Positions 1-64,000 of a DNA stretch of 64,000 bases are shown piece after piece. The stretch is from the NCBI GenBank assembly GCA_023229115.1, contig JALNZW010000006.1:2523-66522 (forward strand), read 5' to 3'. This DNA is from Patescibacteria group bacterium (GTDB lineage: Bacteria > Patescibacteriota > Patescibacteriia > Patescibacteriales > UBA12465). A program made the position numbers and the translations under genes. Under the pieces are notes generated by a model. That model had not been told where the DNA came from. It was given only the letters and a program-made list of their open reading frames with translations, and did no database searches. Position 1 is the stretch's first letter, and each line of letters starts with the position of its first letter.

Positions 1-931
1 AAGCGATGCCGCCCATTAAAGCAAAAATAATAAAAATTGGATTTACTTTCGATTTTCCTTTTAATAGATAGGCCCTCAAAAGATTGTCGGTATTGCCAAT
101 AATTATTGACCCCCAAGCTAAAACAAAAACACCTTTAAACACTTGCCCAGTAACTATTAAAAAAACACCAACTGGAACATAAATAATCATTGAACCAATG
201 TATGGAATTAAAGAAAAGAAAGCAATTAAAATACCAGCATAAAAAGCTGGCAAGCCAACAATCATAAAACCAATAGCACCAATTACACCTTGAATAGCGG
301 CTGTTAAAAAAGTTGAAATAACTGCTGTATAGCTAACCTCTCTAAATTTTTTAAACAACTCAACGTCATATTTATTAGGTAGAGGTGACCAATGCTTAAT
401 TTTATCAACCATTCTTTCGCCGTCAACAAAAAAGAAAAACATTGTTAAAAGTATTAGAACCAAAGAAACAAAAAATCCAGTAGTACCCTTAACAATGCTG
501 GTAGCGCCCTTACCTATCCAATTTTTAATAGTTTCTGTCATCTTTAAAATGAAATTTTTAACATTATCATCTTCTAGGTTAACAAAATCAAAGTTAGATA
601 GAACACTGCTTTTTAAATTATCACTGGCGATATTTATAAAACTAACTGTTTCTGAATAAGCTGTTAAAGATTTTTTACCTGAAAAAATTATTAGATTACT
701 AATTGGAATAATAACAATTAATAAAACTAAGAAGCACATCACCAAGGCAGCTGGGGCTTTTTTTCCTTTAAACTTTTTAGTAAGCCATAAAAATGGCCTA
801 TAAAAAAAAGAAACCAAAACGGCTGAAATAACTATTTCAGTCAGAAATGGTTTAAAAATAAGGTAGCAAGCGAAAATCGCTAAAACTAACAGAACTATCA
901 AAAATGGCTTAGCCAAATTCTCATTCTTCAT
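1..931 (-). CDS. AI-2E family transporter (PerM/UPF0118-like), partial; C-terminus lies beyond the window edge
   Basis: Open minus-strand frame absent from the ORF track because it has no stop in the window. ATG at 929-931. My translation MKNENLAKPFLIVLLVLAIF...FFSLIPYIGSMIIYVPVGVFL...NPIFIIFALMGGIA is a multi-TM protein with the AI-2E-like FSxIPxIG segment. Confidence 0.6.
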   Translation of the reverse strand, partial: MKNENLAKPFLIVLLVLAIFACYLIFKPFLTEIVISAVLVSFFYRPFLWLTKKFKGKKAPAALVMCFLVLLIVIIPISNLIIFSGKKSLTAYSETVSFINIASDNLKSSVLSNFDFVNLEDDNVKNFILKMTETIKNWIGKGATSIVKGTTGFFVSLVLILLTMFFFFVDGERMVDKIKHWSPLPNKYDVELFKKFREVSYTAVISTFLTAAIQGVIGAIGFMIVGLPAFYAGILIAFFSLIPYIGSMIIYVPVGVFLIVTGQVFKGVFVLAWGSIIIGNTDNLLRAYLLKGKSKVNPIFIIFALMGGIA

Positions 932-949
932 TTTTTTTTATTATAAAAA

Positions 950-1108
950 TTATTTTGTTTCTTTGTGAGGAGTGTGTTTTCGACAAAATTTACAAAACTT
1001 GTTCAACTCTAAACGAACTGCTTTTAAAGTTTTTTTATTTTTATGAGAATGGTATGTAACTGTTTTACATTCAGTACATTCTAATTTTATCATGTTGTCT
1101 TGAGACAT
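950..1108 (-). CDS. rpmG: 50S ribosomal protein L33
   Basis: 52-aa ORF below the track cut-off: [52 protein letters not shown]. It has the CxxC...CxxC zinc ribbon and the KHTxHKETK tail typical of L33. Confidence 0.85.
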
Positions 1109-1183
1109 ATATTTTACCTAACAATTATAAATAAACTGCTAATTCAGCAATCTAAAGCTATTATAACAAATAAACAGCGAAAG

Positions 1184-2062
1184 TCAACATTGACACTTAG
1201 GGCAATAATGAGTTCCCCTGCCAGCTAACTTAGTCTTAATTATCAAGCCACTACAAGTCTTGCATTTTTCTCCCTTTCGCCCATAAACCTTTAATAAGGG
1301 CCAGAAACCACCGCTTTGACCACTTGCGTCAACATAATCATTAAAAGTTGTTCCTTTTTTCTCAACGGCCAATTTTAAAATTCTTTTTATATTTTGATAT
1401 ATTATTTTCTTTTCTTTATCACTTAAACTATCAACACTCCTAAATGGGCTTATTTTTGAAGCAAACAAAATTTCATCAGCATAAATATTTCCTATTCCAC
1501 TAACATATTTTTGATCAAGCAGAAAAGCTTTTATATTCTTTTTCTTGTTTTTCAAAACATTTAAAAACGACTCAAAAATAAAATCGGAAGAAAGTGGCTC
1601 CAGGCCGAGTCTATTTTTCATTTTTTTTAAATCAACATCACTTAATAATTTTAGATAAGCAAACCTTCTGGTGTCATTTAAAGCTAAAAAACTACCATCT
1701 ACAAAAGACATTTTAAATCTTAAATGTTTAAAATCTTTTATATCTAATTTTTTTTGATTTTTTTCGCTATGACCACCAGCTGTTAAAATAGAACTATTAT
1801 TTTTCTCTTGTAAAAAATAAACTAACTGACCAGTCATTTTTAAATGAATTATCATCTTTTTCTTGCTTTTCTCAAAGAAAAAAACAATAGCCTTGCCTAA
1901 TCTTTCAATCTTAAAAATTTTATCTTTTTTTAATTTCTTTAATTCTTTTTCTGTTCCAGAAAATAATTTAAAATCAATTAAAAAGACATCTTTTATCTCT
2001 TTAAATAAAACAAAACGGCTTAAACCGTTTTTTATTGTTTCCACTTCTGGTAATTCTGGCAT
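1184..2062 (-). CDS. mutM: Formamidopyrimidine-DNA glycosylase (Fpg/MutM)
   Basis: N-terminus MPELPEVE (catalytic Pro2/Glu3). C-terminal zinc finger CKTC...CPKCQ. Length 292 aa. Confidence 0.9.
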   Translation of the reverse strand: MPELPEVETIKNGLSRFVLFKEIKDVFLIDFKLFSGTEKELKKLKKDKIFKIERLGKAIVFFFEKSKKKMIIHLKMTGQLVYFLQEKNNSSILTAGGHSEKNQKKLDIKDFKHLRFKMSFVDGSFLALNDTRRFAYLKLLSDVDLKKMKNRLGLEPLSSDFIFESFLNVLKNKKKNIKAFLLDQKYVSGIGNIYADEILFASKISPFRSVDSLSDKEKKIIYQNIKRILKLAVEKKGTTFNDYVDASGQSGGFWPLLKVYGRKGEKCKTCSGLIIKTKLAGRGTHYCPKCQC

Positions 2063-2170
2063 ATATTAAATAATGTTTAAAATTATTATAACCAAGCCTA
2101 GTGAAAAGAAAAGTATCAGTAAAATCTTCAAAAAACTCCTACCAATTTTATCTGGATTAATTAACATATG

Positions 2171-2253
2171 TGGGCCGAGCAGGATTCGAACCTGCGAAGG
2201 CTGATGCCAGCAGATTTACAGTCTGCCCCAGTTGACCGCTTTGGTATCGACCC
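2171..2253 (-). tRNA. tRNA-Tyr (anticodon GTA)
   Basis: Reverse complement GGGTCGATACCAAAGCGGTCAACTGGGGCAGACTGTAAATCTGCT...GCAGGTTCGAATCCTGCTCGGCCCA. The 7-bp acceptor stem pairs, the anticodon loop is CTGTAAA, and there is a long variable arm as in bacterial Tyr. CCA is not encoded. Confidence 0.85.
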
Positions 2254-2346
2254 ATTTTTTTATTCAATAAATATATTTTACAGTAAAATAAAATTATGTC
2301 AACAATAAAAATCTCCAAAACAAATTTGAAGACTTTTTTATATAAA

Positions 2347-2727
2347 CTAAGCTCCGATAGCTTGAAGAACAAATTTGACTAAAGCGTAAGAAGAGAAAAT
2401 AACTATCAAGCCTAAAGCTGACCACATCAAAATATTTTTACCTTTAGTAATCTGTTGATCATTACCCATAGCAGTCATCCAAGTTATGCCTCCATAGATA
2501 AACATAATCAAGGCTAGAGCACCAACCACGCCCAAAACTTTATCAATAACACTTCCAATAACACCTTGAGCAGTTGCTCCAGCTCCCAAAGGATTGGCTA
2601 GTCTAACTGGTGGAGGTGGAGGTGGCGGCGGTGTGTTTGTGCCAGAAGTTTGAGCCAAAGAAATATTTAAAAAAGAAAAAAATGATAAAAATAAAAACAA
2701 AAACACAACAAATATTTTTTTAAACAT
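2347..2727 (-). CDS. Small secreted/membrane protein with a VirB2/TrbC-like (T4SS-pilin-type) two-helix hairpin
   Basis: Signal peptide ending SLAQTS, a run of 8 prolines, then LGVVGALALIMFIYGGITWMTAMGNDQQITKGKNILMWSALGLIVIF (two TM helices around a basic loop). The same hairpin motif opens the ORF at 34095-36587. Confidence 0.55.
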   Translation of the reverse strand: MFKKIFVVFLFLFLSFFSFLNISLAQTSGTNTPPPPPPPPVRLANPLGAGATAQGVIGSVIDKVLGVVGALALIMFIYGGITWMTAMGNDQQITKGKNILMWSALGLIVIFSSYALVKFVLQAIGA

Positions 2728-2784
2728 AAGTAAAAAAATTAATAATATCTTTAATTAATATTATCACTATTTTACGAAAAAGGC

Positions 2785-2815
2785 AAATAAAAAAGGGCAA
2801 ATTTCTTTGCCCTTT
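2785..2815 (-). terminator. Rho-independent terminator after the 250-aa membrane ORF
   Basis: Stem aaagggcaa (2792-2800) pairs with ttgcccttt (2807-2815), loop 6 nt. On the minus strand it is followed by TTTTTTATTT. Confidence 0.6.
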
Positions 2816-2820
2816 AAAAC

Positions 2821-3573
2821 CTATATTCTGCTTAGATATACATAGATTGTTTGATCATTGCTCAATGATTCGAGTCTGATCCTAATATTTTTTCCTGGAT
2901 CAGGGAGGTATGTTATTTCTCCACTCCTCACAGTAACCACCGAACCATCTTCATAAATCAATTTATAGTTCTGATAATTACCCCAGGTGTCCAACTTATA
3001 TCCAACCTTCCAATCAATCCAAAAGCTTTTCTCCCCTTTATCCAAATAAAGAGAATGAATTGGAGTTTGATCTCTGAAAGGATTAGGATCATAAACAACG
3101 GTTTGATGATTTCTCGTTCGAGGCTCTACTTTCCTGAAAAAACCATAATAGCCAATCGTCCAGCAAAATAAAATTAAGAGCAAAGCCCAAGAAATGCCAT
3201 TTGTCCATTTATTTTTCTCTTCAGCCACAGAATTGGCTGCCAAAAGAACTATTGCCGAAAAAATAAGAGAAACTATCAAATCTGACCAAAAATTCCAATC
3301 TTCAATTGGAAAGAGGGTTTTAGATTCTAGGATTTCAGGCATAGGAATATTTCCCCAAAAAAACATAATAAACCAAGCCGGCAAAAAAGAAACAAAACCA
3401 ACTATAAAAGCTAAAATCAGATTTCTAATTGATTTTTGAGTTTTACCAAACTCTTTTACTTTCTTTTCTTCCGTTTTTTCTGTTTTGTCTTTGGATTGCT
3501 CTTTTTCAGAGCCCTGCTTTCCCGCCTCTTCTATCGGCGGAAGATATTTTGGTTTTCCTCCTGTATTTGTCAT
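2821..3573 (-). CDS. Hypothetical membrane protein: K/E-rich N-terminus, about 4 TM helices, C-terminal beta-rich domain of about 90 aa. Possible NfeD-like partner of the upstream SPFH protein
   Basis: Hydrophobic segments LILAFIVGFVSFLPAWFIMFF, IVSLIFSAIVLLA and WALLLILFCWTIGYYGFF. It sits 12 nt downstream of the SPFH-like gene. No recognisable catalytic motif. Confidence 0.35.
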   Translation of the reverse strand: MTNTGGKPKYLPPIEEAGKQGSEKEQSKDKTEKTEEKKVKEFGKTQKSIRNLILAFIVGFVSFLPAWFIMFFWGNIPMPEILESKTLFPIEDWNFWSDLIVSLIFSAIVLLAANSVAEEKNKWTNGISWALLLILFCWTIGYYGFFRKVEPRTRNHQTVVYDPNPFRDQTPIHSLYLDKGEKSFWIDWKVGYKLDTWGNYQNYKLIYEDGSVVTVRSGEITYLPDPGKNIRIRLESLSNDQTIYVYLSRI

Positions 3574-3585
3574 TTTTTTTTCTTT

Positions 3586-4749
3586 TTAAGGATTTACACT
3601 TTTAATAGCTGCTAGTATTCCGGCCAAACTTCCACCATTTTCAACGATAATGGATTTATCAGTAGCCTTAAGCGCTTTCCACTGTTCCATTTTCATTAAG
3701 TACTCAAGAACCTCCTTGGGAGAAGCTTTGGTTGATACTAACTTCTCAACTTGTATCCTAAGCGCTTCGGAAGTTATTTCTAAAGATTCGGACTGAGCCT
3801 TAGCCTCAATAATAGCCACCTCCTTTTTATTTTCAGCGACCTTAATGTCCATTTTTGACTTATACTCAGTTCTGTTAATCTCAATTTCCTCATCAGATAA
3901 AACAATATCCAAAATATTAACCGAGCAAATATCAACTCCGTAATGCTTGATGATTGAATTAAACACACAGATATCCTCTTTTTTTAATTTAGCCAAATCA
4001 ATCTTGTCACCTCTAGCAGTGTCAGAATCCATACTACCCAAAGTTAAGCGCAAAAGAGACATTAGCATTTCTCTAATGTTAGAGTCAGCATTTTCTTCCT
4101 TAGCATATCTTTTAATACTATTGTCGAGAATTAAACTTTTTAGTTCACGGGTAACAAGGCCCAATGATCTAATTTCAGTTTTTTTCTTATCCAACATAGA
4201 AGCTAAGATAGAAACAATGTCTTCGGTGTCTGAGTCGCCAGCTCTTAAATCTGTCCCAAGCTCTGGGCCAGAATACAGATGAGCTACATACATAGCCTCA
4301 ACTGGCGTAGAAATACCGTTTTTAAAATCAACTTTATTTTCAGGACTTCCGTCAAATATAATCCCGTTAAAATCTCCCAAAAAAATAACTTGAGAAAAAG
4401 TAACGAATTTAAAAAACGGAAAAACCAGATACCAACCAGCATGAAGAGGTTTTTCAGGATAAACCCCGTTAATCTCTACTAAGGCTGCATGTTTTTCGGG
4501 AACTGAAAAGAAGCGACGACGCTCCATGTCCTTACAATCTGGATAGGCATTATAAAAAAACATGTACGCTTTAACCAAGGCATAAATTGAAATTCCTAAA
4601 AAAACCAAGAACCCCAAAAGCAAAGCAACAAAAAAGTTAATTCCAATTACGAGCAAAAAAACGCTCATCAGAATCATACTCACAAAAAAACTCACTAAAA
4701 AGAACAAAGTCCATTGTCCTTTTCCGATAAACCTTTCCGATAGTTTCAT
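3586..4749 (-). CDS. SPFH/Band-7 (stomatin/prohibitin-like) membrane protein
   Basis: N-terminal TM hairpin, then the SPFH-like start VPEKHAALVEINGVY...HAGWYLVFPFF. The C-terminal part is coiled-coil-like: AENKKEVAIIEAKAQSESLEITSEALRIQVEKL. SD AAGGAGA lies 7 nt before the ATG. Confidence 0.5.
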   Translation of the reverse strand: MKLSERFIGKGQWTLFFLVSFFVSMILMSVFLLVIGINFFVALLLGFLVFLGISIYALVKAYMFFYNAYPDCKDMERRRFFSVPEKHAALVEINGVYPEKPLHAGWYLVFPFFKFVTFSQVIFLGDFNGIIFDGSPENKVDFKNGISTPVEAMYVAHLYSGPELGTDLRAGDSDTEDIVSILASMLDKKKTEIRSLGLVTRELKSLILDNSIKRYAKEENADSNIREMLMSLLRLTLGSMDSDTARGDKIDLAKLKKEDICVFNSIIKHYGVDICSVNILDIVLSDEEIEINRTEYKSKMDIKVAENKKEVAIIEAKAQSESLEITSEALRIQVEKLVSTKASPKEVLEYLMKMEQWKALKATDKSIIVENGGSLAGILAAIKSVNP

Positions 4750-4831
4750 GATTTTTTCTCCTTTTATTTGATTTTTAAAATTGTCAAAGTTCTTTATTGG
4801 CCTAACATAAACTCAATTAGACTAACAACAC

Positions 4832-4860
4832 ATTATATCATATTTCAAAATATTTGTCAA
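4832..4860 (-). promoter_or_regulatory. Consensus sigma-70-type promoter for the SPFH operon
   Basis: Minus strand reads TTGACA (4860-4855), a 17-nt spacer, then TATAAT (4837-4832). A second TTGACA lies 10 nt upstream within the tandem tatttgtcaa x2. Confidence 0.65.
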
Positions 4861-4920
4861 TATTTGTCAACAGTAATAAATATAAAAAATATTAAAAATC
4901 CCAAAAAAATTAAATAAACA

Positions 4921-4950
4921 AAAAAAGACGATAAATCTCGTCTTTTTTTA
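4921..4950. terminator. Bidirectional-looking rho-independent terminator downstream of the peroxiredoxin gene
   Basis: Stem aagacga (4925-4931) pairs with tcgtctt (4938-4944). It is flanked by an A-run and a T-run. Confidence 0.6.
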
Positions 4951-4970
4951 TATTATTTAATATATGAACA

Positions 4971-5567
4971 CTACAGCTTTCCCACTAAGTCTAAGCCTGG
5001 CTTCAAAGTCTCACCCTTAGGCTTCCAGTTAGCTGGACAAACTTGGTCACCATGTTCGTAAGTAAATTTACAAGCCTCTAATTTTCTAATTAATTCTTCA
5101 CTGCTTCGACCAACTGAAGCGTCACTAACCTCCATTGACCTAAGTATACCATCAGGGTCAATTATAAAAGTGCCCCTCATGGCAATACCATCTTCATCTG
5201 AATAGACTCCATAAGTTCGACTTACTTCACCATTACGATCAGAAAGCAAGGGATACTCTATTTTTTTAATTAAAGGAGAAAAATCATGCCAAGCTTTGTG
5301 AACATAAACACTATCAGTACTAATAGCTAAAATCTCAGCTCCTATCTTTTTTATTTCAGAATATTTTTCAGCCAAATCACCTAATTCAGTTGGACAAACA
5401 AAAGTAAAATCTCCAGGATAGAAAAAAACCACTAACCAAGAGTCACGATAATCATAGGAATTTATTTTTTTAATTTGCCCATTTAAATAAGCCTCAACTG
5501 AAAAATCAGGGGCGTTATAACCAACTATTGGATAGTAGGCTACATTTTCTTTATATTCATTTTCCAT
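4971..5567 (-). CDS. Typical 2-Cys peroxiredoxin (AhpC/Prx family)
   Basis: The peroxidatic motif FTFVCPTE and the resolving Cys context VCPANW are both present. Confidence 0.9.
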   Translation of the reverse strand: MENEYKENVAYYPIVGYNAPDFSVEAYLNGQIKKINSYDYRDSWLVVFFYPGDFTFVCPTELGDLAEKYSEIKKIGAEILAISTDSVYVHKAWHDFSPLIKKIEYPLLSDRNGEVSRTYGVYSDEDGIAMRGTFIIDPDGILRSMEVSDASVGRSSEELIRKLEACKFTYEHGDQVCPANWKPKGETLKPGLDLVGKL

Positions 5568-5623
5568 ATTTTTATATAATTAATTGTTAGTTAAGCTATT
5601 ATAGCACAAAAAAAATTAAAAAA

Positions 5624-5650
5624 GAAAAAGCTGTTTTTTCAAACAGCTTC
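5624..5650 (-). terminator. Rho-independent terminator overlapping the stop of the HNH ORF
   Basis: Stem aagctgttt (5628-5636) pairs with aaacagctt (5641-5649). On the minus strand it is followed by TTTCTTTTTT. Confidence 0.55.
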
Positions 5651-6112
5651 TGTGTAATACTTAAGATTGTTGACCACTTCATCCATCCATTTGGTTTGCC
5701 TATTAAAAAAATAATTTTCAAGATAAGCATAACATTGGACGTAATTCATGTCTCCAAAAAGTAAATAAAATTTATCTCGATGATAATTAGTAAGTCTACC
5801 ATCAATAATAAATTCAACCCTTTCCTCAATATTAGTTGAACGATCAAAACAATAAGCCTTTAACCACTTGTCTGTTTTGAAAATAAAAACGGTCAGAAAA
5901 ACAATTATTTCACAGGGGGTCATGTTTTGAAACAAGTCATGAAAAACTCCATGATGATACCTAATTATTTTAGCCTTGTTTTCTTTGCTTTCACCACCAC
6001 CCCTGCTGCGAGGAACGATATGGTGAATTGTTAAAGCTTTGGGATGTTTTGGATTGCGCTTTCTGGATACTTTTTTTTGATTAAGACAATTCTTGTTTCT
6101 GTTTACGGCCAT
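5639..6112 (-). CDS. HNH nuclease-motif protein with an uncharacterised C-terminal domain
   Basis: HHIVPRSRGG...N...HH..FH within a basic N-terminal half. The following roughly 90 aa have no motif I recognise. Confidence 0.5.
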   Translation of the reverse strand: MAVNRNKNCLNQKKVSRKRNPKHPKALTIHHIVPRSRGGGESKENKAKIIRYHHGVFHDLFQNMTPCEIIVFLTVFIFKTDKWLKAYCFDRSTNIEERVEFIIDGRLTNYHRDKFYLLFGDMNYVQCYAYLENYFFNRQTKWMDEVVNNLKYYTEAV

Positions 6113-6149
6113 GGCTAGAATTTTAGTTAAACAAAATTTTAAAAAACTG

Positions 6150-6222
6150 AGCCGAAAACGGGACTTGAACCCGTGACCTTTTCCTTACCATGGAAACGCT
6201 CTACCAACTGAGCTATTTCGGC
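6150..6222 (-). tRNA. tRNA-Thr (anticodon GGT)
   Basis: Reverse complement GCCGAAATAGCTCAGTTGGTAGAGCGTTTCCATGGTAAGGAAAAGGTCACGGGTTCAAGTCCCGTTTTCGGCT. All four stems pair and the anticodon loop is ATGGTAA. Confidence 0.85.
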
Positions 6223-6276
6223 AATATTAAAAATATTATCTTGATAATTAAATCAAAATAAATAACAAATTAATTA

Positions 6277-7062
6277 TTAAATTTCATTAATAGACTCCTC
6301 CCAGCTTGATATATTTTGATTATCAGGGTTAACCTCTTTAATTCTCTCTAAATATTCCAAAGCTAAATTTTTATCTTTCTTGATTATACATAAATCTAAC
6401 ATTAAATCAAGATAACGAGGATTATTTTGATCTTTTTCTAAAGCTTTGAGCAAACTTAAAACAGCGCCATCAATATCATTCAAATCCTTGGCAATTAAAG
6501 CTAGATTATAATTTATACCTGCTTGTTCATTTCTAAAATTGGCAATATCAGCTAATTTTAAAGCATAAAGAAGAGTTTGTTTAGCCTCCTGTAATTTTCC
6601 TTGGTTATGATAAAGATATCCTAATTCAGAAAAAGCCAATAAATTCTTATCATCTAAGCTAATTATTTCAATTAACTTTTGCTCAGCCTCTTTACTTTCT
6701 TCATTTTTAATCATTTCTTTAACTTGAGAAAATAATAATCTTATTTTTTCCTCCTGACTAACATTAGCCAAAGAACCAGTTTTAATTTTACTTTCTTGTT
6801 TCTTCTTAAAGCTCTCTAAACTCTCACCAATAAATTTAGAAAATTTAATAAAGAAATCACCTAAAAAAGAAAAAAAATTATTAAGATAGGAAAATTTTCT
6901 TCTCATCCGATCTTTAATTATTTTTTCCTTAATTTGCTGCTCTTTCTCTTCAGGAATATTCTCAACATCCAAAACAGCCAGGACCGGAAAACGACGGACG
7001 ATGATAAATAAAATAATCAACAAAGAAATAAGTATTATAATTAAAGGCCAAATATTATCCAT
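6277..7062 (-). CDS. Membrane-anchored TPR-repeat protein
   Basis: N-terminal TM WPLIIILISLLIILFIIV. TPR-like repeats follow, e.g. AFSELGYLYHNQGKLQEAKQTLLYALKL and NYNLALIAKDLNDIDGAVLSLLKALE. Confidence 0.6.
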   Translation of the reverse strand: MDNIWPLIIILISLLIILFIIVRRFPVLAVLDVENIPEEKEQQIKEKIIKDRMRRKFSYLNNFFSFLGDFFIKFSKFIGESLESFKKKQESKIKTGSLANVSQEEKIRLLFSQVKEMIKNEESKEAEQKLIEIISLDDKNLLAFSELGYLYHNQGKLQEAKQTLLYALKLADIANFRNEQAGINYNLALIAKDLNDIDGAVLSLLKALEKDQNNPRYLDLMLDLCIIKKDKNLALEYLERIKEVNPDNQNISSWEESINEI

Positions 7063-7066
7063 ATGT

Positions 7067-7825
7067 TTAAAAATTATAAGCTATATCCAAAAAGTCACCA
7101 GCTTTCAAACTGGCACCACCAATTAGTAGACCATCGACTTCTTGTAATTTTTGTAAATTTAAAAAATTATCAACATTAACACTACCTCCATACAAAACTT
7201 TTACTTGCTTAATTTTAGACCCTCTAAACATCTTAGAAAAAATTTCTTTAATTTTTTTATGAGCCTTAACCACATCTTCAACTTCAGCTACTAGTCCAGT
7301 ACCAATAGCCCAAATTGGCTCATAAGCAATAACAATATTTCTATTTTCTAAATCTTTAGTTTTTAACTTAGAAAAGGCTTCCTTTAATTGTTTTTCCAAA
7401 ATTTTAAAAGTCTCACCTTTTTTTCTTTGTGCTAAACTTTCGCCAATACATAAAATAGGTTTTATTTTGCTATTTTTAATGACATTAAATAGTTTATCAG
7501 CTACTAAATCATTATCAGCAAAATATTGTCTTCTCTCGCTATGACCAATTAATATATATTTACAATTTAATTGCTTTAAACTTTCTAGTGAAACCTCCCC
7601 AGTATAAGCGCCTAAACCTTTGTGAGCCACATCCTGTGATCCAAATTTAATTTGACCGTCCTTAATGGCTTGTGAAACCAAAAACAAAGAAGAGAAATCA
7701 GGAAAAATAATTACCTCATTTCGAGATTTTTTAATATTTAAAATCTTATTTAATTTATCAGCCAAAATTAAAGAATTCTTACAGTCTAAATTCATTTTCC
7801 AATTACCAGCTATTATTTTTTTCAT
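7067..7825 (-). CDS. tpiA: Triosephosphate isomerase
   Basis: Motifs AGNWKMN, IGHSERR and AYEPIWAIGTG. Confidence 0.93.
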   Translation of the reverse strand: MKKIIAGNWKMNLDCKNSLILADKLNKILNIKKSRNEVIIFPDFSSLFLVSQAIKDGQIKFGSQDVAHKGLGAYTGEVSLESLKQLNCKYILIGHSERRQYFADNDLVADKLFNVIKNSKIKPILCIGESLAQRKKGETFKILEKQLKEAFSKLKTKDLENRNIVIAYEPIWAIGTGLVAEVEDVVKAHKKIKEIFSKMFRGSKIKQVKVLYGGSVNVDNFLNLQKLQEVDGLLIGGASLKAGDFLDIAYNF

Positions 7826-7836
7826 ACTCCTGTTTT

Positions 7837-7884
7837 GTTATCCCGGCACCATACCTGCCGGCAGGCAGGAAAGCTGGGGTCCAC
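7837..7884. repeat. GC-rich palindromic intergenic element, copy A (with an internal insertion)
   Basis: gttatcccggc...cctgccggcagg...aagctggggtccac. It contains the perfect 12-bp palindrome cctgccggcagg (7854-7865). The outer arms cccggc/gctggg match copy B. It stands out in otherwise AT-rich spacer DNA. Confidence 0.6.
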
Positions 7885-7887
7885 TCA

Positions 7888-8811
7888 TTAATTATTATTC
7901 TTAGCCCACTCAATTGTTCTTTTTATTCCTTCTTCCAAATTAACCTCAGATTGCCAATTAATTTTTTCCTTAGCTTTATCGAAATTAAGGCAACTCCTTC
8001 TCTCTTCTCCTAGTTTAGCATCTTGATGCTCTATGTCTAATTTTTCTCCCAAACAATTTTCTATAGCACTGACAACTTCTAATAAACTTTTCTCAACACC
8101 AGTACCGATATTTAAATCACCTACAAACTCTGATTTTAAAGCTAGGACAAAAGCACTTACTACATCATCAACATAAACATAGTCTCTAGTTTGAAGTCCA
8201 TCTCCGTAAATATAACTTTTTTTCTTAGCTATGGCATTGCTAGTGAAGATGGCAATAACTCCAGCCTCCCCTCCCTTATATTGTCTTGGTCCGTAAACAT
8301 TAGCTAGTCTTAAGGCTGTATATTTTTGACCGAAAATTTTATAATAATAATTTAAATACTTTTCAAAAGAAACCTTATTAATACCATAGGGAGAAACAGG
8401 ATAAGTTAAATGATCTTCTGAGGTTGGAATTTGTTCAGGAAAACCATAGGCAGCCCCGCCAGAAGAAGCAAAAACTATTTTCTTAACATTAAACTGGTGA
8501 CAATTTTTTAAAATATTAAGTCCACCTAAAACATTGACTTGATTATCAAACTCCATATCATCTACTGACTTTCTAACATCTATTTGAGCGGCTAAATGAC
8601 AGACATAATCAAATTTTTCAGTTTCAAAAACTTCCTCAACTTTACTATCTGAAATATCTAGGTTATAAAATTTGGCTTGAGGATTTAAATATTCTTTTTT
8701 ACCACTATATAAGTTGTCGATTACCACAACTTCATTACCTAAATCTATCAATTTATCAACCAAGTTGGAGCCGATAAAACCAGCACCACCAGTAACTAAA
8801 ATTTTTGACAT
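7888..8811 (-). CDS. NAD-dependent epimerase/dehydratase (UDP-sugar 4-epimerase-like SDR)
   Basis: Rossmann motif VTGGAGFIGSNL and catalytic YxxxK (SPYGINK). Confidence 0.8.
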   Translation of the reverse strand: MSKILVTGGAGFIGSNLVDKLIDLGNEVVVIDNLYSGKKEYLNPQAKFYNLDISDSKVEEVFETEKFDYVCHLAAQIDVRKSVDDMEFDNQVNVLGGLNILKNCHQFNVKKIVFASSGGAAYGFPEQIPTSEDHLTYPVSPYGINKVSFEKYLNYYYKIFGQKYTALRLANVYGPRQYKGGEAGVIAIFTSNAIAKKKSYIYGDGLQTRDYVYVDDVVSAFVLALKSEFVGDLNIGTGVEKSLLEVVSAIENCLGEKLDIEHQDAKLGEERRSCLNFDKAKEKINWQSEVNLEEGIKRTIEWAKNNN

Positions 8812-8820
8812 AAAATCGTT

Positions 8821-8864
8821 CCTTTTTTGTCATCCCAGCAAAAGCTGGGATCCAGACCAAAAGG
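8821..8864. repeat. GC-rich palindromic intergenic element, copy B
   Basis: gtcatcccagcaaaagctgggatccag with hairpin tcccagc/aaaa/gctggga. It is nested inside the outer arms cctttt...aaaagg. Confidence 0.6.
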
Positions 8865-9062
8865 ATTAATAAAAACACTAAATAATAAAACAAAATCTAT
8901 GCTTTTATTCTATCTAAAAAAGCACTAAAAGTCAAAAAAATATTAGATTCAAGGTCTTTACTCTCTTTAATTATTTTGCTATAATTATATTGTGATTTAA
9001 TATTAAAATAAGCGAAAAATCGCTTTTTTATTTGTTATTATTTAATTTAAATAGAATATTTT

Positions 9063-11084
9063 ATGTCTGATAAAGAAAAAGCAAAATCAAATTATGGCGC
9101 TGATGCTATCACCGTCTTAGAGGGTTTGGACCCAGTTAGAAAGAGGCCTGGTATGTATATTGGCTCAACTTCAGCTACTGGTTTGCACCATCTTATTTGG
9201 GAGGTGGTTGATAACTGTATTGACGAGGCTATGGGTGGTTATGCCACCGAAATAAGCGTTACTCTTTTAGAAAATGGAATGGTAAAAGTAGCTGATGATG
9301 GCCGTGGTATTCCAGTTGAAAAACACAAGGTTACTGGCCTATCGGCTCTAGAAACAGTTTTAACAAAATTACATGCTGGAGGAAAATTCGGTGGAGATGG
9401 CTATAAAGTTTCTGGTGGTTTACATGGCGTGGGTGTTTCAGTTGTTAATGCTTTAAGCGAATATTTAAAAGCTGAAATTCACCGTGATGGAAAAATCTGG
9501 GAACAAGAATATAAAATTGGCAAACCATTAAAAAATATTAAAGCCGTAGGAACAACTAAAAAAACAGGCACAACCATCACCTTTAAACCAGATGCCACTA
9601 TTTTTACTGAAACCGAATTTAATTGGGGTAAAATCCTTGATCGTTTACGCCAACAATCATACTTAACTAAAGGAATTTTTCTTAATGTTATTGATGAAAG
9701 ACCAGGACACAGTTTTAAAAAATATAGATTTTATTTTGAAGGTGGGGTTAAATCGTATATTAAATCATTGCATCGTCAAAAAAATGTTAAACACGAAACT
9801 GTTTTTTATGTTGAAAAAGAGGTAAACAGTTGTAAAATTGAAGTAGCACTACAATATAACGATGAATACAATGAAACAACCCTGCCCTTCGCTAACAATA
9901 TTTACAATATCGATGGAGGGACTCATTTAGTTGGTTTTAAAACTGCTTTAACCAGAACTCTAAATTCTTATGCCAGAAATAAAAATTTATTAAAAGAAAA
10001 AGATGAAAATTTAACCGGAGATGATGTCCGCGAGGGTTTAACCGCTATAATTAGTGTTAAAATTCCTGAACCTCAATTTGAAGGACAAACAAAAGGCAAA
10101 CTAGGAAATGCTGAAATAAAAACCTACGTAGAACAAGTTTTTGGTGATTCTTTCTTAACTTTTTTAGAAGAAAACCCAAAAGAAGCCGAAAGTATTATTG
10201 GCAAATGTATCATTTCAGCTCAAGCTAGATTAGCGGCTAGAACTGCTAGAGCAAATATTCTTAGAAAAGGAGCTTTAGAGGGAATGACTCTTCCTGGGAA
10301 ATTAGCCGACTGCTCCAGCAACAAAGCTGAGGAATGCGAACTATACATAGTAGAGGGAGATTCAGCCGGTGGTAGTGCTAAGCAAGGAAGAGATAGAAAA
10401 TTTCAAGCTATACTGCCACTGAGAGGAAAAATATTAAATGTCGAAAGAGCCAGATTAGATAAAATGTTGGTTAATATTGAAATTAAAAATTTAGTAATCG
10501 CTCTAGGAACAAATATTGGAGATCAGTTAAGTATGGAAAAATTAAGATACCATCGAGTTATTATTATGACTGATGCTGACGTTGATGGATCACATATCAG
10601 AACTTTATTACTTACTTTATTCTTTAGATATTTTAATCAATTAATCACTGATGGTCATATCTATATTGCTCAACCACCATTATATCAAATAAAAAAAGGT
10701 AGCACCTCTAAATATGCCTATACCGAAGAAGAGAAATTGGAAATAATTAAAGAATTCGGAGGAGATATTAAAGACGAAAATATTGAAGAAGGTGAAGAAA
10801 ATAAAGAAGGAACAGAAGATGACAAAAAAAATGAAAAAGAAATTGATGACAAGAAAAAAGCTAAAAAATTATTTATTCAAAGATATAAAGGTTTAGGAGA
10901 AATGAACCCAGAACAACTATGGGAAACAACCATGAATCCTAAAACAAGAATAGTAAAAAGAGTCACACTGGAAGATGCTGCTCAAGCTGATATAATCTTT
11001 GACATGTTAATGGGCGACGATGCCTCCAAGAGAAAAACATTTATTCAAACTCATGCTAAGAATGTTTCTAATTTAGATATTTAA
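9063..11084 (+). CDS. gyrB: DNA gyrase subunit B
   Basis: GHKL ATPase motifs (LEGLDPVRKRPGMYIG, GLHHLIWEVVDNCIDE), Toprim EGDSAGG and PLRGKILNVE. A K/E/D-rich low-complexity insert lies near the C-terminus. Confidence 0.95.
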   Translation: MSDKEKAKSNYGADAITVLEGLDPVRKRPGMYIGSTSATGLHHLIWEVVDNCIDEAMGGYATEISVTLLENGMVKVADDGRGIPVEKHKVTGLSALETVLTKLHAGGKFGGDGYKVSGGLHGVGVSVVNALSEYLKAEIHRDGKIWEQEYKIGKPLKNIKAVGTTKKTGTTITFKPDATIFTETEFNWGKILDRLRQQSYLTKGIFLNVIDERPGHSFKKYRFYFEGGVKSYIKSLHRQKNVKHETVFYVEKEVNSCKIEVALQYNDEYNETTLPFANNIYNIDGGTHLVGFKTALTRTLNSYARNKNLLKEKDENLTGDDVREGLTAIISVKIPEPQFEGQTKGKLGNAEIKTYVEQVFGDSFLTFLEENPKEAESIIGKCIISAQARLAARTARANILRKGALEGMTLPGKLADCSSNKAEECELYIVEGDSAGGSAKQGRDRKFQAILPLRGKILNVERARLDKMLVNIEIKNLVIALGTNIGDQLSMEKLRYHRVIIMTDADVDGSHIRTLLLTLFFRYFNQLITDGHIYIAQPPLYQIKKGSTSKYAYTEEEKLEIIKEFGGDIKDENIEEGEENKEGTEDDKKNEKEIDDKKKAKKLFIQRYKGLGEMNPEQLWETTMNPKTRIVKRVTLEDAAQADIIFDMLMGDDASKRKTFIQTHAKNVSNLDI

Positions 11085-11087
11085 TTT

Positions 11088-11528
11088 ATGTCAAACTATA
11101 TAATATTATTAACACCCTTTATTGCAGCTGCTGTTGCTCAAGCACTAAAAATTTCTTTAAGCAAAAGAAATAAAATGAAAATCAGGGACTTTTTTGCCTT
11201 TACTTATGCTGGGATGCCATCTGGTCATAGCGCCTTTGTAGTATCTTTAGTTGTTATTATGGGGCTAGTTGAGGGCCTAGACTCACCTTTATTTGCTCTA
11301 TCAATAGCTTTTGCGGTTATTGTTATTAACGATGCCTTGAAATTAAGAATGTATCTAGGACAACAAGGAGAGACTATAAATATTCTAGTTGAAGATCTAG
11401 ATGAAGATCAATTCTTGGATCAAAAATATCCAAAAATGAAAGAAAGAATTGGTCACACCAAAAGAGAAGTTTTAGCTGGATCTTGTTTGGGGATAGCTAT
11501 TGCCATTATAATCTATTTCTTATTTTAG
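11088..11528 (+). CDS. Divergent PAP2 family membrane protein (DUF212-like)
   Basis: MPSGHSAFVVSL motif within a 146-aa protein with about 4 TM helices. Confidence 0.6.
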   Translation: MSNYIILLTPFIAAAVAQALKISLSKRNKMKIRDFFAFTYAGMPSGHSAFVVSLVVIMGLVEGLDSPLFALSIAFAVIVINDALKLRMYLGQQGETINILVEDLDEDQFLDQKYPKMKERIGHTKREVLAGSCLGIAIAIIIYFLF

Positions 11529-11546
11529 TAATTAAAAACGAAATGC

Positions 11547-11579
11547 AAAAAAAAGAGACTCATAATGAGTCTCTTTTTT
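11547..11579. terminator. Bidirectional rho-independent terminator
   Basis: Perfect 9-bp stem agagactca (11554-11562) / tgagtctct (11566-11574) with a 3-nt loop. An A-run precedes it and a T-run follows. It lies between convergent genes. Confidence 0.75.
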
Positions 11580-11636
11580 ATTATAATTTCAGGAAGTTAT
11601 ATAAAAATAATTTTAATTTTTAGCACATACAAACAG

Positions 11637-12110
11637 TTATTTGGATTTAAAATTTTTTGGACCAAAACCTAGTGGTAAAAGTTCGCTAATCTTAGCTATA
11701 ATAATTTTATCCATTTTAGTATTAGACATAATAACTTCAATATCAATTTCAGAAACCTGAGAAGCTTCAAAAATCATTTGTCGACAAGAACCACAAGGAG
11801 AGATAGGATCTAAGACTGCCTTTTCAGAATTCTTACCAATCACGGCTATTTTTAAAACTTTCTTTATTCCATTTGCTCTAGCGCTAGTCAGGGCTGAACA
11901 CTCAGCACAGATTGTATTGCCATAAGCAGAATTTTCAACATTAGTTCCAACAAAAATTTTATTACCATCACCTAAAACAGCCGCTCCGACATAAAATTTA
12001 GAGTAAGGATTGTAAGAATTATTCATTACTTCAAAGGCTCTTTTTAAAAGATTTTGATCAATTTTGTTTAACTTTTGGAAATTAATTTTTTTCATAATAA
12101 TATTATACAA
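11637..12110 (-). CDS. cdd: Cytidine deaminase
   Basis: Zinc motifs CAECSAL and PCGSCRQ. It overlaps the upstream ORF by 8 nt. Confidence 0.88.
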   Translation of the reverse strand: MYNIIMKKINFQKLNKIDQNLLKRAFEVMNNSYNPYSKFYVGAAVLGDGNKIFVGTNVENSAYGNTICAECSALTSARANGIKKVLKIAVIGKNSEKAVLDPISPCGSCRQMIFEASQVSEIDIEVIMSNTKMDKIIIAKISELLPLGFGPKNFKSK

Positions 12111-12957
12111 AACTCTCCCCTGTCATTTCAGCTGGAACATCAAAATCCATTATTTTTAAAATAGTGGGCGCGATATCAGAAAAATCTCCTTGAGAATTAA
12201 TCAGACTTAAATCATTATTAGGAGCTTCTTCTAATCCTATTGTTTTACCTTGAAAATCTTTACCAATAATCAAAAGAGGAACTGGATTGTTTGTTTTTTT
12301 AAGATTAGGAATTTTGGTATTAATATTAAAAACATCTTCAGCAATTCCAAAAGATCCCAAAACAATCATTACTCCATTTTCCTCTAAAACAGCTTGAGAT
12401 ATTTTTTTTAAAGCTAATGATGTTTTTTCAACCTTAGAAATGGTTTCTTCAAAATTACCAGCCAAAGCTGAGTAAGCAATTTCACTTAAATTAGAAAAAA
12501 TAAAATTATATTTATTTGATTTTATAGCACTAATAGTTTTTCTAATTATTTTTTCATCAGAACTAAAAAATAAATCCCAAAAATCATTTTTATTTCTGAC
12601 AATTGACCATTCTTCGTTACTCAATCTTTCCTCTTGTTGATTGAAAAAACAAGAAACCAGGGGAAAATTTTCACTGTCAGCTATTTTTATTTGGCTCAAA
12701 CTATTTTGATCCAATATTTTAGAAACAGAATTCTTTAAAAAAGAAGACGGCAAATTATTACCTGAACCCAAGACCTCATAATTCAAACTACTCTCAGTAT
12801 AACAAGGACTAATAATCGTAGATGGATAATTAGATACTAAATTTTTAAAATCATCAATCTTAGCCTTTCTGATGGCATTATTTTCCATAGTAGGAGCTAC
12901 GCCCCAACCATTTATAGTTAAAAATACTAAAAGTTTTTCCTTCGAAGTTTCCCCCAT
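12103..12957 (-). CDS. Truncated, probably non-catalytic homologue of cofactor-independent phosphoglycerate mutase (iPGM-like)
   Basis: The ends align to iPGM: KLLVFLTINGWG...NYP, IKIADSENFPLVSCFF, NPVPLLII, DIAPTILKIMDFDVPAEMTGESF. It is only 284 aa against about 510. The positions of the nucleophile Ser and the metal ligands are substituted (see finding). Confidence 0.6.
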   Translation of the reverse strand: MGETSKEKLLVFLTINGWGVAPTMENNAIRKAKIDDFKNLVSNYPSTIISPCYTESSLNYEVLGSGNNLPSSFLKNSVSKILDQNSLSQIKIADSENFPLVSCFFNQQEERLSNEEWSIVRNKNDFWDLFFSSDEKIIRKTISAIKSNKYNFIFSNLSEIAYSALAGNFEETISKVEKTSLALKKISQAVLEENGVMIVLGSFGIAEDVFNINTKIPNLKKTNNPVPLLIIGKDFQGKTIGLEEAPNNDLSLINSQGDFSDIAPTILKIMDFDVPAEMTGESFV

Positions 12958-12970
12958 AGATATGTAGATA

Positions 12971-14230
12971 TTAAGATAAATTTTCTTCTATTTCCAACAA
13001 CCTGTTATACTTAGCTAAACGCTCACCGCGAGAAAGAGAACCTGATTTAATAAATTCAGCCCCAACAGCCACAGATAAATCAGCAATAAAATCATCTGTT
13101 GTTTCCCCACTACGATGAGAAACCATTAAACTGTAATTATTACTTTTGGCCAATTTAACAGTTTTCATTGTTTCACTAACGGTGCCTATTTGATTTAATT
13201 TTATTAAAACAGAATTGGCAACTCCATTTTTAATACCTTTCTTTAATCTTTCTTCGTTAGTAACAAACAAATCGTCCCCGATAAGCATTATTTTATCTCC
13301 CAGTTCTTTAGTTAAAATTTTCCAATTATCCCAATCATCTTCACCCAAACCATCTTCAATAGAAATCATATGATATTTTTTAACCCACTCATGATATAGA
13401 GTAATTAAATCATAAGCTGAAAGTTTGGTGCCATCCAGTGATATTTCATATTTATTTTCTTTTTCATTGTAAAGTTCAGAAGAACCAACGTCAGTTCCCA
13501 AAAAAACATCCACTCCTGGTTGATAACCAACTCTTTCTGAGGCTAAAATAATATATTCAATAGCAGCAATGGTTGAGCTAATATTAGGAGCATAACCACC
13601 TTCATTGCCAACATCAGTGTCAAGACCGGCTTCTTTTAAAACCCTTCCTAACTCATGAAAAATTTCAGAACCCATTCTCAATTTTTCAGAAAATTTAGGA
13701 ATATTTTTATTTGGCAAAATCATAAATTCCTGAAAATCCAAATTAGTATCAGCATGTTTTCCACCATTAAAAATATTAAAAGAAGGTGTTGGTAATTTAT
13801 AATTTTTATCAAAATTAAAAGTCTCTGCTAAATATTCATATAATTCTTTCCCCTTAGCCAAGGCAGCTACTCTAGCAACGGCCATAGAAACACCCAAAAT
13901 AGCGTTGGCTCCTAGCTTCTTTTTATTTTTAGTTCCATCTAGAGTAATCATTTTTTTGTCAATTTTTTCTTGCTCAAAAACAGAATATCCTTTAAGACTT
14001 TTAGCTATAATAGTATTAACATTTTTAACAGCCTTTAAAACGCCCTTACCATTGTACCTTTTTTTATCACCATCTCTAAGCTCATAAGCTTCGTGAACTC
14101 CAGTTGAAGCACCAGAAGGAACACTAGCCTTGGTCCACATTTTATTTTCTAAAACAACCTTAACCTCTACCGTTGGATTACCACGAGAGTCTAAAATTTC
14201 TCGAGCTATTATTTCTTTTATTTTTGACAT
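12971..14230 (-). CDS. eno: Enolase
   Basis: SRGNPTVEV, SHRSGETTD and IKxNQIGT motifs. Length 419 aa. Confidence 0.95.
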   Translation of the reverse strand: MSKIKEIIAREILDSRGNPTVEVKVVLENKMWTKASVPSGASTGVHEAYELRDGDKKRYNGKGVLKAVKNVNTIIAKSLKGYSVFEQEKIDKKMITLDGTKNKKKLGANAILGVSMAVARVAALAKGKELYEYLAETFNFDKNYKLPTPSFNIFNGGKHADTNLDFQEFMILPNKNIPKFSEKLRMGSEIFHELGRVLKEAGLDTDVGNEGGYAPNISSTIAAIEYIILASERVGYQPGVDVFLGTDVGSSELYNEKENKYEISLDGTKLSAYDLITLYHEWVKKYHMISIEDGLGEDDWDNWKILTKELGDKIMLIGDDLFVTNEERLKKGIKNGVANSVLIKLNQIGTVSETMKTVKLAKSNNYSLMVSHRSGETTDDFIADLSVAVGAEFIKSGSLSRGERLAKYNRLLEIEENLS

Positions 14231-14321
14231 ATTTTTTATATTAATTATTATTAATAAAATTAAATATTAAATTTTAAGCTAACTCTAATAATTATATCTC
14301 CTACAAGGGTAACAAAACTTA

Positions 14322-15497
14322 TTAATTAATTCCAGGCATTTTTTCTCCAGACAAATAATCAAGCATAGCTCCGCCACCAGTAGACACCCAATCCATATAA
14401 GAGGACATACCAGACAAATTTAAAGCTTCAACGGTTTCTCCACCACCAACAACACCAAAAGCGCTCCCCCTAGCATGAGTTGCGATTTGACTGGCGATCA
14501 TTACTGTTCCCTTTTTAAAATTACTATCTTCAAACTTCCCCATTGGACCATTCCAAACAACAGTTCTAGCTTTTTTAATATATTTAGAAAACAAACTAAT
14601 AGTTTCTGGCCCGATATCGTATATAAAATCATTATCACTTACTTCACTCACACTTTTTATTTTCTTAATCATTCGTCCGGTTGAATCCTTAAACCCAACA
14701 ACAACATCAATTGGCAAAATTATTTTTTTAGAATTTAAATAAGTTTTTACTATTTTATCAGAACCATCATCAAAAAGAGATTTTCCGATATTGAAACCCT
14801 TAGCCTTTAAAAAATTATTAACTAAAGCCCCCCCTAAAAGGATATAAGAAGATTTATCATAAAGCTTCTTAATTATTGGCGCCTTACTAGCTATCTTGGC
14901 CCCGCCCATAACCAAAACTAATGGCTTTTTGGGTTTAATAATTTTTTCTAAATTTTCTAACTCTTTATTTAAAAGAAAACCAGCAAAAGAGGGTTTATTT
15001 CTTCTAACAGCTGAAACCGAAGAATTAGTTCGATGAGACACTGCAAAGGCATCATTAACATAAACATCGGCCAAGCTAGCTAACGATTTTCCCAAACGTA
15101 AACAATCGCGACCTTCACCATCAAAAAATCTAATGTTATCTAATAAAAATATTTTTTGCCCATTTTTTGATTTCGTATTTATTTCTTTTTTAATATCAAC
15201 AAATTTAGAATATTTATCATAAGGCAAAAAATCAATCTTTCGAGCTAAAATTTTAGAAAGATAAAGAGCAATCGGTTTTAAAGAAAACTTTTTATCAAAA
15301 CCTTCTTTGGGTTGTCCCAAGTGACTAAGCAAAATAACTTCACAATTATTATCTAATAAAAAAACTATTGTCTTTAGACTTTGTTTAATTTTAAAATCTT
15401 CCCTGATCTTTCCAGCTGAAATGGGAACATTAAAATCACAACGCAATAAAACTCTTTTATTTTTTATTTTATTTTTATCCAATTTTTGAAGCTTCAT
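14322..15497 (-). CDS. pgk: Phosphoglycerate kinase
   Basis: RCDFNVP, NDAFAVSHR, VWNGPMGKFE and GGGAM motifs. Confidence 0.93.
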   Translation of the reverse strand: MKLQKLDKNKIKNKRVLLRCDFNVPISAGKIREDFKIKQSLKTIVFLLDNNCEVILLSHLGQPKEGFDKKFSLKPIALYLSKILARKIDFLPYDKYSKFVDIKKEINTKSKNGQKIFLLDNIRFFDGEGRDCLRLGKSLASLADVYVNDAFAVSHRTNSSVSAVRRNKPSFAGFLLNKELENLEKIIKPKKPLVLVMGGAKIASKAPIIKKLYDKSSYILLGGALVNNFLKAKGFNIGKSLFDDGSDKIVKTYLNSKKIILPIDVVVGFKDSTGRMIKKIKSVSEVSDNDFIYDIGPETISLFSKYIKKARTVVWNGPMGKFEDSNFKKGTVMIASQIATHARGSAFGVVGGGETVEALNLSGMSSYMDWVSTGGGAMLDYLSGEKMPGIN

Positions 15498-15520
15498 AAT
15501 ATTTTAATTAGAAATAAAAA

Positions 15521-16645
15521 TTATTTTAAATCAATTTTAATTTCTGACAAAGCATCATTCCTTAAAATATAAAAAGTAAGCTTATCTCCAATAATAAAAT
15601 TATTCAAAACATCAAACAGATCATTATTGGAGTCAATTTTATACTCATTAACTCTAGTAATTATATCCCCCGTTTTAAGACCAGCTTGTTCGGCCAATCC
15701 ACCCTTTTTAACTGCTGATAAACCATTATTATACAACCAAGCACCTTCGGAGTAAAAATTATTATCAGGGCTAACAACATTTGAAAGACTAACATATTCT
15801 AATTCTAGTTTAAATTTAGCTATTTCCTTGTTTTTAAAAAAAGAAAATATTAAAGGCTTGAAATCACTAATCGGACGGACCTGCTTATCAGCTGAAACTA
15901 AAGCGACTAATTCTCCGCTTAAATCAAAAACAAAAGAATTAGCAAAAGAATCGTTAACTTCAGTTAAGGTTAATTCATTTTCAAAAATATCTAAAGATCT
16001 AGGGAAAGAAAAAGATCCCTTAGACAATAAATTACTTGGAGCTATTTCTCCTGCTAAATTATAAAGAAGCAAAGATTGACCAATCTTTAAATTAGAAAAA
16101 TTAAAGAAAGGTCTTACTGGTAAATTACTAGTATCTTTTATTTTTAAAAATAAAAATGAATGTTCTTCGGAATAAACAACATCCTCTATTTCATATATTT
16201 TTTTATCTTTCTTTGATATAACAACAAAAGATGATTTATCTTTTATCAAATTCTTGTCAAAAGTAGCTAGACCCAAAACATTAATTAAAACCCAACCATC
16301 GCTACTAACAACAACTCCACTTAAAATAGCCTCATCAAAAGAATAAAAATCACTAGCACTTTTACTTTTCTTAAAAATACCGACAACAGCCTCACTAAAA
16401 TAATTTTGATTTTCCTCTATTTTTAAATCTTGATTAATAATAACCTTTTTAGCATCTTGAATAACAAAGTTGGAACGATTATAGTCCCAAGAACTTAAAT
16501 CTAATTCTGGTGAAAAAATCTGTTGATTATAAAGAGCTCCATAAAAATAGAAAATAGCTCCACCCAAAAAACCCAAAAGAAGAGAGGCTATTAAAAATAA
16601 AACAATTTTATTATTTTTATTATTTTTTTTATCTTTCTTATCCAT
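15521..16645 (-). CDS. Membrane-anchored HtrA/DegP-like protein with a C-terminal PDZ domain; the protease triad appears degenerate
   Basis: N-terminal TM. The trypsin-fold-like core is SGVVVSSDGWVLINVLG ... FLFLKIK ... ANSFVFDLSGELVAL. The PDZ segment is GLAEQAGLKTGDIITRVNEYKI. Confidence 0.55.
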   Translation of the reverse strand: MDKKDKKNNKNNKIVLFLIASLLLGFLGGAIFYFYGALYNQQIFSPELDLSSWDYNRSNFVIQDAKKVIINQDLKIEENQNYFSEAVVGIFKKSKSASDFYSFDEAILSGVVVSSDGWVLINVLGLATFDKNLIKDKSSFVVISKKDKKIYEIEDVVYSEEHSFLFLKIKDTSNLPVRPFFNFSNLKIGQSLLLYNLAGEIAPSNLLSKGSFSFPRSLDIFENELTLTEVNDSFANSFVFDLSGELVALVSADKQVRPISDFKPLIFSFFKNKEIAKFKLELEYVSLSNVVSPDNNFYSEGAWLYNNGLSAVKKGGLAEQAGLKTGDIITRVNEYKIDSNNDLFDVLNNFIIGDKLTFYILRNDALSEIKIDLK

Positions 16646-16651
16646 ATTTTT

Positions 16652-17404
16652 TTACTTCCATTTAGCTCCCAATAAAATCAGGAGTAAAAACAAGCCAATA
16701 AAAATTAAATTATATCTTATCTTTTTAGTGGTCAATTCTTTATTAAGATAAAAAACTGTAAAATTTAAACCACTATAATAAAAAAGCGAAACTATTAAAC
16801 CTAAAACATTATAATTAAACGGCATTAAAAACAAAGACCAAAGCAAAGGAAAAATAGAAAATAAAAAGAAAAAAGAAAAAAACAAATCAGTTTGAATGGT
16901 CTTTTTTTCAACCGATAAATTATGAAAAAAGGAAACAAATAATACGGGAACTAAAATTAACAATAATAACCAATTATGAACATTTATAAAATAAGGCAAG
17001 CCGTAAACAAAAGAAGATGCTAGAAAAACAGTTAAGAAGCCAAACAAATTAGACCAAAATGGTAGATTTTTTCTTCTATCCGATTCTATAAAACAATATT
17101 TAACGGCACTTCGATAGTAATAGAAAAGTAACATAACAGAAAAAAACAACAATAAAGTAAAAAGTAATCTGTCTGGCAGCAGGCTACCGTAGAAAAAACA
17201 AGAATTAACAAACAAAATTGGCAATATTAAATATTTTAGGAAACTTCTGCCAGGTTTTAAATTTACTATTCGATAAGAAAGAATAAATAAAATAGAATTA
17301 ATTGGTATTAGAAGCCAATAGAAAACACTAGGTTTAAAAACGGCCGCCATCAAAAAAACCAATAGAAAAGAGTGCGTTAATAAAAGAAATTTTTTAATTC
17401 TCAT
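16652..17404 (-). CDS. Polytopic integral membrane protein, function unknown
   Basis: At least 7 hydrophobic helices across 250 aa. No recognisable motif. Confidence 0.4.
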   Translation of the reverse strand: MRIKKFLLLTHSFLLVFLMAAVFKPSVFYWLLIPINSILFILSYRIVNLKPGRSFLKYLILPILFVNSCFFYGSLLPDRLLFTLLLFFSVMLLFYYYRSAVKYCFIESDRRKNLPFWSNLFGFLTVFLASSFVYGLPYFINVHNWLLLLILVPVLFVSFFHNLSVEKKTIQTDLFFSFFFLFSIFPLLWSLFLMPFNYNVLGLIVSLFYYSGLNFTVFYLNKELTTKKIRYNLIFIGLFLLLILLGAKWK

Positions 17405-17411
17405 AAACCAT

Positions 17412-19592
17412 CTAATTCAATTTAAAAGATAAAACTTCTTCTAAATTTTCCAATTTATTTATCTTAATTAAATTATCGGAAAGGCTATAAAGATTTTCTT
17501 TAATAAACAAACTTCTTTTAACAGAATTACTATAATAATTTTCAAATAAACCTGAATCGGCATGAGCAATTTGGCCCTGTAGAACAAATTTATTATCAAC
17601 GATATTGAAAATTAACAGACCATTAAAAGACACGTTACCCCAAGAACGATCGCCCGTCTTCTCCCTTAAGACGGCTGGAACTATTAAGATATTTTTTTCC
17701 TTTGAAAACAAGAAAGCACGATGATCATAAAGAGCAATTGATTCACTGCCGGAATCACCAATAATATAAGAATCTAGTTCTTGAGGATTGTCATTGGAAA
17801 CATCAAATAGAGAAAGTTTCAAACCACCATTAGTAACCCTTCCATCTTCATTTTCTTGAGCATCCTTGCCAAAACCAATTAAAACATTATTACTATAGGG
17901 ATGAAGATAATTAGAAAATCCAGGAATCTTAAGCTCACCCAAGACTTTAGGATTATAAGGATCTTTTAAATCTATCGAAAATAGTGGATCTACCTGTTTA
18001 AAAGTAACGATATAAGCCTTATCACCCATAAAACGAACCGAATAAATTCTTTCTCCTTCAGCCAAGCCTCTTATCTTACCAGTTATTTCTAAGTTAGAAT
18101 CCAATACATAAAGATTATTATAAGACTCACTTCTCTCCTCTACAAACCTTGACCAAGTTTGATTTCTGGTTGTAGCTATTCTAAAAAAACCATCAGATTC
18201 ATCCATTGAGAATTGATTTAAAACGGTGCCAGGAACTTCAGCCATAAAAATTGGCTCAACCGAACCCTCAAAAACAGCTAGCTTGTGAACAACAGTCTTT
18301 TCTAGTTCATCCAAAATATTAGGGTATTTCTGAAACATTTTGTCATCCAATTCTTTTTGTAAAACTTCTCTTTCGGGAGCAGATAAAAGACTAGAATACA
18401 AATCTAGAATTCTTCTAACTTTATTCCTCTTTTCACTCAAGCTTAAAATATTATCCGAAACAGCCTCAATTTCATCAACAACCTTTCTGTCATTTTCAGA
18501 TAAACGAGGATAAACTATTTCCAATAAAACATCAGTTTCAATTTCATGCTCATTTAAATATTTAGTATAGGTTAAATATATATTATCCCGAGAAACATAT
18601 AAATTTTGACCACTTGGCAATAAATAAAAATGGCTTTGTGGCTCGCTTTCAAAGTCAGAAATATTAAAAGAAACAATACTACTTAAATCAAAGCCACTAT
18701 TATAATAATCATCAAAATAATAAATCTCCGATGATAGACATTTTAAACCAGATTGACAATCAAAATTAACATCCTTATCTTGATAAATCATTCTTGGCAA
18801 ACCACCTCCGTAATAATTATAATTATTAACCAAAAAATAAAGATAATCACCAATTAAACGAGAATTGAAATAAGAACCATCCATTTTAATATCTTTTTCT
18901 TTCTGTGGATTCAAGCGATCAGATATATTGTAAACTTGTAAAAAAACACGGGAGGACATTGGCATAATATAACTAAGACTCTTTTCGTACAAAATGTCAT
19001 TACGAGCCATAAAATCGTTACCGAAAACAACTAAACTATCACCCTTAACATAAATATCTATTGGATTAGAATCAAACTTGATTTGACTTATGATTTTTGT
19101 TTCTTCGGCCGGATAAGAACTTATTATATATAAATTTTGACCAGAAACATAATAAATATAGTTGCCATCAGTTTTAACTATATCAGCCTCATCAACTCCC
19201 TGGACCTGAATATTGGTTGTTGAAAAATCCAAACCTTCGGTCATGGCCATTTCATTTGAGCTTTCAGCTTTTGGAGCTGCTTGCAAACTATCACTAAAAG
19301 CCAAATCAACTCCAGTTCTCTTCATAAAGCCATCGTAGTTGCTAGATAAATCAGAAACATTATTTTCAACGAAAGTATTGAATTCTTTTAAATTATCAAA
19401 TTTTAACATTTTTGAAGAATGTTTAGCCGATAAACTTCTGTCAATCAATTCTGGCACTGGCTCATTATTATCTACAAAGTCTCTTTCCTGATATCTTTGT
19501 TTTATCTTTAAAAACAAGAAAGAAACAGTAATAACTAAAATAAAAAAAATCAACACAAAAGATTTCAATTTAAAATTTTGATTTTTAAACAT
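17412..19592 (-). CDS. Secreted or anchored beta-propeller domain protein (Beta_propel/PF09826-like)
   Basis: N-terminal TM, then TNIQVQGVDEADIVKTDGNYIYYVSG, which I recognise as the start motif of that family. Length 726 aa. Confidence 0.6.
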   Translation of the reverse strand: MFKNQNFKLKSFVLIFFILVITVSFLFLKIKQRYQERDFVDNNEPVPELIDRSLSAKHSSKMLKFDNLKEFNTFVENNVSDLSSNYDGFMKRTGVDLAFSDSLQAAPKAESSNEMAMTEGLDFSTTNIQVQGVDEADIVKTDGNYIYYVSGQNLYIISSYPAEETKIISQIKFDSNPIDIYVKGDSLVVFGNDFMARNDILYEKSLSYIMPMSSRVFLQVYNISDRLNPQKEKDIKMDGSYFNSRLIGDYLYFLVNNYNYYGGGLPRMIYQDKDVNFDCQSGLKCLSSEIYYFDDYYNSGFDLSSIVSFNISDFESEPQSHFYLLPSGQNLYVSRDNIYLTYTKYLNEHEIETDVLLEIVYPRLSENDRKVVDEIEAVSDNILSLSEKRNKVRRILDLYSSLLSAPEREVLQKELDDKMFQKYPNILDELEKTVVHKLAVFEGSVEPIFMAEVPGTVLNQFSMDESDGFFRIATTRNQTWSRFVEERSESYNNLYVLDSNLEITGKIRGLAEGERIYSVRFMGDKAYIVTFKQVDPLFSIDLKDPYNPKVLGELKIPGFSNYLHPYSNNVLIGFGKDAQENEDGRVTNGGLKLSLFDVSNDNPQELDSYIIGDSGSESIALYDHRAFLFSKEKNILIVPAVLREKTGDRSWGNVSFNGLLIFNIVDNKFVLQGQIAHADSGLFENYYSNSVKRSLFIKENLYSLSDNLIKINKLENLEEVLSFKLN

Positions 19593-19888
19593 ATATTTTT
19601 ATTAATTTTATATTAGTAATATAGCATAAAAACAAAATAAATAAAAGATATTTGTTCTTTTTCCAAACTTTACAAAAGGCAGATTATTTGCTAGAGTGAA
19701 TTAAAGGGATTTAAAAATTAAAAACTGTATTAGGAAATTAGACAATTATGACGATTTTAACCCAAAAATATAAAATAAAAGCTTATATAAAAACAAAAAA
19801 CAAACTAACTTTAGCTAAAATTTAGTATTTTTTGTTTTTTTCTCGTCTTTTTAGACTTGTCTTCCCCTTCCTAAAACAAAATAAAAAT

Positions 19889-21403
19889 ATGGAATATGCG
19901 ATTTATTTAATACTACTCGTTGGTGGTTTTTTCATTGGTTTTTTATACCAAAAAAAATCATCAGCTAAAAAAATTGAAGGAGCTGAAAACAAAGCCGAAA
20001 AAATATTGAATGAGGCTAAAGCTAAGCAAAAAAAATATGAATTAGAAGCTCAAGAAAAAGCTTTAAAAATAATAGAAGAAGCTAAAAGAGAAGAGGCTAG
20101 TCGTCGAAAAGAAATAAACAATCTTCAAAAAAGATTAGAAGACAGGGAAAATGCTTTTTCACAAAAATTACTAGCTTTAGAAGAGAAACAACAAAAACTA
20201 TACGATAAAGTAAATGAAGTTCAAGAAATTAAGGAAAAAATCAAAGAAATCAAAGAAGAACAAGTTGCTAAACTTGAACAAATTGCTGGATTAAGCCCAG
20301 AAGAAGCCAAAGAATTGCTTATTAAAAGTATTGAAGAGAAAAATAGTGAAGATTTAATGGCTAGAATTAGCAAACTACAAAATCAATCTAACGAAACAGT
20401 AAATGAAAAAGCTAAAAACATGATTGCCTTTGCTGTTCAAAGATTGGCCTCTAACTACACAGCCGAACTAACAACAACTACAGTTGATCTTCCAAGCGAT
20501 GAAATGAAGGGCAGAATAATTGGTCGAGAAGGTAGAAACATCAAATCAATTGAACAAATGACTGGAGTCGAAATCATAGTAGACGATACCCCAAATGCTA
20601 TAACAATTTCTGGATTCTCTTTAATCAGAAGGCATGTTGCTAAGAAAGCCTTAGAATATTTAATTAAAGATGGCAGAATCCATCCAACCAAAATTGAAGA
20701 TGCTGTTAAAAAAGCTAAAGAAGAAATTTCAATAGATATAAATAAAGCTGGAGAAGAAGCTGTTTATGAAATTGGAGTTGCTGGATTTGATCCAAAATTG
20801 ACACAAATTATTGGAAGACTAAAATACAGAACTAGTTACGGTCAAAATGCTTTAGAACACTCTATCGAAGTAGCTCATTTATCAGGCATGCTAGCTCAAG
20901 AATTGGGAGCTGATCCTAGCTTAGCTAAAAAAGCTGGATTATTACATGATATTGGTAAAGCAGTTGACCATGAAGTACAAGGAAACCACACTGAAATAGG
21001 AAGAGATATTTTGAAAAAATACAACATCCAACAAGAAATTATAACCCCAGTTGAAACACACCATGACGATAATCCACCAACATTATTATCAATTATTGTA
21101 AAAACAGCCGATGCCATTTCCTCAGCTAGACCCGGGGCTAGACATGATTCCTTTGAAAACTATATTCAAAGATTGGAAGAGTTAGAAAAAATAGCCAATT
21201 CTTTTGAAGGAGTTGACAAAAGCTATGCTATTCAAGCTGGAAGAGAAGTTAGAATATTTATATCACCAGAAAAAGTTGATGATTTAAGGTCTTATGAAAT
21301 GGCCAGAGAAATAGCTAAAAAAATAGAACAAGAATTAAAATATCCTGGAGAAATAAAAGTTAATATTATTAGAGAATTAAGAGTTATTGAATACGCTAGA
21401 TAG
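19889..21403 (+). CDS. rny: Ribonuclease Y
   Basis: N-terminal TM, coiled coil, KH domain (GRIIGREGRNIKSIEQMTGVEIIVDD) and HD domain (LLHDIGKA). I place the start at ATG 19889 rather than the track's TTG at 19832. Confidence 0.9.
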   Translation: MEYAIYLILLVGGFFIGFLYQKKSSAKKIEGAENKAEKILNEAKAKQKKYELEAQEKALKIIEEAKREEASRRKEINNLQKRLEDRENAFSQKLLALEEKQQKLYDKVNEVQEIKEKIKEIKEEQVAKLEQIAGLSPEEAKELLIKSIEEKNSEDLMARISKLQNQSNETVNEKAKNMIAFAVQRLASNYTAELTTTTVDLPSDEMKGRIIGREGRNIKSIEQMTGVEIIVDDTPNAITISGFSLIRRHVAKKALEYLIKDGRIHPTKIEDAVKKAKEEISIDINKAGEEAVYEIGVAGFDPKLTQIIGRLKYRTSYGQNALEHSIEVAHLSGMLAQELGADPSLAKKAGLLHDIGKAVDHEVQGNHTEIGRDILKKYNIQQEIITPVETHHDDNPPTLLSIIVKTADAISSARPGARHDSFENYIQRLEELEKIANSFEGVDKSYAIQAGREVRIFISPEKVDDLRSYEMAREIAKKIEQELKYPGEIKVNIIRELRVIEYAR

Positions 21404-21404
21404 T

Positions 21405-21713
21405 ATGGATAAAAAAAATAAAAAAATTATCAACCAAAAAAAATTAGCTAAAATTATTTTTGATAAATACAAAATAAAAAATTTATCAAAAAAAGAAATT
21501 GAAGAATTGTTTAAATTTTTTACTGATGAAATTATTGAAAAATTAAAAGAAAATACTTCCGTTAAAATAACGAGTTTTGGTACTTTTAGTGTTAAAACTC
21601 GTTATTCACGCGGAGGAGTTAACCCTCGGAATCCAGAAGAAAGAATAAAAATACCAGAAGTTAAAGTAGCTAAATTTAAAACTGGAAAAAAATTAAGAGA
21701 TGCTTTGAAATAA
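21405..21713 (+). CDS. hup: HU family DNA-binding protein
   Basis: SFGTFSVKTRYSRGGVNPRNPEERIKIPEVKVAKFKTGKKLRDAL. The ATG at 21405 lies just after the rny stop; the track starts at an upstream TTG. Confidence 0.8.
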   Translation: MDKKNKKIINQKKLAKIIFDKYKIKNLSKKEIEELFKFFTDEIIEKLKENTSVKITSFGTFSVKTRYSRGGVNPRNPEERIKIPEVKVAKFKTGKKLRDALK

Positions 21714-21807
21714 TAAATTCAAGGTATTGATTTAAAAAATTTTTTTTATTATAATAAAATCATTGTTTTTTTCAAAGACCTATAATCTTCAAATTAAAAA
21801 ACAAACT

Positions 21808-21881
21808 GTGTCCATAGCTCAATTGGATAGAGCGTCTGGCTTCGGACCAGAAGGTTGTGGGTTCAAGTCCTACTGGACACA
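21808..21881 (+). tRNA. tRNA-Arg (anticodon TCG)
   Basis: GTGTCCA TA GCTC AATTGGATA GAGC G TCTGG CTTCGGA CCAGA AGGTT GTGGG TTCAAGT CCTAC TGGACAC A. All stems pair. Confidence 0.8.
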
Positions 21882-21888
21882 CTAAAAG

Positions 21889-21962
21889 GGCTGGGTAGCT
21901 CAGCTGGTTAGAGCGTAGCACTCATAACGCTAAGGTCGAGGGTTCAAGCCCCTCCCCAGCCA
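21889..21962 (+). tRNA. tRNA with CAT anticodon (elongator Met or lysidine-modified Ile2; not initiator-like)
   Basis: GGCTGGG TA GCTC AGCTGGTTA GAGC G TAGCA CTCATAA CGCTA AGGTC GAGGG TTCAAGC CCCTC CCCAGCC A. The 1:72 pair is G:C and there is no GGG/CCC anticodon stem. Confidence 0.75.
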
Positions 21963-21973
21963 CCCTTTTATAA

Positions 21974-22046
21974 GCACCGTTAGCTCAGCTGGTAGAGCGG
22001 CTCCCTCTTAAGGAGATGGTCGTAGGTTCGAATCCTACACGGTGCA
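21974..22046 (+). tRNA. tRNA-Lys (anticodon CTT)
   Basis: GCACCGT TA GCTC AGCTGGTA GAGC G GCTCC CTCTTAA GGAGA TGGTC GTAGG TTCGAAT CCTAC ACGGTGC A. Confidence 0.8.
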
Positions 22047-22061
22047 CAAAAATTTGATAAT

Positions 22062-22093
22062 AAAAAAACAAGCCTTTAAAGGCTTGTTTTTTT
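22062..22093. terminator. Bidirectional rho-independent terminator between the tRNA cluster (+) and the pilin gene (-)
   Basis: Perfect 20-bp palindrome acaagcctttaaaggcttgt (22068-22087), flanked by A6 and T6. Confidence 0.75.
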
Positions 22094-22109
22094 AAAGCGA
22101 AAAATCTAT

Positions 22110-22574
22110 TTATAATTCATCGCAAGCTTTGTCAATAATTCCGCCTGGAGTAGCACATTTAGGACCAGCGCCCATTCCACCTGTTTGACCTCCTAAGCAA
22201 AAGCTAATAGTGTAGCTTCCCCAATAATCACCAACAGATGTTCCATCACCAGTGTATTCATAATCATTGTAATCAGCACAATTACTACCGTCAGCTGGTG
22301 TTGGGGCAGTTGGAATGATGTTCATATAAACAGTTGAGCCAGTACCAATTTGTCCAGCAGTATATTCACCAAGTAAATCTGGGTAATATTGATTATCGTT
22401 AAAGAACAATTCCAATGCTGTTTGCATTTGACGAACGTCAGCGATTCTTTTTGCATCTCTAGCATTCTTTCTAGCTTGTTGTAAAGCAACAACAGCCAAA
22501 GTTGCCAAGATACCGATGATGGCAATAACCACCAACAACTCGATTAAGGTAAAACCTTTTTTCTTTGTATTCAT
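22110..22574 (-). CDS. Type IV pilin-like protein, core only (candidate major subunit)
   Basis: MNTKKKGF|[27 protein letters not shown]: prepilin leader with Gly-1, Phe+1 and Glu+5. Two Cys pairs lie in the C-terminal half. I place the start at ATG 22574 rather than the track's upstream start. Confidence 0.85.
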
Positions 22575-22645
22575 AGTTTTTTTACCCCAAGTAGAATCAT
22601 AGGAAACTACCAAGAAGTATAATGATAAATAAGTTATCTAGCTAT

Positions 22646-22675
22646 ATTATATCAAACATATACATTATTGGTCAA
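22646..22675 (-). promoter_or_regulatory. Sigma-70-type promoter for the core pilin gene
   Basis: Minus strand reads TTGACC (22675-22670), an 18-nt spacer, then TATAAT (22651-22646). This sits about 70 nt upstream of the ATG, and GGGG lies 9 nt before the start. Confidence 0.55.
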
Positions 22676-22705
22676 TAGATTATAAAATAATTATAAAAAA
22701 TTAAA

Positions 22706-24145
22706 TTATTTTTTTTTATAATTTATAATTTCCTCCCTTAAAACAAGTCTATCATCCCAAAATTCTTTCTGTCCATTTTTTAAGCAAATAGCTTGTTCGC
22801 TTCCCTTGCCAGTTATTAAAACCAAATCATTTTTATTTGAAACTAAACTCAAGGCTTTTTTAATTGCCTCTCGCCTATCTAAAATTCTAAACAAAGATTC
22901 GCCCTCAATTTTACCAGCGCTCTTAGCTCCACTAGCTACTTGATTAATAATATCCAAAGGATTTTCATCATAAGGATCTTCGTTGCTTACAATCACAAAA
23001 TCAGCCTTATTACCAGCCATTTCTCCTAAAACAGAGCGACGACTTTTATCTCTACCACCACCAGCCGAACCCAAAATATGAATAAGACTCCCAGTTTCAT
23101 TATTTTTTCTTATTAAATCAATTGTTTTATACAATTTACCCAAAGCTACTGGTTCATAAGCATAATCAACTATTGCTAAAAAATCTTGACCAGCATCAAC
23201 CATTTCTATTCTGCCTGGAATATTTTTAATTTTTTTTAACTCACCAACAATTAAATCTAAGTCAAGTTCTTGATTTAAAGCCAAAGACAACAAAGGCAAG
23301 GAATTAATAACATTAAACTCTCCCAAAAGAGATAATTCTATTTTTTTAGAAACAAGCTGTTCCTTTCCCGATAATTTCTGTTTAAAAAATATATCAAATA
23401 AAATTTTATTATTAATTATTTCAACATTATCATAAAAAATAGATAAAAAATCGGTATCCAAAAATTGTCCATGATAATAAGCCATTTTTTCTTCAGACCA
23501 AAAATTAGAGAAAAAAGAAGCATGCTCATCATCACCGTTAACAACAATTGTTTTTCTGAGTTTACTAAAATTTATTTTAGATAAATTATTTTTAATCTTA
23601 ACAACTTTTTTTTCTTGATCAATATATTTACTTGAACATTTTTTTAAATGAGAAAATAAATTACCCTTAGCTTTTTTATAGTTTTCAAAACTGCCATGTG
23701 ATTCTATGTGCTCCGGATAAAGACTAGTAAAAAAAACAATGTCATAATTTATAAAACGATGCCTAAACTGTCTTATGCCCTCGGAAGTTGTCTCAACGAT
23801 AGCATAAACACAAGCATTTTTAACCATTTTACTCAACATTTTCTGAGTAAAAAACCGACCAAGCATAGTCATTTTTTTGTCATTTAACCATTCTTGACTT
23901 CCATCACTAAACATGGCGGTAGATGTATAACCAGTTTTATAACCAGCTGAATTTAAGGCGGTTGCCATTAAATAAACAGAACTTGTCTTACCAGATGTAC
24001 CAGTAATACCAATAACCACCAATTTATTGCTAGGAAAACCATAAAAAAAAGCTGCTAAATAAGCAAAGACAAAATGATAAGCTGGTCTCATTTTTTCTAA
24101 AAAATTACGAGGTATTATTTTTTTTATTAAGCTTATAATAGGCAT
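22706..24145 (-). CDS. murE: Mur ligase family protein (MurE-like UDP-MurNAc-tripeptide synthetase)
   Basis: P-loop VIGITGTSGKTS. The C-terminal segment VSNEDPYDENP corresponds to the MurE TSDNPRxEDP region. Confidence 0.65.
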   Translation of the reverse strand: MPIISLIKKIIPRNFLEKMRPAYHFVFAYLAAFFYGFPSNKLVVIGITGTSGKTSSVYLMATALNSAGYKTGYTSTAMFSDGSQEWLNDKKMTMLGRFFTQKMLSKMVKNACVYAIVETTSEGIRQFRHRFINYDIVFFTSLYPEHIESHGSFENYKKAKGNLFSHLKKCSSKYIDQEKKVVKIKNNLSKINFSKLRKTIVVNGDDEHASFFSNFWSEEKMAYYHGQFLDTDFLSIFYDNVEIINNKILFDIFFKQKLSGKEQLVSKKIELSLLGEFNVINSLPLLSLALNQELDLDLIVGELKKIKNIPGRIEMVDAGQDFLAIVDYAYEPVALGKLYKTIDLIRKNNETGSLIHILGSAGGGRDKSRRSVLGEMAGNKADFVIVSNEDPYDENPLDIINQVASGAKSAGKIEGESLFRILDRREAIKKALSLVSNKNDLVLITGKGSEQAICLKNGQKEFWDDRLVLREEIINYKKK

Positions 24146-24151
24146 ATAAAA

Positions 24152-26686
24152 TTACTTAGAAAAATATTTACCAAAGTCATCATCTAGCTCTTTTGAACCT
24201 TTTTTTGTTTCTTCATTATTGTTTTCAAAATCATCTTTATTTTCTATGTCAGATTTAAGCTCTTCCTTTTCATTAATGTCTGCTAGTTCTTCGTCTTCGT
24301 CTGTTTCTAAATCTTTATTTATATCTAAAGATTCTTTTTCTGTTTCTAAGTTCTCATCTAAAGCCAAGGGGCTTTCTTCCTCTTGATAAAAATAACTTCC
24401 TGGCGCCTTACTTTCAGAACGGTTATGCAAAGGCATAGCCGAAATTGAATTAGCAGAGTTAGCTCGCATTTGGTCACCAGAAACCAATATTTCTCTCGGC
24501 TTAGAACCATTAGATGGACCAATCATACCAATTTCTTCTAACATATCTAAAATACTAGCGGCTCGAGAATAACCGATTCTTAATCTTCTTTGCAATAAAG
24601 ATGTTGAAGCTTTTCCGGCCGCAAGAACTATTTCCTTAGCCTCTTCTAAAAGATCATCTTCGTCGCCAAAAGTACCGTCAAGACCAACACCAGCCACACC
24701 ACTTACTTTTTGCCTCTCAACTATTCCTTCTAAATAATCGGCCTGTCCATATTTTTCTTTAATATAAGTAACAATAGAAAGTATTTCAGCATCACTTAAA
24801 TAAGCCCCCTGAATTCTTCTTGGTTTAGAAAGTTCGGCTGTGCTAAAAAGCATATCACCTTTTCCTAATAATTTTTCAGCCCCTGAAGAATCTAAAATAG
24901 TTTTAGAATCAACAATAGAAGCAACTGAAAAAGCTATTCTAGAAGGAGTATTGGCTTTAATTAAACCAGTAATAACATCAACACTTGGTCTTTGAGTGGC
25001 CAAAATTAAATGAATACCAACAGCTCTCGACATTTGGGTTAAACGAATAACACTGCTTTCAATGTCTTTAGCGGCTGAAATCATTAAATCAGCCAATTCA
25101 TCAATTACAAAAACAATAAAAGGCATTTTTTCTTTACTTGACTCATTGTAACTTTGAATATTCTTCTTACCTGCTTGATTTAATATTTCATAACGCCTAT
25201 CCATTTCATTTAAGCACCATCTTAGAGCGTTAACTGTTTTGTTTACCTCCGTAATAACTGGAGTTAATAAGTGAGGAATATTATTATAAGCAGGAAGCTC
25301 AACCCTCTTAGGATCAACCATAATAAATCTTAAATCTTCGGGATTATTTTGATAAAGCAAGCCGACAATAATAGCATTTAAACAAACTGATTTACCGGAA
25401 TTAGTCGCACCAGCCACTAAAAGATGGGGCATTTTAGCAATATCATAAACAATATTTTTACCAGAAACATCCTTACCCAAAGCAGCCATTAAATTACTGC
25501 CACGAGTTTTAAATTCTTTGTCCCCCAAAATCTCCCTCAGACCAACAATCGCCTTAGCCTTATTAGGAACTTCAATGCCTACCAAAGACTTTCCTGGAAT
25601 TGGAGCTTCTATTCTAATAGGATGAGCAGCCAGAGCCAAGGAAAGATCATTACTCAGGGTAGTTATCTTAGAAAGCTTAACCCCTTCCGATGGTTTAAAT
25701 GTATATTGGGTAACAGTAGGACCAACATTAACTTCACCCATGTCAACTGAGATACCAAAATTCTCCAAAGTCCTTTGAATAACTAAAATATTATTTTTAA
25801 TATCCCCACTAGTTGCCTTTCCAATTTCAGAACTTAACAAATCTAAAGGTAAGTCAATTTTAACTTTCTTGGTCTTCCAGTTTATTTTTAATTCTTCTTG
25901 TTTTTTCTCTTTCTTTTCATCAAGTGTTCCTATTTCTTTTTTAGAAAAAAATATTTCATCATCCAATTCGTTATTCTTATTAATATTATTTTTATTTTTT
26001 TTAAATTCTATTTTTTTATCTAAATTTTCTTTCTCTTCTTCTTCATCCTCCTCCTCTTCTTCCTCTTCTTTCTCTTCTTCTTCCTCGTTTTCTAAATCAA
26101 AATCTTCCTCTTCCATCTCCTTTCTTCGAACTAGATTAGAAAACCAAACAATAATTTTATTAAAATAACTCTTAGAACCAAGGATGTCGGACAATGTTAT
26201 GCCAAATAGCAAGATTATTGCTAATAAAAATAAGGTTAAAATTATAAGCAAGCCCCCCCAAAAACCAAAAATGTTTTTTATAAAAATTGATAAATATAAA
26301 CCCAAATAACCACCACCTACTCCCGCTATAGCCTTTTCTTTTAATACTTCAGAATCAAAAAAGAAATGAAATAATAATGGCCAAGAAATAAAAAACAAGA
26401 AAAGACCAAGATAGTTAGTTTTTTTAGTAAAAAAAAGCTTGCCCTTATAAAGAGCTATGCTAAAAAAAATAAGCAAAAAAGGAAAAAACCATTTAGCCCA
26501 ACCAAAACCTAAGGAAAGATATTTATTTAAAAAAATTCCAAAACTACCAGACAGAGAAAACAAAGACAATAAACAAATCAACCCCAAAACAAAAATCACT
26601 AAAGCCAAGATGCTCATCTTAACTTTATTGTTAGTTAAATCATTTAATTGATAATCTCCTTTTTTCTTATTTTTTTTATTGGCCAT
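24152..26686 (-). CDS. ftsK: DNA translocase FtsK
   Basis: N-terminal TM block, acidic linker, motor domain (PHLLVAGATNSGKSV, FVIDELADLM) and C-terminal gamma winged helix (LLQRRLRIGYSRAASILDMLEEIGMIGP). Confidence 0.93.
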   Translation of the reverse strand: MANKKNKKKGDYQLNDLTNNKVKMSILALVIFVLGLICLLSLFSLSGSFGIFLNKYLSLGFGWAKWFFPFLLIFFSIALYKGKLFFTKKTNYLGLFLFFISWPLLFHFFFDSEVLKEKAIAGVGGGYLGLYLSIFIKNIFGFWGGLLIILTLFLLAIILLFGITLSDILGSKSYFNKIIVWFSNLVRRKEMEEEDFDLENEEEEEKEEEEEEEDEEEEKENLDKKIEFKKNKNNINKNNELDDEIFFSKKEIGTLDEKKEKKQEELKINWKTKKVKIDLPLDLLSSEIGKATSGDIKNNILVIQRTLENFGISVDMGEVNVGPTVTQYTFKPSEGVKLSKITTLSNDLSLALAAHPIRIEAPIPGKSLVGIEVPNKAKAIVGLREILGDKEFKTRGSNLMAALGKDVSGKNIVYDIAKMPHLLVAGATNSGKSVCLNAIIVGLLYQNNPEDLRFIMVDPKRVELPAYNNIPHLLTPVITEVNKTVNALRWCLNEMDRRYEILNQAGKKNIQSYNESSKEKMPFIVFVIDELADLMISAAKDIESSVIRLTQMSRAVGIHLILATQRPSVDVITGLIKANTPSRIAFSVASIVDSKTILDSSGAEKLLGKGDMLFSTAELSKPRRIQGAYLSDAEILSIVTYIKEKYGQADYLEGIVERQKVSGVAGVGLDGTFGDEDDLLEEAKEIVLAAGKASTSLLQRRLRIGYSRAASILDMLEEIGMIGPSNGSKPREILVSGDQMRANSANSISAMPLHNRSESKAPGSYFYQEEESPLALDENLETEKESLDINKDLETDEDEELADINEKEELKSDIENKDDFENNNEETKKGSKELDDDFGKYFSK

Positions 26687-26690
26687 ATTT

Positions 26691-27566
26691 TTATCCTATT
26701 ATTTCTTTTATTCTTCTTAATTTTCGGCTATCAATAACAAACCAATCAGCCGAACTTCTAATATAATCTGAATTTTCTTCAAAACGATGAAAATCAGATC
26801 CGCCAGTAGATATTAAATCAAAATTTTCAGCCAAAAATTGAGAATACATAACCGAACCAATTGAATGATGAGGGGACAAAACTTCTATACCATCAATGCC
26901 AGCCTCTTTTAACTTTTGAGTTATGTTGTTAGCATATTTATTATACCTGCCAGGATGACAAAAAACTAATTGACCACCAGCTTTTTTTCTAACTTTAACA
27001 ACTCTTTCCAAGTCAAGATAGGATTCATTTAAGCGCTCATCTTTACTATGGAAAAACAACTCTCGAATCACACTCTCTTCTCTCAAAATTTTAATTGAGT
27101 TATCCTTAGACTTGGCTGTTTTTAAAATTTTATTGTAATTAAACTTGTTTGATGACACCCTCTCACTTAAACGATTAATGGGAATATAATTATCAAATTC
27201 TGACAAAATATTTTTATCAATTTTAAATCCTCTACGCTCTAATTTTAACAAAGCTCTTTTCACTAAAAAAACTCTTCGGCGTCTACTTTCTTCCAACAAT
27301 TTAATCAATTCTTGATTATTCTCATTAAAATTATACCATAAAATATTTATTTTTTTATTCTTATATTTACAGTACAGCTCCAAACCATTAATAGCCTTTA
27401 TTTTATGCTTTAAACAAGCTTCTTTAAATTCATCTAAACCACCAAAAGTATTGTGGTCTGTTAAAGAAGCCACTTTAACGCCATTTTTTGCAACAAAGTT
27501 AACCAACTCCTTAGGAGTTAAATAACCATCGGAATAAATAGAATGTAATTGTAAATCAATAAGCAT
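26691..27566 (-). CDS. PHP-domain phosphoesterase (TrpH/YciV-like)
   Basis: IDLQLHSIYSDG...LTDHNT at the N-terminus, and later FCHPGRY and GIEVLSPHH. Confidence 0.7.
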   Translation of the reverse strand: MLIDLQLHSIYSDGYLTPKELVNFVAKNGVKVASLTDHNTFGGLDEFKEACLKHKIKAINGLELYCKYKNKKINILWYNFNENNQELIKLLEESRRRRVFLVKRALLKLERRGFKIDKNILSEFDNYIPINRLSERVSSNKFNYNKILKTAKSKDNSIKILREESVIRELFFHSKDERLNESYLDLERVVKVRKKAGGQLVFCHPGRYNKYANNITQKLKEAGIDGIEVLSPHHSIGSVMYSQFLAENFDLISTGGSDFHRFEENSDYIRSSADWFVIDSRKLRRIKEIIG

Positions 27567-27569
27567 ATT

Positions 27570-28604
27570 TTATAGTTTTAATTTTTTCTTAACTTCTTTT
27601 ATCAATGGCTCAGCTCTTTCGGGGTCAGGATTATGTTTAGTTAGCCAATAAACAGCCGTTCGAATTGCCGTCCAGTAATAATAAAGCTTGACCCTTTCTT
27701 TTAATCTAATATTATATTTAACCTTTGTTTTCTGGCAATAGCCTTCAATAAATATGTTGTGTATTTTTTTAACATAAGAATCCGGATAAGAATTTTTTTT
27801 CAATCTATATTCAACTTGTTGTAAAAAACTACCTAAATCCCTAGCGAAATCAGAAGGAGATATGTCCGTAAAATCTATCATGGCTATTTTTTTATCACTA
27901 ATTTTGATAATATTGTCCGGATGAGCATCTCCATGAATTAACCACCTCCTATGACTTAATTTGAAAAAATCATCTTCCAGTTCTATCAAATAATCATAAA
28001 TTTTTTTAATATCTTTCAAATATTTATCACCATATTTTTCTTCAACACTCTTTAATATTTTCTTATAACCAGGAACGACTGTTTTTATTTTACTTTTACT
28101 TTTGTCGTATTGAATTTCCTTACTGACTGGAATTTTATGAAGTTTAGCTAACCATTCAGCTGTTTTCTTGACTATTCTCTCAACTTCTTTTTTGTTTCCT
28201 TCCCGGATGAACTCTAACAAACTTTCACCGCTAACACCTCGATAAAAAGAAGCATTAAAATATTTAGAATAAAGAATTGGACGAGGAATTGTCAAAAAAC
28301 CTTTAGAAAAACCATTGTTCCATAAATGATTTAAAACATCATAAACATTTTTTCTTGGTTCACTAGAATGAGCTGTGCAAAAAAATGATAATTTTTTTAC
28401 TTTTTTCTTTTTATTTTCTGAATCAGATAAAAAAGAAACTTTAAATTCAGTTACTACGTGATAAGAGCCAACCCAAATAAATTTCTTATGATGAATTACT
28501 TTTATTTTCTCTATTTTTTTAAAATCTGGATAAAGAGGCAATATTCTTTTATTAAAAAACTTCAAAATATACTCGTTATCAAACAATTTTTCAATTTTAT
28601 TCAT
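27570..28604 (-). CDS. APH-family (aminoglycoside phosphotransferase / sugar kinase-like) kinase
   Basis: Brenner-type catalytic loop LIHGDAHPDNII followed by MIDFTD. Confidence 0.65.
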   Translation of the reverse strand: MNKIEKLFDNEYILKFFNKRILPLYPDFKKIEKIKVIHHKKFIWVGSYHVVTEFKVSFLSDSENKKKKVKKLSFFCTAHSSEPRKNVYDVLNHLWNNGFSKGFLTIPRPILYSKYFNASFYRGVSGESLLEFIREGNKKEVERIVKKTAEWLAKLHKIPVSKEIQYDKSKSKIKTVVPGYKKILKSVEEKYGDKYLKDIKKIYDYLIELEDDFFKLSHRRWLIHGDAHPDNIIKISDKKIAMIDFTDISPSDFARDLGSFLQQVEYRLKKNSYPDSYVKKIHNIFIEGYCQKTKVKYNIRLKERVKLYYYWTAIRTAVYWLTKHNPDPERAEPLIKEVKKKLKL

Positions 28605-28619
28605 AAAAAATAATAAATT

Positions 28620-29771
28620 TTATCTTTTCGACCAATGCTTGGTCCAGATCATTCTTTTGGTTTTTGCCAATAATGATTCTGCTTTTATTTTTTCTTCTTT
28701 AGTGGTTGAATTCTCTAAGGACCTAATTGATCTAATAAATTCATCAACACCTCTTTCTATTTCGTCAGGATTCCAGGCACGAGGCCCGAAATTATGTTTA
28801 AAATCATTGTCGCTAGCCCACCAAAAAGTGCAACTAGCCAAACCCCTAACAAAATGCCAACGAGCCCAATAACTATTTTTATCTCTTTTATGTCTTTCAA
28901 TAGTATTATAAGCCAAATCAGCTAACTCCCATAATTTTAAATGAATTTTATTTTTTTGGCTATACCACAAATGATAAGGCTCCTTTTTGGCCAAATCTTT
29001 AAGACTGGACTCCCAATTACTTTTTCTAACAGATATTGAAATTGTTTTTTTGTTTTTTATATAATCTGAAATTAAAACAGTCTCAATTTTTTTATTTTTT
29101 AAAATATTTTCAAATTTACCCCTAGGGTCATTATGTCTGAGTCCATATAATTCTCCATCCGTAGCGCTAACAATAATGTCTTTACTATTATCTTCTCCTG
29201 ACAAATGATTAGTTATTTTATCTGGAACATAACAATTAGAAAATTCTCGGGATCTAAAAACAACCTTAAGGTCACTTTTTTTATCTTTATAAACCTGAGA
29301 ATAATCTACCTTTCCAGAAGAATTAAAAGATATTTCGTCTAAAATAATCCAAGAATAACCCATTTTTTTTACAATAGATGCCACTTCGGGACTATAAGCC
29401 ATTTCAGGAAAGAAAAAGCCTTTTAATTTAGCTTTGGGAAAATTTTTTTTAATTATAATTTCATTTTCTTTTATTTGCCTAACAACCTCCTTCTTCTTAA
29501 TTAATGGCAATAGAGGGTGATAAGCCGCTGAACCAACTAACTCAATTTGACCCCTTTCTATTAGTAAATTTATTTTTTTTATTAAATCAACATAGCCCAG
29601 CTCTAACATTCTTGAAACCAAGCAAGCCGAAATATTTAAAGTAAATTTTATTTTTTTATTTTTTTTTAAAGCATCAAAAATCCGCTCATAGCTCAAATCG
29701 TTAGCCTCTTTTATTCTATAAGGATCTGAATTAGCTGGTTGATATAAATGAAGAAAATTTATCCACAACAT
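28620..29771 (-). CDS. Glycoside hydrolase family 57 protein
   Basis: LHLYQP start, GQIELVGSAAYHPLLPLI, candidate nucleophile region FFPEMAYS and acid/base region TDGELYG. Confidence 0.7.
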   Translation of the reverse strand: MLWINFLHLYQPANSDPYRIKEANDLSYERIFDALKKNKKIKFTLNISACLVSRMLELGYVDLIKKINLLIERGQIELVGSAAYHPLLPLIKKKEVVRQIKENEIIIKKNFPKAKLKGFFFPEMAYSPEVASIVKKMGYSWIILDEISFNSSGKVDYSQVYKDKKSDLKVVFRSREFSNCYVPDKITNHLSGEDNSKDIIVSATDGELYGLRHNDPRGKFENILKNKKIETVLISDYIKNKKTISISVRKSNWESSLKDLAKKEPYHLWYSQKNKIHLKLWELADLAYNTIERHKRDKNSYWARWHFVRGLASCTFWWASDNDFKHNFGPRAWNPDEIERGVDEFIRSIRSLENSTTKEEKIKAESLLAKTKRMIWTKHWSKR

Positions 29772-29780
29772 CTTATTTTT

Positions 29781-31253
29781 TTAATTTTTAATTCTAATAG
29801 CTTTTCTATAAAGCTTAATGTATTTTTGAGCTGGTATTTTCCAGCTACTAGACTGTGACATAGCTCTTTCAATAATTTCATTCCAAACATTTTTATATTT
29901 ATAAGTTTCCAGGGCCCTTATTATAGCCCAAAAAAAAGAAAATTCATCTTCATACTTAAAAGTAAAACCTGTTCCCGTTTTAGAATTAGGATTAAAATTA
30001 CTAACAGTATCATAAAGACCACCAGTTTCTCTAACAATAGGGATGCAACCATAACGCATAGCAATCATCTGGTTTATGCCACATGGCTCATAATAAGAAG
30101 GCAGAACAAACAAATCAGACCCAGCATAAACCAAAGTTTCTATACTTTGATTTTCTTTAAATGGTTTCCAAATTATTTTTTTAGGAAATTTTTTATTAAG
30201 ATTATTTATTTCTTTGATATATTCTTGATTACCGTCACCCATAAAAATTATTTGCACATCAAATCTTAATAGATAAGGCAATAACTTCAAGATTACATCA
30301 AAACCTTTTTGATGAGTTATTCGAGAAGTAGAACAGATAATAGGAACGTTCGGATTAATCGCGAACCCCATCTTTTTTTGTAAGAATTTTTTATTTTCCA
30401 ACTTTAATTTATGAGAATTTATATCAAAATTACAAAAAAGACCTTGGTCGTTTTTAGGATTATAAGAATCATAGTCAATGCCATTGACTATCCCAAATAA
30501 ATGAGCACTTCTGTTTTTTAAAATACGATTAAGGTCTTGTCCAAACTTCTTGGTCATTATTTCTTCTCGATATTTTTCACTAACAGTATTAATGATGTCA
30601 GCGGACATAATTGCTCTTTTAGCAAAGTTAATATTGACAATATCTGGATCACTAATTAAAGGAATTTTTTTTCGACCATAATCTTTTTTATCTAAAGGAA
30701 CTGAAAACCAATTTTTCCCTAATTGAAAAGCCAAATTATGAATGGTAAAAATAGTTTTAGTTTTTGATAAAATTTTTGTATACCTAGACTTGTTCTTTAT
30801 AAAATAAGGTATTAAACCAGAGTGCCAATCATGGCATTGAATAATATCAGGACTAAAATCTAATAAATTTAATAATTTTAAGGCGGCAACATTAAAAGTC
30901 AAAAATCTAATATTTTCCTTATCTGAGCCATAAACTTTTTTATGTTTAGAAAAATATTTTTTAATCTCCACAAAGTAAACGGGTAAACCTCCATTCAACT
31001 TACCTTCCCAAAAACTAGCCTTAATATTGTTTTCAGAATCAATAATTAAATTAATGTCCTTAAAAATCATTTTTAGGTCATACTCGTCTTTGTCTATTAA
31101 TTTACCATAAAGAGGTGTTATAATCCTAACATCATAACCAAGTTTAAATAAAGACTCTGGTAAACTGCGAGCAACATCCGCTAGGCCACCTGTCTTAGAA
31201 AAAGGGGCTACTTCAGCTGAAACATGAACTATTTTAATTTTTTTACTATTCAT
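29781..31253 (-). CDS. glgA: Glycogen/starch synthase (GT5)
   Basis: KIVHVSAEVAPFSKTGGLADV at the N-terminus and PSYYEPCGINQM near the C-terminus. Confidence 0.9.
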   Translation of the reverse strand: MNSKKIKIVHVSAEVAPFSKTGGLADVARSLPESLFKLGYDVRIITPLYGKLIDKDEYDLKMIFKDINLIIDSENNIKASFWEGKLNGGLPVYFVEIKKYFSKHKKVYGSDKENIRFLTFNVAALKLLNLLDFSPDIIQCHDWHSGLIPYFIKNKSRYTKILSKTKTIFTIHNLAFQLGKNWFSVPLDKKDYGRKKIPLISDPDIVNINFAKRAIMSADIINTVSEKYREEIMTKKFGQDLNRILKNRSAHLFGIVNGIDYDSYNPKNDQGLFCNFDINSHKLKLENKKFLQKKMGFAINPNVPIICSTSRITHQKGFDVILKLLPYLLRFDVQIIFMGDGNQEYIKEINNLNKKFPKKIIWKPFKENQSIETLVYAGSDLFVLPSYYEPCGINQMIAMRYGCIPIVRETGGLYDTVSNFNPNSKTGTGFTFKYEDEFSFFWAIIRALETYKYKNVWNEIIERAMSQSSSWKIPAQKYIKLYRKAIRIKN

Positions 31254-31256
31254 ATC

Positions 31257-31745
31257 TTATTTTTTATTTAAACAATTAATCGCACAAATTGCCAAACCCA
31301 AGGCATCGGCGCTATCATCAGATTTGGGTAATTCTTTTAGATTTAAAAAAATTTTAATCATTCTTTTAATTTGATTCTTGTCAGCTCGACCATAATTACT
31401 AATTGTTTGCTTTAATTGTAAGGGGGTAAATTCAAAAATAGGTATTTTATTTTTAACAAGACCCAGCAAAATAACTCCCCTAGCCTGACCAACTAATAAA
31501 GCAGTTTTAGCATTGGTATTAAAAAATAATTTTTCAACTGAAGCTATATCTGGTTTGTATTTATCAATTATCTCTTGTAAAACAGAATCTATTTTTTTTA
31601 AACGCTCTACAAAGTCCTCCTTGGGATATGTTTTTATTGAACCAAAATCCAAACATTTAACACTAGACCCACAAACCTCAATAAGTCCAAAACCAGTATC
31701 AGCCAAGCCGGGATCTATCCCTAAAATAATTTTTTTATTATTCAT
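31257..31745 (-). CDS. ruvC: Crossover junction endodeoxyribonuclease RuvC
   Basis: ILGIDPGLADTGFGLIE and the C-terminal DSADALGLAIC. Confidence 0.9.
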   Translation of the reverse strand: MNNKKIILGIDPGLADTGFGLIEVCGSSVKCLDFGSIKTYPKEDFVERLKKIDSVLQEIIDKYKPDIASVEKLFFNTNAKTALLVGQARGVILLGLVKNKIPIFEFTPLQLKQTISNYGRADKNQIKRMIKIFLNLKELPKSDDSADALGLAICAINCLNKK

Positions 31746-31747
31746 AA

Positions 31748-32158
31748 TTATTTTTTAGGCAAAAACTTATCATTTTTAATTATTTTTTTGACTATAAAAT
31801 ACAGGAAAGTCATTATTATCAAAAAAGTTATAAGAGAACTCAAAATACTGCCAATATCAAAGCTAACACCTTTTAAAATAAAAACCAAACTTTCAAACTT
31901 TTCTTTAGAGACTAAAAGCTCTACTATCGGCATAAAAAAACCCTCAACCAATGAATCCACTAAATCTTTAGACGTTTGCCCTATAATCACACCTATCGCC
32001 AAACCAATAACCGAATATTCTTTTAAGAAATCCAACAAACCTTTCAAAAATTGAGAATTGAATTTCTTTTGAGAAGATGACACTTCTTTATTCTCATTAA
32101 TTTCTGTTTGATCATTTTTATTTTCCATATATTTTAGTTCCTTTAAATCTTTTAGCAC
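31748..32158 (-). CDS. mscL: Large-conductance mechanosensitive channel MscL with an N-terminal extension of about 35 aa
   Basis: FLKEYSVIGLAIGVIIG matches the MscL TM1 signature. The start could be Met1 (32158) or Met11 (32128). Either choice overlaps the upstream gene's 3' end. Confidence 0.7.
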   Translation of the reverse strand: MLKDLKELKYMENKNDQTEINENKEVSSSQKKFNSQFLKGLLDFLKEYSVIGLAIGVIIGQTSKDLVDSLVEGFFMPIVELLVSKEKFESLVFILKGVSFDIGSILSSLITFLIIMTFLYFIVKKIIKNDKFLPKK

Positions 32159-32810
32159 TTAAATAATTGTTTAAATTGGAAAGATTATCACCATTTAATA
32201 TTACGACAGTTTTATTTTCTTTTTGACAAAATTTAGAAGCAAGCGGATCAAAGGGGGAATTTAGGCCGGGAGTCCAACTGCCACCAACAATTTTCAAAAA
32301 ATCACTCCAATTCATTTCTTCAATTTTTTTAGCATCTTTGTTTTTTTTAGGATCTTTATCATAAACATAATCAATATTGCTTATATTTATAATATTTTTA
32401 ACATTGTATGTTTTCGCTAAAACAGAACAGACAAAATCAGATGAATTTCCTGGCAAATAACCACCAGAAAACAATAAAGATTTTTTACTTCTTATTTTTA
32501 CTCCTGGATTATTGATTAAAACAGGATGGGCCATATCTCCAAAAACAGATTTAACAATATTAGCATTCAAGTGAGTAGCGGAAATGCCTATCCAATCTTG
32601 ACTATCTGAGTCTAGTAAATTATTTATTTTTTTAGCCTCCTTAATTGAGTTTCGAGCATTGAAGCCACCACCAACAACAATTATAAACTTATCGCCCTCA
32701 TTAACTCTTTTTTTGATTAAATTCTTAAACTTTTTTAAAAAATCAATATTTATTCCTTGGGGCAATGAAACCATTGAACCGCCCAAAGACAAAACAAAAA
32801 AATTAGACAT
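32118..32810 (-). CDS. pyrH: Amino-acid-kinase-fold protein, archaeal-type UMP kinase-like
   Basis: LSLGGS, IIVVGGGFNARN, IGISATHLNANIV, GGYLPGNSSDFV and NIDYVYDKDP. It lacks the bacterial GMLAT and TTD motifs and resembles the archaeal PyrH layout. Confidence 0.6.
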   Translation of the reverse strand: MSNFFVLSLGGSMVSLPQGINIDFLKKFKNLIKKRVNEGDKFIIVVGGGFNARNSIKEAKKINNLLDSDSQDWIGISATHLNANIVKSVFGDMAHPVLINNPGVKIRSKKSLLFSGGYLPGNSSDFVCSVLAKTYNVKNIINISNIDYVYDKDPKKNKDAKKIEEMNWSDFLKIVGGSWTPGLNSPFDPLASKFCQKENKTVVILNGDNLSNLNNYLSAKRFKGTKIYGK

Positions 32811-32882
32811 TTAATGACTTAATTAAAAATAAATTTACTATATACTAACATTATTAAACAAAAAAATAAAGCTTTTATAACT

Positions 32883-32908
32883 AAAATACTCTCAATTGAG
32901 AGTATTTT
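32883..32908 (-). terminator. Possible terminator downstream of recA
   Basis: Perfect palindrome aaaatactctcaattgagagtatttt. The T-run is only the 4 T's built into the stem. Confidence 0.4.
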
Positions 32909-32934
32909 AGTTTTTACAAAATATTCAATAAATA

Positions 32935-33969
32935 TTACTTACTTTCTCTTTTATTATATTCCTCCATAATCTTAATTCTCAACTCTTTCATTAATTTATC
33001 TTGTGATTTTAAATAATTTTTAGCATTTTCTCGGCCTACGCCCATTTTATTTTGACCGAAACTATAAGAATTTCCAGATTTTTTAATAACATCATATTCA
33101 ACACCTAAATCCAATAAATCACCAGAAATAGAAATTCCCTCGTTATACATAATATCAAATTCAGCTGATTTAAAAGGGGCTGCTACTTTATTTTTAACAA
33201 TTTTAGCCTTAACTCTATTTCCTAATATTTTTTCACCTTGCTTTATTTGAGCACTTCTTCTAACTTCAACTCTGACAGAAGAATAAAATTTAAGAGCATT
33301 TCCGCCACTAGTAGTTTCTGGATTTCCAAAAAATACTCCAATTTTATTTCTAATTTGATTAATAAAGATAACAACTGTTTTTGTTTTTGACACAATTCCA
33401 GTTAACTTTCTAAGAGCTTGACTCATCAGTCTGGCTTGTAGACCCATATGTTGGTCGCCCATGTCACCTTCTATCTCTTTCTGAGGCACTAAAGCGGCTA
33501 CACTATCAACAACAACCACATCAACTGCGTTTGATCTAACTAAAGTTTCTACTATTTCCAAGGCTTGCTCTCCTGTGTCTGGCTGAGAAATAAGCATCTC
33601 TTTAATGTTAATGCCAATTTTTTCAGCATAATCAGGGTCAAGGGCGTGTTCAGCATCAACAAAAGCAGCTATTCCCCCTAATTTTTGAACTTCAGCCACT
33701 ATATGCTGAGCCAAGGTTGTTTTTCCAGAAGATTCTGGACCAAAAATTTCTATAACCCTTCCTCTAGGCACACCACCTATACCGAAAGCTATATCCAAAG
33801 ATAAACAACCAGTGGGAATAGCATCAACATTGGTTTTTCTGGCTTCTCCAAATTTCATAATAGCTCCATCGCCAAATTTGCTTTTTATTTGTTGCATGGC
33901 CAATGATGTTGCCTCCAGTTTATTAGAATTACTTTTAATTGGCTCCTTGCTCTTTTTTTCTTTTGACAT
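32935..33969 (-). CDS. recA: Recombinase RecA
   Basis: [11 protein letters not shown] (Walker A), VVVDSVAAL and FINQIR. I place the start at ATG 33969 ([10 protein letters not shown]) rather than the track's upstream start. Confidence 0.95.
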
Positions 33970-34094
33970 AATCTTTTGACAATTATTTACCAAAAAGATA
34001 AACAATTATTTTAAATATTAATAAATTAAATATACAATAAAATAAATAAACACAAAACAAAAACAAAATCAAACAATAATCATTTTGAAATAAA

Positions 34095-36587
34095 CTAATT
34101 ACAAGATGAGCCCGCTTGAGGAGTTCCATCACAACAAGACGGATTTAAAGGATCAGCTACACAATCAATACTAGCGCTTGGCTTAAAACAATTCTGATAA
34201 ATATCTCTAACGCCTGAACCAGCTTGAGCTCTATAGCCAGCTCCTTCAAAAAATTGAGCATGTTTAATTAAAACACTTGTTCGATCATTGTCACCATCTA
34301 TCGGGTTGACATCTTGTCCGGAAGACTCTATCCAATAACCAACAGCCTGTCCACTTATCAAATTAACTCTATTATGAAAAACTTGTTCACCACCTGACTC
34401 AGAAACAAGGTAACCAGTTCTCAAGCTATCAGTTGATAAAAGTTTATCAAAAATTATTTCAATAGGACCAAAAAGATTGGCCGGAGTCTCTGGACCAAAC
34501 TCTAAAATCTTAGGAGGAGTGGAGTCTATCTTGTCATTTATCCAAAATGACCAAGAAAAACTATCACCAGTCATCAAATCTCCTTGATTTTTATAAAAAT
34601 AAGAAGTTGGTCCATAGGAATAACCATCACTATTTCCATCCAAAGAATTAAGAGCAGCGTCAACAACTCCATTAATAGGAGTTCTGGCCAAAGGATATCT
34701 TTTACTTTCTGTATCTTGACAAATATTATCAATACAAGCCGAAAAAGGACTTTTATTAGTACAGTTATTATCATTAGAATCACAATCAAAAAGACGAGCA
34801 GCAGATACCTCAACCATTATATTGCTATTGGCTGGTAAACAGAAAATATCCTCACCACAACTATTAGCTCCACATTTGAACCTGGAAATGAACTCCACTG
34901 TTTTATAATCAGAGGATATTTTAAATTTTCCACTAATTGGAAGATTACCATCAGAAACATTTAAAACCCTAATATAATCCTGCACCTCCTCACTTTCACC
35001 AGAAACAGTTAGTGGGTTAATAGCTTCATCAAAAACAATTTGAATTCCAGAGTTCATAGGCTTATCTCTTTTATCATTGACTATCACCCTCTCCACCCTG
35101 TCAACTCCACCACTAAAAGGATCAACACTTATTTTGTCTGTATAAGACTGTAAAACAATTGAGTTTCCAACTGAACCACCAACCTTAGATCTAAGATTAA
35201 TCACATTTCCAGAACAAGAATAAACTTCAACGTTAGGATGACTGTTTAAAGCTATACAAATGTTTTGAGTTTGATCAATCGTATTACCAGCCACTTGAAT
35301 ATTATAACCAGAGCTTGCTTCATTAACAAAAGTATACTCATAAGACCCAACCTTTATTTTGTCAGCTGGAAGCATTTTTTTCAAAACAACATTCCAAGAA
35401 TTACCACTTTCAAAATCACCTTCAATATTAAAAGAAAAATAGTTAGTGAAATCAATACGATTATTTACAATATCAAAGGCACCTAAATTATTTGTTCCGC
35501 TAGAAAGTTGAGCCTTAGAAGTAGCGCTAATTGAAACTGTAAATTCAGTATATTGACTATTATAATTTTGATTCACAAAAACCGTAGCATTACTGCTAGT
35601 GCCACCACCCCTAGTAACAGAAAGAATCTCAGCTTCTTGAAAATAGTCAGGGATACCGAGAATATTAATATTACCTTCGGCAAACTGAAGGGTTGAGGCA
35701 ATTTCCGAGCTATCCGGACTATCATCGTTTTGCGGAAAAATACTTAAAATCTTAGGAGGTGTAATATCAAGCTTAGTGCTAACTGTGAAATTCCACAATA
35801 AATACTGAGGAGAACAAGTGTTAAAAATCGATTGACTTCCATCAGCATTTAAAACATTATTAGAAAAATGAACCAAGTAAGAAGAGTCACTGTTTTCATT
35901 CCCTAAAACTTCATCAGGAAAAATAACTAAAATTTTATTATCACTACTATCAAAACTAAAGCTAATTGGATCTGAACAAGCAGCTGAATCAAAATTAAAA
36001 TTTTCTTCTAAACAAATAAGTGTATTAGAAGCGATGGTCTCTGGTAAAAACTCTTCTTTAAAAGTAACCATAATCATTGAGTTTCTAGGAACATTTTTTT
36101 GACCTGGTTCAGGATAAACACTTTCAACCGTACAAGCACCAACCGCTCCTAAGCCAGTTTGAAAATAACTAGAGCTAGAACTACTTGTTTGACCTTGTCC
36201 AGTGTCGCCTCCAATTTCTCTAAAAATGAAAGTAACTATTCCCCAAGCAGATAAAATAATAAACAAACCAACAGTAGCACTTTTGAGAATCCCTTTAGCT
36301 TTAGATATTTTTTCCTCATTACCCTCCGAAGTCATCCAGGTAAAGCCAGCAAAAATTATTAAGGAAACAGCAATGATTCCCATTAAACCTAAAAAAACGT
36401 TAATTATTCTAGCTACAACCTGACGAGGATCAGATTTTTCTAAAACTATTTGATTATCGACGGTATTAATACCAAAAACATCATCAGAGGAAGCTAAAAC
36501 TTCATTAAAATTCAAAAAAACAAACAAAAACAGAACCGACAAAATTAGAAAAAAACTTATTTTTAGACTATTTTTCTTATTAAACAT
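34095..36587 (-). CDS. Large surface protein: signal peptide, VirB2/TrbC-like pilin hairpin, Ser-rich linker, about four bacterial Ig-like (SbsA/Big_5-type) domains and a Cys-rich C-terminus
   Basis: LGLMGIIAVSLIIFAGFTWMTSEGNEEKISKAKGILKSATVGLFIILSAW parallels the ORF at 2347-2727. Repeated Ig-domain starts: VESVYPEPGQKNVPRNSMIMVTF, DITPPKILSIFPQ and DSTPPKILEFGPE. The protein ends ...CVADPLNPSCCDGTPQAGSSCN. Confidence 0.55.
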   Translation of the reverse strand: MFNKKNSLKISFFLILSVLFLFVFLNFNEVLASSDDVFGINTVDNQIVLEKSDPRQVVARIINVFLGLMGIIAVSLIIFAGFTWMTSEGNEEKISKAKGILKSATVGLFIILSAWGIVTFIFREIGGDTGQGQTSSSSSSYFQTGLGAVGACTVESVYPEPGQKNVPRNSMIMVTFKEEFLPETIASNTLICLEENFNFDSAACSDPISFSFDSSDNKILVIFPDEVLGNENSDSSYLVHFSNNVLNADGSQSIFNTCSPQYLLWNFTVSTKLDITPPKILSIFPQNDDSPDSSEIASTLQFAEGNINILGIPDYFQEAEILSVTRGGGTSSNATVFVNQNYNSQYTEFTVSISATSKAQLSSGTNNLGAFDIVNNRIDFTNYFSFNIEGDFESGNSWNVVLKKMLPADKIKVGSYEYTFVNEASSGYNIQVAGNTIDQTQNICIALNSHPNVEVYSCSGNVINLRSKVGGSVGNSIVLQSYTDKISVDPFSGGVDRVERVIVNDKRDKPMNSGIQIVFDEAINPLTVSGESEEVQDYIRVLNVSDGNLPISGKFKISSDYKTVEFISRFKCGANSCGEDIFCLPANSNIMVEVSAARLFDCDSNDNNCTNKSPFSACIDNICQDTESKRYPLARTPINGVVDAALNSLDGNSDGYSYGPTSYFYKNQGDLMTGDSFSWSFWINDKIDSTPPKILEFGPETPANLFGPIEIIFDKLLSTDSLRTGYLVSESGGEQVFHNRVNLISGQAVGYWIESSGQDVNPIDGDNDRTSVLIKHAQFFEGAGYRAQAGSGVRDIYQNCFKPSASIDCVADPLNPSCCDGTPQAGSSCN

Positions 36588-36684
36588 AGAAAAATTATTT
36601 TAATTTTATAAATTGCTAATTTCAATACTATTTGATATTATATAAAGAGATTATAGCATAAAAAATAAAATAATAAAATTTTTT

Positions 36685-38139
36685 ATGACAATTGAAAGAT
36701 TGTTAAAAAAAGCTCTAGAAAAAAACCCTAGTATTGATACTAAAGAAATGATTAGAGCCTATGAATTTGCTGACAAAGCACATAAAAACCAGCTCAGAAA
36801 AGGTGGTGAGCCTTATATTGAACATTGCCTTCACACTGCCTTTAACTTGGCTCAGATTAGGGCTGATCAGAATACTATTGTAGCTGGGATACTCCATGAC
36901 GTGCCGGAAGATACGGAACATACAGTAGAAGAAATTGAAGAAATTTTCGGGAAAGATGTTTCTAAATTAGTAGACGGCATAACAAAATTAGGTAAAATAA
37001 AATACAGAGGCATAGAAAGATATAGAGAAAATTTAAGAAAAATGTTTTTAGCCGTTATTGATGATGTTAGAATTATTTACATTAAATTTTGCGATCGGCT
37101 TCATAATTTAAAAACACTCGATGCCTTGCCAGAAAACAAGCAACAAAGAATAGCCAAGGAAACACTAGAAATATATGCTCCAATAGCTGGGCTGATGGGT
37201 ATCTGGCGCTTGAAGTGGCAAATGGAAGATATTTGCTTTAAATACCTCTACCCTACTGAATATAAAAAAATAGAATATAAATATGAAATAGAAAAAAAAG
37301 CCGAAAGAAATCAATTTTTTATTAAAGTAAAAAATCGCTTAGAAGAAGATTTAAAGAAACTGAATATAGAATATGAAATAAGTGCTAGATTTAAGCATCT
37401 CTATAGTATCTGGCAAAAAATGCAAAGAAAAGATAGAAAATTCGATGAAATTTATGATGTATTTGCTCTTAGGGTTGTAGTTAATAATATTGAAGAATGT
37501 TATAAAATACTAGGCATAATTCATTCTATCTGGAAACCAATTTCTCGAAGATTTAAAGACTATATCGCTATTCCTAAACCAAATGGATATCGAAGTCTTC
37601 ACACTACAATTATTGGTCCCGAAGGAAAAGCGACTGAATTTCAAATAAAAACAAGGGAAATGCATGAAGAATCTTTGTATGGAATAGCTTCTCATTGGAA
37701 TTATAAAAATGAAGGTAGCAAGGATTACAGCAAGCCCAACTGGATAAAAGAAATACTTGAAATTCAAAAAGAAAATCAGGATACCGAAAAATTTATTCAA
37801 GAAATAAAAACCAATATTTTTCAAGACAGAATATTTGTTTTTTCTCCAAAAGGCGATGTTATTGAATTACCAGAAAAATCAACACCAATAGATTTTGCTT
37901 ATGCTATTCATACTGACGTTGGAAACAAAACGTCTGGAGTTTTAATAAATGAAAAAATAGCCTCCTTAAATCAAGAACTAAAAAATGGAGATATTGTTGA
38001 AATTATAATTGAAAAAAATCGCAAAGGACCAAACATTCAATGGCTTGATTTTGCCAAAACAAAACATGCTAGAGAAAGAATTAAACAATACTCTCAAGCT
38101 AGTCCTCTGTATAAATTTAAAAAGATATTTACAAAATAA
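36685..38139 (+). CDS. rel: RelA/SpoT-family (p)ppGpp synthetase/hydrolase (HD + synthetase + TGS, no ACT)
   Basis: Hydrolase HD motif GILHDVPEDT, synthetase region YRSLHTTIIGPEG, and TGS FVFSPKGDVIELPEKSTPIDFAYAIH. Confidence 0.88.
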   Translation: MTIERLLKKALEKNPSIDTKEMIRAYEFADKAHKNQLRKGGEPYIEHCLHTAFNLAQIRADQNTIVAGILHDVPEDTEHTVEEIEEIFGKDVSKLVDGITKLGKIKYRGIERYRENLRKMFLAVIDDVRIIYIKFCDRLHNLKTLDALPENKQQRIAKETLEIYAPIAGLMGIWRLKWQMEDICFKYLYPTEYKKIEYKYEIEKKAERNQFFIKVKNRLEEDLKKLNIEYEISARFKHLYSIWQKMQRKDRKFDEIYDVFALRVVVNNIEECYKILGIIHSIWKPISRRFKDYIAIPKPNGYRSLHTTIIGPEGKATEFQIKTREMHEESLYGIASHWNYKNEGSKDYSKPNWIKEILEIQKENQDTEKFIQEIKTNIFQDRIFVFSPKGDVIELPEKSTPIDFAYAIHTDVGNKTSGVLINEKIASLNQELKNGDIVEIIIEKNRKGPNIQWLDFAKTKHARERIKQYSQASPLYKFKKIFTK

Positions 38140-38185
38140 AAAGAGAGAAACCTTAAAGTCCCTCTTTTTTATTTTGATAAATTAT

Positions 38186-38419
38186 TTATCTCATTTTTTT
38201 ACCTTCTTCTAATTTACCAGTCTTTCTTAAAATCTCATACTTTTTACCTAAACTAATTTTAGCTAAAGCAGATTTCTTTAATTGTATTTTAGTTTTACTT
38301 TTAGAAAAAGTTTGTTTACCTCTAAAGGTTTCTAATCTTTTATTATTCTTCAAGCCACCCTTAAAACGTCTTAAAAAAGCTTCAAAACTTTCTCCTTTTT
38401 TTCTTTTTAAATCAGCCAT
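38186..38419 (-). CDS. rpsU: 30S ribosomal protein S21
   Basis: MADLKRKKGESFEAFLRRFKGGLKNNKRLETFRGKQTF... (ESFExxLRRFK core). The ATG at 38419 is preceded by GGGGG. The track's longer ORF adds a hydrophobic false N-terminus that overlaps hisS. Confidence 0.75.
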   Translation of the reverse strand: MADLKRKKGESFEAFLRRFKGGLKNNKRLETFRGKQTFSKSKTKIQLKKSALAKISLGKKYEILRKTGKLEEGKKMR

Positions 38420-38468
38420 ATTGACCCCCTTTCTATTTTTATTAATTCTAAGCAAAACGACTATAACA

Positions 38469-39836
38469 CTATTTAATATTTTTTTCAAGCCTAGCGATTA
38501 AATCCTTTTGAGCGATTATTTCTTGAACTCCAGAATCAGTGTCTCTAAATAAAATTGTTTCATCGGCTAACTCCTTTTTACCTAAAATTAAGACAATATT
38601 TGCTTTGTAACTCTTAGCTTCTTCCATTTGACCCTTTAAATCATCTAAATGAAAAGCCTGAAAAACATTAAAGCCTCTCTTTAACAAGTCTTTAAACAAA
38701 AACATAGCCTTAATTTTTGATTGACTATCAATTTGAGCCAAGAAAATAACATCATTTCTATTTTCTTCAATTAATTGATTATTCTCCTTAGACTTAATAA
38801 GCATTCTTTCGATTCCACCATTAAAGCTCAAGAAAGGTAAGTCTCGACCAGTCATTGTGTTAAACAAATTGTCATATCTTCCTCCACGACCAAGAGATAT
38901 TCGACTATTAAGCTCGCCACTTTTTTCTATCGGCCAAATTTCAAAAATAAGATCATTATAAGAGCCCAAATCTTTAACTAGATAAGGATTAAAATTATAA
39001 TTTACATCCATTTCATCTAAAAATTCTAAAGTCTTATAAAAACGAACATTGCTTTCTTCTGATAAAAAATTAATAATCTGAGGCATTTCATTGCGAACAT
39101 TTAAACATGACTCCTCTTGGCACTCTAACAACAGTGTAGGATTTTTTAATAAATTTTTCTTACATTCTGGACAAAGTTTATTTTTTCTTCCACGGTCTTT
39201 AAAAGATTTAACAAATTTAGATAAAAATTCTTTTTGACAAATATTATTACCTAAGCTATTTATTTGGACCTGAACATCAATCTGTAATTCTTTAAAAATA
39301 TTATAAACTAAAAATATTAAAAAGGCGTCAGATGCTGGTTTAGCGTCATTAAAAATACTAAAATTAAATTGAGTAAACTGCTTGTAAACGCCGCCTCTAA
39401 CCTTTTCTTGTCGAAACACTGGTCCAATTGAGAAAAATTTAGAAGGTCTTTCTTGAGTATTTAAAATATTGTGCTCAATCAAAGCTCGAGCTATACCATG
39501 AATTAAGTCGGGACGTAAACAACTTTTTTCTCCTCCTTTTTGCTCCAAAACAAAAAGGTTATTTAATCTATTTTTATCCAATGTTTTTTTATACAAAGGT
39601 AATCCTTCAATGACCGGAACATCTATTTTATTAAAACCATAACAATGAGCATAATCTTCAATTTTTTTAATTATTGGCCCTAAAAACTTGTAGTCAACCG
39701 GCAAAACATCTTTCATTCCCAAAAGTCTTTGAAAATTTTTAACTGAAGTTCTATCTTTAAGATTTTTAGAAGCATTATTTCTCGAAGGCTTTTTAACAAA
39801 AGAAATTTTCTTCTCGCCCTTTTTCCTTCTACCCAT
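38469..39836 (-). CDS. hisS: Histidine--tRNA ligase (with a basic N-terminal extension)
   Basis: Class II motif 2-like FRQEKVRGGVYKQFTQF, the CxxC...CxxC insertion typical of HisRS, and a C-terminal anticodon-binding domain. Confidence 0.8.
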   Translation of the reverse strand: MGRRKKGEKKISFVKKPSRNNASKNLKDRTSVKNFQRLLGMKDVLPVDYKFLGPIIKKIEDYAHCYGFNKIDVPVIEGLPLYKKTLDKNRLNNLFVLEQKGGEKSCLRPDLIHGIARALIEHNILNTQERPSKFFSIGPVFRQEKVRGGVYKQFTQFNFSIFNDAKPASDAFLIFLVYNIFKELQIDVQVQINSLGNNICQKEFLSKFVKSFKDRGRKNKLCPECKKNLLKNPTLLLECQEESCLNVRNEMPQIINFLSEESNVRFYKTLEFLDEMDVNYNFNPYLVKDLGSYNDLIFEIWPIEKSGELNSRISLGRGGRYDNLFNTMTGRDLPFLSFNGGIERMLIKSKENNQLIEENRNDVIFLAQIDSQSKIKAMFLFKDLLKRGFNVFQAFHLDDLKGQMEEAKSYKANIVLILGKKELADETILFRDTDSGVQEIIAQKDLIARLEKNIK

Positions 39837-39846
39837 ATTTTTGAAA

Positions 39847-40404
39847 TTAATTATTATAATAATTTAATTTTTTAAAAAAAGTAAAATCTTTAAAAGGCCA
39901 AGCCCTAAGCATAACTCTGCCCACTAAAAAACTTTTATTGACAGGCCCAAAACTACGAGAATCCATTGAAGCGTGACGATTATCTCCTAAAACAAAGTAT
40001 TCATTGTCTTCCAACTCAACCGACCCCTCCTCTATATTACTAGTTTCGATATTATTATCTAAATAAAAAGATTCATCTAAAACAAAACCCCTTGGATCTT
40101 CATCATTAAAAATGTAAATATCACCATCAACTATTTCCACTTTTTCTCCCGGCAAAGCAATAATTCTTTTAATAAAATATTCTTTAGGGTTTAGTGGATA
40201 CCTAAAGACAACAGCCTCCCCTCTTTGAGGACTGTCAAAACGATAAGAAATTTCATCAATAATCAAATATTCATGATCATGAAAATTAGGCTCCATGGAA
40301 GCTCCTTTGACGTAAAAAGGCTGAATAACAAAATATCTAATTGGCAAGATTATCAAAAGAGAGACGATTACTACTTTAAAAAATTCAACAACATTTCTTA
40401 ACAT
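39847..40404 (-). CDS. lepB: Signal peptidase I
   Basis: GASMEPNF (Ser box), IKRIIALPGE (Lys box) and GDNRHASMDSR. Confidence 0.9.
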   Translation of the reverse strand: MLRNVVEFFKVVIVSLLIILPIRYFVIQPFYVKGASMEPNFHDHEYLIIDEISYRFDSPQRGEAVVFRYPLNPKEYFIKRIIALPGEKVEIVDGDIYIFNDEDPRGFVLDESFYLDNNIETSNIEEGSVELEDNEYFVLGDNRHASMDSRSFGPVNKSFLVGRVMLRAWPFKDFTFFKKLNYYNN

Positions 40405-40456
40405 AATTTATGTTTTAATATATATAAGTAAAATTTAACAAAAATATCAGTAAAAA

Positions 40457-41521
40457 TCAAATTATTAGCATAGCATCACCATAGCTAAAAAATCTATATT
40501 TAAGATCAACCGCTTCTTGATAAAGATTTAGCATTTGCTCTCGTCCAGCAAAAGCGCTAACTAAAAGCAATAAACTTGACTTTGGAAGGTGAAAATTGGT
40601 CAACAAGCAGTCAACTATTTTAAAATTATAACCAGGATAAATAAAAATATCAGTAGAAAATCTTAAATCATTACCTTGATATTTTTCGATTTTACCACTT
40701 TCATCAAAATTCAAATAAGAACTTAAGCTCTCTAAAATTCTACAAGAAGTTGTGCCAACAGCTATCACTCTTTGACCCTCATTTTTAGCCTTAGCTATTA
40801 AATTAATAGCTTCAGCTGAAATTTCAACATCTTCGCTGTGCATTTTGTGTTCCAAGACATTCTCGGTTTTAATTGGCAAAAAAGTTCCTAAGCCAACATG
40901 CAAGCTGGCCTCAACAATTCTTATGCCCTTTTTTTCTATTTTTTTTAAAAGTTCATCTGTAAAATGCAAACCAGCAGTCGGAGCAGCCGAAGAACCAATT
41001 TTGTCTTCCTTGGCATAAACAGTTTGATAACTTAAAACATCCTTTTTATTTTTCTCATCTCTCTTAATATAAGGTGGCAAAGGAGTCTGCCCAATGCTCT
41101 CCAAAGTTTTAATAAAATCTAAATAATTTTCTTGAAAAGAAACAAAGAAGGTATTATCTTCTTTCTCTAAAACTTCTGCTAAGAAAATATTATTAAAAAA
41201 TAACTTAAATCCAGGTTTAACTTTTCCGCCGATAAGACACTGCCAAATATTTTTTTCTTTATTAATGTTTTTTAATAAAAAAATTTCAATCTGACCGCCA
41301 CTTTCTTTTTTGGCCAAAACCCTAGCTTTAAAAACTTTAGAATTGTTAACAAAAAGCAAATCATCTTTTTTTAAAAAATCAACAATATCATAAAAAGAAG
41401 AATGTTTTATTTCCTTGTTTTGACGATTATAAACTAAAAGGCGGGAATGATCCCGCGGACTTGCTGGCTCCTGTGCTATCAACTCTTGTGGTAAATGATA
41501 ATCAAATTCTGATAAATTCAT
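40457..41521 (-). CDS. queA: S-adenosylmethionine:tRNA ribosyltransferase-isomerase
   Basis: LSEFDYHLPQELIAQEPASPRDHSRLL and the C-terminal RFFSYGDAMLI. Confidence 0.92.
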   Translation of the reverse strand: MNLSEFDYHLPQELIAQEPASPRDHSRLLVYNRQNKEIKHSSFYDIVDFLKKDDLLFVNNSKVFKARVLAKKESGGQIEIFLLKNINKEKNIWQCLIGGKVKPGFKLFFNNIFLAEVLEKEDNTFFVSFQENYLDFIKTLESIGQTPLPPYIKRDEKNKKDVLSYQTVYAKEDKIGSSAAPTAGLHFTDELLKKIEKKGIRIVEASLHVGLGTFLPIKTENVLEHKMHSEDVEISAEAINLIAKAKNEGQRVIAVGTTSCRILESLSSYLNFDESGKIEKYQGNDLRFSTDIFIYPGYNFKIVDCLLTNFHLPKSSLLLLVSAFAGREQMLNLYQEAVDLKYRFFSYGDAMLII

Positions 41522-41524
41522 AAA

Positions 41525-42526
41525 CTATTTTTTATCCAAGCCTAAGTGACCAAAAGCAGAGTCAGTAGCAACTCTTCCCCTAGATGATCTATCTAAAAAA
41601 CCAAGTTGCATCAAATAGGGCTCATAAACATCTTCAATGGTAGACATATCTTCTCCAGTAGCAGCTGCCAATGTATTTAAACCAACTGGACCGCCTTTAA
41701 ATTTATTAATAATAGTGTTTAAAATCTTTCGATCAACATGATCTAGTCCATATTTATCGACATTTAAAATATCAAATGATTTCAAACAGATTTCTTTGCT
41801 AATAGTACCATCTCCTTCAACCACAGAAAAATCTCTGACTCTTTTCAATAATCGATTAGCAATTCTGGGAGTTTTACGAGATCTTTCAGCTATTAGCTGT
41901 CCAGACTCGTCATCAATTTCCACTCCCAAAATAGTAGAGCTCCTTTTTACTATTTGCTGAATATGATTTTCTTCATAAAAATCCAAATGATGAACAATTC
42001 CAAAGCGATCTCTTAAGGGGGCTGAGAGCATACTAGCTCTAGTGGTTGCTCCAATGATAGTAAATTTAGGCAGATCGATTCTAATTGTTCTAGCGCCAGG
42101 TCCCTTGCCCATAATCAAATCCAAGGCGAAATCTTCCATGGCTGGATACAAAATTTCCTCAACTGTTTTATTCAATCTATGTATTTCATCAATAAACAAT
42201 ATATCGCCCTCACTTAAATTGCTTAAAATAGCAGCTAAATCGCCACTTCTTTCAATGGCTGGGCCAGAAGTTATCTTGATGTTAGCAGTCATTTCATTGG
42301 AAATAACATGAGCCAAGGTTGTTTTACCCAAGCCAGGAGCACCATAAAATAAAACATGATCAATTGGCTCAGACCTCTTAGAGGCTGCTTTAATACTAAT
42401 TTGTAAATTAGCTTTAATATTATCTTGACCAATATAATCAGAAAAAGTCTTCGGTCTTAAATTAAGATCAAGGCTTTTATCTTCACTAATATTTTCGTTG
42501 GGGCTAACTATTCTATCATCACTCAT
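41525..42526 (-). CDS. ruvB: Holliday junction branch migration helicase RuvB
   Basis: [23 protein letters not shown] and FIDEIHRL. Confidence 0.95.
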
Positions 42527-42569
42527 AAAAATTATTATAAGAAAATAATAACATTAAGAAAGTAAAAAA

Positions 42570-43538
42570 TCAAATAGAACTTAAAGGTATTTTAATTATA
42601 AACTTAGCGCCTCGACCAAAATCACTCTTAACTTTTATTTTTCCCAAGAAATCATTTTCTATAATTTTCCTACAAGAAAACAAGCCCAAGCCGCAATTTA
42701 TATTATCAGATTCATTTTTTAGAGAAAAAAATGGTTTAAAAATAAGACTTAAATTCTCAGAATCAATACCGACCCCGTTATCCTTAAATATTAAATAAAT
42801 AAATTCGTTGCTTTTACAAAGTTTAATATAAATTTTTTTAGAAAAATCGTCTCCCCTTTGTTTCAAAGAATCAATCGCATTACTTATCAAATTAATAATA
42901 ATCTGAGAAAATTTTATCTTATTAGAAAATAAAAAAAGATTGTTTTGTAAGGATAATTTAATATTAATTTTATATTTTTTAAAATAAAAACTAAAAAGTA
43001 ACAAGTTTTTTCTTATCTCTTCAGCTATTTCAAATCTATTAAAACTCACTTTATTTTTGTATTGGTCCTTTAAAAAAGAAACCAAGGAAAAAGCCTTGGT
43101 TGATACATCTATTAAATTATTATAGTTAACACGCTGATGATTATTGCTCTTGTTCCCTTGAGAAAAGCAAGTAGATTTCAATTGTTCCAAGGACAAGCCA
43201 AGAACAGTTAAAATATTAGCTAAATCATGATAAATGCCGAAAGAAATTTTACTAATTTCTACTATATTATAATTTTCCGCCATCTTATCGAGACATTTGG
43301 TCATTTTAAAAGAAAAATCTTCTTTTCCTTTTAAAAAAATATTTCTTTCTCTTTTTATTATTTCAAACAAACAAAAAATAATAAAATTAATAAAAACAAA
43401 AGAAACTAACCACAAAAAAACAAAAGACAAAAAGAATGAATCAGAATGATGAACGCCACACAAAAACAAACCAAAAAACATGGCAAGGTTTAACAAAAAA
43501 ACAAGCAAATATTTCTTGTATTTTATTATCAAATTCAT
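42570..43538 (-). CDS. Orphan sensor histidine kinase (2 TM + HisKA + HATPase_c)
   Basis: H-box GIYHDLANIL, N-box LISNAIDS, G1 DNGVGI and G2 GLGLFSCRKI. No response regulator gene is adjacent. Confidence 0.75.
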   Translation of the reverse strand: MNLIIKYKKYLLVFLLNLAMFFGLFLCGVHHSDSFFLSFVFLWLVSFVFINFIIFCLFEIIKRERNIFLKGKEDFSFKMTKCLDKMAENYNIVEISKISFGIYHDLANILTVLGLSLEQLKSTCFSQGNKSNNHQRVNYNNLIDVSTKAFSLVSFLKDQYKNKVSFNRFEIAEEIRKNLLLFSFYFKKYKINIKLSLQNNLFLFSNKIKFSQIIINLISNAIDSLKQRGDDFSKKIYIKLCKSNEFIYLIFKDNGVGIDSENLSLIFKPFFSLKNESDNINCGLGLFSCRKIIENDFLGKIKVKSDFGRGAKFIIKIPLSSI

Positions 43539-43625
43539 TTTACTAAATTTAGATTTTTTATTTTAATAATTATAAAACAAAAACTATAAACAAAACTTAA
43601 ATAAAAAATAAAGTTTTAAAAGTAT

Positions 43626-44909
43626 TTATTTTAAATTTAGCCTAAATATTTTTCCAGGAGATGGTCTTGTTCCAACTTTAGAATATTTTTTAAAATCAAA
43701 TGAGTAATCAAAATAATATTGAGTTTTACCTTTAACAATTAAACCACTATTTTTATCAACCAAAACATCCAAAAAAGAAGCCTTGCTTAAAATAAAATCT
43801 AAATGTTTTTTCTCCATCACAGAAGAAAGTGCTCTTAATTTTTTAGATCTTTCCTTTATAACACTTAAAGAGTTTTTTTCGGGAAAATAATAAGCCTTAG
43901 CCTTTTCATGAGCCGAAAAAGAAAAAACATGAATCTTGGCAAAAAACATTTTTTCGCAAAAATTATAAGAATCAATAAAGTCATTTTCATCTTCCCCGGG
44001 AAAGCCAACTATAACATCAGTCGAGATAGAAGCATCTGGCATTAACTCTCTAATTTTTCTAATTCTTTCTTCAAAATAAGAAGTACTATAAGGACGATTC
44101 ATTAATTTTAATATCTTATCGCTACCTGATTGAAGAGATATATGAAAATGAGGACAGACACGACCCTTTGACTTAGCTGTCAATTCTAAAATATCATCGT
44201 TTAATTCGTTTATCTCAATAGAACTAAGCCTAATTCGAAAAGAATGATCTACTTCTAAAATTTTTTTTAATAAACAAAAAAGGTTAATTTGCTCATCTTT
44301 AAAATCAACTCCGTAAAGACCTAGATGAATGCCAGATAGAACTATTTCTTGATAACCAGCCTGACAAGCACTTTTTATTTCGCTTAATATATCCTCAATT
44401 TTTCTGCTTTTTAAAGGACCGCGAGCAAAAGGAATAACACAATAAGAACAAAATTGATTACAACCATCTTGAACTTTTATAAAATAACGACTACGATCAC
44501 CTATCGTTTTTAAAGTTTTTTCTTTTTGATTATTTTGACAAGAAATATTTTTAAGCAAATCAGAAAAAAAAGCTTTTTCAATTTCCAAGAAAAAATTTTC
44601 CCAATTATCACTTTTACCAAACCAAATTAAATCAACCTTATCTTCTTTTAAGTCAGTATAAACTCTAGGCCAACAACCTATTAAAGCTATCTTTGCCTGG
44701 GGCAATTCTTTTTTTAAAGAAGATATTAATTTTTGAGCTTTATGTATGGCAACTTTAGTAACTGAACAGGAATTAATAATAAGTATATCAAGATTTTCAC
44801 TTCCGCTTTTTAAACCTTTTTTTATTAAAAAATTTTTTAAAGAAGCTGAATCGTATTGATTTATTTTACAACCCAAGGTATATATTTTAAAATTTATATT
44901 TTTTCTCAT
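43626..44909 (-). CDS. mtaB: Radical SAM methylthiotransferase, MtaB-like
   Basis: N-terminal TLGCKINQYDS and the radical SAM motif VQDGCNQFCSYCVIPFARG. Confidence 0.7.
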   Translation of the reverse strand: MRKNINFKIYTLGCKINQYDSASLKNFLIKKGLKSGSENLDILIINSCSVTKVAIHKAQKLISSLKKELPQAKIALIGCWPRVYTDLKEDKVDLIWFGKSDNWENFFLEIEKAFFSDLLKNISCQNNQKEKTLKTIGDRSRYFIKVQDGCNQFCSYCVIPFARGPLKSRKIEDILSEIKSACQAGYQEIVLSGIHLGLYGVDFKDEQINLFCLLKKILEVDHSFRIRLSSIEINELNDDILELTAKSKGRVCPHFHISLQSGSDKILKLMNRPYSTSYFEERIRKIRELMPDASISTDVIVGFPGEDENDFIDSYNFCEKMFFAKIHVFSFSAHEKAKAYYFPEKNSLSVIKERSKKLRALSSVMEKKHLDFILSKASFLDVLVDKNSGLIVKGKTQYYFDYSFDFKKYSKVGTRPSPGKIFRLNLK

Positions 44910-44912
44910 AAT

Positions 44913-46106
44913 TTAATAGTCTTTAACACAACGAATTGAAGATGCTATATTTTTAGGGTTAGAAAACCTGCCAATTTTTTGATATGGAAAAGGGTCTGGT
45001 GCATTAATAAAAATATTATATAACCAGGAATTAGTATCGCTGCTAGGGGTTGAAGTTCTCAACACAAATCTTGTACCAATATCAGCAAATATAAATTCAT
45101 CAGAGTGAACTCTCCCAGCCGGTAAAGCCGAAAAGGAAAAAATATCCCAGCCATGATTATTTTCATGAAAATCCCAACGAGGATGATTGCCTGTATCACA
45201 ACTACCACCATAAGGAGAGTTAACTTGCCTACAAGACATTAGTTTAGCGCCTTCATCAGTTCCCCTTCTACCTTCAAGATCAACCTGATCCCTGCTCATT
45301 CCCGCATACATTTCTAAAATTTTTACTTCTTCGTCACTAGGAATATGCCAACCAGCAGGGCAAATCCCTCTAACGTGACCGCCTCCAACGTAGATACCAA
45401 AATCATTGCTGACTCCTTCAACATACTGAACAGTCTCAGCCCATTGATACAATCCACCGTAATTATCACAACTAGACTCTAAATTATTATAACAATACTT
45501 TTCAACTATACCATTATTTTCTTGATAGTTTGGTATATCTCCTATTTTATTAAGAATCATATTTCCTATATTTAAATTCTCTGCCATCCAACATTGATTA
45601 CCTATTTGAACCGTTTTATAAGAATTACCATCAATGTCAATTAATTCGTCAACCCCACAAAAAAAATCTTTAACTATTCCTGATGGCTTTAAAGTATTTG
45701 GACCTTTTTCTAAAGTAGCCACTTCCTTTCCTATACAAAAACCAACAGAATAATCTGAATATTGATTATCAACACTATACCTGTAATCATTAAAATATTC
45801 ATCACAATCTTTGTCAGCTGGAATAGGGGCAGTTGGAATTTTTTGCATCAAGATGTTGGCAGTCGAAGAAGAGATTAAAGCTTCTCCAAAAACAAACTCT
45901 TCTTCTGTGGGATAACGATTATTTTCATTAAAAAATAATTCTAGAGCTGTTTGGATTTGCTTCATGTCGGCTACTCTTTTGCTATCGCGAGCTCGAGATC
46001 TAGCTTGTTGTAGTGCAATAATAGCTAAAGTAGCCAAGATACCGACAATAGCAATCACTACTAGTAATTCGATAAGGGTAAAAGCTTTTTTATTTTTTCT
46101 AAACAT
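44913..46106 (-). CDS. Type IV pilin-like core fused to a Fibrobacter-type major paralogous (TIGR02145-like) domain
   Basis: MFRKNKKAF|[16 protein letters not shown], then after the core DIDGNSYKTVQIGNQCWMAENLN...YGGLYQW...CPAGWHIPSDEE...FSALPAGR...SIRCVKDY. I place the start at ATG 46106. The track's TTG start falls inside a TGTATAAT-like box. Confidence 0.8.
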   Translation of the reverse strand: MFRKNKKAFTLIELLVVIAIVGILATLAIIALQQARSRARDSKRVADMKQIQTALELFFNENNRYPTEEEFVFGEALISSSTANILMQKIPTAPIPADKDCDEYFNDYRYSVDNQYSDYSVGFCIGKEVATLEKGPNTLKPSGIVKDFFCGVDELIDIDGNSYKTVQIGNQCWMAENLNIGNMILNKIGDIPNYQENNGIVEKYCYNNLESSCDNYGGLYQWAETVQYVEGVSNDFGIYVGGGHVRGICPAGWHIPSDEEVKILEMYAGMSRDQVDLEGRRGTDEGAKLMSCRQVNSPYGGSCDTGNHPRWDFHENNHGWDIFSFSALPAGRVHSDEFIFADIGTRFVLRTSTPSSDTNSWLYNIFINAPDPFPYQKIGRFSNPKNIASSIRCVKDY

Positions 46107-46145
46107 ATTTATTAAAATTATGTTTTTATTATACAATATTTAGGT

Positions 46146-46173
46146 AAATAAAAAAACACCCCTAATGGGGTGT
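46146..46173 (-). terminator. Rho-independent terminator after the tRNA-Lys/tRNA-Thr pair
   Basis: Stem acacccc (46156-46162) pairs with ggggtgt (46167-46173), loop taat. On the minus strand it is followed by TTTTTTTATTT. Confidence 0.7.
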
Positions 46174-46178
46174 TCTTG

Positions 46179-46252
46179 AGCCGCCTGTCGGGTTCGAACC
46201 GACGACCTACTGTTTACAAGACAGTCGCTCTGGCCAGCTGAGCTAAGGCGGC
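46179..46252 (-). tRNA. tRNA-Thr (anticodon TGT)
   Basis: Reverse complement GCCGCCT TA GCTC AGCTGGCCA GAGC G ACTGT CTTGTAA ACAGT AGGTC GTCGG TTCGAAC CCGAC AGGCGGC T. Confidence 0.85.
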
Positions 46253-46259
46253 TGATTTG

Positions 46260-46332
46260 TGCGCCCAGCAGGATTCGAACCTGCGACCTTCTGCTTAAAA
46301 GGCAGCTGCTCTACCAACTGAGCTATGAGCGC
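46260..46332 (-). tRNA. tRNA-Lys (anticodon TTT)
   Basis: Reverse complement GCGCTCA TA GCTC AGTTGGTA GAGC A GCTGC CTTTTAA GCAGA AGGTC GCAGG TTCGAAT CCTGC TGGGCGC A. Confidence 0.85.
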
Positions 46333-46550
46333 AACAAAATAAATCAAAAAATAATCATAAATCAAAGAATTTATGACTATTTGAATTATAAAGTAAAAAA
46401 TAATTTTTGGCAAGGGCTAAAATTAAAAATTTAAAAAAACAAGGAATAGTGGAAAATTAGTTGAAAAAAACTTAACATTTGAACAAAATCAACCTTGATA
46501 AAATACTGTATTCTGCTATTATATAATTATTCTAAAAATAAAATAAAAAA

Positions 46551-47939
46551 ATGGCTGAAAACAAACAAAGTTCATCCTTAGAGAAAGTCCCACCACAAAA
46601 TATTGAAGCCGAACAATCTCTTTTGGGGTGTCTACTTTTAGACAAAGAAGCAATTTTTAAGACTGTCGACATTCTTCATGCCGATGATTTTTATTACAAC
46701 AACCATAAACATATTTTTGAAGCAATGGTTGAACTTTTTAATAATCAAGAGCCAATTGATATTATAACCCTTTCTAATAAACTGGAGGAAAGAAAATTGA
46801 TTAGCGAAATTGGTGGAAGAACTTATTTAGCTCAACTATCTAATACGGTAGCAACTGCTGCCAACGTTTCTTATTACGCCAACTTAATCCAAAAAAAGGC
46901 AACCTTAAGAAGACTACAAATTTCGGCTAGCGAAATAATGGATTTAAGCTTTGAAGAAGAAAGAGATATTGATGAAGTTTTAGATCAAGCTGAAAAAAAA
47001 ATATTTGGCGTATCCAGGAAATTTCTTAAAAATTCTTTTTTGGGCATTGATAGTTTATTAACTGAAGCTTTTGAAAGAATAGACGAGCTTCACAAAAGAA
47101 GTGGAAATTTAAGAGGGCTATCAACTGGTTTCTACGATTTAGATAATTTATTGGCCGGACTACAAAAATCTGATTTAATCATATTAGCTGCCAGGCCTAG
47201 TGTCGGTAAAACATCTTTTGCCTTAGACATTGCTAGACAAGCAGCAATTAAAAATAAAGTTGGAGTGGGTGTTTTTTCTCTGGAAATGAGCAAAGAACAA
47301 TTAGTAGATAGGATGCTTTGCGCTCAAGCCAACGTAAACCTTTGGAAAATGAGAACTGGTAATCTTTCTGATCGTGAAGAAGATAATGATTTTCAAAAAA
47401 TTGGAGAAGCCATGGGATCTTTGTCAGAGGCTCCTATTTACATTGATGACTCCCCTAATTGCTCTGTTATGGAAATCAGAGCTAAAAGTCGACGCCTACA
47501 ATCAGAAAGAGGTCTAGGCTTGATAGTTATTGATTACTTACAATTAATGGAAGGACGTGGGAAATATGGAGACAATAGAGTTCAAGAAATATCAGAAATT
47601 AGTAGAGGTTTAAAAGGTATTGCTAGAGAATTAAATGTTCCCGTTTTAGCTCTAGCCCAACTTTCTCGTGCTGCCGAACAACAAAGCGGAGCTTCAATTC
47701 CAAGATTATCTCACTTAAGAGACTCTGGCTCAATTGAACAAGACGCTGATGTTGTTATGTTTATTTATAGAAAAGCAGCTGACAGAGCCTTTAATATTCA
47801 GGAGTTGTCCATGGAAGAAAGATATAAAGCGGAAATACACATCGCCAAGCACAGAAATGGACCAACTGGAAAGGTTGATTTATTTTTCTCAGAGGAAACT
47901 GCCAGCTTTAGAAATTTAAGTAAAAAAGAAGGAGAATAA
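46551..47939 (+). CDS. dnaB: Replicative DNA helicase DnaB
   Basis: PPQNIEAEQSLLGCLL, Walker A ARPSVGKTSFAL, IVIDYLQLM and LSRAAEQ. Confidence 0.95.
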   Translation: MAENKQSSSLEKVPPQNIEAEQSLLGCLLLDKEAIFKTVDILHADDFYYNNHKHIFEAMVELFNNQEPIDIITLSNKLEERKLISEIGGRTYLAQLSNTVATAANVSYYANLIQKKATLRRLQISASEIMDLSFEEERDIDEVLDQAEKKIFGVSRKFLKNSFLGIDSLLTEAFERIDELHKRSGNLRGLSTGFYDLDNLLAGLQKSDLIILAARPSVGKTSFALDIARQAAIKNKVGVGVFSLEMSKEQLVDRMLCAQANVNLWKMRTGNLSDREEDNDFQKIGEAMGSLSEAPIYIDDSPNCSVMEIRAKSRRLQSERGLGLIVIDYLQLMEGRGKYGDNRVQEISEISRGLKGIARELNVPVLALAQLSRAAEQQSGASIPRLSHLRDSGSIEQDADVVMFIYRKAADRAFNIQELSMEERYKAEIHIAKHRNGPTGKVDLFFSEETASFRNLSKKEGE

Positions 47940-47991
47940 TAACTTAAAAAATAATATTAAATAAAATAATAATTTAAAAAATAATATTAAA
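47935..47991. repeat. Tandem duplication: a 27-nt unit repeated with 30-nt periodicity and 1 mismatch
   Basis: aataataaCttaaaaaataatattaaa (47935-47961) and aataataaTttaaaaaataatattaaa (47965-47991). Copy 1 includes the dnaB stop codon. Copy 2 ends 3 nt before the ybaB ATG. Confidence 0.7.
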
Positions 47992-47994
47992 ATT

Positions 47995-48270
47995 ATGTTT
48001 AACAAACTAAAACAATTAAAAGATTTAAGAAGCCAAGCTAAAACAATGCAGAGTGCTTTAGCCGATGAAAAAGTTGAAGTTGAAAAAAATGGTATTAAAT
48101 TAAGTATGAATGGAAATATGGAAATTACTGATTTTAAAATAAACAACGACTTGTCAAAAGAAGAAATTGCTAAAACTAGTAAAGATCTATTCAATGATGC
48201 TATCAAGAAAACTCAAAGAATTATGGCCAAAAAAATGCAAGAAATGGGTGGATTTCCCGGTTTAAGTTAA
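47995..48270 (+). CDS. ybaB: YbaB/EbfC family nucleoid-associated protein
   Basis: MFNKLKQLKDLRSQAKTMQSALADEKVEVEKNGIKLSMNGNMEITDFKIN...AIKKTQRIMAKKMQEM matches the family layout. Confidence 0.8.
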   Translation: MFNKLKQLKDLRSQAKTMQSALADEKVEVEKNGIKLSMNGNMEITDFKINNDLSKEEIAKTSKDLFNDAIKKTQRIMAKKMQEMGGFPGLS

Positions 48271-48296
48271 AAAAAAACGCTCCCCAAGGAGAGCGC
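48270..48296 (-). terminator. Rho-independent terminator (T-run on the minus strand), between ybaB and the 119-aa ORF
   Basis: GC-rich stem cgctcc..ggagagcg. On the minus strand it is followed by T8. Confidence 0.65.
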
Positions 48297-48328
48297 AAAA
48301 TAAAATAAAAATCAAAAAAATAAAATTG

Positions 48329-48688
48329 CTAATTAAGAGAAAAAACTGTTTCTCTCTCTTCTTTTTCTAATTTTTCCAAATCACTGTTATACAAAATCTT
48401 TTTTACCCGATAAACCTCTCCCTCTCTTAGCTTCAAAGCCCTTTCATAATAATGTTTATTTGCAGCTCTGGTTTGAGCCGTTTGTTGATTGCCCACAAAA
48501 ACAACAGAACGAAGTTCATTGTTTTTTTTAAACATCAAATTCTGAAAAAATGTCTTGGGTTTTGGTTTTACCAGTTGATAACCAATCTGTACTGGCTCAT
48601 TTTTGCTGTTAATCACAACAACTGAATTAATACTTTTCACCTCTACCTTTTGGGAGGATTTAGTTCTTGTAAAAAAAGATGCTATCAT
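48329..48688 (-). CDS. Hypothetical protein (119 aa, soluble, basic)
   Basis: Clean ORF with its own terminator and no recognisable motif. It is inserted on the opposite strand between ybaB and recR. Confidence 0.4.
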   Translation of the reverse strand: MIASFFTRTKSSQKVEVKSINSVVVINSKNEPVQIGYQLVKPKPKTFFQNLMFKKNNELRSVVFVGNQQTAQTRAANKHYYERALKLREGEVYRVKKILYNSDLEKLEKEERETVFSLN

Positions 48689-48745
48689 ATAAAAAAATTA
48701 AATTGTTAAAAAACTACTAAAGAAATATATACTATTTAATAAAAA

Positions 48746-49363
48746 ATGTCAATATACTATCCTAAAATAATAGAAAATCTAGTACAACAATTATCAAAAC
48801 TACCAGGTGTTGGACGTAAAACAGCTGAAAGATATGTTTTTCATTTAATAAAACAAACACCAGCACAAAATAAATTATTAGCTAAAGACTTACACAGCCT
48901 AGCTAATAGTTTAAAGTTTTGTAAAAAATGTTTAGCTTTTTCCGAAAAAGATATTTGTCAAATTTGTGCTGACGATAAAAGATCAGATAACGCCCTATGT
49001 GTAGTTGCCAGCTTTCAAGACATGATTAATATTGAAAACACTAAAAGTTATAATGGAAAATATTTTATTTTAAACGGTCTTATAAACACCATTGAAAATA
49101 TCGGTCCAGAAAAAATAAATATAAAAAAACTAGTAAGCTTAACTAATGAATTAATTAAAAAAAACAAAAAAATAGAAATAATCTTAGCTTTGAGTCCAAC
49201 CATGGAAGGTGAAACAACGGTTCTTTATTTAAAAAGATTATTAAATAGCCCCAAAATTAAAATCAGTAAATTAGCCCAAGGATTATCAACTGGTGTTAAT
49301 TTGGAGTATGTTGATGAAATAACCCTATCCAACGCCTTAAAGTATCGTAATGAAATAAACTAA
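48746..49363 (+). CDS. recR: Recombination protein RecR
   Basis: LSKLPGVGRKTAERYVFHL (HhH), Cys4 finger CKKC...CQIC and a Toprim region. Confidence 0.92.
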   Translation: MSIYYPKIIENLVQQLSKLPGVGRKTAERYVFHLIKQTPAQNKLLAKDLHSLANSLKFCKKCLAFSEKDICQICADDKRSDNALCVVASFQDMINIENTKSYNGKYFILNGLINTIENIGPEKINIKKLVSLTNELIKKNKKIEIILALSPTMEGETTVLYLKRLLNSPKIKISKLAQGLSTGVNLEYVDEITLSNALKYRNEIN

Positions 49364-49376
49364 ACATATTTTATGC

Positions 49377-49409
49377 AAAAAAACACCTCCTTATTTGGAG
49401 GTGTTTTTT
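49377..49409. terminator. Bidirectional rho-independent terminator between recR (+) and rplU (-)
   Basis: Stem acacctcc (49383-49390) pairs with ggaggtgt (49397-49404). It is flanked by A6 and T5. Confidence 0.75.
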
Positions 49410-49420
49410 ATATATCGAGC

Positions 49421-49735
49421 TTAAGCAATTTTTTCAATTTTAACCTGAGTAAATTCCTGTCTATGACCAATAGTTCTTTTGTATCTAGTTTTGCTTTTAT
49501 ATTTTACAACTGTAACTTTTTTTCCTTTTCCGCTAGACACAACCTCTCCTTCAACTTTTTCACCCAAAGAAGGGCTTCCTAAGTCCAAGGAAGATCCATC
49601 AGTACTAGCAATCATTAAAGTTTCAAACTTAACTCTTGTTTTATCTTCAACTGGTAATTTTTCAATTTTAATTACATCACCCTCTTTAACTTTATATTGT
49701 TTTCCTCCAGTCTTAATAACAGCTAATTTAGACAT
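49421..49735 (-). CDS. rplU: 50S ribosomal protein L21
   Basis: MSKLAVIKTGGKQYKVKEGDVIKIEKL...KVTVVKYKSKTRYKRTIGHRQEFTQVKI. Confidence 0.92.
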   Translation of the reverse strand: MSKLAVIKTGGKQYKVKEGDVIKIEKLPVEDKTRVKFETLMIASTDGSSLDLGSPSLGEKVEGEVVSSGKGKKVTVVKYKSKTRYKRTIGHRQEFTQVKIEKIA

Positions 49736-49841
49736 ATTTTTCTTATTTTTATAAATTAAATCTCATAAACCAAAAAGCAGGGAAACTCTAGCTCCTTTGG
49801 TTTATATATATTAACAAATTTAATTAAATTGTCAAATCAGA

Positions 49842-51101
49842 CTAATCAATTCTCACAATATCAGCTCCTAACTTTCGCAAACGTTCATCAATTTTTTCAT
49901 AACCTCTGTCAATTTGATAAATGTTATCGATTTCAGTTGTACCCTTGGCCATTAAAGCTGCGATCACCAAACCAATGCCAGCTCTAATATCAGGACTAAT
50001 TAATTTCTTAGCATATAGTTTAGTTGGACCAATAACAACCACTCGATGAGGATCACACATAGTAACATTAGCTCCCATTTGAGATAACATGTCAGTCCAA
50101 ATTAAACGACGATCATAAATAGTTTCATGAATCAAAGAAACGCCCTTAGCTTGAGTCATTAAAACGGTATAAGGAGATTGCAAATCAGTTGGGAAACCAG
50201 GGTATTCATGAGTTTGAATATTATAAGCTGAGATTCCATTAGATTTTTTAATTTTAATCCAGTCTTTGCCAATTTCAAATTTAACTCCTATTCTTTCAAA
50301 AATAGCCAAAAGAGCAGAAACATGCTCCGGATTACAATTTTTAATAAGTATTTCTGAATTAGTAGCAGCAGCCATAATAGCAAAAGAGCCAGTTTCAATT
50401 CTATCTGGCATAATTTTTATTTTACCAGCTCCTATCTTTTTAACCCCATCAATTGTAATAGTTGAGGTCCCAGCCCCACTGATTTTTGCTCCATTATCAT
50501 TTAAATAATCAGCCAAATATTTTATTTCTGGCTCCATAGCACAATTTCTAAGGATTGTTCTGCCCTCAGCTAAGCAAGCAGTCATCATCAAGCTTTCAGT
50601 GCCAGTAACCGATACTTTAGGAAAAAAGAAATCAGTCCCCTTCAATTTTGGAGCTTCTATCCAATAATATTTACCAGACGCTTTTATTTTAGCACCCATA
50701 GAAGTAAAGCCATCCAAAAATAAATCTATCGGACGACCGCCAGCACCGATAACACAGCCACCGGGATGAGGAAACTTTACTTTTTTAAATCTAGCAAGAA
50801 GTGGTCCAACAAACATGATAGATGTTCTAAATTTGTCAGCCAATTTATCTGGAAGCTCTATGGTTTTAACATGTTTTGTTTCAATAGTTACTGTTGAATT
50901 TTTAAAAACCACCTTAAAACCAATCTCTTCAATTAATTGTAAAGATTTATCAATATCTTCTATTTGAGGTAAATTGCTAATAATCATCGGCTCATCTGAT
51001 AAAATAGAAGCTGGAATAACTTTTAAAGCTAGATTTTTAGCTCCTTTAACTTCAATTCCACCTGCCAAGGGTTTTTGACCATTAATAATAAATTTAGGCA
51101 T
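49842..51101 (-). CDS. murA: UDP-N-acetylglucosamine 1-carboxyvinyltransferase
   Basis: GAKNLALKVIPASIL, active-site loop PHPGGCVIGAGGRPID and the C-terminal YEKIDERLRKLGADI. Confidence 0.93.
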   Translation of the reverse strand: MPKFIINGQKPLAGGIEVKGAKNLALKVIPASILSDEPMIISNLPQIEDIDKSLQLIEEIGFKVVFKNSTVTIETKHVKTIELPDKLADKFRTSIMFVGPLLARFKKVKFPHPGGCVIGAGGRPIDLFLDGFTSMGAKIKASGKYYWIEAPKLKGTDFFFPKVSVTGTESLMMTACLAEGRTILRNCAMEPEIKYLADYLNDNGAKISGAGTSTITIDGVKKIGAGKIKIMPDRIETGSFAIMAAATNSEILIKNCNPEHVSALLAIFERIGVKFEIGKDWIKIKKSNGISAYNIQTHEYPGFPTDLQSPYTVLMTQAKGVSLIHETIYDRRLIWTDMLSQMGANVTMCDPHRVVVIGPTKLYAKKLISPDIRAGIGLVIAALMAKGTTEIDNIYQIDRGYEKIDERLRKLGADIVRID

Positions 51102-51141
51102 AAAAATTTTCTAATTATAATAATAAAATTATAGCACTACA

Positions 51142-52476
51142 CTATTGAATAAACAACTTATACAAACCTTCTCGATTTCCAATTTTCCCTGTAAAAAAAA
51201 GACTGCCACCGTTTTTATCCAATTTTAATCCAGAAACTGTATCAAAAGTAAATAAATTTGTAATATATTTATCATATTTAAAATCAATAGCCTTTATGTT
51301 TTTACCATCGGAAAAAATAACATAACCCCGAGGATGCCACAACAAACTTTTAATTTCTTTTTCAAAACGAGAGACTAAAGAACTTTGCATTAAAGATAAA
51401 TTAAAAATTCTAATTTCAAAATTAGAAAAATAAAGAAAACTATTATTGTCTACAAAATTAATATCTTTAATATTTCTCAAAACATCTCTAATAGGATTTA
51501 ATTGGGAGAAAGGGTCAATTAAATATAAAGAAGAATAAAGTTGGTCATAAACAAAAATAAGATTATTTTCCGAAGGTATAAATCTATAATCACCATTTAA
51601 AGGCAAATCAATAAATCTTATTATTTTTTTATCCTTATTTGAATAAATTTTAAATTGTTCAAAATTATCATGCTGAGAAATTAAAAAAATATAATCACCT
51701 GAAAAATAATAATCAACAAGACCAGTGTCGTTTAAGATTAAATTATTCTCTTGAAAAATAAAATTATAGGAAAATAAAGAATCCGAATCTAAATAATATA
51801 AATTATTTTTATCATCTTTAATATTGCGAATATTAGATTTATCTTCAACTTTAAAATCTAGATATTTTTTTTCTTTATAATTAAACACCTCTTTATCGTT
51901 TATAAGAAGAAAATTATCACTTAAAAAATCCAAACTATCAACATTTTTTTCTAAACCAACTTCCACCTCATTATTAATATCAAAAAATTTATTATCATCT
52001 ATAAAAATAAGATGAGAAGAAAAATTATTTATTTTTACCTCCTGAACAGGAGAAGAAAAAAGCATGACTGGCAATGTTTTTTTTAACAAAACAACATCCT
52101 CCAGATAAGTTGTTTGTCCGGGATCAATATAAACCGTTTTTTCGAAAGGCCAATAACCATCAAGCTCAATCTTTAAACTATATTCTCCTGGAATCAAGTT
52201 TTTAATTTTATAAGGAGTTTTTATTTTTTTATCTTTTAATATATCTTTAGGGGCAAAAAGACTTTTAAAATTTCTATCCAACTCAATTTTAGCTCCATTA
52301 GGATTGGAGTTAAGAGCTAATATGCCTGTCTTTTGTAAAAAGCCTATCTTGCAAGGGTCTTTTAAAAATGTCCAATTTATAGAATACCCGCTAACCACCA
52401 AAGAAAAATAAAAAGTCAAAACAATAAACAATAAAAAAAATGACCAAAAAATTATTCTTCTAGTAAAATGACTCAT
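51142..52476 (-). CDS. Membrane-anchored PEGA-domain protein with a long beta-rich C-terminal region
   Basis: N-terminal TM. The PEGA-like segment is NSNPNGAKIELD...TPYKIKNLIPGEYSLKIELDGYWPFEKTVYIDPGQTTYL. Confidence 0.5.
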   Translation of the reverse strand: MSHFTRRIIFWSFFLLFIVLTFYFSLVVSGYSINWTFLKDPCKIGFLQKTGILALNSNPNGAKIELDRNFKSLFAPKDILKDKKIKTPYKIKNLIPGEYSLKIELDGYWPFEKTVYIDPGQTTYLEDVVLLKKTLPVMLFSSPVQEVKINNFSSHLIFIDDNKFFDINNEVEVGLEKNVDSLDFLSDNFLLINDKEVFNYKEKKYLDFKVEDKSNIRNIKDDKNNLYYLDSDSLFSYNFIFQENNLILNDTGLVDYYFSGDYIFLISQHDNFEQFKIYSNKDKKIIRFIDLPLNGDYRFIPSENNLIFVYDQLYSSLYLIDPFSQLNPIRDVLRNIKDINFVDNNSFLYFSNFEIRIFNLSLMQSSLVSRFEKEIKSLLWHPRGYVIFSDGKNIKAIDFKYDKYITNLFTFDTVSGLKLDKNGGSLFFTGKIGNREGLYKLFIQ

Positions 52477-52484
52477 AAAATCGG

Positions 52485-53360
52485 TTAAATATTTTTTGAA
52501 ATATCTTTAATAAAATTAGCCAAATCATCTTTAATTTCACCATCTTTTAAGCCAAGTTTAATAGTAGCTTTGATAAAATTAAACTTATTCCCAGTATCTA
52601 GCCACTCTCCTTCTATCTTCTTGCCATACAAAGGGCGATTTTTTTCAAGCATTATATCAAAAGCATCAGCTAACCTGATCTCCCCCGATTTACCACTTTT
52701 CATGTTTCCCAAAACTTTAAAAACCTCAGGAGTGATAACATACAAACCAACAGCGGCCAAATTAGAAGGAGCTTCTTCTATTTTTGGTTTTTCAACAAAT
52801 TTTTTTATTTCATAACTACCATTTCCCAAATCAAGACCATCAATGACGCCAAACTTATCTACTTTATTTCTAGCAACCTCAGACAAGCCAATTATTGGAT
52901 CTTGGTAGTAATTATACAAATCAATAATCTGTTTAACTGGAGAAACGGGAGCGTCATACAAAGTATCCCCAAACATTATTAAAACTGGTTCATCAAAAAT
53001 TAAATGAGAAGCACAATTTATAGCATGACCATCTCCTTTTGGAATAGATTGTCTAACGTAAGAAAATTTAGCCAAAGAATCTATTTGTTTAATTTTAGCA
53101 ACTAAATCTAATTTATTTTTTTCAACTAAAGTATGTTCCAATTCAAAAGAATAATCAAAATGATCTTCAATAGCTCTTTTGCCTCGACCGGTTACAAAAA
53201 TTATTTCTTCAATTCCGGCAGCAACCGCATCCTCAACCATATATTGAATAACTGGTTTATCTACTACTGGCAACATTTCTTTAGGTTGAGCCTTGGTAGC
53301 TGGTAAAAATCTGGTTCCAAAACCAGCAACTGGCATAATCGCCTTTCTTACTTTTTTCAT
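52485..53360 (-). CDS. galU: UTP--glucose-1-phosphate uridylyltransferase
   Basis: KAIMPVAGFGTRFLPATKAQPKEMLPVVDKPVIQY. Confidence 0.92.
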   Translation of the reverse strand: MKKVRKAIMPVAGFGTRFLPATKAQPKEMLPVVDKPVIQYMVEDAVAAGIEEIIFVTGRGKRAIEDHFDYSFELEHTLVEKNKLDLVAKIKQIDSLAKFSYVRQSIPKGDGHAINCASHLIFDEPVLIMFGDTLYDAPVSPVKQIIDLYNYYQDPIIGLSEVARNKVDKFGVIDGLDLGNGSYEIKKFVEKPKIEEAPSNLAAVGLYVITPEVFKVLGNMKSGKSGEIRLADAFDIMLEKNRPLYGKKIEGEWLDTGNKFNFIKATIKLGLKDGEIKDDLANFIKDISKNI

Positions 53361-53429
53361 AATTCAAAACTTACTTATAAAAATTTATTATAAACTAAAT
53401 AAATCTATTTAGACAATAACAAAATTAAA

Positions 53430-54209
53430 CTATTTTTTAAAACCCCACTTAATAAAATATTTAAACCAAGATTTAATATGCTCTCTGGTTAATTTGCTCC
53501 TTATAATTCCTAAATACCATGGTTTTTTAGCACTTTCTCGGGCATGGTGATGAATCACTTCGGCCTCGGGATGATAAACAACTTTTTTGCCATAATGCCA
53601 GGCACGACGACAAACATCAATATCTTCAAAATACATAAAAAATCTTTCATCAAAACCATCAAAACCATCACCTCTTATCAATAAACAAGAACCCATCAAC
53701 CAATCAACTTCTCGAATACTTTTATGATCAAAATCCTTCATTAAAAACCAATCCAAGTGCCTTTGAAAAAATTTACCAATAAAAGTTCTTCGAAAAATTG
53801 GAGTCCAAGGACGAGGAAAATAAGAGCAAGAATGTTGCAAGCTTAAATCAGGATTTAAAAGTTTAGGACCGACAATATAAACATCTTTATTTTCTTTAAT
53901 ATAATTAAATAAAGTTTTGATGGCGGTGGGTTTAATTTCTGTATCAGGATTTAATATTAAAATAAATTCCCCTTGAGCAACTTTAATTCCTAGATTATTT
54001 CCACCACCCATTCCTAAATTTTTATCACTTTTAATTAACTTAGCGTTTTTAAAATCAAATATTAAATCACCCAAATCATCGCCAGAATCATTTTCAACTA
54101 CAATCAGCTCCCAACCTAAACCAGACAAATCAGCTAACAAAATAGACTCTAAGCATTTTTTGATTTTCTCTTTAGACTTATAATTAACAATAACTATCGA
54201 TAGATCCAT
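53430..54209 (-). CDS. Glycosyltransferase family 2
   Basis: LSIVIVNYKSKEKIKKCLESI, DxD-like ENDSGD, NLGMGGGNNLG and the ED motif FMYFEDIDVC. Confidence 0.8.
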   Translation of the reverse strand: MDLSIVIVNYKSKEKIKKCLESILLADLSGLGWELIVVENDSGDDLGDLIFDFKNAKLIKSDKNLGMGGGNNLGIKVAQGEFILILNPDTEIKPTAIKTLFNYIKENKDVYIVGPKLLNPDLSLQHSCSYFPRPWTPIFRRTFIGKFFQRHLDWFLMKDFDHKSIREVDWLMGSCLLIRGDGFDGFDERFFMYFEDIDVCRRAWHYGKKVVYHPEAEVIHHHARESAKKPWYLGIIRSKLTREHIKSWFKYFIKWGFKK

Positions 54210-54218
54210 AAAATTGTT

Positions 54219-55280
54219 TTAAATATTTAACAATCTTAACAAATTTTTAGCTAAAATAAAATAGATATTCAAAAAAATATTAGCCACCGACAATAACGGG
54301 CTAGAAATTTCTTGATACCATATCTTTCCAGAAATCATTGATAATATTTTATAATCTTTAACTTTTCGCAAAGCATTAACTTCTTTCCTTTTCTTTCCAA
54401 TATATCTCCAGAAAGAAAAACTAAAAAACATCATCCAAACACGTAACTTCTCTTTTAACCATTTATTTTTAATAGAAAAATAAAACAAACCGATTTCCAT
54501 AATCACAAAAGCTGGTAAAAAAATAAGTAGACTAGCTATTTTATAATTTTTTAAAGCAGTTATTATTCTATTTTTATCCATAAAATAATATTTGGAAATA
54601 GAGCGTCCAAATTCATATTTGTGATAAACTACTGAATTTTTAGCCAAAACACATTTATAGCCAGCAAGCCATGCCCGCCAACCAAGATCTTGATCTTCAT
54701 TATACATAAAATATTCTTCATCAAATAAAGAAATCTCTTCTAATACTTTATTTTTAAAAAGAACAGCTGCACCCGATGGATAAAAAATATTTGAACCATC
54801 AACAATTTCTTCTTCTTTATAAAAGTTATTATAACCACGACAAAAACCAAAGCCCAAAAAATGAGTATCATTGCCAACGCTATTTATTTTTTGTTTTTCT
54901 GGCCACAACATTAATCTTGATTGAACAACTCCAATTGATTCATCACTTTCGGCCATTTTAATCATTTCAGAAATGGCATTATTTTCTGAGATTGTATCCA
55001 TGTTTAAAAGAATGGAATAACTTAAGCCCTCTTCTATAGACAACTTAAGAGCATCATTATTCCCTTTAGCAAAACCATCATTATTTTTATTTCTAATAAT
55101 TTTGGCCTCAGGAGCTTTATCTTTTAAATAATTAAAAGACTCGTCTGACGTTTCGTTGTCGACTATATATAAACTAATTTCACCAGAAAAATCTTGTCTT
55201 CTGATACTTTCAAGACAATCATCTAAATATTTTTTGGCGTAATCTTTATAATTAATTAAAATTATAGCTATTTTATTCAT
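54219..55280 (-). CDS. Glycosyltransferase family 2 with C-terminal TM helices
   Basis: IAIILINYKDYAKKYLDDCLESIRRQ, VDNETSD, FAKGNN and YNEDQDLGWR. Hydrophobic C-terminal third. Confidence 0.8.
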   Translation of the reverse strand: MNKIAIILINYKDYAKKYLDDCLESIRRQDFSGEISLYIVDNETSDESFNYLKDKAPEAKIIRNKNNDGFAKGNNDALKLSIEEGLSYSILLNMDTISENNAISEMIKMAESDESIGVVQSRLMLWPEKQKINSVGNDTHFLGFGFCRGYNNFYKEEEIVDGSNIFYPSGAAVLFKNKVLEEISLFDEEYFMYNEDQDLGWRAWLAGYKCVLAKNSVVYHKYEFGRSISKYYFMDKNRIITALKNYKIASLLIFLPAFVIMEIGLFYFSIKNKWLKEKLRVWMMFFSFSFWRYIGKKRKEVNALRKVKDYKILSMISGKIWYQEISSPLLSVANIFLNIYFILAKNLLRLLNI

Positions 55281-55304
55281 AAGAGAATTATAGCATTTTT
55301 TTAG

Positions 55305-55340
55305 AAAAATAAAAAAAGCACCTAAGTATAATGGTGCTTT
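55305..55340 (-). terminator. Rho-independent terminator after the tandem pilin pair
   Basis: Stem aaagcacc (55315-55322) pairs with ggtgcttt (55333-55340). On the minus strand it is followed by a T-rich run. Confidence 0.65.
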
Positions 55341-55355
55341 TTTAAAATAATAAAA

Positions 55356-56375
55356 CTATTTTTCTTCTATTCCTCCAGATCCCTCAGGGATCTCAACATC
55401 AACATATCTTATGGCCCGAACTCTTTTAGTGCTAGTTTTATAATCAGTTGGAACAGCGGGAGCTGCTTTAGCCTCATTTATTAATTTAAAGTTTTTAGTA
55501 TAAGAAACCACCTCATAATAAATGGATTGTTGATCGCTAACTTCAGTGGATGACCAATATTCAATATTAAAAAGTCTTATATTTGATGCTAACAATCCTC
55601 GTAATTCAAAATAGGATGGTAAATACCAATCACTATAGCCACCACCTCTATAATCACTAGCAATCTTAGCGGCACTATTGCCACAAGCAGATAATATAGC
55701 CTGGGTATTAGATTTGCCATTATCTTGGCTCGTAGCTCCAGCAAAAATACTATCACAACCCCAGAAAGAAGCCAGGCTCTGATCGGTTTCAGCCATAACA
55801 AGAAGCCTAGCAGTAGTTTCATCTAAAGGATAGGCGTCATATAAAATTCCACCACCACAATATGCACCGTAATGACTATCCATAAAATCGTCAAAAGTAC
55901 ACTCTGGATCTAAAACAACATCAACCCCACCACCAGAACCACCGGCAACAATTCCTCCTGGTGTTAATTGTTTTTCTCCAGCTGGAATATCGGATATCTG
56001 TTTGCCGGTACAGAAGTCAATAGTATAAGTATCTCCATTTACGGAAGGAATATAAGAATAAGAATTGTCTTCATCCAAACAATCACCATCAGCAGGGGTG
56101 GGAGCTGAAGGAATAGAATACATAAACGGTTCTGTGGAAGAAGGAGAAGAAATTGAACCACTATTCCATTCTTCAGTAGTAGGATACCTACCATTTTCGT
56201 TAAAAAATAATTCTAAAGCAGTTTGAACTTGTTTCATATCAGCCATTCTTTTGGCATCTCTAGCATTTTGTCTGGCTTGTTGTAGAGCTACAACTGCTAG
56301 AGTTGCCAATACTCCAATGATGGCAATTACTACCAGGAGCTCAATTAGGGTGAAAGCTTTTTTTGTTGTTTTCAT
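55356..56375 (-). CDS. Type IV pilin-like core fused to a DUF1566/Lcl-C-terminal-like domain
   Basis: MKTTKKAF|[16 protein letters not shown], then the core, a GGSGGG linker, and YCGGGILY...WGC...DNGKSNTQAIL...YRGGGYSDWYLPSYFELRGL...YWSSTE. Confidence 0.8.
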   Translation of the reverse strand: MKTTKKAFTLIELLVVIAIIGVLATLAVVALQQARQNARDAKRMADMKQVQTALELFFNENGRYPTTEEWNSGSISSPSSTEPFMYSIPSAPTPADGDCLDEDNSYSYIPSVNGDTYTIDFCTGKQISDIPAGEKQLTPGGIVAGGSGGGVDVVLDPECTFDDFMDSHYGAYCGGGILYDAYPLDETTARLLVMAETDQSLASFWGCDSIFAGATSQDNGKSNTQAILSACGNSAAKIASDYRGGGYSDWYLPSYFELRGLLASNIRLFNIEYWSSTEVSDQQSIYYEVVSYTKNFKLINEAKAAPAVPTDYKTSTKRVRAIRYVDVEIPEGSGGIEEK

Positions 56376-56400
56376 ATTTTTTATTTAAAATTAACAAGAC

Positions 56401-58047
56401 TTATTTTTCTGAAATTTGAACATCAACGTATCTAACAGAAAGAACTTTTTTATTAGTTGTCTTATAATCAGAAGGATATTCCAATGCCCTAGCTTTATTT
56501 ATTAGTCTAAATTTAGCTGCTTGATATCTTATAGAATAAATAGCTTCATTTTCATTTAATTCTGTAGAAGACCAATATTGAGTATTATAAATACCCAAAG
56601 ACAAAGCTGCGCTTAATTCATTGTATGATGGCAAATACCAATCACTATAATTACCACCTCGATAATTATTAGCTTCTTCAGCTGCGCTTCCGCTAGAACA
56701 AACTGATAAAATAGTTTGCGTATTACTCTTTCCATCACTTAAGTCAACAGCTCCGGTAGAAACACCATCACAACCCCAAGGAATAATTAAATTTTGATCT
56801 TCTTCAGACATAATATAATATCTATTACCATCAACCATATAAACAATGCCTCCCCCACAATGATCACCAATATTATTTGCATCTGTGCATTCTGGATCCA
56901 ATGGAACAGAACCTTCTTCATAATAATCATAAAGACATCTAGCGCCAGAACTTACGCTCATCCATTCTGAATCAGAAAAAGCAGTTGCAATTTCATCTCC
57001 GTTGCTATATTTAGTTTCGGCTAGATTTTCTGCTAACCACACTTGATCTCCAATAACAACAGTTTGATAAGTTTTACCATCATTTCCAGTATAAACTCCA
57101 GGGTCGCCAGGTCCAGCTGGAGAATTTTTTATTAATCTTATGGAAAATCCAGGTTTCATGAAGTTTATAGTAGAAACGTCAGCCTCGCCCATAAGATTAT
57201 AAGTTGAGCTTTCTAATCCTACAGCATCAAATAATCCAGCAGAACTTCCATTTAGCCAAAAAACCGTAATCTCTCCAAAACCATCATACACTATTAAGTC
57301 TTCAGAACTCATTCTCATTCCAATACCTCTGGCACTAAAGCCAGCACTGTTGGTGGCAGTATTGGGATTGGTCCAATATACAGTACCTGTCTCCCTTAAA
57401 GAATCAATGCTTTCAGAAAGAGAGTATCCCGAATTCATTAAATAGGTTACCAAAACATTAAGATCTTGAACGTTAGGTAGTCTCCAGCCATCATTAGCAA
57501 TACCTCTAGAATCAGCAACGGAATAAACGTTATAGAAATAACCATAGTCTCTAGCTGTAGCCGGTTCTTCACTTTCTCCACCATCTAAACCACCTTCATC
57601 AAAAGAATCAACCACCACAATGCCTCCTGGCGTTGCTTGTTTAGTGCCAGCCGGCATGTCTGATATTTGCTTGCCAGTACAGAAAGAAATGGTATAAGCA
57701 GAACCATCAACACTGGGAATATAGTTATAAGAGTTTGAATTAGAATCACAAGCGCCATCAGCTGGAGTCGGAGCTTGCGGAATTTCATACATAAATACAT
57801 CTCCTGAAGAATCAGAAGTTATAGAGCCACTATTCCACTCTTCAGTCGTTGGATACCTGCTATTTTCATTAAAAAACAATTCTAGAGCTGTTTGGGTTTG
57901 CTTTATATCAGCCATTCTTTTAGAGTCTCTAGCTCTACTTCTAGCCTGCTGAAGAGCCACTACCGCTAAAGTGGCTAAGATGCCAATGATGGCTATTACT
58001 ACTAGCAGTTCAATTAACGTAAAGCCTCTCTTTTTGTTTTTAAACAT
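56401..58047 (-). CDS. Type IV pilin-like core fused to a Fibrobacter-type paralogous domain (segments in permuted order) and a DUF1566-like domain
   Basis: MFKNKKRGF|[16 protein letters not shown], then the core. Next come YGYFYNVYSV...NDGWRLPNVQDLNVL...NSAGFSARG...FSIRLIK, then GNDGKTYQTVVIGDQVWLAENL, then HCGGGIVY...WGC...DGKSNTQTIL...YRGGNYSDWYLPSYNEL...YWSSTE. Confidence 0.8.
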   Translation of the reverse strand: MFKNKKRGFTLIELLVVIAIIGILATLAVVALQQARSRARDSKRMADIKQTQTALELFFNENSRYPTTEEWNSGSITSDSSGDVFMYEIPQAPTPADGACDSNSNSYNYIPSVDGSAYTISFCTGKQISDMPAGTKQATPGGIVVVDSFDEGGLDGGESEEPATARDYGYFYNVYSVADSRGIANDGWRLPNVQDLNVLVTYLMNSGYSLSESIDSLRETGTVYWTNPNTATNSAGFSARGIGMRMSSEDLIVYDGFGEITVFWLNGSSAGLFDAVGLESSTYNLMGEADVSTINFMKPGFSIRLIKNSPAGPGDPGVYTGNDGKTYQTVVIGDQVWLAENLAETKYSNGDEIATAFSDSEWMSVSSGARCLYDYYEEGSVPLDPECTDANNIGDHCGGGIVYMVDGNRYYIMSEEDQNLIIPWGCDGVSTGAVDLSDGKSNTQTILSVCSSGSAAEEANNYRGGNYSDWYLPSYNELSAALSLGIYNTQYWSSTELNENEAIYSIRYQAAKFRLINKARALEYPSDYKTTNKKVLSVRYVDVQISEK

Positions 58048-58146
58048 AATGCTTAATTTATTTTTATTTTTTTAATATATTATTTAATTTTAATACCTTT
58101 TCAAAAAAAAATCAAATATTTAAAATAAAAAATTGATTAAAATGCA

Positions 58147-59001
58147 TTATTTTTTATTCTTAAAAAATAAAACAAAAAATATTCCCACAAACCAAAATAT
58201 TTTCAGCAAAAAATACTGCCATTTTGCTTGCCATTTTTGAAAATATTTTAACATCGAATCTCTAAAAAGTTTTTGCGCTTTTTTTCTTTTTAATAAAGAA
58301 AAGCTTTGCCCAACATAATCCAGACACTCAGCTTGAGCATTGTACCAAACCTCTCCCCCTAATTGATAAATCTGTTTACAGAAATCAACCTCCTCAAACC
58401 AAACAAAATATCTTTCATCCAGCAGTGGCAAGTCTCGTCCGCTCAATTTTTTAAATTCATTTTTATTTATCATAAAAAAAGAACCACGAACCGAATCAAC
58501 TTTTTGACTTTGATTATAATCAAAACTAGATATTAAATATTTATTTAAAACCCAAGGAAAAATGTGAGGAATTTTTAAAACTATCATTAATTGATCAAAA
58601 AATTTAGGAAAACGACGAACATGTTTAATAATATTATTTTTTTCATCTATCAATTTACAACTAGACACAATGGCCTGAGAATTATTTTTGGCAAAATTTA
58701 AAGATTTTTCCAGAGTCTCAGCAAAGACTTGCATATCAGGGTTTAAAAGCAAAATAAAATCACCTTGAGCTTGTTTAATAGCAATATTGTTAGCCCTAGA
58801 AAAGCCCAAATTTTCTTCATTTTTAATCAACTTAACTTGAGGAAAGTTTTTTTCCACCATTTCAACTGAACCATCTTGAGAATTGTTATCAACTACAAAA
58901 ACTTCAAAAGAAAAATCACCCTGTGATTTAAACAGAGCTTGTAAATTATTATCTAATTTCTCCTTGACATTATAGGAAACTATTACTACTGACAAATCCA
59001 T
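58147..59001 (-). CDS. Glycosyltransferase family 2
   Basis: LSVVIVSYNVKEKLDNNLQAL, VDNNSQDGS, GFSRANN and FVWFEEVDFC. Confidence 0.8.
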   Translation of the reverse strand: MDLSVVIVSYNVKEKLDNNLQALFKSQGDFSFEVFVVDNNSQDGSVEMVEKNFPQVKLIKNEENLGFSRANNIAIKQAQGDFILLLNPDMQVFAETLEKSLNFAKNNSQAIVSSCKLIDEKNNIIKHVRRFPKFFDQLMIVLKIPHIFPWVLNKYLISSFDYNQSQKVDSVRGSFFMINKNEFKKLSGRDLPLLDERYFVWFEEVDFCKQIYQLGGEVWYNAQAECLDYVGQSFSLLKRKKAQKLFRDSMLKYFQKWQAKWQYFLLKIFWFVGIFFVLFFKNKK

Positions 59002-59007
59002 TTTATT

Positions 59008-59295
59008 TTATACTTTTATCTTAATTAATTTAACTCTAGAACTAGCTCCGGAAATTATATAAATATATTTTTCTAATATTTTAAATTCTTTGGCCAAAAA
59101 CTTCATTAATTCTTGATTAGCTTTATTTTTCTCAGCTTGAGCTTTAATGTTAAAAATTAAAGTCTCGACATCTTTATTTTCTATATTATCAATTTTTATT
59201 TCTTTAACTTTAGTTTTACTAGAATTAGGAAAAACTTTTATTCTTAAATAAATTTCTTTTTTATCTTTTAATTCTTCAATATATTTATCCAACAT
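59008..59295 (-). CDS. DUF167 (YggU-like) family protein
   Basis: LRIKVFPNSSKTKV...KANQELMKFLAKEF...IISGASSRVKLIKI follows the DUF167 pattern (..P.a..n.i....GkAN.eLi.fLa......v.i..G..sR.K.v.i). Confidence 0.6.
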   Translation of the reverse strand: MLDKYIEELKDKKEIYLRIKVFPNSSKTKVKEIKIDNIENKDVETLIFNIKAQAEKNKANQELMKFLAKEFKILEKYIYIISGASSRVKLIKIKV

Positions 59296-59298
59296 AAA

Positions 59299-60546
59299 TT
59301 ATTTTTCAGCAAACATGATAACGTTAGGAATATTTCTACCTGGTCCATACATATATTCATCATGATAAAATAAAGCGGCTGAATAACCACCATCAAGATT
59401 AATAGCATAGTCCATTTCCATAATCTTTAAAATTTCAGCTAAATCAGAAACTGTAGCACTGCGGGCAACTATTAAATAAACAAAACCCTTACCACCAAAA
59501 TCATCTTTTTTATAAGCTATCGCATTGCGAGTAGCTTTAACATCACGCTGTTTATCATCAACCTCCCAATCAATTAATAAATTTTGACCATTTTCTATTA
59601 AGCGAGGCTTATTACCAATAGCTGCTTGAAGTTCAACGCCATAAGTGGTTTCAAAATTTTCAACACTAACAAAATCACGACTATCCTTAAAATAATGAAA
59701 TTCATTATTTTTATCAAAAGCCATAATTGGGCCGGTAGTTGGATACTTTAATTGATTATCGTTTATAAAAATTTTTAACTTAGAATTATAAACCGGAAAA
59801 AAATAATAATTTAATTTTTCAGCACTAGTATCGAAATAAGAACCATTAATAGCAGCAAAAACTTTGTCATTTTCAAAATAATCAAGTAATTCTTTGGCTT
59901 GACAACGGCCTGTGCAATTTTGCGAATTAGCAGTGTCAGTGATAATTTTCAAATTAGGGTTATCTAGATTAATTTCAATAACATCTAAAAAATAATCTTG
60001 ATTGTTGTAATTAACAACTTTTTTAAAATCATAGGAGCTATACTGATTAATACTTTCATCTAAGGTATTTTTATGAACATAGGCTAAATTTTTGCGACTA
60101 ATTCCTAGGCCTAATTCTCTCATAATTCTAAAAGCATCGTCAGGACGACCTAAATAATGTTTTTTGTAGGTTAGTGGATTTATATACCAAGCCTCGCCAT
60201 TACGTTCAACTTGTAAAATAATTTGACCAGCCAATCTTTTAGCTAAATTTATATCACCTAAATATTCCTCACCCTCTTCTTTAGATGAATCAATTTTAGC
60301 AAAATCTCTTTCAAAAATACCGAGCCCAAGTTCTCTCATAATAGAAAAGGCATTATGAGGACGACCCAAATAATATCTTTTATTATCTTTTGGATATACA
60401 TACCAAGCTTCACCATTACGCTCAACATCAATAAGAATTCTACCAGTCAATCTCTCGCCCAAAGTTTGAGCTTTTAAATTTTTAAAAGGGCTAGCAATAA
60501 AAAACAAAATAAAAACTAAAAATGTTAAATAAATATATTTTTTCAT
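59299..60546 (-). CDS. Secreted phosphodiester glycosidase (NAGPA/DUF2233-like) protein with two N-terminal repeats of about 50 aa
   Basis: Signal peptide. Repeats are RLTGRILIDVERNGEAWYVYPKDNKRYYLGRPHNAFSIMRELGLGI and RLAGQIILQVERNGEAWYINPLTYKKHYLGRPDDAFRIMRELGLGI. The C-terminal domain has AINGSYFD and AINLDGGYS. Confidence 0.65.
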   Translation of the reverse strand: MKKYIYLTFLVFILFFIASPFKNLKAQTLGERLTGRILIDVERNGEAWYVYPKDNKRYYLGRPHNAFSIMRELGLGIFERDFAKIDSSKEEGEEYLGDINLAKRLAGQIILQVERNGEAWYINPLTYKKHYLGRPDDAFRIMRELGLGISRKNLAYVHKNTLDESINQYSSYDFKKVVNYNNQDYFLDVIEINLDNPNLKIITDTANSQNCTGRCQAKELLDYFENDKVFAAINGSYFDTSAEKLNYYFFPVYNSKLKIFINDNQLKYPTTGPIMAFDKNNEFHYFKDSRDFVSVENFETTYGVELQAAIGNKPRLIENGQNLLIDWEVDDKQRDVKATRNAIAYKKDDFGGKGFVYLIVARSATVSDLAEILKIMEMDYAINLDGGYSAALFYHDEYMYGPGRNIPNVIMFAEK

Positions 60547-60657
60547 AACAAAAGGTTAATTTTTGTATGTTTATTATAACATTTTGTAAATAAAAAACCA
60601 ACTTGTCCAAAACATTTAAGTTTGTTAAAATTAAAGCATAATAATTAAATCAAATAT

Positions 60658-61470
60658 ATGAAACAATATCTAGATTTATTACGTAATGTCATGGAAAATG
60701 GAGTTGATAGAGACGACAGAACCGGCGTAGGAACTAGAGGTGTTTTTGGTCGACAAGCAAGGTTTGACCTGTCAAAAGGATTTCCACTAATGACCACCAA
60801 AAAAGTTCATTTGAAGTCAATTATCTACGAATTATTATGGTTTTTAAAGGGAGATACCAATATTAAATATCTAAATGATAATGGAGTAACTATTTGGGAC
60901 GAATGGGCTGATGAAAATGGTGATTTAGGTCCAATTTACGGCAAGCAATGGACAGCTTGGGAAGGAAAAGATGGCGAGAAAATCAACCAAATTGCCGAAG
61001 CAGTTGATATGATAAAAAATAGTCCAGAATCTCGTCGAATTATTGTTAGTGGCTGGAATGTAGCCGATTTAAGACAACTTATTTCTGGTAAAAAAACAGC
61101 GCCACCACCATGTCACACTATTTTTCAATTTTATGTATCCCAAGGAAAATTATCCTGCCAATTATACCAAAGAAGTGCTGATATTTTTTTAGGTGTTCCC
61201 TTTAACATTGCTTCTTATGCTCTACTTACTATGATGGTAGCTCAAGTTTGCAATTTAAAACCGGGAGAATTTGTTCACACTTTTGGCGATCTACACATCT
61301 ACAAAAATCATTTTGAACAAGTTAAAGAACAATTATCAAGAGAACCGAAAGAATTGCCAAAAATGATTATCAATCCTGACAAAAAAGATATTTTTTCTTT
61401 TGAATATGAAGATTTTAATTTGGAGGGTTATAACCCTGACCCGGGAATTAAAGCCCCAATAGCTATCTAA
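60658..61470 (+). CDS. thyA: Thymidylate synthase (ThyA)
   Basis: [26 protein letters not shown] (catalytic Cys) and [21 protein letters not shown]. Confidence 0.95.
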
Positions 61471-61472
61471 AT

Positions 61473-61973
61473 ATGATTCCAGTAATATTAATTATGGCTA
61501 TTACCGCTGATGGTAAAATAGCCAAAAACAAAGATCATTTTGCCAACTGGACCAGCAAAGAAGATAAACAAGTTTTCATCCAAACATCAAAAGATTTTGG
61601 TATGATTATGATGGGCTATAACACTTTCAAAACTTTTCCTGCCCCACTTAAAAATAGATTAAATGTGGTTTTTTCAGAAAAAGCTGGCGAAGAATTAGAG
61701 GGAGTAAAATGGGTTAGTGGTGAACCAGAAAAAGTCTTAAATGAACTAGAAAATTTAGGTTTTAAGAAGGCCTTGCTTGGAGGTGGAACGGGTTTAAACA
61801 CTCTCTTCTTGCAAAAAAAATTAATAAATGAAATAATACTAACTGTTGAACCGAAGATTTTTGGTTCTGGCTTATCATTATTTAACGATGATTTTGATAT
61901 TAACTTGGAACTCCTGGAATTAAAAAAGATAAACAACAATTCCTACCTGGTTAGATATAAAGTTGTCTATTAG
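61473..61973 (+). CDS. Dihydrofolate reductase family protein (RibD C-terminal-domain type)
   Basis: AITADGKIA...MGYNTFKTF...LNVVFS...LLGGGTGLNTLFLQKKLINEIILTVEPKIFGSG. It starts 2 nt after the thyA stop. Confidence 0.65.
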   Translation: MIPVILIMAITADGKIAKNKDHFANWTSKEDKQVFIQTSKDFGMIMMGYNTFKTFPAPLKNRLNVVFSEKAGEELEGVKWVSGEPEKVLNELENLGFKKALLGGGTGLNTLFLQKKLINEIILTVEPKIFGSGLSLFNDDFDINLELLELKKINNNSYLVRYKVVY

Positions 61974-61979
61974 AAGTTT

Positions 61980-62537
61980 ATGAATAAAATTATAATCGGC
62001 CTGACTGGTCAAATTGCCTGCGGAAAAGGCGTAGTTAAAAAATATTTAATGAACACCAACAACGCTAGCGACTATCGTTTTTCAACTATTTTAAGAGATG
62101 CCATGGGAAGGCTAGACATCGAAACTAGTCGAGAAAATTTACAAAAATTTTCTACTTTAATGAGACAAAATTTTGGTGAAGACTTATTGGCCAAAGCTAT
62201 CGCTAAAGATGCCAAAGACAATCAAAGTTCATTTATAGTTATTGACGGCATAAGAAGAATGGCTGATATAAAATATTTAAAAGAACTGCCAGAGTTCAAG
62301 CTAATTAGTATTTTTGCGGATAAAGAAATAAGACTTAAGAGAGTGATCGAAAGAAATGAAAATTTAGGAGATGATAAAAAAACCATGGAAGAATTTGAAA
62401 AAGAAGAAAGTGCCGAAACAGAGATGGAAATACCACAAGTAATGGATAATGCTGACTATAAAATAATAAATAATGGTACTTGGGATGAATTGCATGGTCA
62501 AATTGACAAAATAATAGAAGAAATTAAAAATCAATAA
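61980..62537 (+). CDS. P-loop nucleotide kinase, dephospho-CoA-kinase-like/UPF0200-like
   Basis: P-loop IGLTGQIACGKG. VIDGIRRMADIKYL and a C-terminal ADYKIINNGTWDEL resemble the archaeal UPF0200 layout. Confidence 0.5.
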   Translation: MNKIIIGLTGQIACGKGVVKKYLMNTNNASDYRFSTILRDAMGRLDIETSRENLQKFSTLMRQNFGEDLLAKAIAKDAKDNQSSFIVIDGIRRMADIKYLKELPEFKLISIFADKEIRLKRVIERNENLGDDKKTMEEFEKEESAETEMEIPQVMDNADYKIINNGTWDELHGQIDKIIEEIKNQ

Positions 62538-62538
62538 A

Positions 62539-62868
62539 ATGAATTTTAAAGAATACCAGGAGGAATCTAAAAAAACAGCCAAATATCCAGATAAAGGCAA
62601 TAATTATATTTACCCCACCTTAGGTTTGGCTGGAGAATCAGGAGAGGTGGCCGAAAAAATAAAAAAAATAATTAGAGATGACAATGGTATAGTAAGTTCA
62701 GAAAAAAAAGAAGAAATAAAAAAAGAATTAGGCGATGTTTTGTGGTATATATCACAATTATCAACTGAATTTGGGCTAGAATTAGAAGATGTAGCTAGTA
62801 CCAATTTGGAAAAACTACTTTCACGTTTAGAAAGAGACAAAATAAGTGGAAGTGGCGATAATCGATAA
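62539..62868 (+). CDS. MazG-like all-alpha nucleoside triphosphate pyrophosphohydrolase
   Basis: LGLAGESGEVAEKIKK and ELGDVLWYISQLSTEFGLELEDV (the EExxE/D metal motifs of the MazG family). Confidence 0.7.
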   Translation: MNFKEYQEESKKTAKYPDKGNNYIYPTLGLAGESGEVAEKIKKIIRDDNGIVSSEKKEEIKKELGDVLWYISQLSTEFGLELEDVASTNLEKLLSRLERDKISGSGDNR

Positions 62869-62873
62869 AAAAT

Positions 62874-63467
62874 ATGTCAATCAAAAAAGGTAAGTTAATA
62901 GTTTTTTACGGAACAAATAACTTAGGCAAAAGCACCCAGGCTAAAATTTTGATTGATAAATTAAAAGAGCAAAATATAGTAACTGAATATTTGAAATATC
63001 CTATCTATGATTTAGCCCCTTCTGGCCCAACATTAAATGATTACCTAAGAAACGGAAACCCATACAATCTAAGTGCTCGTGAAGCTCAAATAATATATTG
63101 TTTAAATCGCACTCAATATCAAAAAGTATTAGAGGAAAAATTAAGCGAAGGAATAAATATTATTGCCGAAGATTATACTGAAACTGGTATTGCCTGGGGA
63201 GTAGGTGCGGGAGTAGAACAAAATTTTTTAGAGGAAATAAATAGTCATTTATTAAAAGAAGATATAGCCCTACTTTTTGATGGAGAAAGATTTAAAGAAG
63301 CGGTTGAAAAAAATCACAAGCATGAGCAGAATGACGAATTTTCCAAAAAAGTTAGACAAATACATTTAGATTTAGGCAAAAAATACGGCTGGGAGATGAT
63401 TGATGCTAACTTAAGTATAGAAGAAATTTCAAATATTATTTTTGAAAAAATAATTAAGTCCCTGTAG
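62874..63467 (+). CDS. tmk: Thymidylate kinase family protein
   Basis: P-loop LIVFYGTNNLGKSTQAKIL and the DRY-equivalent AEDYTETGIAWG. The last 10 nt overlap the following tRNA. Confidence 0.6.
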   Translation: MSIKKGKLIVFYGTNNLGKSTQAKILIDKLKEQNIVTEYLKYPIYDLAPSGPTLNDYLRNGNPYNLSAREAQIIYCLNRTQYQKVLEEKLSEGINIIAEDYTETGIAWGVGAGVEQNFLEEINSHLLKEDIALLFDGERFKEAVEKNHKHEQNDEFSKKVRQIHLDLGKKYGWEMIDANLSIEEISNIIFEKIIKSL

Positions 63468-63529
63468 TTCAACGGATAGAACACAAGATTGCGGATCTTG
63501 TAATCTAGGTTCGATTCCTAGCGGGGACA
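63458..63529 (+). tRNA. tRNA-Arg (anticodon GCG)
   Basis: GTCCCTG TA GTTC AACGGATA GAAC A CAAGA TTGCGGA TCTTG TAAT CTAGG TTCGATT CCTAG CGGGGAC A. All stems pair and the variable loop is 4 nt. The 5' end overlaps the tmk stop codon. Confidence 0.7.
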
Positions 63530-63536
63530 CAACAAA

Positions 63537-63707
63537 TGCCACTTTTTTTGAAAAAAAAGCTGGCACAAAAAAACTTAGCGAGTAGCAAAAATTTTGGATT
63601 ATTCACTATGAAAGCTAGCAAAATTTTAAAAACATAAAATTTTGCACGCTTTCTACGCTCATAATTTGTCCAAAATTATTTGCAACACTCGCTTTTTTTG
63701 AAAAAAA
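63537..63707. repeat. Nested inverted repeats: a small T7/A8 hairpin, then a rod-like imperfect hairpin of about 115 nt, bracketed by direct copies of cTTTTTTTGAAAAAAA
   Basis: Small hairpin tgcca...tggca (63537-63565). Long-hairpin pairings are gcgagt/actcgc (63578-83 / 63687-92), caaaaattttgg/ccaaaattatttg, gaaagc/gctttc and apical gcaaaatttt/aaaattttgc (63618-27 / 63636-45). The 16-nt direct repeat lies at 63542-63557 and 63692-63707. Confidence 0.6.
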
Positions 63708-63778
63708 TAAAAAATTTTTTTATTTATTTTTTCAATACTAACATTTTTTTATTCCTCAAAATCTGTTAATATCTATAT

Positions 63779-64000
63779 ATGACAGATCTAAATCAAACAA
63801 TTAAATCTCTCCCCAAAATAGGTGATAAAATAGAAAAAAAGTTAGAAAAAATAGGCATTAAAACTATTAATGACCTTATATTTTATTTTCCTCATCGCTA
63901 CGAAAAATATGAAATTTGTGAAAATTTAAATAAAATAAAAATAAACACCCCGATTAACATAAAGGTTAAAATTGATTTAATTAGAAACAAGAGAAGCTTG
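63779..64000 (+). CDS. recG: ATP-dependent DNA helicase RecG, N-terminal fragment (continues beyond the window)
   Basis: Open frame from ATG 63779: MTDLNQTIKSLPKIGDKIEKKLEKIGIKTINDLIFYFPHRYEKY... This matches the RecG N-terminal pattern (L.GiG.k...kL.k.gI.t..DLl...P.RYe). Confidence 0.6.
   Translation, partial: MTDLNQTIKSLPKIGDKIEKKLEKIGIKTINDLIFYFPHRYEKYEICENLNKIKINTPINIKVKIDLIRNKRSL

Follow-up and report, generated by a model that had tools for sequence, protein, structure and literature searches.

A domain-deleted relative of cofactor-independent phosphoglycerate mutase encoded behind enolase in Patescibacteria, a putative pseudoenzyme descended from a tandem gene pair

Patescibacteria (CPR) organisms are believed to draw their energy mainly from glycolysis. 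Pseudoenzymes are paralogues that have lost catalysis and persist as regulators or scaffolds of their active relatives. The described systems closest to the protein reported here are the cofactor-independent phosphoglycerate mutase (iPGM, GpmI; EC 5.4.2.12, TIGR01307, K15633; structure 1EJJ), phosphopentomutase (DeoB) and archaeal-type ApgM. iPGM combines a phosphatase domain with a transferase domain and carries six metal ligands and a Ser nucleophile motif (GNSEVGH). DeoB and ApgM share the core fold of the protein reported here and have a cap domain inserted at a topological point equal to that of iPGM; they retain metal ligands and nucleophile, unlike the short form described below. Catalysis by iPGM needs domain closure, which runs across the face that is exposed in the short form (PMC5382265). 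Literature searches returned no account of an iPGM that is truncated or dead.

In the window, by which we mean the whole 64-kb stretch of Patescibacteria DNA that was analysed, a short iPGM-like gene lies between the genes for enolase and cytidine deaminase, as stated in the original prediction. The features of the locus are:

9063..11528, plus strand: gyrB and a DUF212 gene, convergent to the operon; conserved downstream boundary in all three locus states described below
11549..11579, no strand: bidirectional terminator-like hairpin that closes the ...pgk-eno-short-cdd transcription unit
11637..12095, minus strand: cytidine deaminase (cdd), 152 aa counted from ATG
12103..12957, minus strand: short iPGM-like ORF (284 aa and stop codon), encoding a phosphatase domain of the alkaline-phosphatase fold on its own, without the catalytic residues
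12106..12726, minus strand: C-terminal phosphatase-domain segment, aa 78–284 (approximately 1EJJ 314–509), bearing N97, A161, L165, S202, F203 and K221
12202..12246, minus strand: 15-residue insertion, aa 238–252 (KTIGLEEAPNNDLSL), before DIAPTIL; common to copy 2 ('par2') of tandem Patescibacteria iPGMs and not in copy 1
12727..12765, minus strand: variable loop, aa 65–77, with lower pLDDT, linking the two former hinge points at the site of iPGM_N in iPGM
12766..12936, minus strand: N-terminal phosphatase-domain segment, aa 8–64, with the first beta strand (N16 at the D12 column), the NNAIRKA helix and helix 56–65 (S56, Y60)
12778..12780, minus strand: Tyr60 codon, in place of the invariant His of the GNSEVGH motif
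12971..14230, minus strand: enolase (eno), intact (score 594 bits, cutoff 300), with 13 nt between its stop and the start of the short gene
14322..15497, minus strand: phosphoglycerate kinase (pgk), first glycolytic gene in the conserved pgk-eno-short block

The gene order pgk-eno-short-DUF212(-)-gyrB(-) was found in 45 of the 48 loci with a short form. Spacing between eno and the short gene varies across loci from an 18-nt gap to a 31-nt overlap, and this tight spacing suggests co-expression of the two genes; whether their products form a complex is a separate question. The genes eno, tpi and cdd score above their equivalog thresholds; pgk, like eno and tpi, is intact and under constraint. 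An 8-nt overlap between the short gene and cdd had been described, but it exists only if a TTG is taken as the cdd start codon; on identical contigs and in relatives cdd was called from the ATG (12095), 7 nt past the short-gene stop. A functional link to cdd (nucleoside salvage or phosphopentomutase) was rejected because cdd lies 3′ of the short gene only in close relatives of the window (at least 68% identity). Small ORFs 3′ of the short gene in some loci were likewise rejected as a conserved partner, since they have no mutual homology.

Residues 12–272 of the short ORF match Pfam Metalloenzyme PF01676 (E = 1.4e-22; 80.9 bits against a gathering score of 24.3), and phmmer against the PDB aligned residues 69–283 to 1EJJ 309–508. 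With the family profile, the N-terminal part (aa 8–54) was placed on 1EJJ 3–49 (i-E 2e-7), the Ser62-loop region further on being too diverged for HMMER, and the C-terminal part on 1EJJ 314–509 (1e-39). The AF2 model (pLDDT 90.8, pTM 0.91) resembles iPGM structures over both halves, with a TM score of 0.84 (normalised to the query) to 5vpu, after which sulfatases, MCR-1 and LtaS rank as fold matches; weaker Foldseek matches were obtained to phosphopentomutase and ApgM structures (2zkt, 3m7v, 4n7t). At the fold level the protein thus belongs to the Metalloenzyme/alkaline-phosphatase superfamily (PF01676 and the core alpha/beta fold), and its likeness to phosphopentomutase and ApgM is confined to these distant fold matches, no NCBIfam or Pfam (PhosphMutase) match being found in the short ORF. 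In the alignment the transferase domain (approximately 1EJJ 77–310, about 230 residues) is gone and a loop of about 13 residues (aa 65–77) stands in its place. A Pfam search of the short ORF gave no match to iPGM_N (PF06415), and no remnant of the transferase domain was found in any frame of the window. The only window ORF of 50 aa or more matched by the full-length iPGM HMM was the short ORF, so no neighbouring piece of a frameshifted gene was detected. The original prediction of a truncated iPGM homologue that aligns to both ends of the enzyme, lacks the middle domain and has no adjacent fragment is therefore borne out by Pfam, phmmer, the family profile and the model.

The short form has in common with iPGM the phosphatase-domain fold, the alignment of both halves and a like pgk/eno neighbourhood; it differs in having neither the transferase domain nor the six metal ligands, Lys336, His66 or a conserved Ser nucleophile. 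Numbered according to the Geobacillus stearothermophilus iPGM (1EJJ), all six metal-ligand columns are substituted in the window protein (D12 to N16, D403 to A161, H407 to L165, D444 to S202, H445 to F203, H462 to K221), as are K336 (N97) and His66 of the GNSEVGH motif (Tyr60). The formal alignment thereby agrees with the prediction that the metal ligands are not conserved, including the substitution of the ADHGN motif (D444, H445). The predicted change of Asp12 to Asn holds for the window protein, but most short forms keep Asp, the column is acidic in 82% of them and Asn is particular to the window's subclade; the H462 column has Lys/Arg in this subclade. The proposed replacement of the nucleophile Ser by Tyr does not hold, as Tyr60 aligns with His66 and the Ser62 column is occupied by S56, at the N-terminus of the modelled helix 56–65. 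This column varies across short-form relatives (D/L/V/I/N), and hence no nucleophile is conserved in the family.

With metal ligands, Lys336 and the motif His all substituted, we infer that the window protein is catalytically dead, and as judged from its sequence the short form is almost certainly unable to be the 3PG-to-2PG mutase in the window organism. It scored 100 bits against the iPGM equivalog TIGR01307 (cutoff 330.65) and 98.5 bits against NF003897 (cutoff 862), and it lacks the two-domain architecture and the Ser nucleophile motif of iPGM. Given the lost domain, ligands and nucleophile and this sub-cutoff TIGR01307 score, it does not belong to the iPGM enzyme family in a functional sense. 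As the short form would not be the mutase, the 3PG-to-2PG step of the short-form clade is unaccounted for.

A new active site, for example that of a metal-independent phosphoglycerate mutase or phosphatase or of an unrelated activity, could fill this missing step. Tyr60 and Glu207 show little or no variation, and the window's subclade conserves many polar residues (N26, N27, R30, K31, K38, K91, E207, E244–D249), several Lys, Arg and Asn among them, which would also fit a ligand site; the mostly acidic D12 column together with Lys/Arg at the H462 column would make some small-ligand binding possible. The retention of intact, constrained pgk, eno and tpi, where neither the 64-kb window nor the DNA around lone short forms showed another PGM, points in the same direction. 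We nevertheless consider a neo-enzyme unlikely. The entire substrate-binding transferase domain is missing, the metal ligands and Lys336 are lost, the Ser62 column is not conserved family-wide, and in a set of 74 non-redundant short forms, conserved basic residues or nucleophiles that could hold or transfer a phosphoryl group are found at no column. The conserved columns are nearly all structural-core positions common to intact iPGMs, the exception being Tyr60; Tyr occupies the His66 column in all 124 degenerate short forms, although Tyr was one selection criterion for that set. Literature searches gave no precedent for a metal-free mutase of the alkaline-phosphatase fold.

The identical protein is present on 10 independent contigs from separate samples, and about 54 close clusters and, overall, at least 124 related short forms were found in Patescibacteria, reaching down to 27% identity with conserved length. 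They form a single clade in 200 of 200 NJ bootstraps, nested among insertion-type iPGMs, and conservation of the short form across related genomes is thus established. The dN/dS of the short gene is 0.11–0.13 (dS 0.85–1.95), compared with 0.055–0.066 for eno and 0.057–0.107 for pgk in the same genome pairs, which on the sequence data is purifying selection. Half the protein and the catalytic residues are missing, as might be expected of a functionless sequence, be it a pseudogene in decay, a piece of a frameshifted gene or an assembly artefact. The comparative data refute this explanation, to which we give almost no weight: the reading frame is open in all 48 loci, the sequence recurs unchanged on independent contigs, dN/dS is about 0.12 at this divergence, the family keeps its length down to 27% identity, and the window holds no leftover of the transferase domain. 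Loss of catalytic residues combined with purifying selection, monophyly and conserved synteny marks the short form as a pseudoenzyme, with the loss of activity predicted from the residues. The original prediction of a dead iPGM homologue retained where a real PGM is expected gains support from this monophyly, from the position after eno in 48 loci, from purifying selection and from the sub-threshold equivalog score.

Related genomes hold three states at this one locus: eno followed by intact copy 1 and intact copy 2, eno followed by intact copy 1 and the short form, and eno followed by the short form. The first, with two intact tandem iPGM genes between eno and DUF212/gyrB, occurs in related Patescibacteria (L027–L029 and many metagenome loci). 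The second was found at three loci (L033, L037 and L038), with the two genes of L033 overlapping by 4 nt (ATGA), and the third in the window and 44 other loci. Copy 2 ('par2'; for example L028 10001–11596, L029 10001–11596, P0161 and P0268) occupies a locus like that of the short form, between eno (or copy 1) and DUF212/gyrB, and is its nearest group in the tree. It has 525–535 aa and all catalytic residues (DSHKDHDHH), whereas the short form has neither the middle domain nor those residues. The 15-residue insertion (G-K-T-x-G...D-L-S-L-L) before DIAPTIL is found in copy 2 and the short form only and is absent from copy 1, which identifies the short form as a domain-deleted descendant of copy 2. 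The conserved stretch EAPNNDLSL is likewise an insertion that came with one subtype of intact iPGMs in Patescibacteria and did not first arise in the short form. Full-length dead forms were also noted (P0114, P0174, P0210, P0216, P0223). This descent from the second gene of a tandem pair, visible through the intermediate genomes with intact copy 1 and short form, goes beyond what a single sequence could reveal. As read from the window sequence, intact copy 1 is no longer at the window locus. Like pseudoenzymes in general, the short form followed from a duplication beside an active copy, lost its catalytic residues and remained under purifying selection; unlike them, it also lost a whole domain. 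Most lineages no longer have the active paralogue at this position, which means that the dead copy has outlasted its presumed partner.

This origin beside intact copy 1, with apparent translational coupling through the ATGA overlap in L033 and a like layout in L037 and L038, raises the alternative that the short form is an accessory or regulatory subunit of the canonical iPGM (copy 1), whose gene has simply been relocated to another part of the window organism's genome. In that case the short domain would dock on the transferase domain or hinge of its partner and tune opening and closing, and it does expose the face across which iPGM closes (PMC5382265). We regard this as rather improbable, though it deserves consideration. 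At 45 of the 48 loci the two flanks, of up to 10 kb each, contained no second iPGM-like ORF, while synteny of the block was near-perfect, and selection maintains the short form where copy 1 has left the locus. In addition, none of the best 120 of 8000 canonical Patescibacteria iPGMs shared its longest contig, as compared by length, with a short form, the contigs in this comparison including some of 302, 740 and 901 kb, which is a weak test as mostly copy-2-type iPGMs were sampled.

Searches for another PGM gave a consistent picture. Motif and HMM scans of the 64-kb window revealed neither an RHG dPGM motif nor a second iPGM-like ORF, and among 30 more window ORFs searched with Pfam none had a His_Phos_1, PhosphMutase or Metalloenzyme domain, in agreement with the earlier statement that the window holds no other PGM. 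None was detected in 560 kb and 216 kb of related loci, in which RHG matches were only spurious (antisense or low-complexity ORFs), or, copy 1 at the three intermediate loci aside, in the flanks of the 48 short-form loci (about 1.5 Mb of loci scanned). A split enzyme with a separately encoded transferase domain was rejected, as the phosphatase half itself is without catalytic residues and the searches detected no piece of iPGM_N. The closed genomes of Patescibacterium danicum are listed with one K15633 and no gpmB in Table S9, a label that does not distinguish short from full form (PMC11809585); a GTDB pattern scan gave no match for this genome. Should the organism possess no further PGM, a short form whose role is purely non-catalytic leaves intact pgk and eno disconnected. 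It is conceivable, but in our view distinctly unlikely, that lone-short-form lineages have no conventional PGM of any type, so that either this one domain, devoid of metal ligands, converts 3PG and 2PG into each other by an undescribed mechanism, by itself or together with enolase, or glycolysis is truly broken between PGK and enolase. In the latter case enolase and the dead mutase would be retained to serve some other purpose together, possibly host-related.

On balance we favour the explanation that the short form, the descendant of copy 2, is a domain-deleted pseudoenzyme that probably acts by binding, with lower-glycolysis enzymes as likely partners, and not by catalysis. Its partners would most likely be those encoded immediately upstream and probably co-expressed, chiefly enolase, and in the intermediate lineages the intact iPGM copy may be a further one. 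The candidate binding surface is the exposed face that formerly met the transferase domain. On this proposed face polar catalytic residues have given way to aromatic or aliphatic ones: His66 to an invariant Tyr, the His after K336-Y-P to Leu100, an Arg to Trp117, His445 to Phe/Tyr and His407 to Leu/Phe.

The short form is named iPGM in IMG despite its sub-cutoff score and hypothetical in NCBI. Where K15633 is counted, reconstructed metabolisms of ultrasmall CPR bacteria may for this reason wrongly show a complete lower glycolysis, and studies based on HMM thresholds report PGM as 'absent... possibly too divergent' (Jaffe et al. 2020, PMC7304191); the short-form family is probably behind at least part of both outcomes. 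The route from 3PG to 2PG in these organisms becomes a testable question, with an unrecognised PGM, a split pathway or an unexpected function of the relic as the possible answers. The locus would also represent the birth of a pseudoenzyme as a natural series in very small genomes, from duplication through active-site decay and domain deletion to loss of the active partner, with all stages still sampled at one syntenic position.

The short iPGM-like ORF lies directly behind eno in a string of minus-strand genes, which reads in order:

15521-16645, minus strand: PDZ protein gene
14322-15497, minus strand: pgk
12971-14230, minus strand: eno
12103-12957, minus strand: short iPGM-like ORF, 284 aa
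11637-12095, minus strand: cdd, 152 aa from ATG
11549-11579: terminator-like hairpin 3' of cdd

Beyond the hairpin follow the DUF212 and gyrB genes, which are convergent to this string. The eno stop and the start of the short ORF are separated by 13 nt. An 8-nt overlap with cdd, as reported in the original prediction, exists when cdd is called mechanically from a TTG start (11637-12110), but is absent with the ATG at 12095, 7 nt past the stop of the short ORF, as in the gene calls of identical contigs and relatives. The window has a G+C content of ~30%, most genes on one strand and Candidatus Falkowbacteria HGW-1 as the closest named relative (68% identity), which places the organism among the Patescibacteria/CPR. 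The minus strand holds nearly all window genes, most 2-kb bins (window 1-64000) show a negative GC skew that reverses in bins with plus-strand genes, and a similar strand disparity is reported for other CPR genomes (PMC7143001). The window gyrB encodes 673 aa without an intein; gyrB of one relative (related loci L003, 11897-14707, and L004, 7045-9855) encodes 936 aa and contains one (Pfam Intein_splicing).

Pfam analysis of the short protein yielded Metalloenzyme (PF01676) alone (E=1.4e-22), with no match to iPGM_N. It stays below the NCBIfam iPGM equivalog cutoffs, with 100 bits for a cutoff of 330.65 and 98.5 bits for one of 862, while tpi, cdd and eno (594 vs 300) of the window passed theirs. 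Full-length iPGM is a monomer with two domains linked by two hinge peptides: a phosphatase domain, which houses the Ser nucleophile along with a binuclear metal site, and a phosphotransferase domain; it acts via a phosphoserine intermediate (PMC5382265). By phmmer against the PDB, residues 69-283 align with residues 309-508 of the Geobacillus stearothermophilus enzyme (1EJJ); the short-family profile aligns significantly at both ends, to 1EJJ 3-49 and 314-509, bearing out the proposed homology to both iPGM termini. The middle transferase domain is indeed missing, and a variable ~13-residue loop (aa 65-77) stands in its place. The AlphaFold2 model (54 homologues; pLDDT 90.8, pTM 0.91) best matches iPGM structures over both phosphatase-domain halves (5vpu, TM 0.84 on query), followed at lower rank by more distant members of the alkaline-phosphatase superfamily. 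The short form descends from iPGM and belongs, by homology and fold, to the Metalloenzyme/alkaline-phosphatase superfamily. Because the short ORF is the only piece that a full-length iPGM HMM picked up across all frames of the window, it is not part of a frameshifted full-length gene.

All metal-site columns are substituted, as originally claimed: in 1EJJ numbering, D12 corresponds to N16 of the window protein, D403 to A161, H407 to L165, D444 to S202, H445 to F203 and H462 to K221; K336 is likewise replaced, by N97. The GNSEVGH motif is gone, but the Tyr thought to replace the nucleophile (Tyr60) sits at the invariant His column, not at Ser62. The Ser62 column, which is unconserved among relatives, is occupied by S56, the first residue of helix 56-65. 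Catalysis of the iPGM type appears implausible from these sequence comparisons, because the short form lacks both the phosphoglycerate-binding domain and the metal site and has no conserved nucleophile. By every functional criterion tested, the short form falls outside the iPGM enzyme family.

Conservation across related genomes was confirmed. The identical short protein occurs on 10 contigs from separate samples, and a word-index search recovered ~54 clusters (272-303 aa, 34-92% identity), all from Patescibacteria, with full-length iPGMs next at ~30% identity. An exhaustive representative search returned short forms of 255-325 aa, down to 27% identity and interleaved with full-length iPGMs. 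In the joint alignment, 124 short forms have degenerate ligand columns and Tyr at the His66 column, the latter being one criterion used to select this set; the short-family profile also recovered 53 full-length Patescibacteria iPGMs, 51 of which have the complete signature D-S-H-K-D-H-D-H-H. The order pgk, eno, short gene was found in all 48 loci encoding a short form (from GTDB genomes, JGI/ENA/Logan contigs and a metagenome scan), with DUF212(-) and gyrB(-) downstream wherever the flank is long enough. The short gene is always packed directly behind eno or an intact copy (18-nt gap to 31-nt overlap), and cdd follows only in close relatives of the window. Its dN/dS is 0.11-0.13 (Nei-Gojobori; window vs relatives at 84% and 68% identity), compared to 0.055-0.066 for eno and 0.057-0.107 for pgk in the same genome pairs; purifying constraint is ~two-fold weaker than on enolase, yet unmistakable. 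These ratios, the identical protein on 10 contigs and the conserved synteny contradict a functionless relic, which is extremely improbable, and they support and extend the initial view of a truncated iPGM pseudoenzyme kept in the operon.

Related loci point to the origin of the short form. In L027 (4386-7611), L028 (8339-11596), L029 (8442-11596) and many metagenome loci, further examples being L042, L045, L053, L059, L061, L063, L065, L068-L070, and L115, two iPGM genes, both full-length and catalytically intact, follow eno in tandem, a surprising redundancy for ~0.9 Mb genomes. A 15-residue insertion before DIAPTIL is absent from the first copy and present in the second copy and in every short form. 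In L033, L037, and L038 the intact first copy follows eno and is itself followed by the short form and then DUF212, with a 4-nt ATGA overlap between intact copy and short form in L033; their short forms are half decayed and retain the D403 (S in L037), H407 and basic K336 (K/R) columns. Neighbor joining (NJ) over 263 shared columns placed all short forms in one clade (200/200 bootstraps), nested among insertion-type Patescibacteria iPGMs, and gave the first-copy group 75% support, values that may be overstated for such divergent sequences. Among the retrieved homologues, full-length insertion-type proteins whose metal ligands have decayed and whose His66 column is already Tyr (P0114, P0174, P0210, P0216, P0223) and short forms with all metal ligands but Cys at the Ser62 column (P0128, P0169, P0191, P0212) may represent additional stages or have branched off independently. 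In the simplest history, iPGM would have been duplicated in tandem, the active site of the second copy would have decayed, its transferase domain would have been deleted once, and most lineages, that of the window among them, would have lost the intact first copy from this position. Rather than a novel kind of system, the short form is best classed as a probable pseudoenzyme whose evolutionary series is unusually well preserved.

Nearly all conserved columns of 74 non-redundant short forms are core positions also conserved in intact iPGMs, and no column has a conserved basic residue. Tyr60 is the single family-specific invariant; Glu207 and, in the inherited insertion, Asp249/Ser251 are nearly invariant. 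Several active-site positions that used to be polar now hold aromatic or aliphatic residues (His66 to Tyr, His to Leu100, Arg to Trp117, H445 to Phe/Tyr, His407 to Leu/Phe), which fits an empty metal pocket that is filled and stabilised, or a former inter-domain face now exposed as a binding surface. A neo-enzyme with a new site is improbable. On balance, the short form is probably a non-catalytic pseudoenzyme acting through binding, for which enolase would be the most constant candidate partner.

The window has intact and constrained pgk, eno, and tpi genes, and its genes for a GH57 glycoside hydrolase, a starch/glycogen synthase (Glyco_transf_5) and a nucleotidyl transferase (28620-31253 and 52485-53360) suggest that the glycolytic genes are fed by a storage metabolism of the glycogen type. 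As originally noted, the window holds no other PGM: motif, HMM and Pfam scans of the 64 kb revealed no RHG-type dPGM motif, His_Phos_1, PhosphMutase or second Metalloenzyme domain. By chance, the dPGM motif scan caught an ORF (59299-60546, minus strand) with the motif VERNGEAWY[VI].P......YYLG repeated ~70 residues apart. The surroundings of the short forms, 48 loci with flanks of at most 10 kb per side, likewise yielded no alternative PGM and no His_Phos_1 gene. Such a gene (dPGM/phosphatase family; 21509-21596, cut by the locus end) lies ~10 kb downstream of the tandem pair in L028. A short form and a canonical iPGM never shared a contig, even of 302, 740 or 901 kb, in what is a weak test covering the best 120 of 8000 matches, mostly of copy-2 type. 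That the short form regulates an intact iPGM moved elsewhere in the genome is rather doubtful. The PGM step in the window and the short-form loci is unaccounted for, rather than shown missing.

No description of a truncated or dead iPGM was found in the literature searched. Jaffe et al. 2020 report PGM as 'absent... possibly too divergent' (PMC7304191), an outcome likely explained by the short-form family. In the description of Patescibacterium danicum, complete glycolysis is argued from a count of one K15633 gene per genome (PMC11809585). Short forms are named iPGM in IMG (several), hypothetical in NCBI and 'Metalloenzyme domain-containing protein' in UniProt (one) (proteins checked: P0009, P0024, P0028, P0032, P0047, P0256, P0262, P0167, P0295); KO/COG-based pathway reconstructions will therefore count a working enzyme. 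This widespread, mis-annotated and selection-maintained relic makes the question of the missing PGM in CPR bacteria directly testable.
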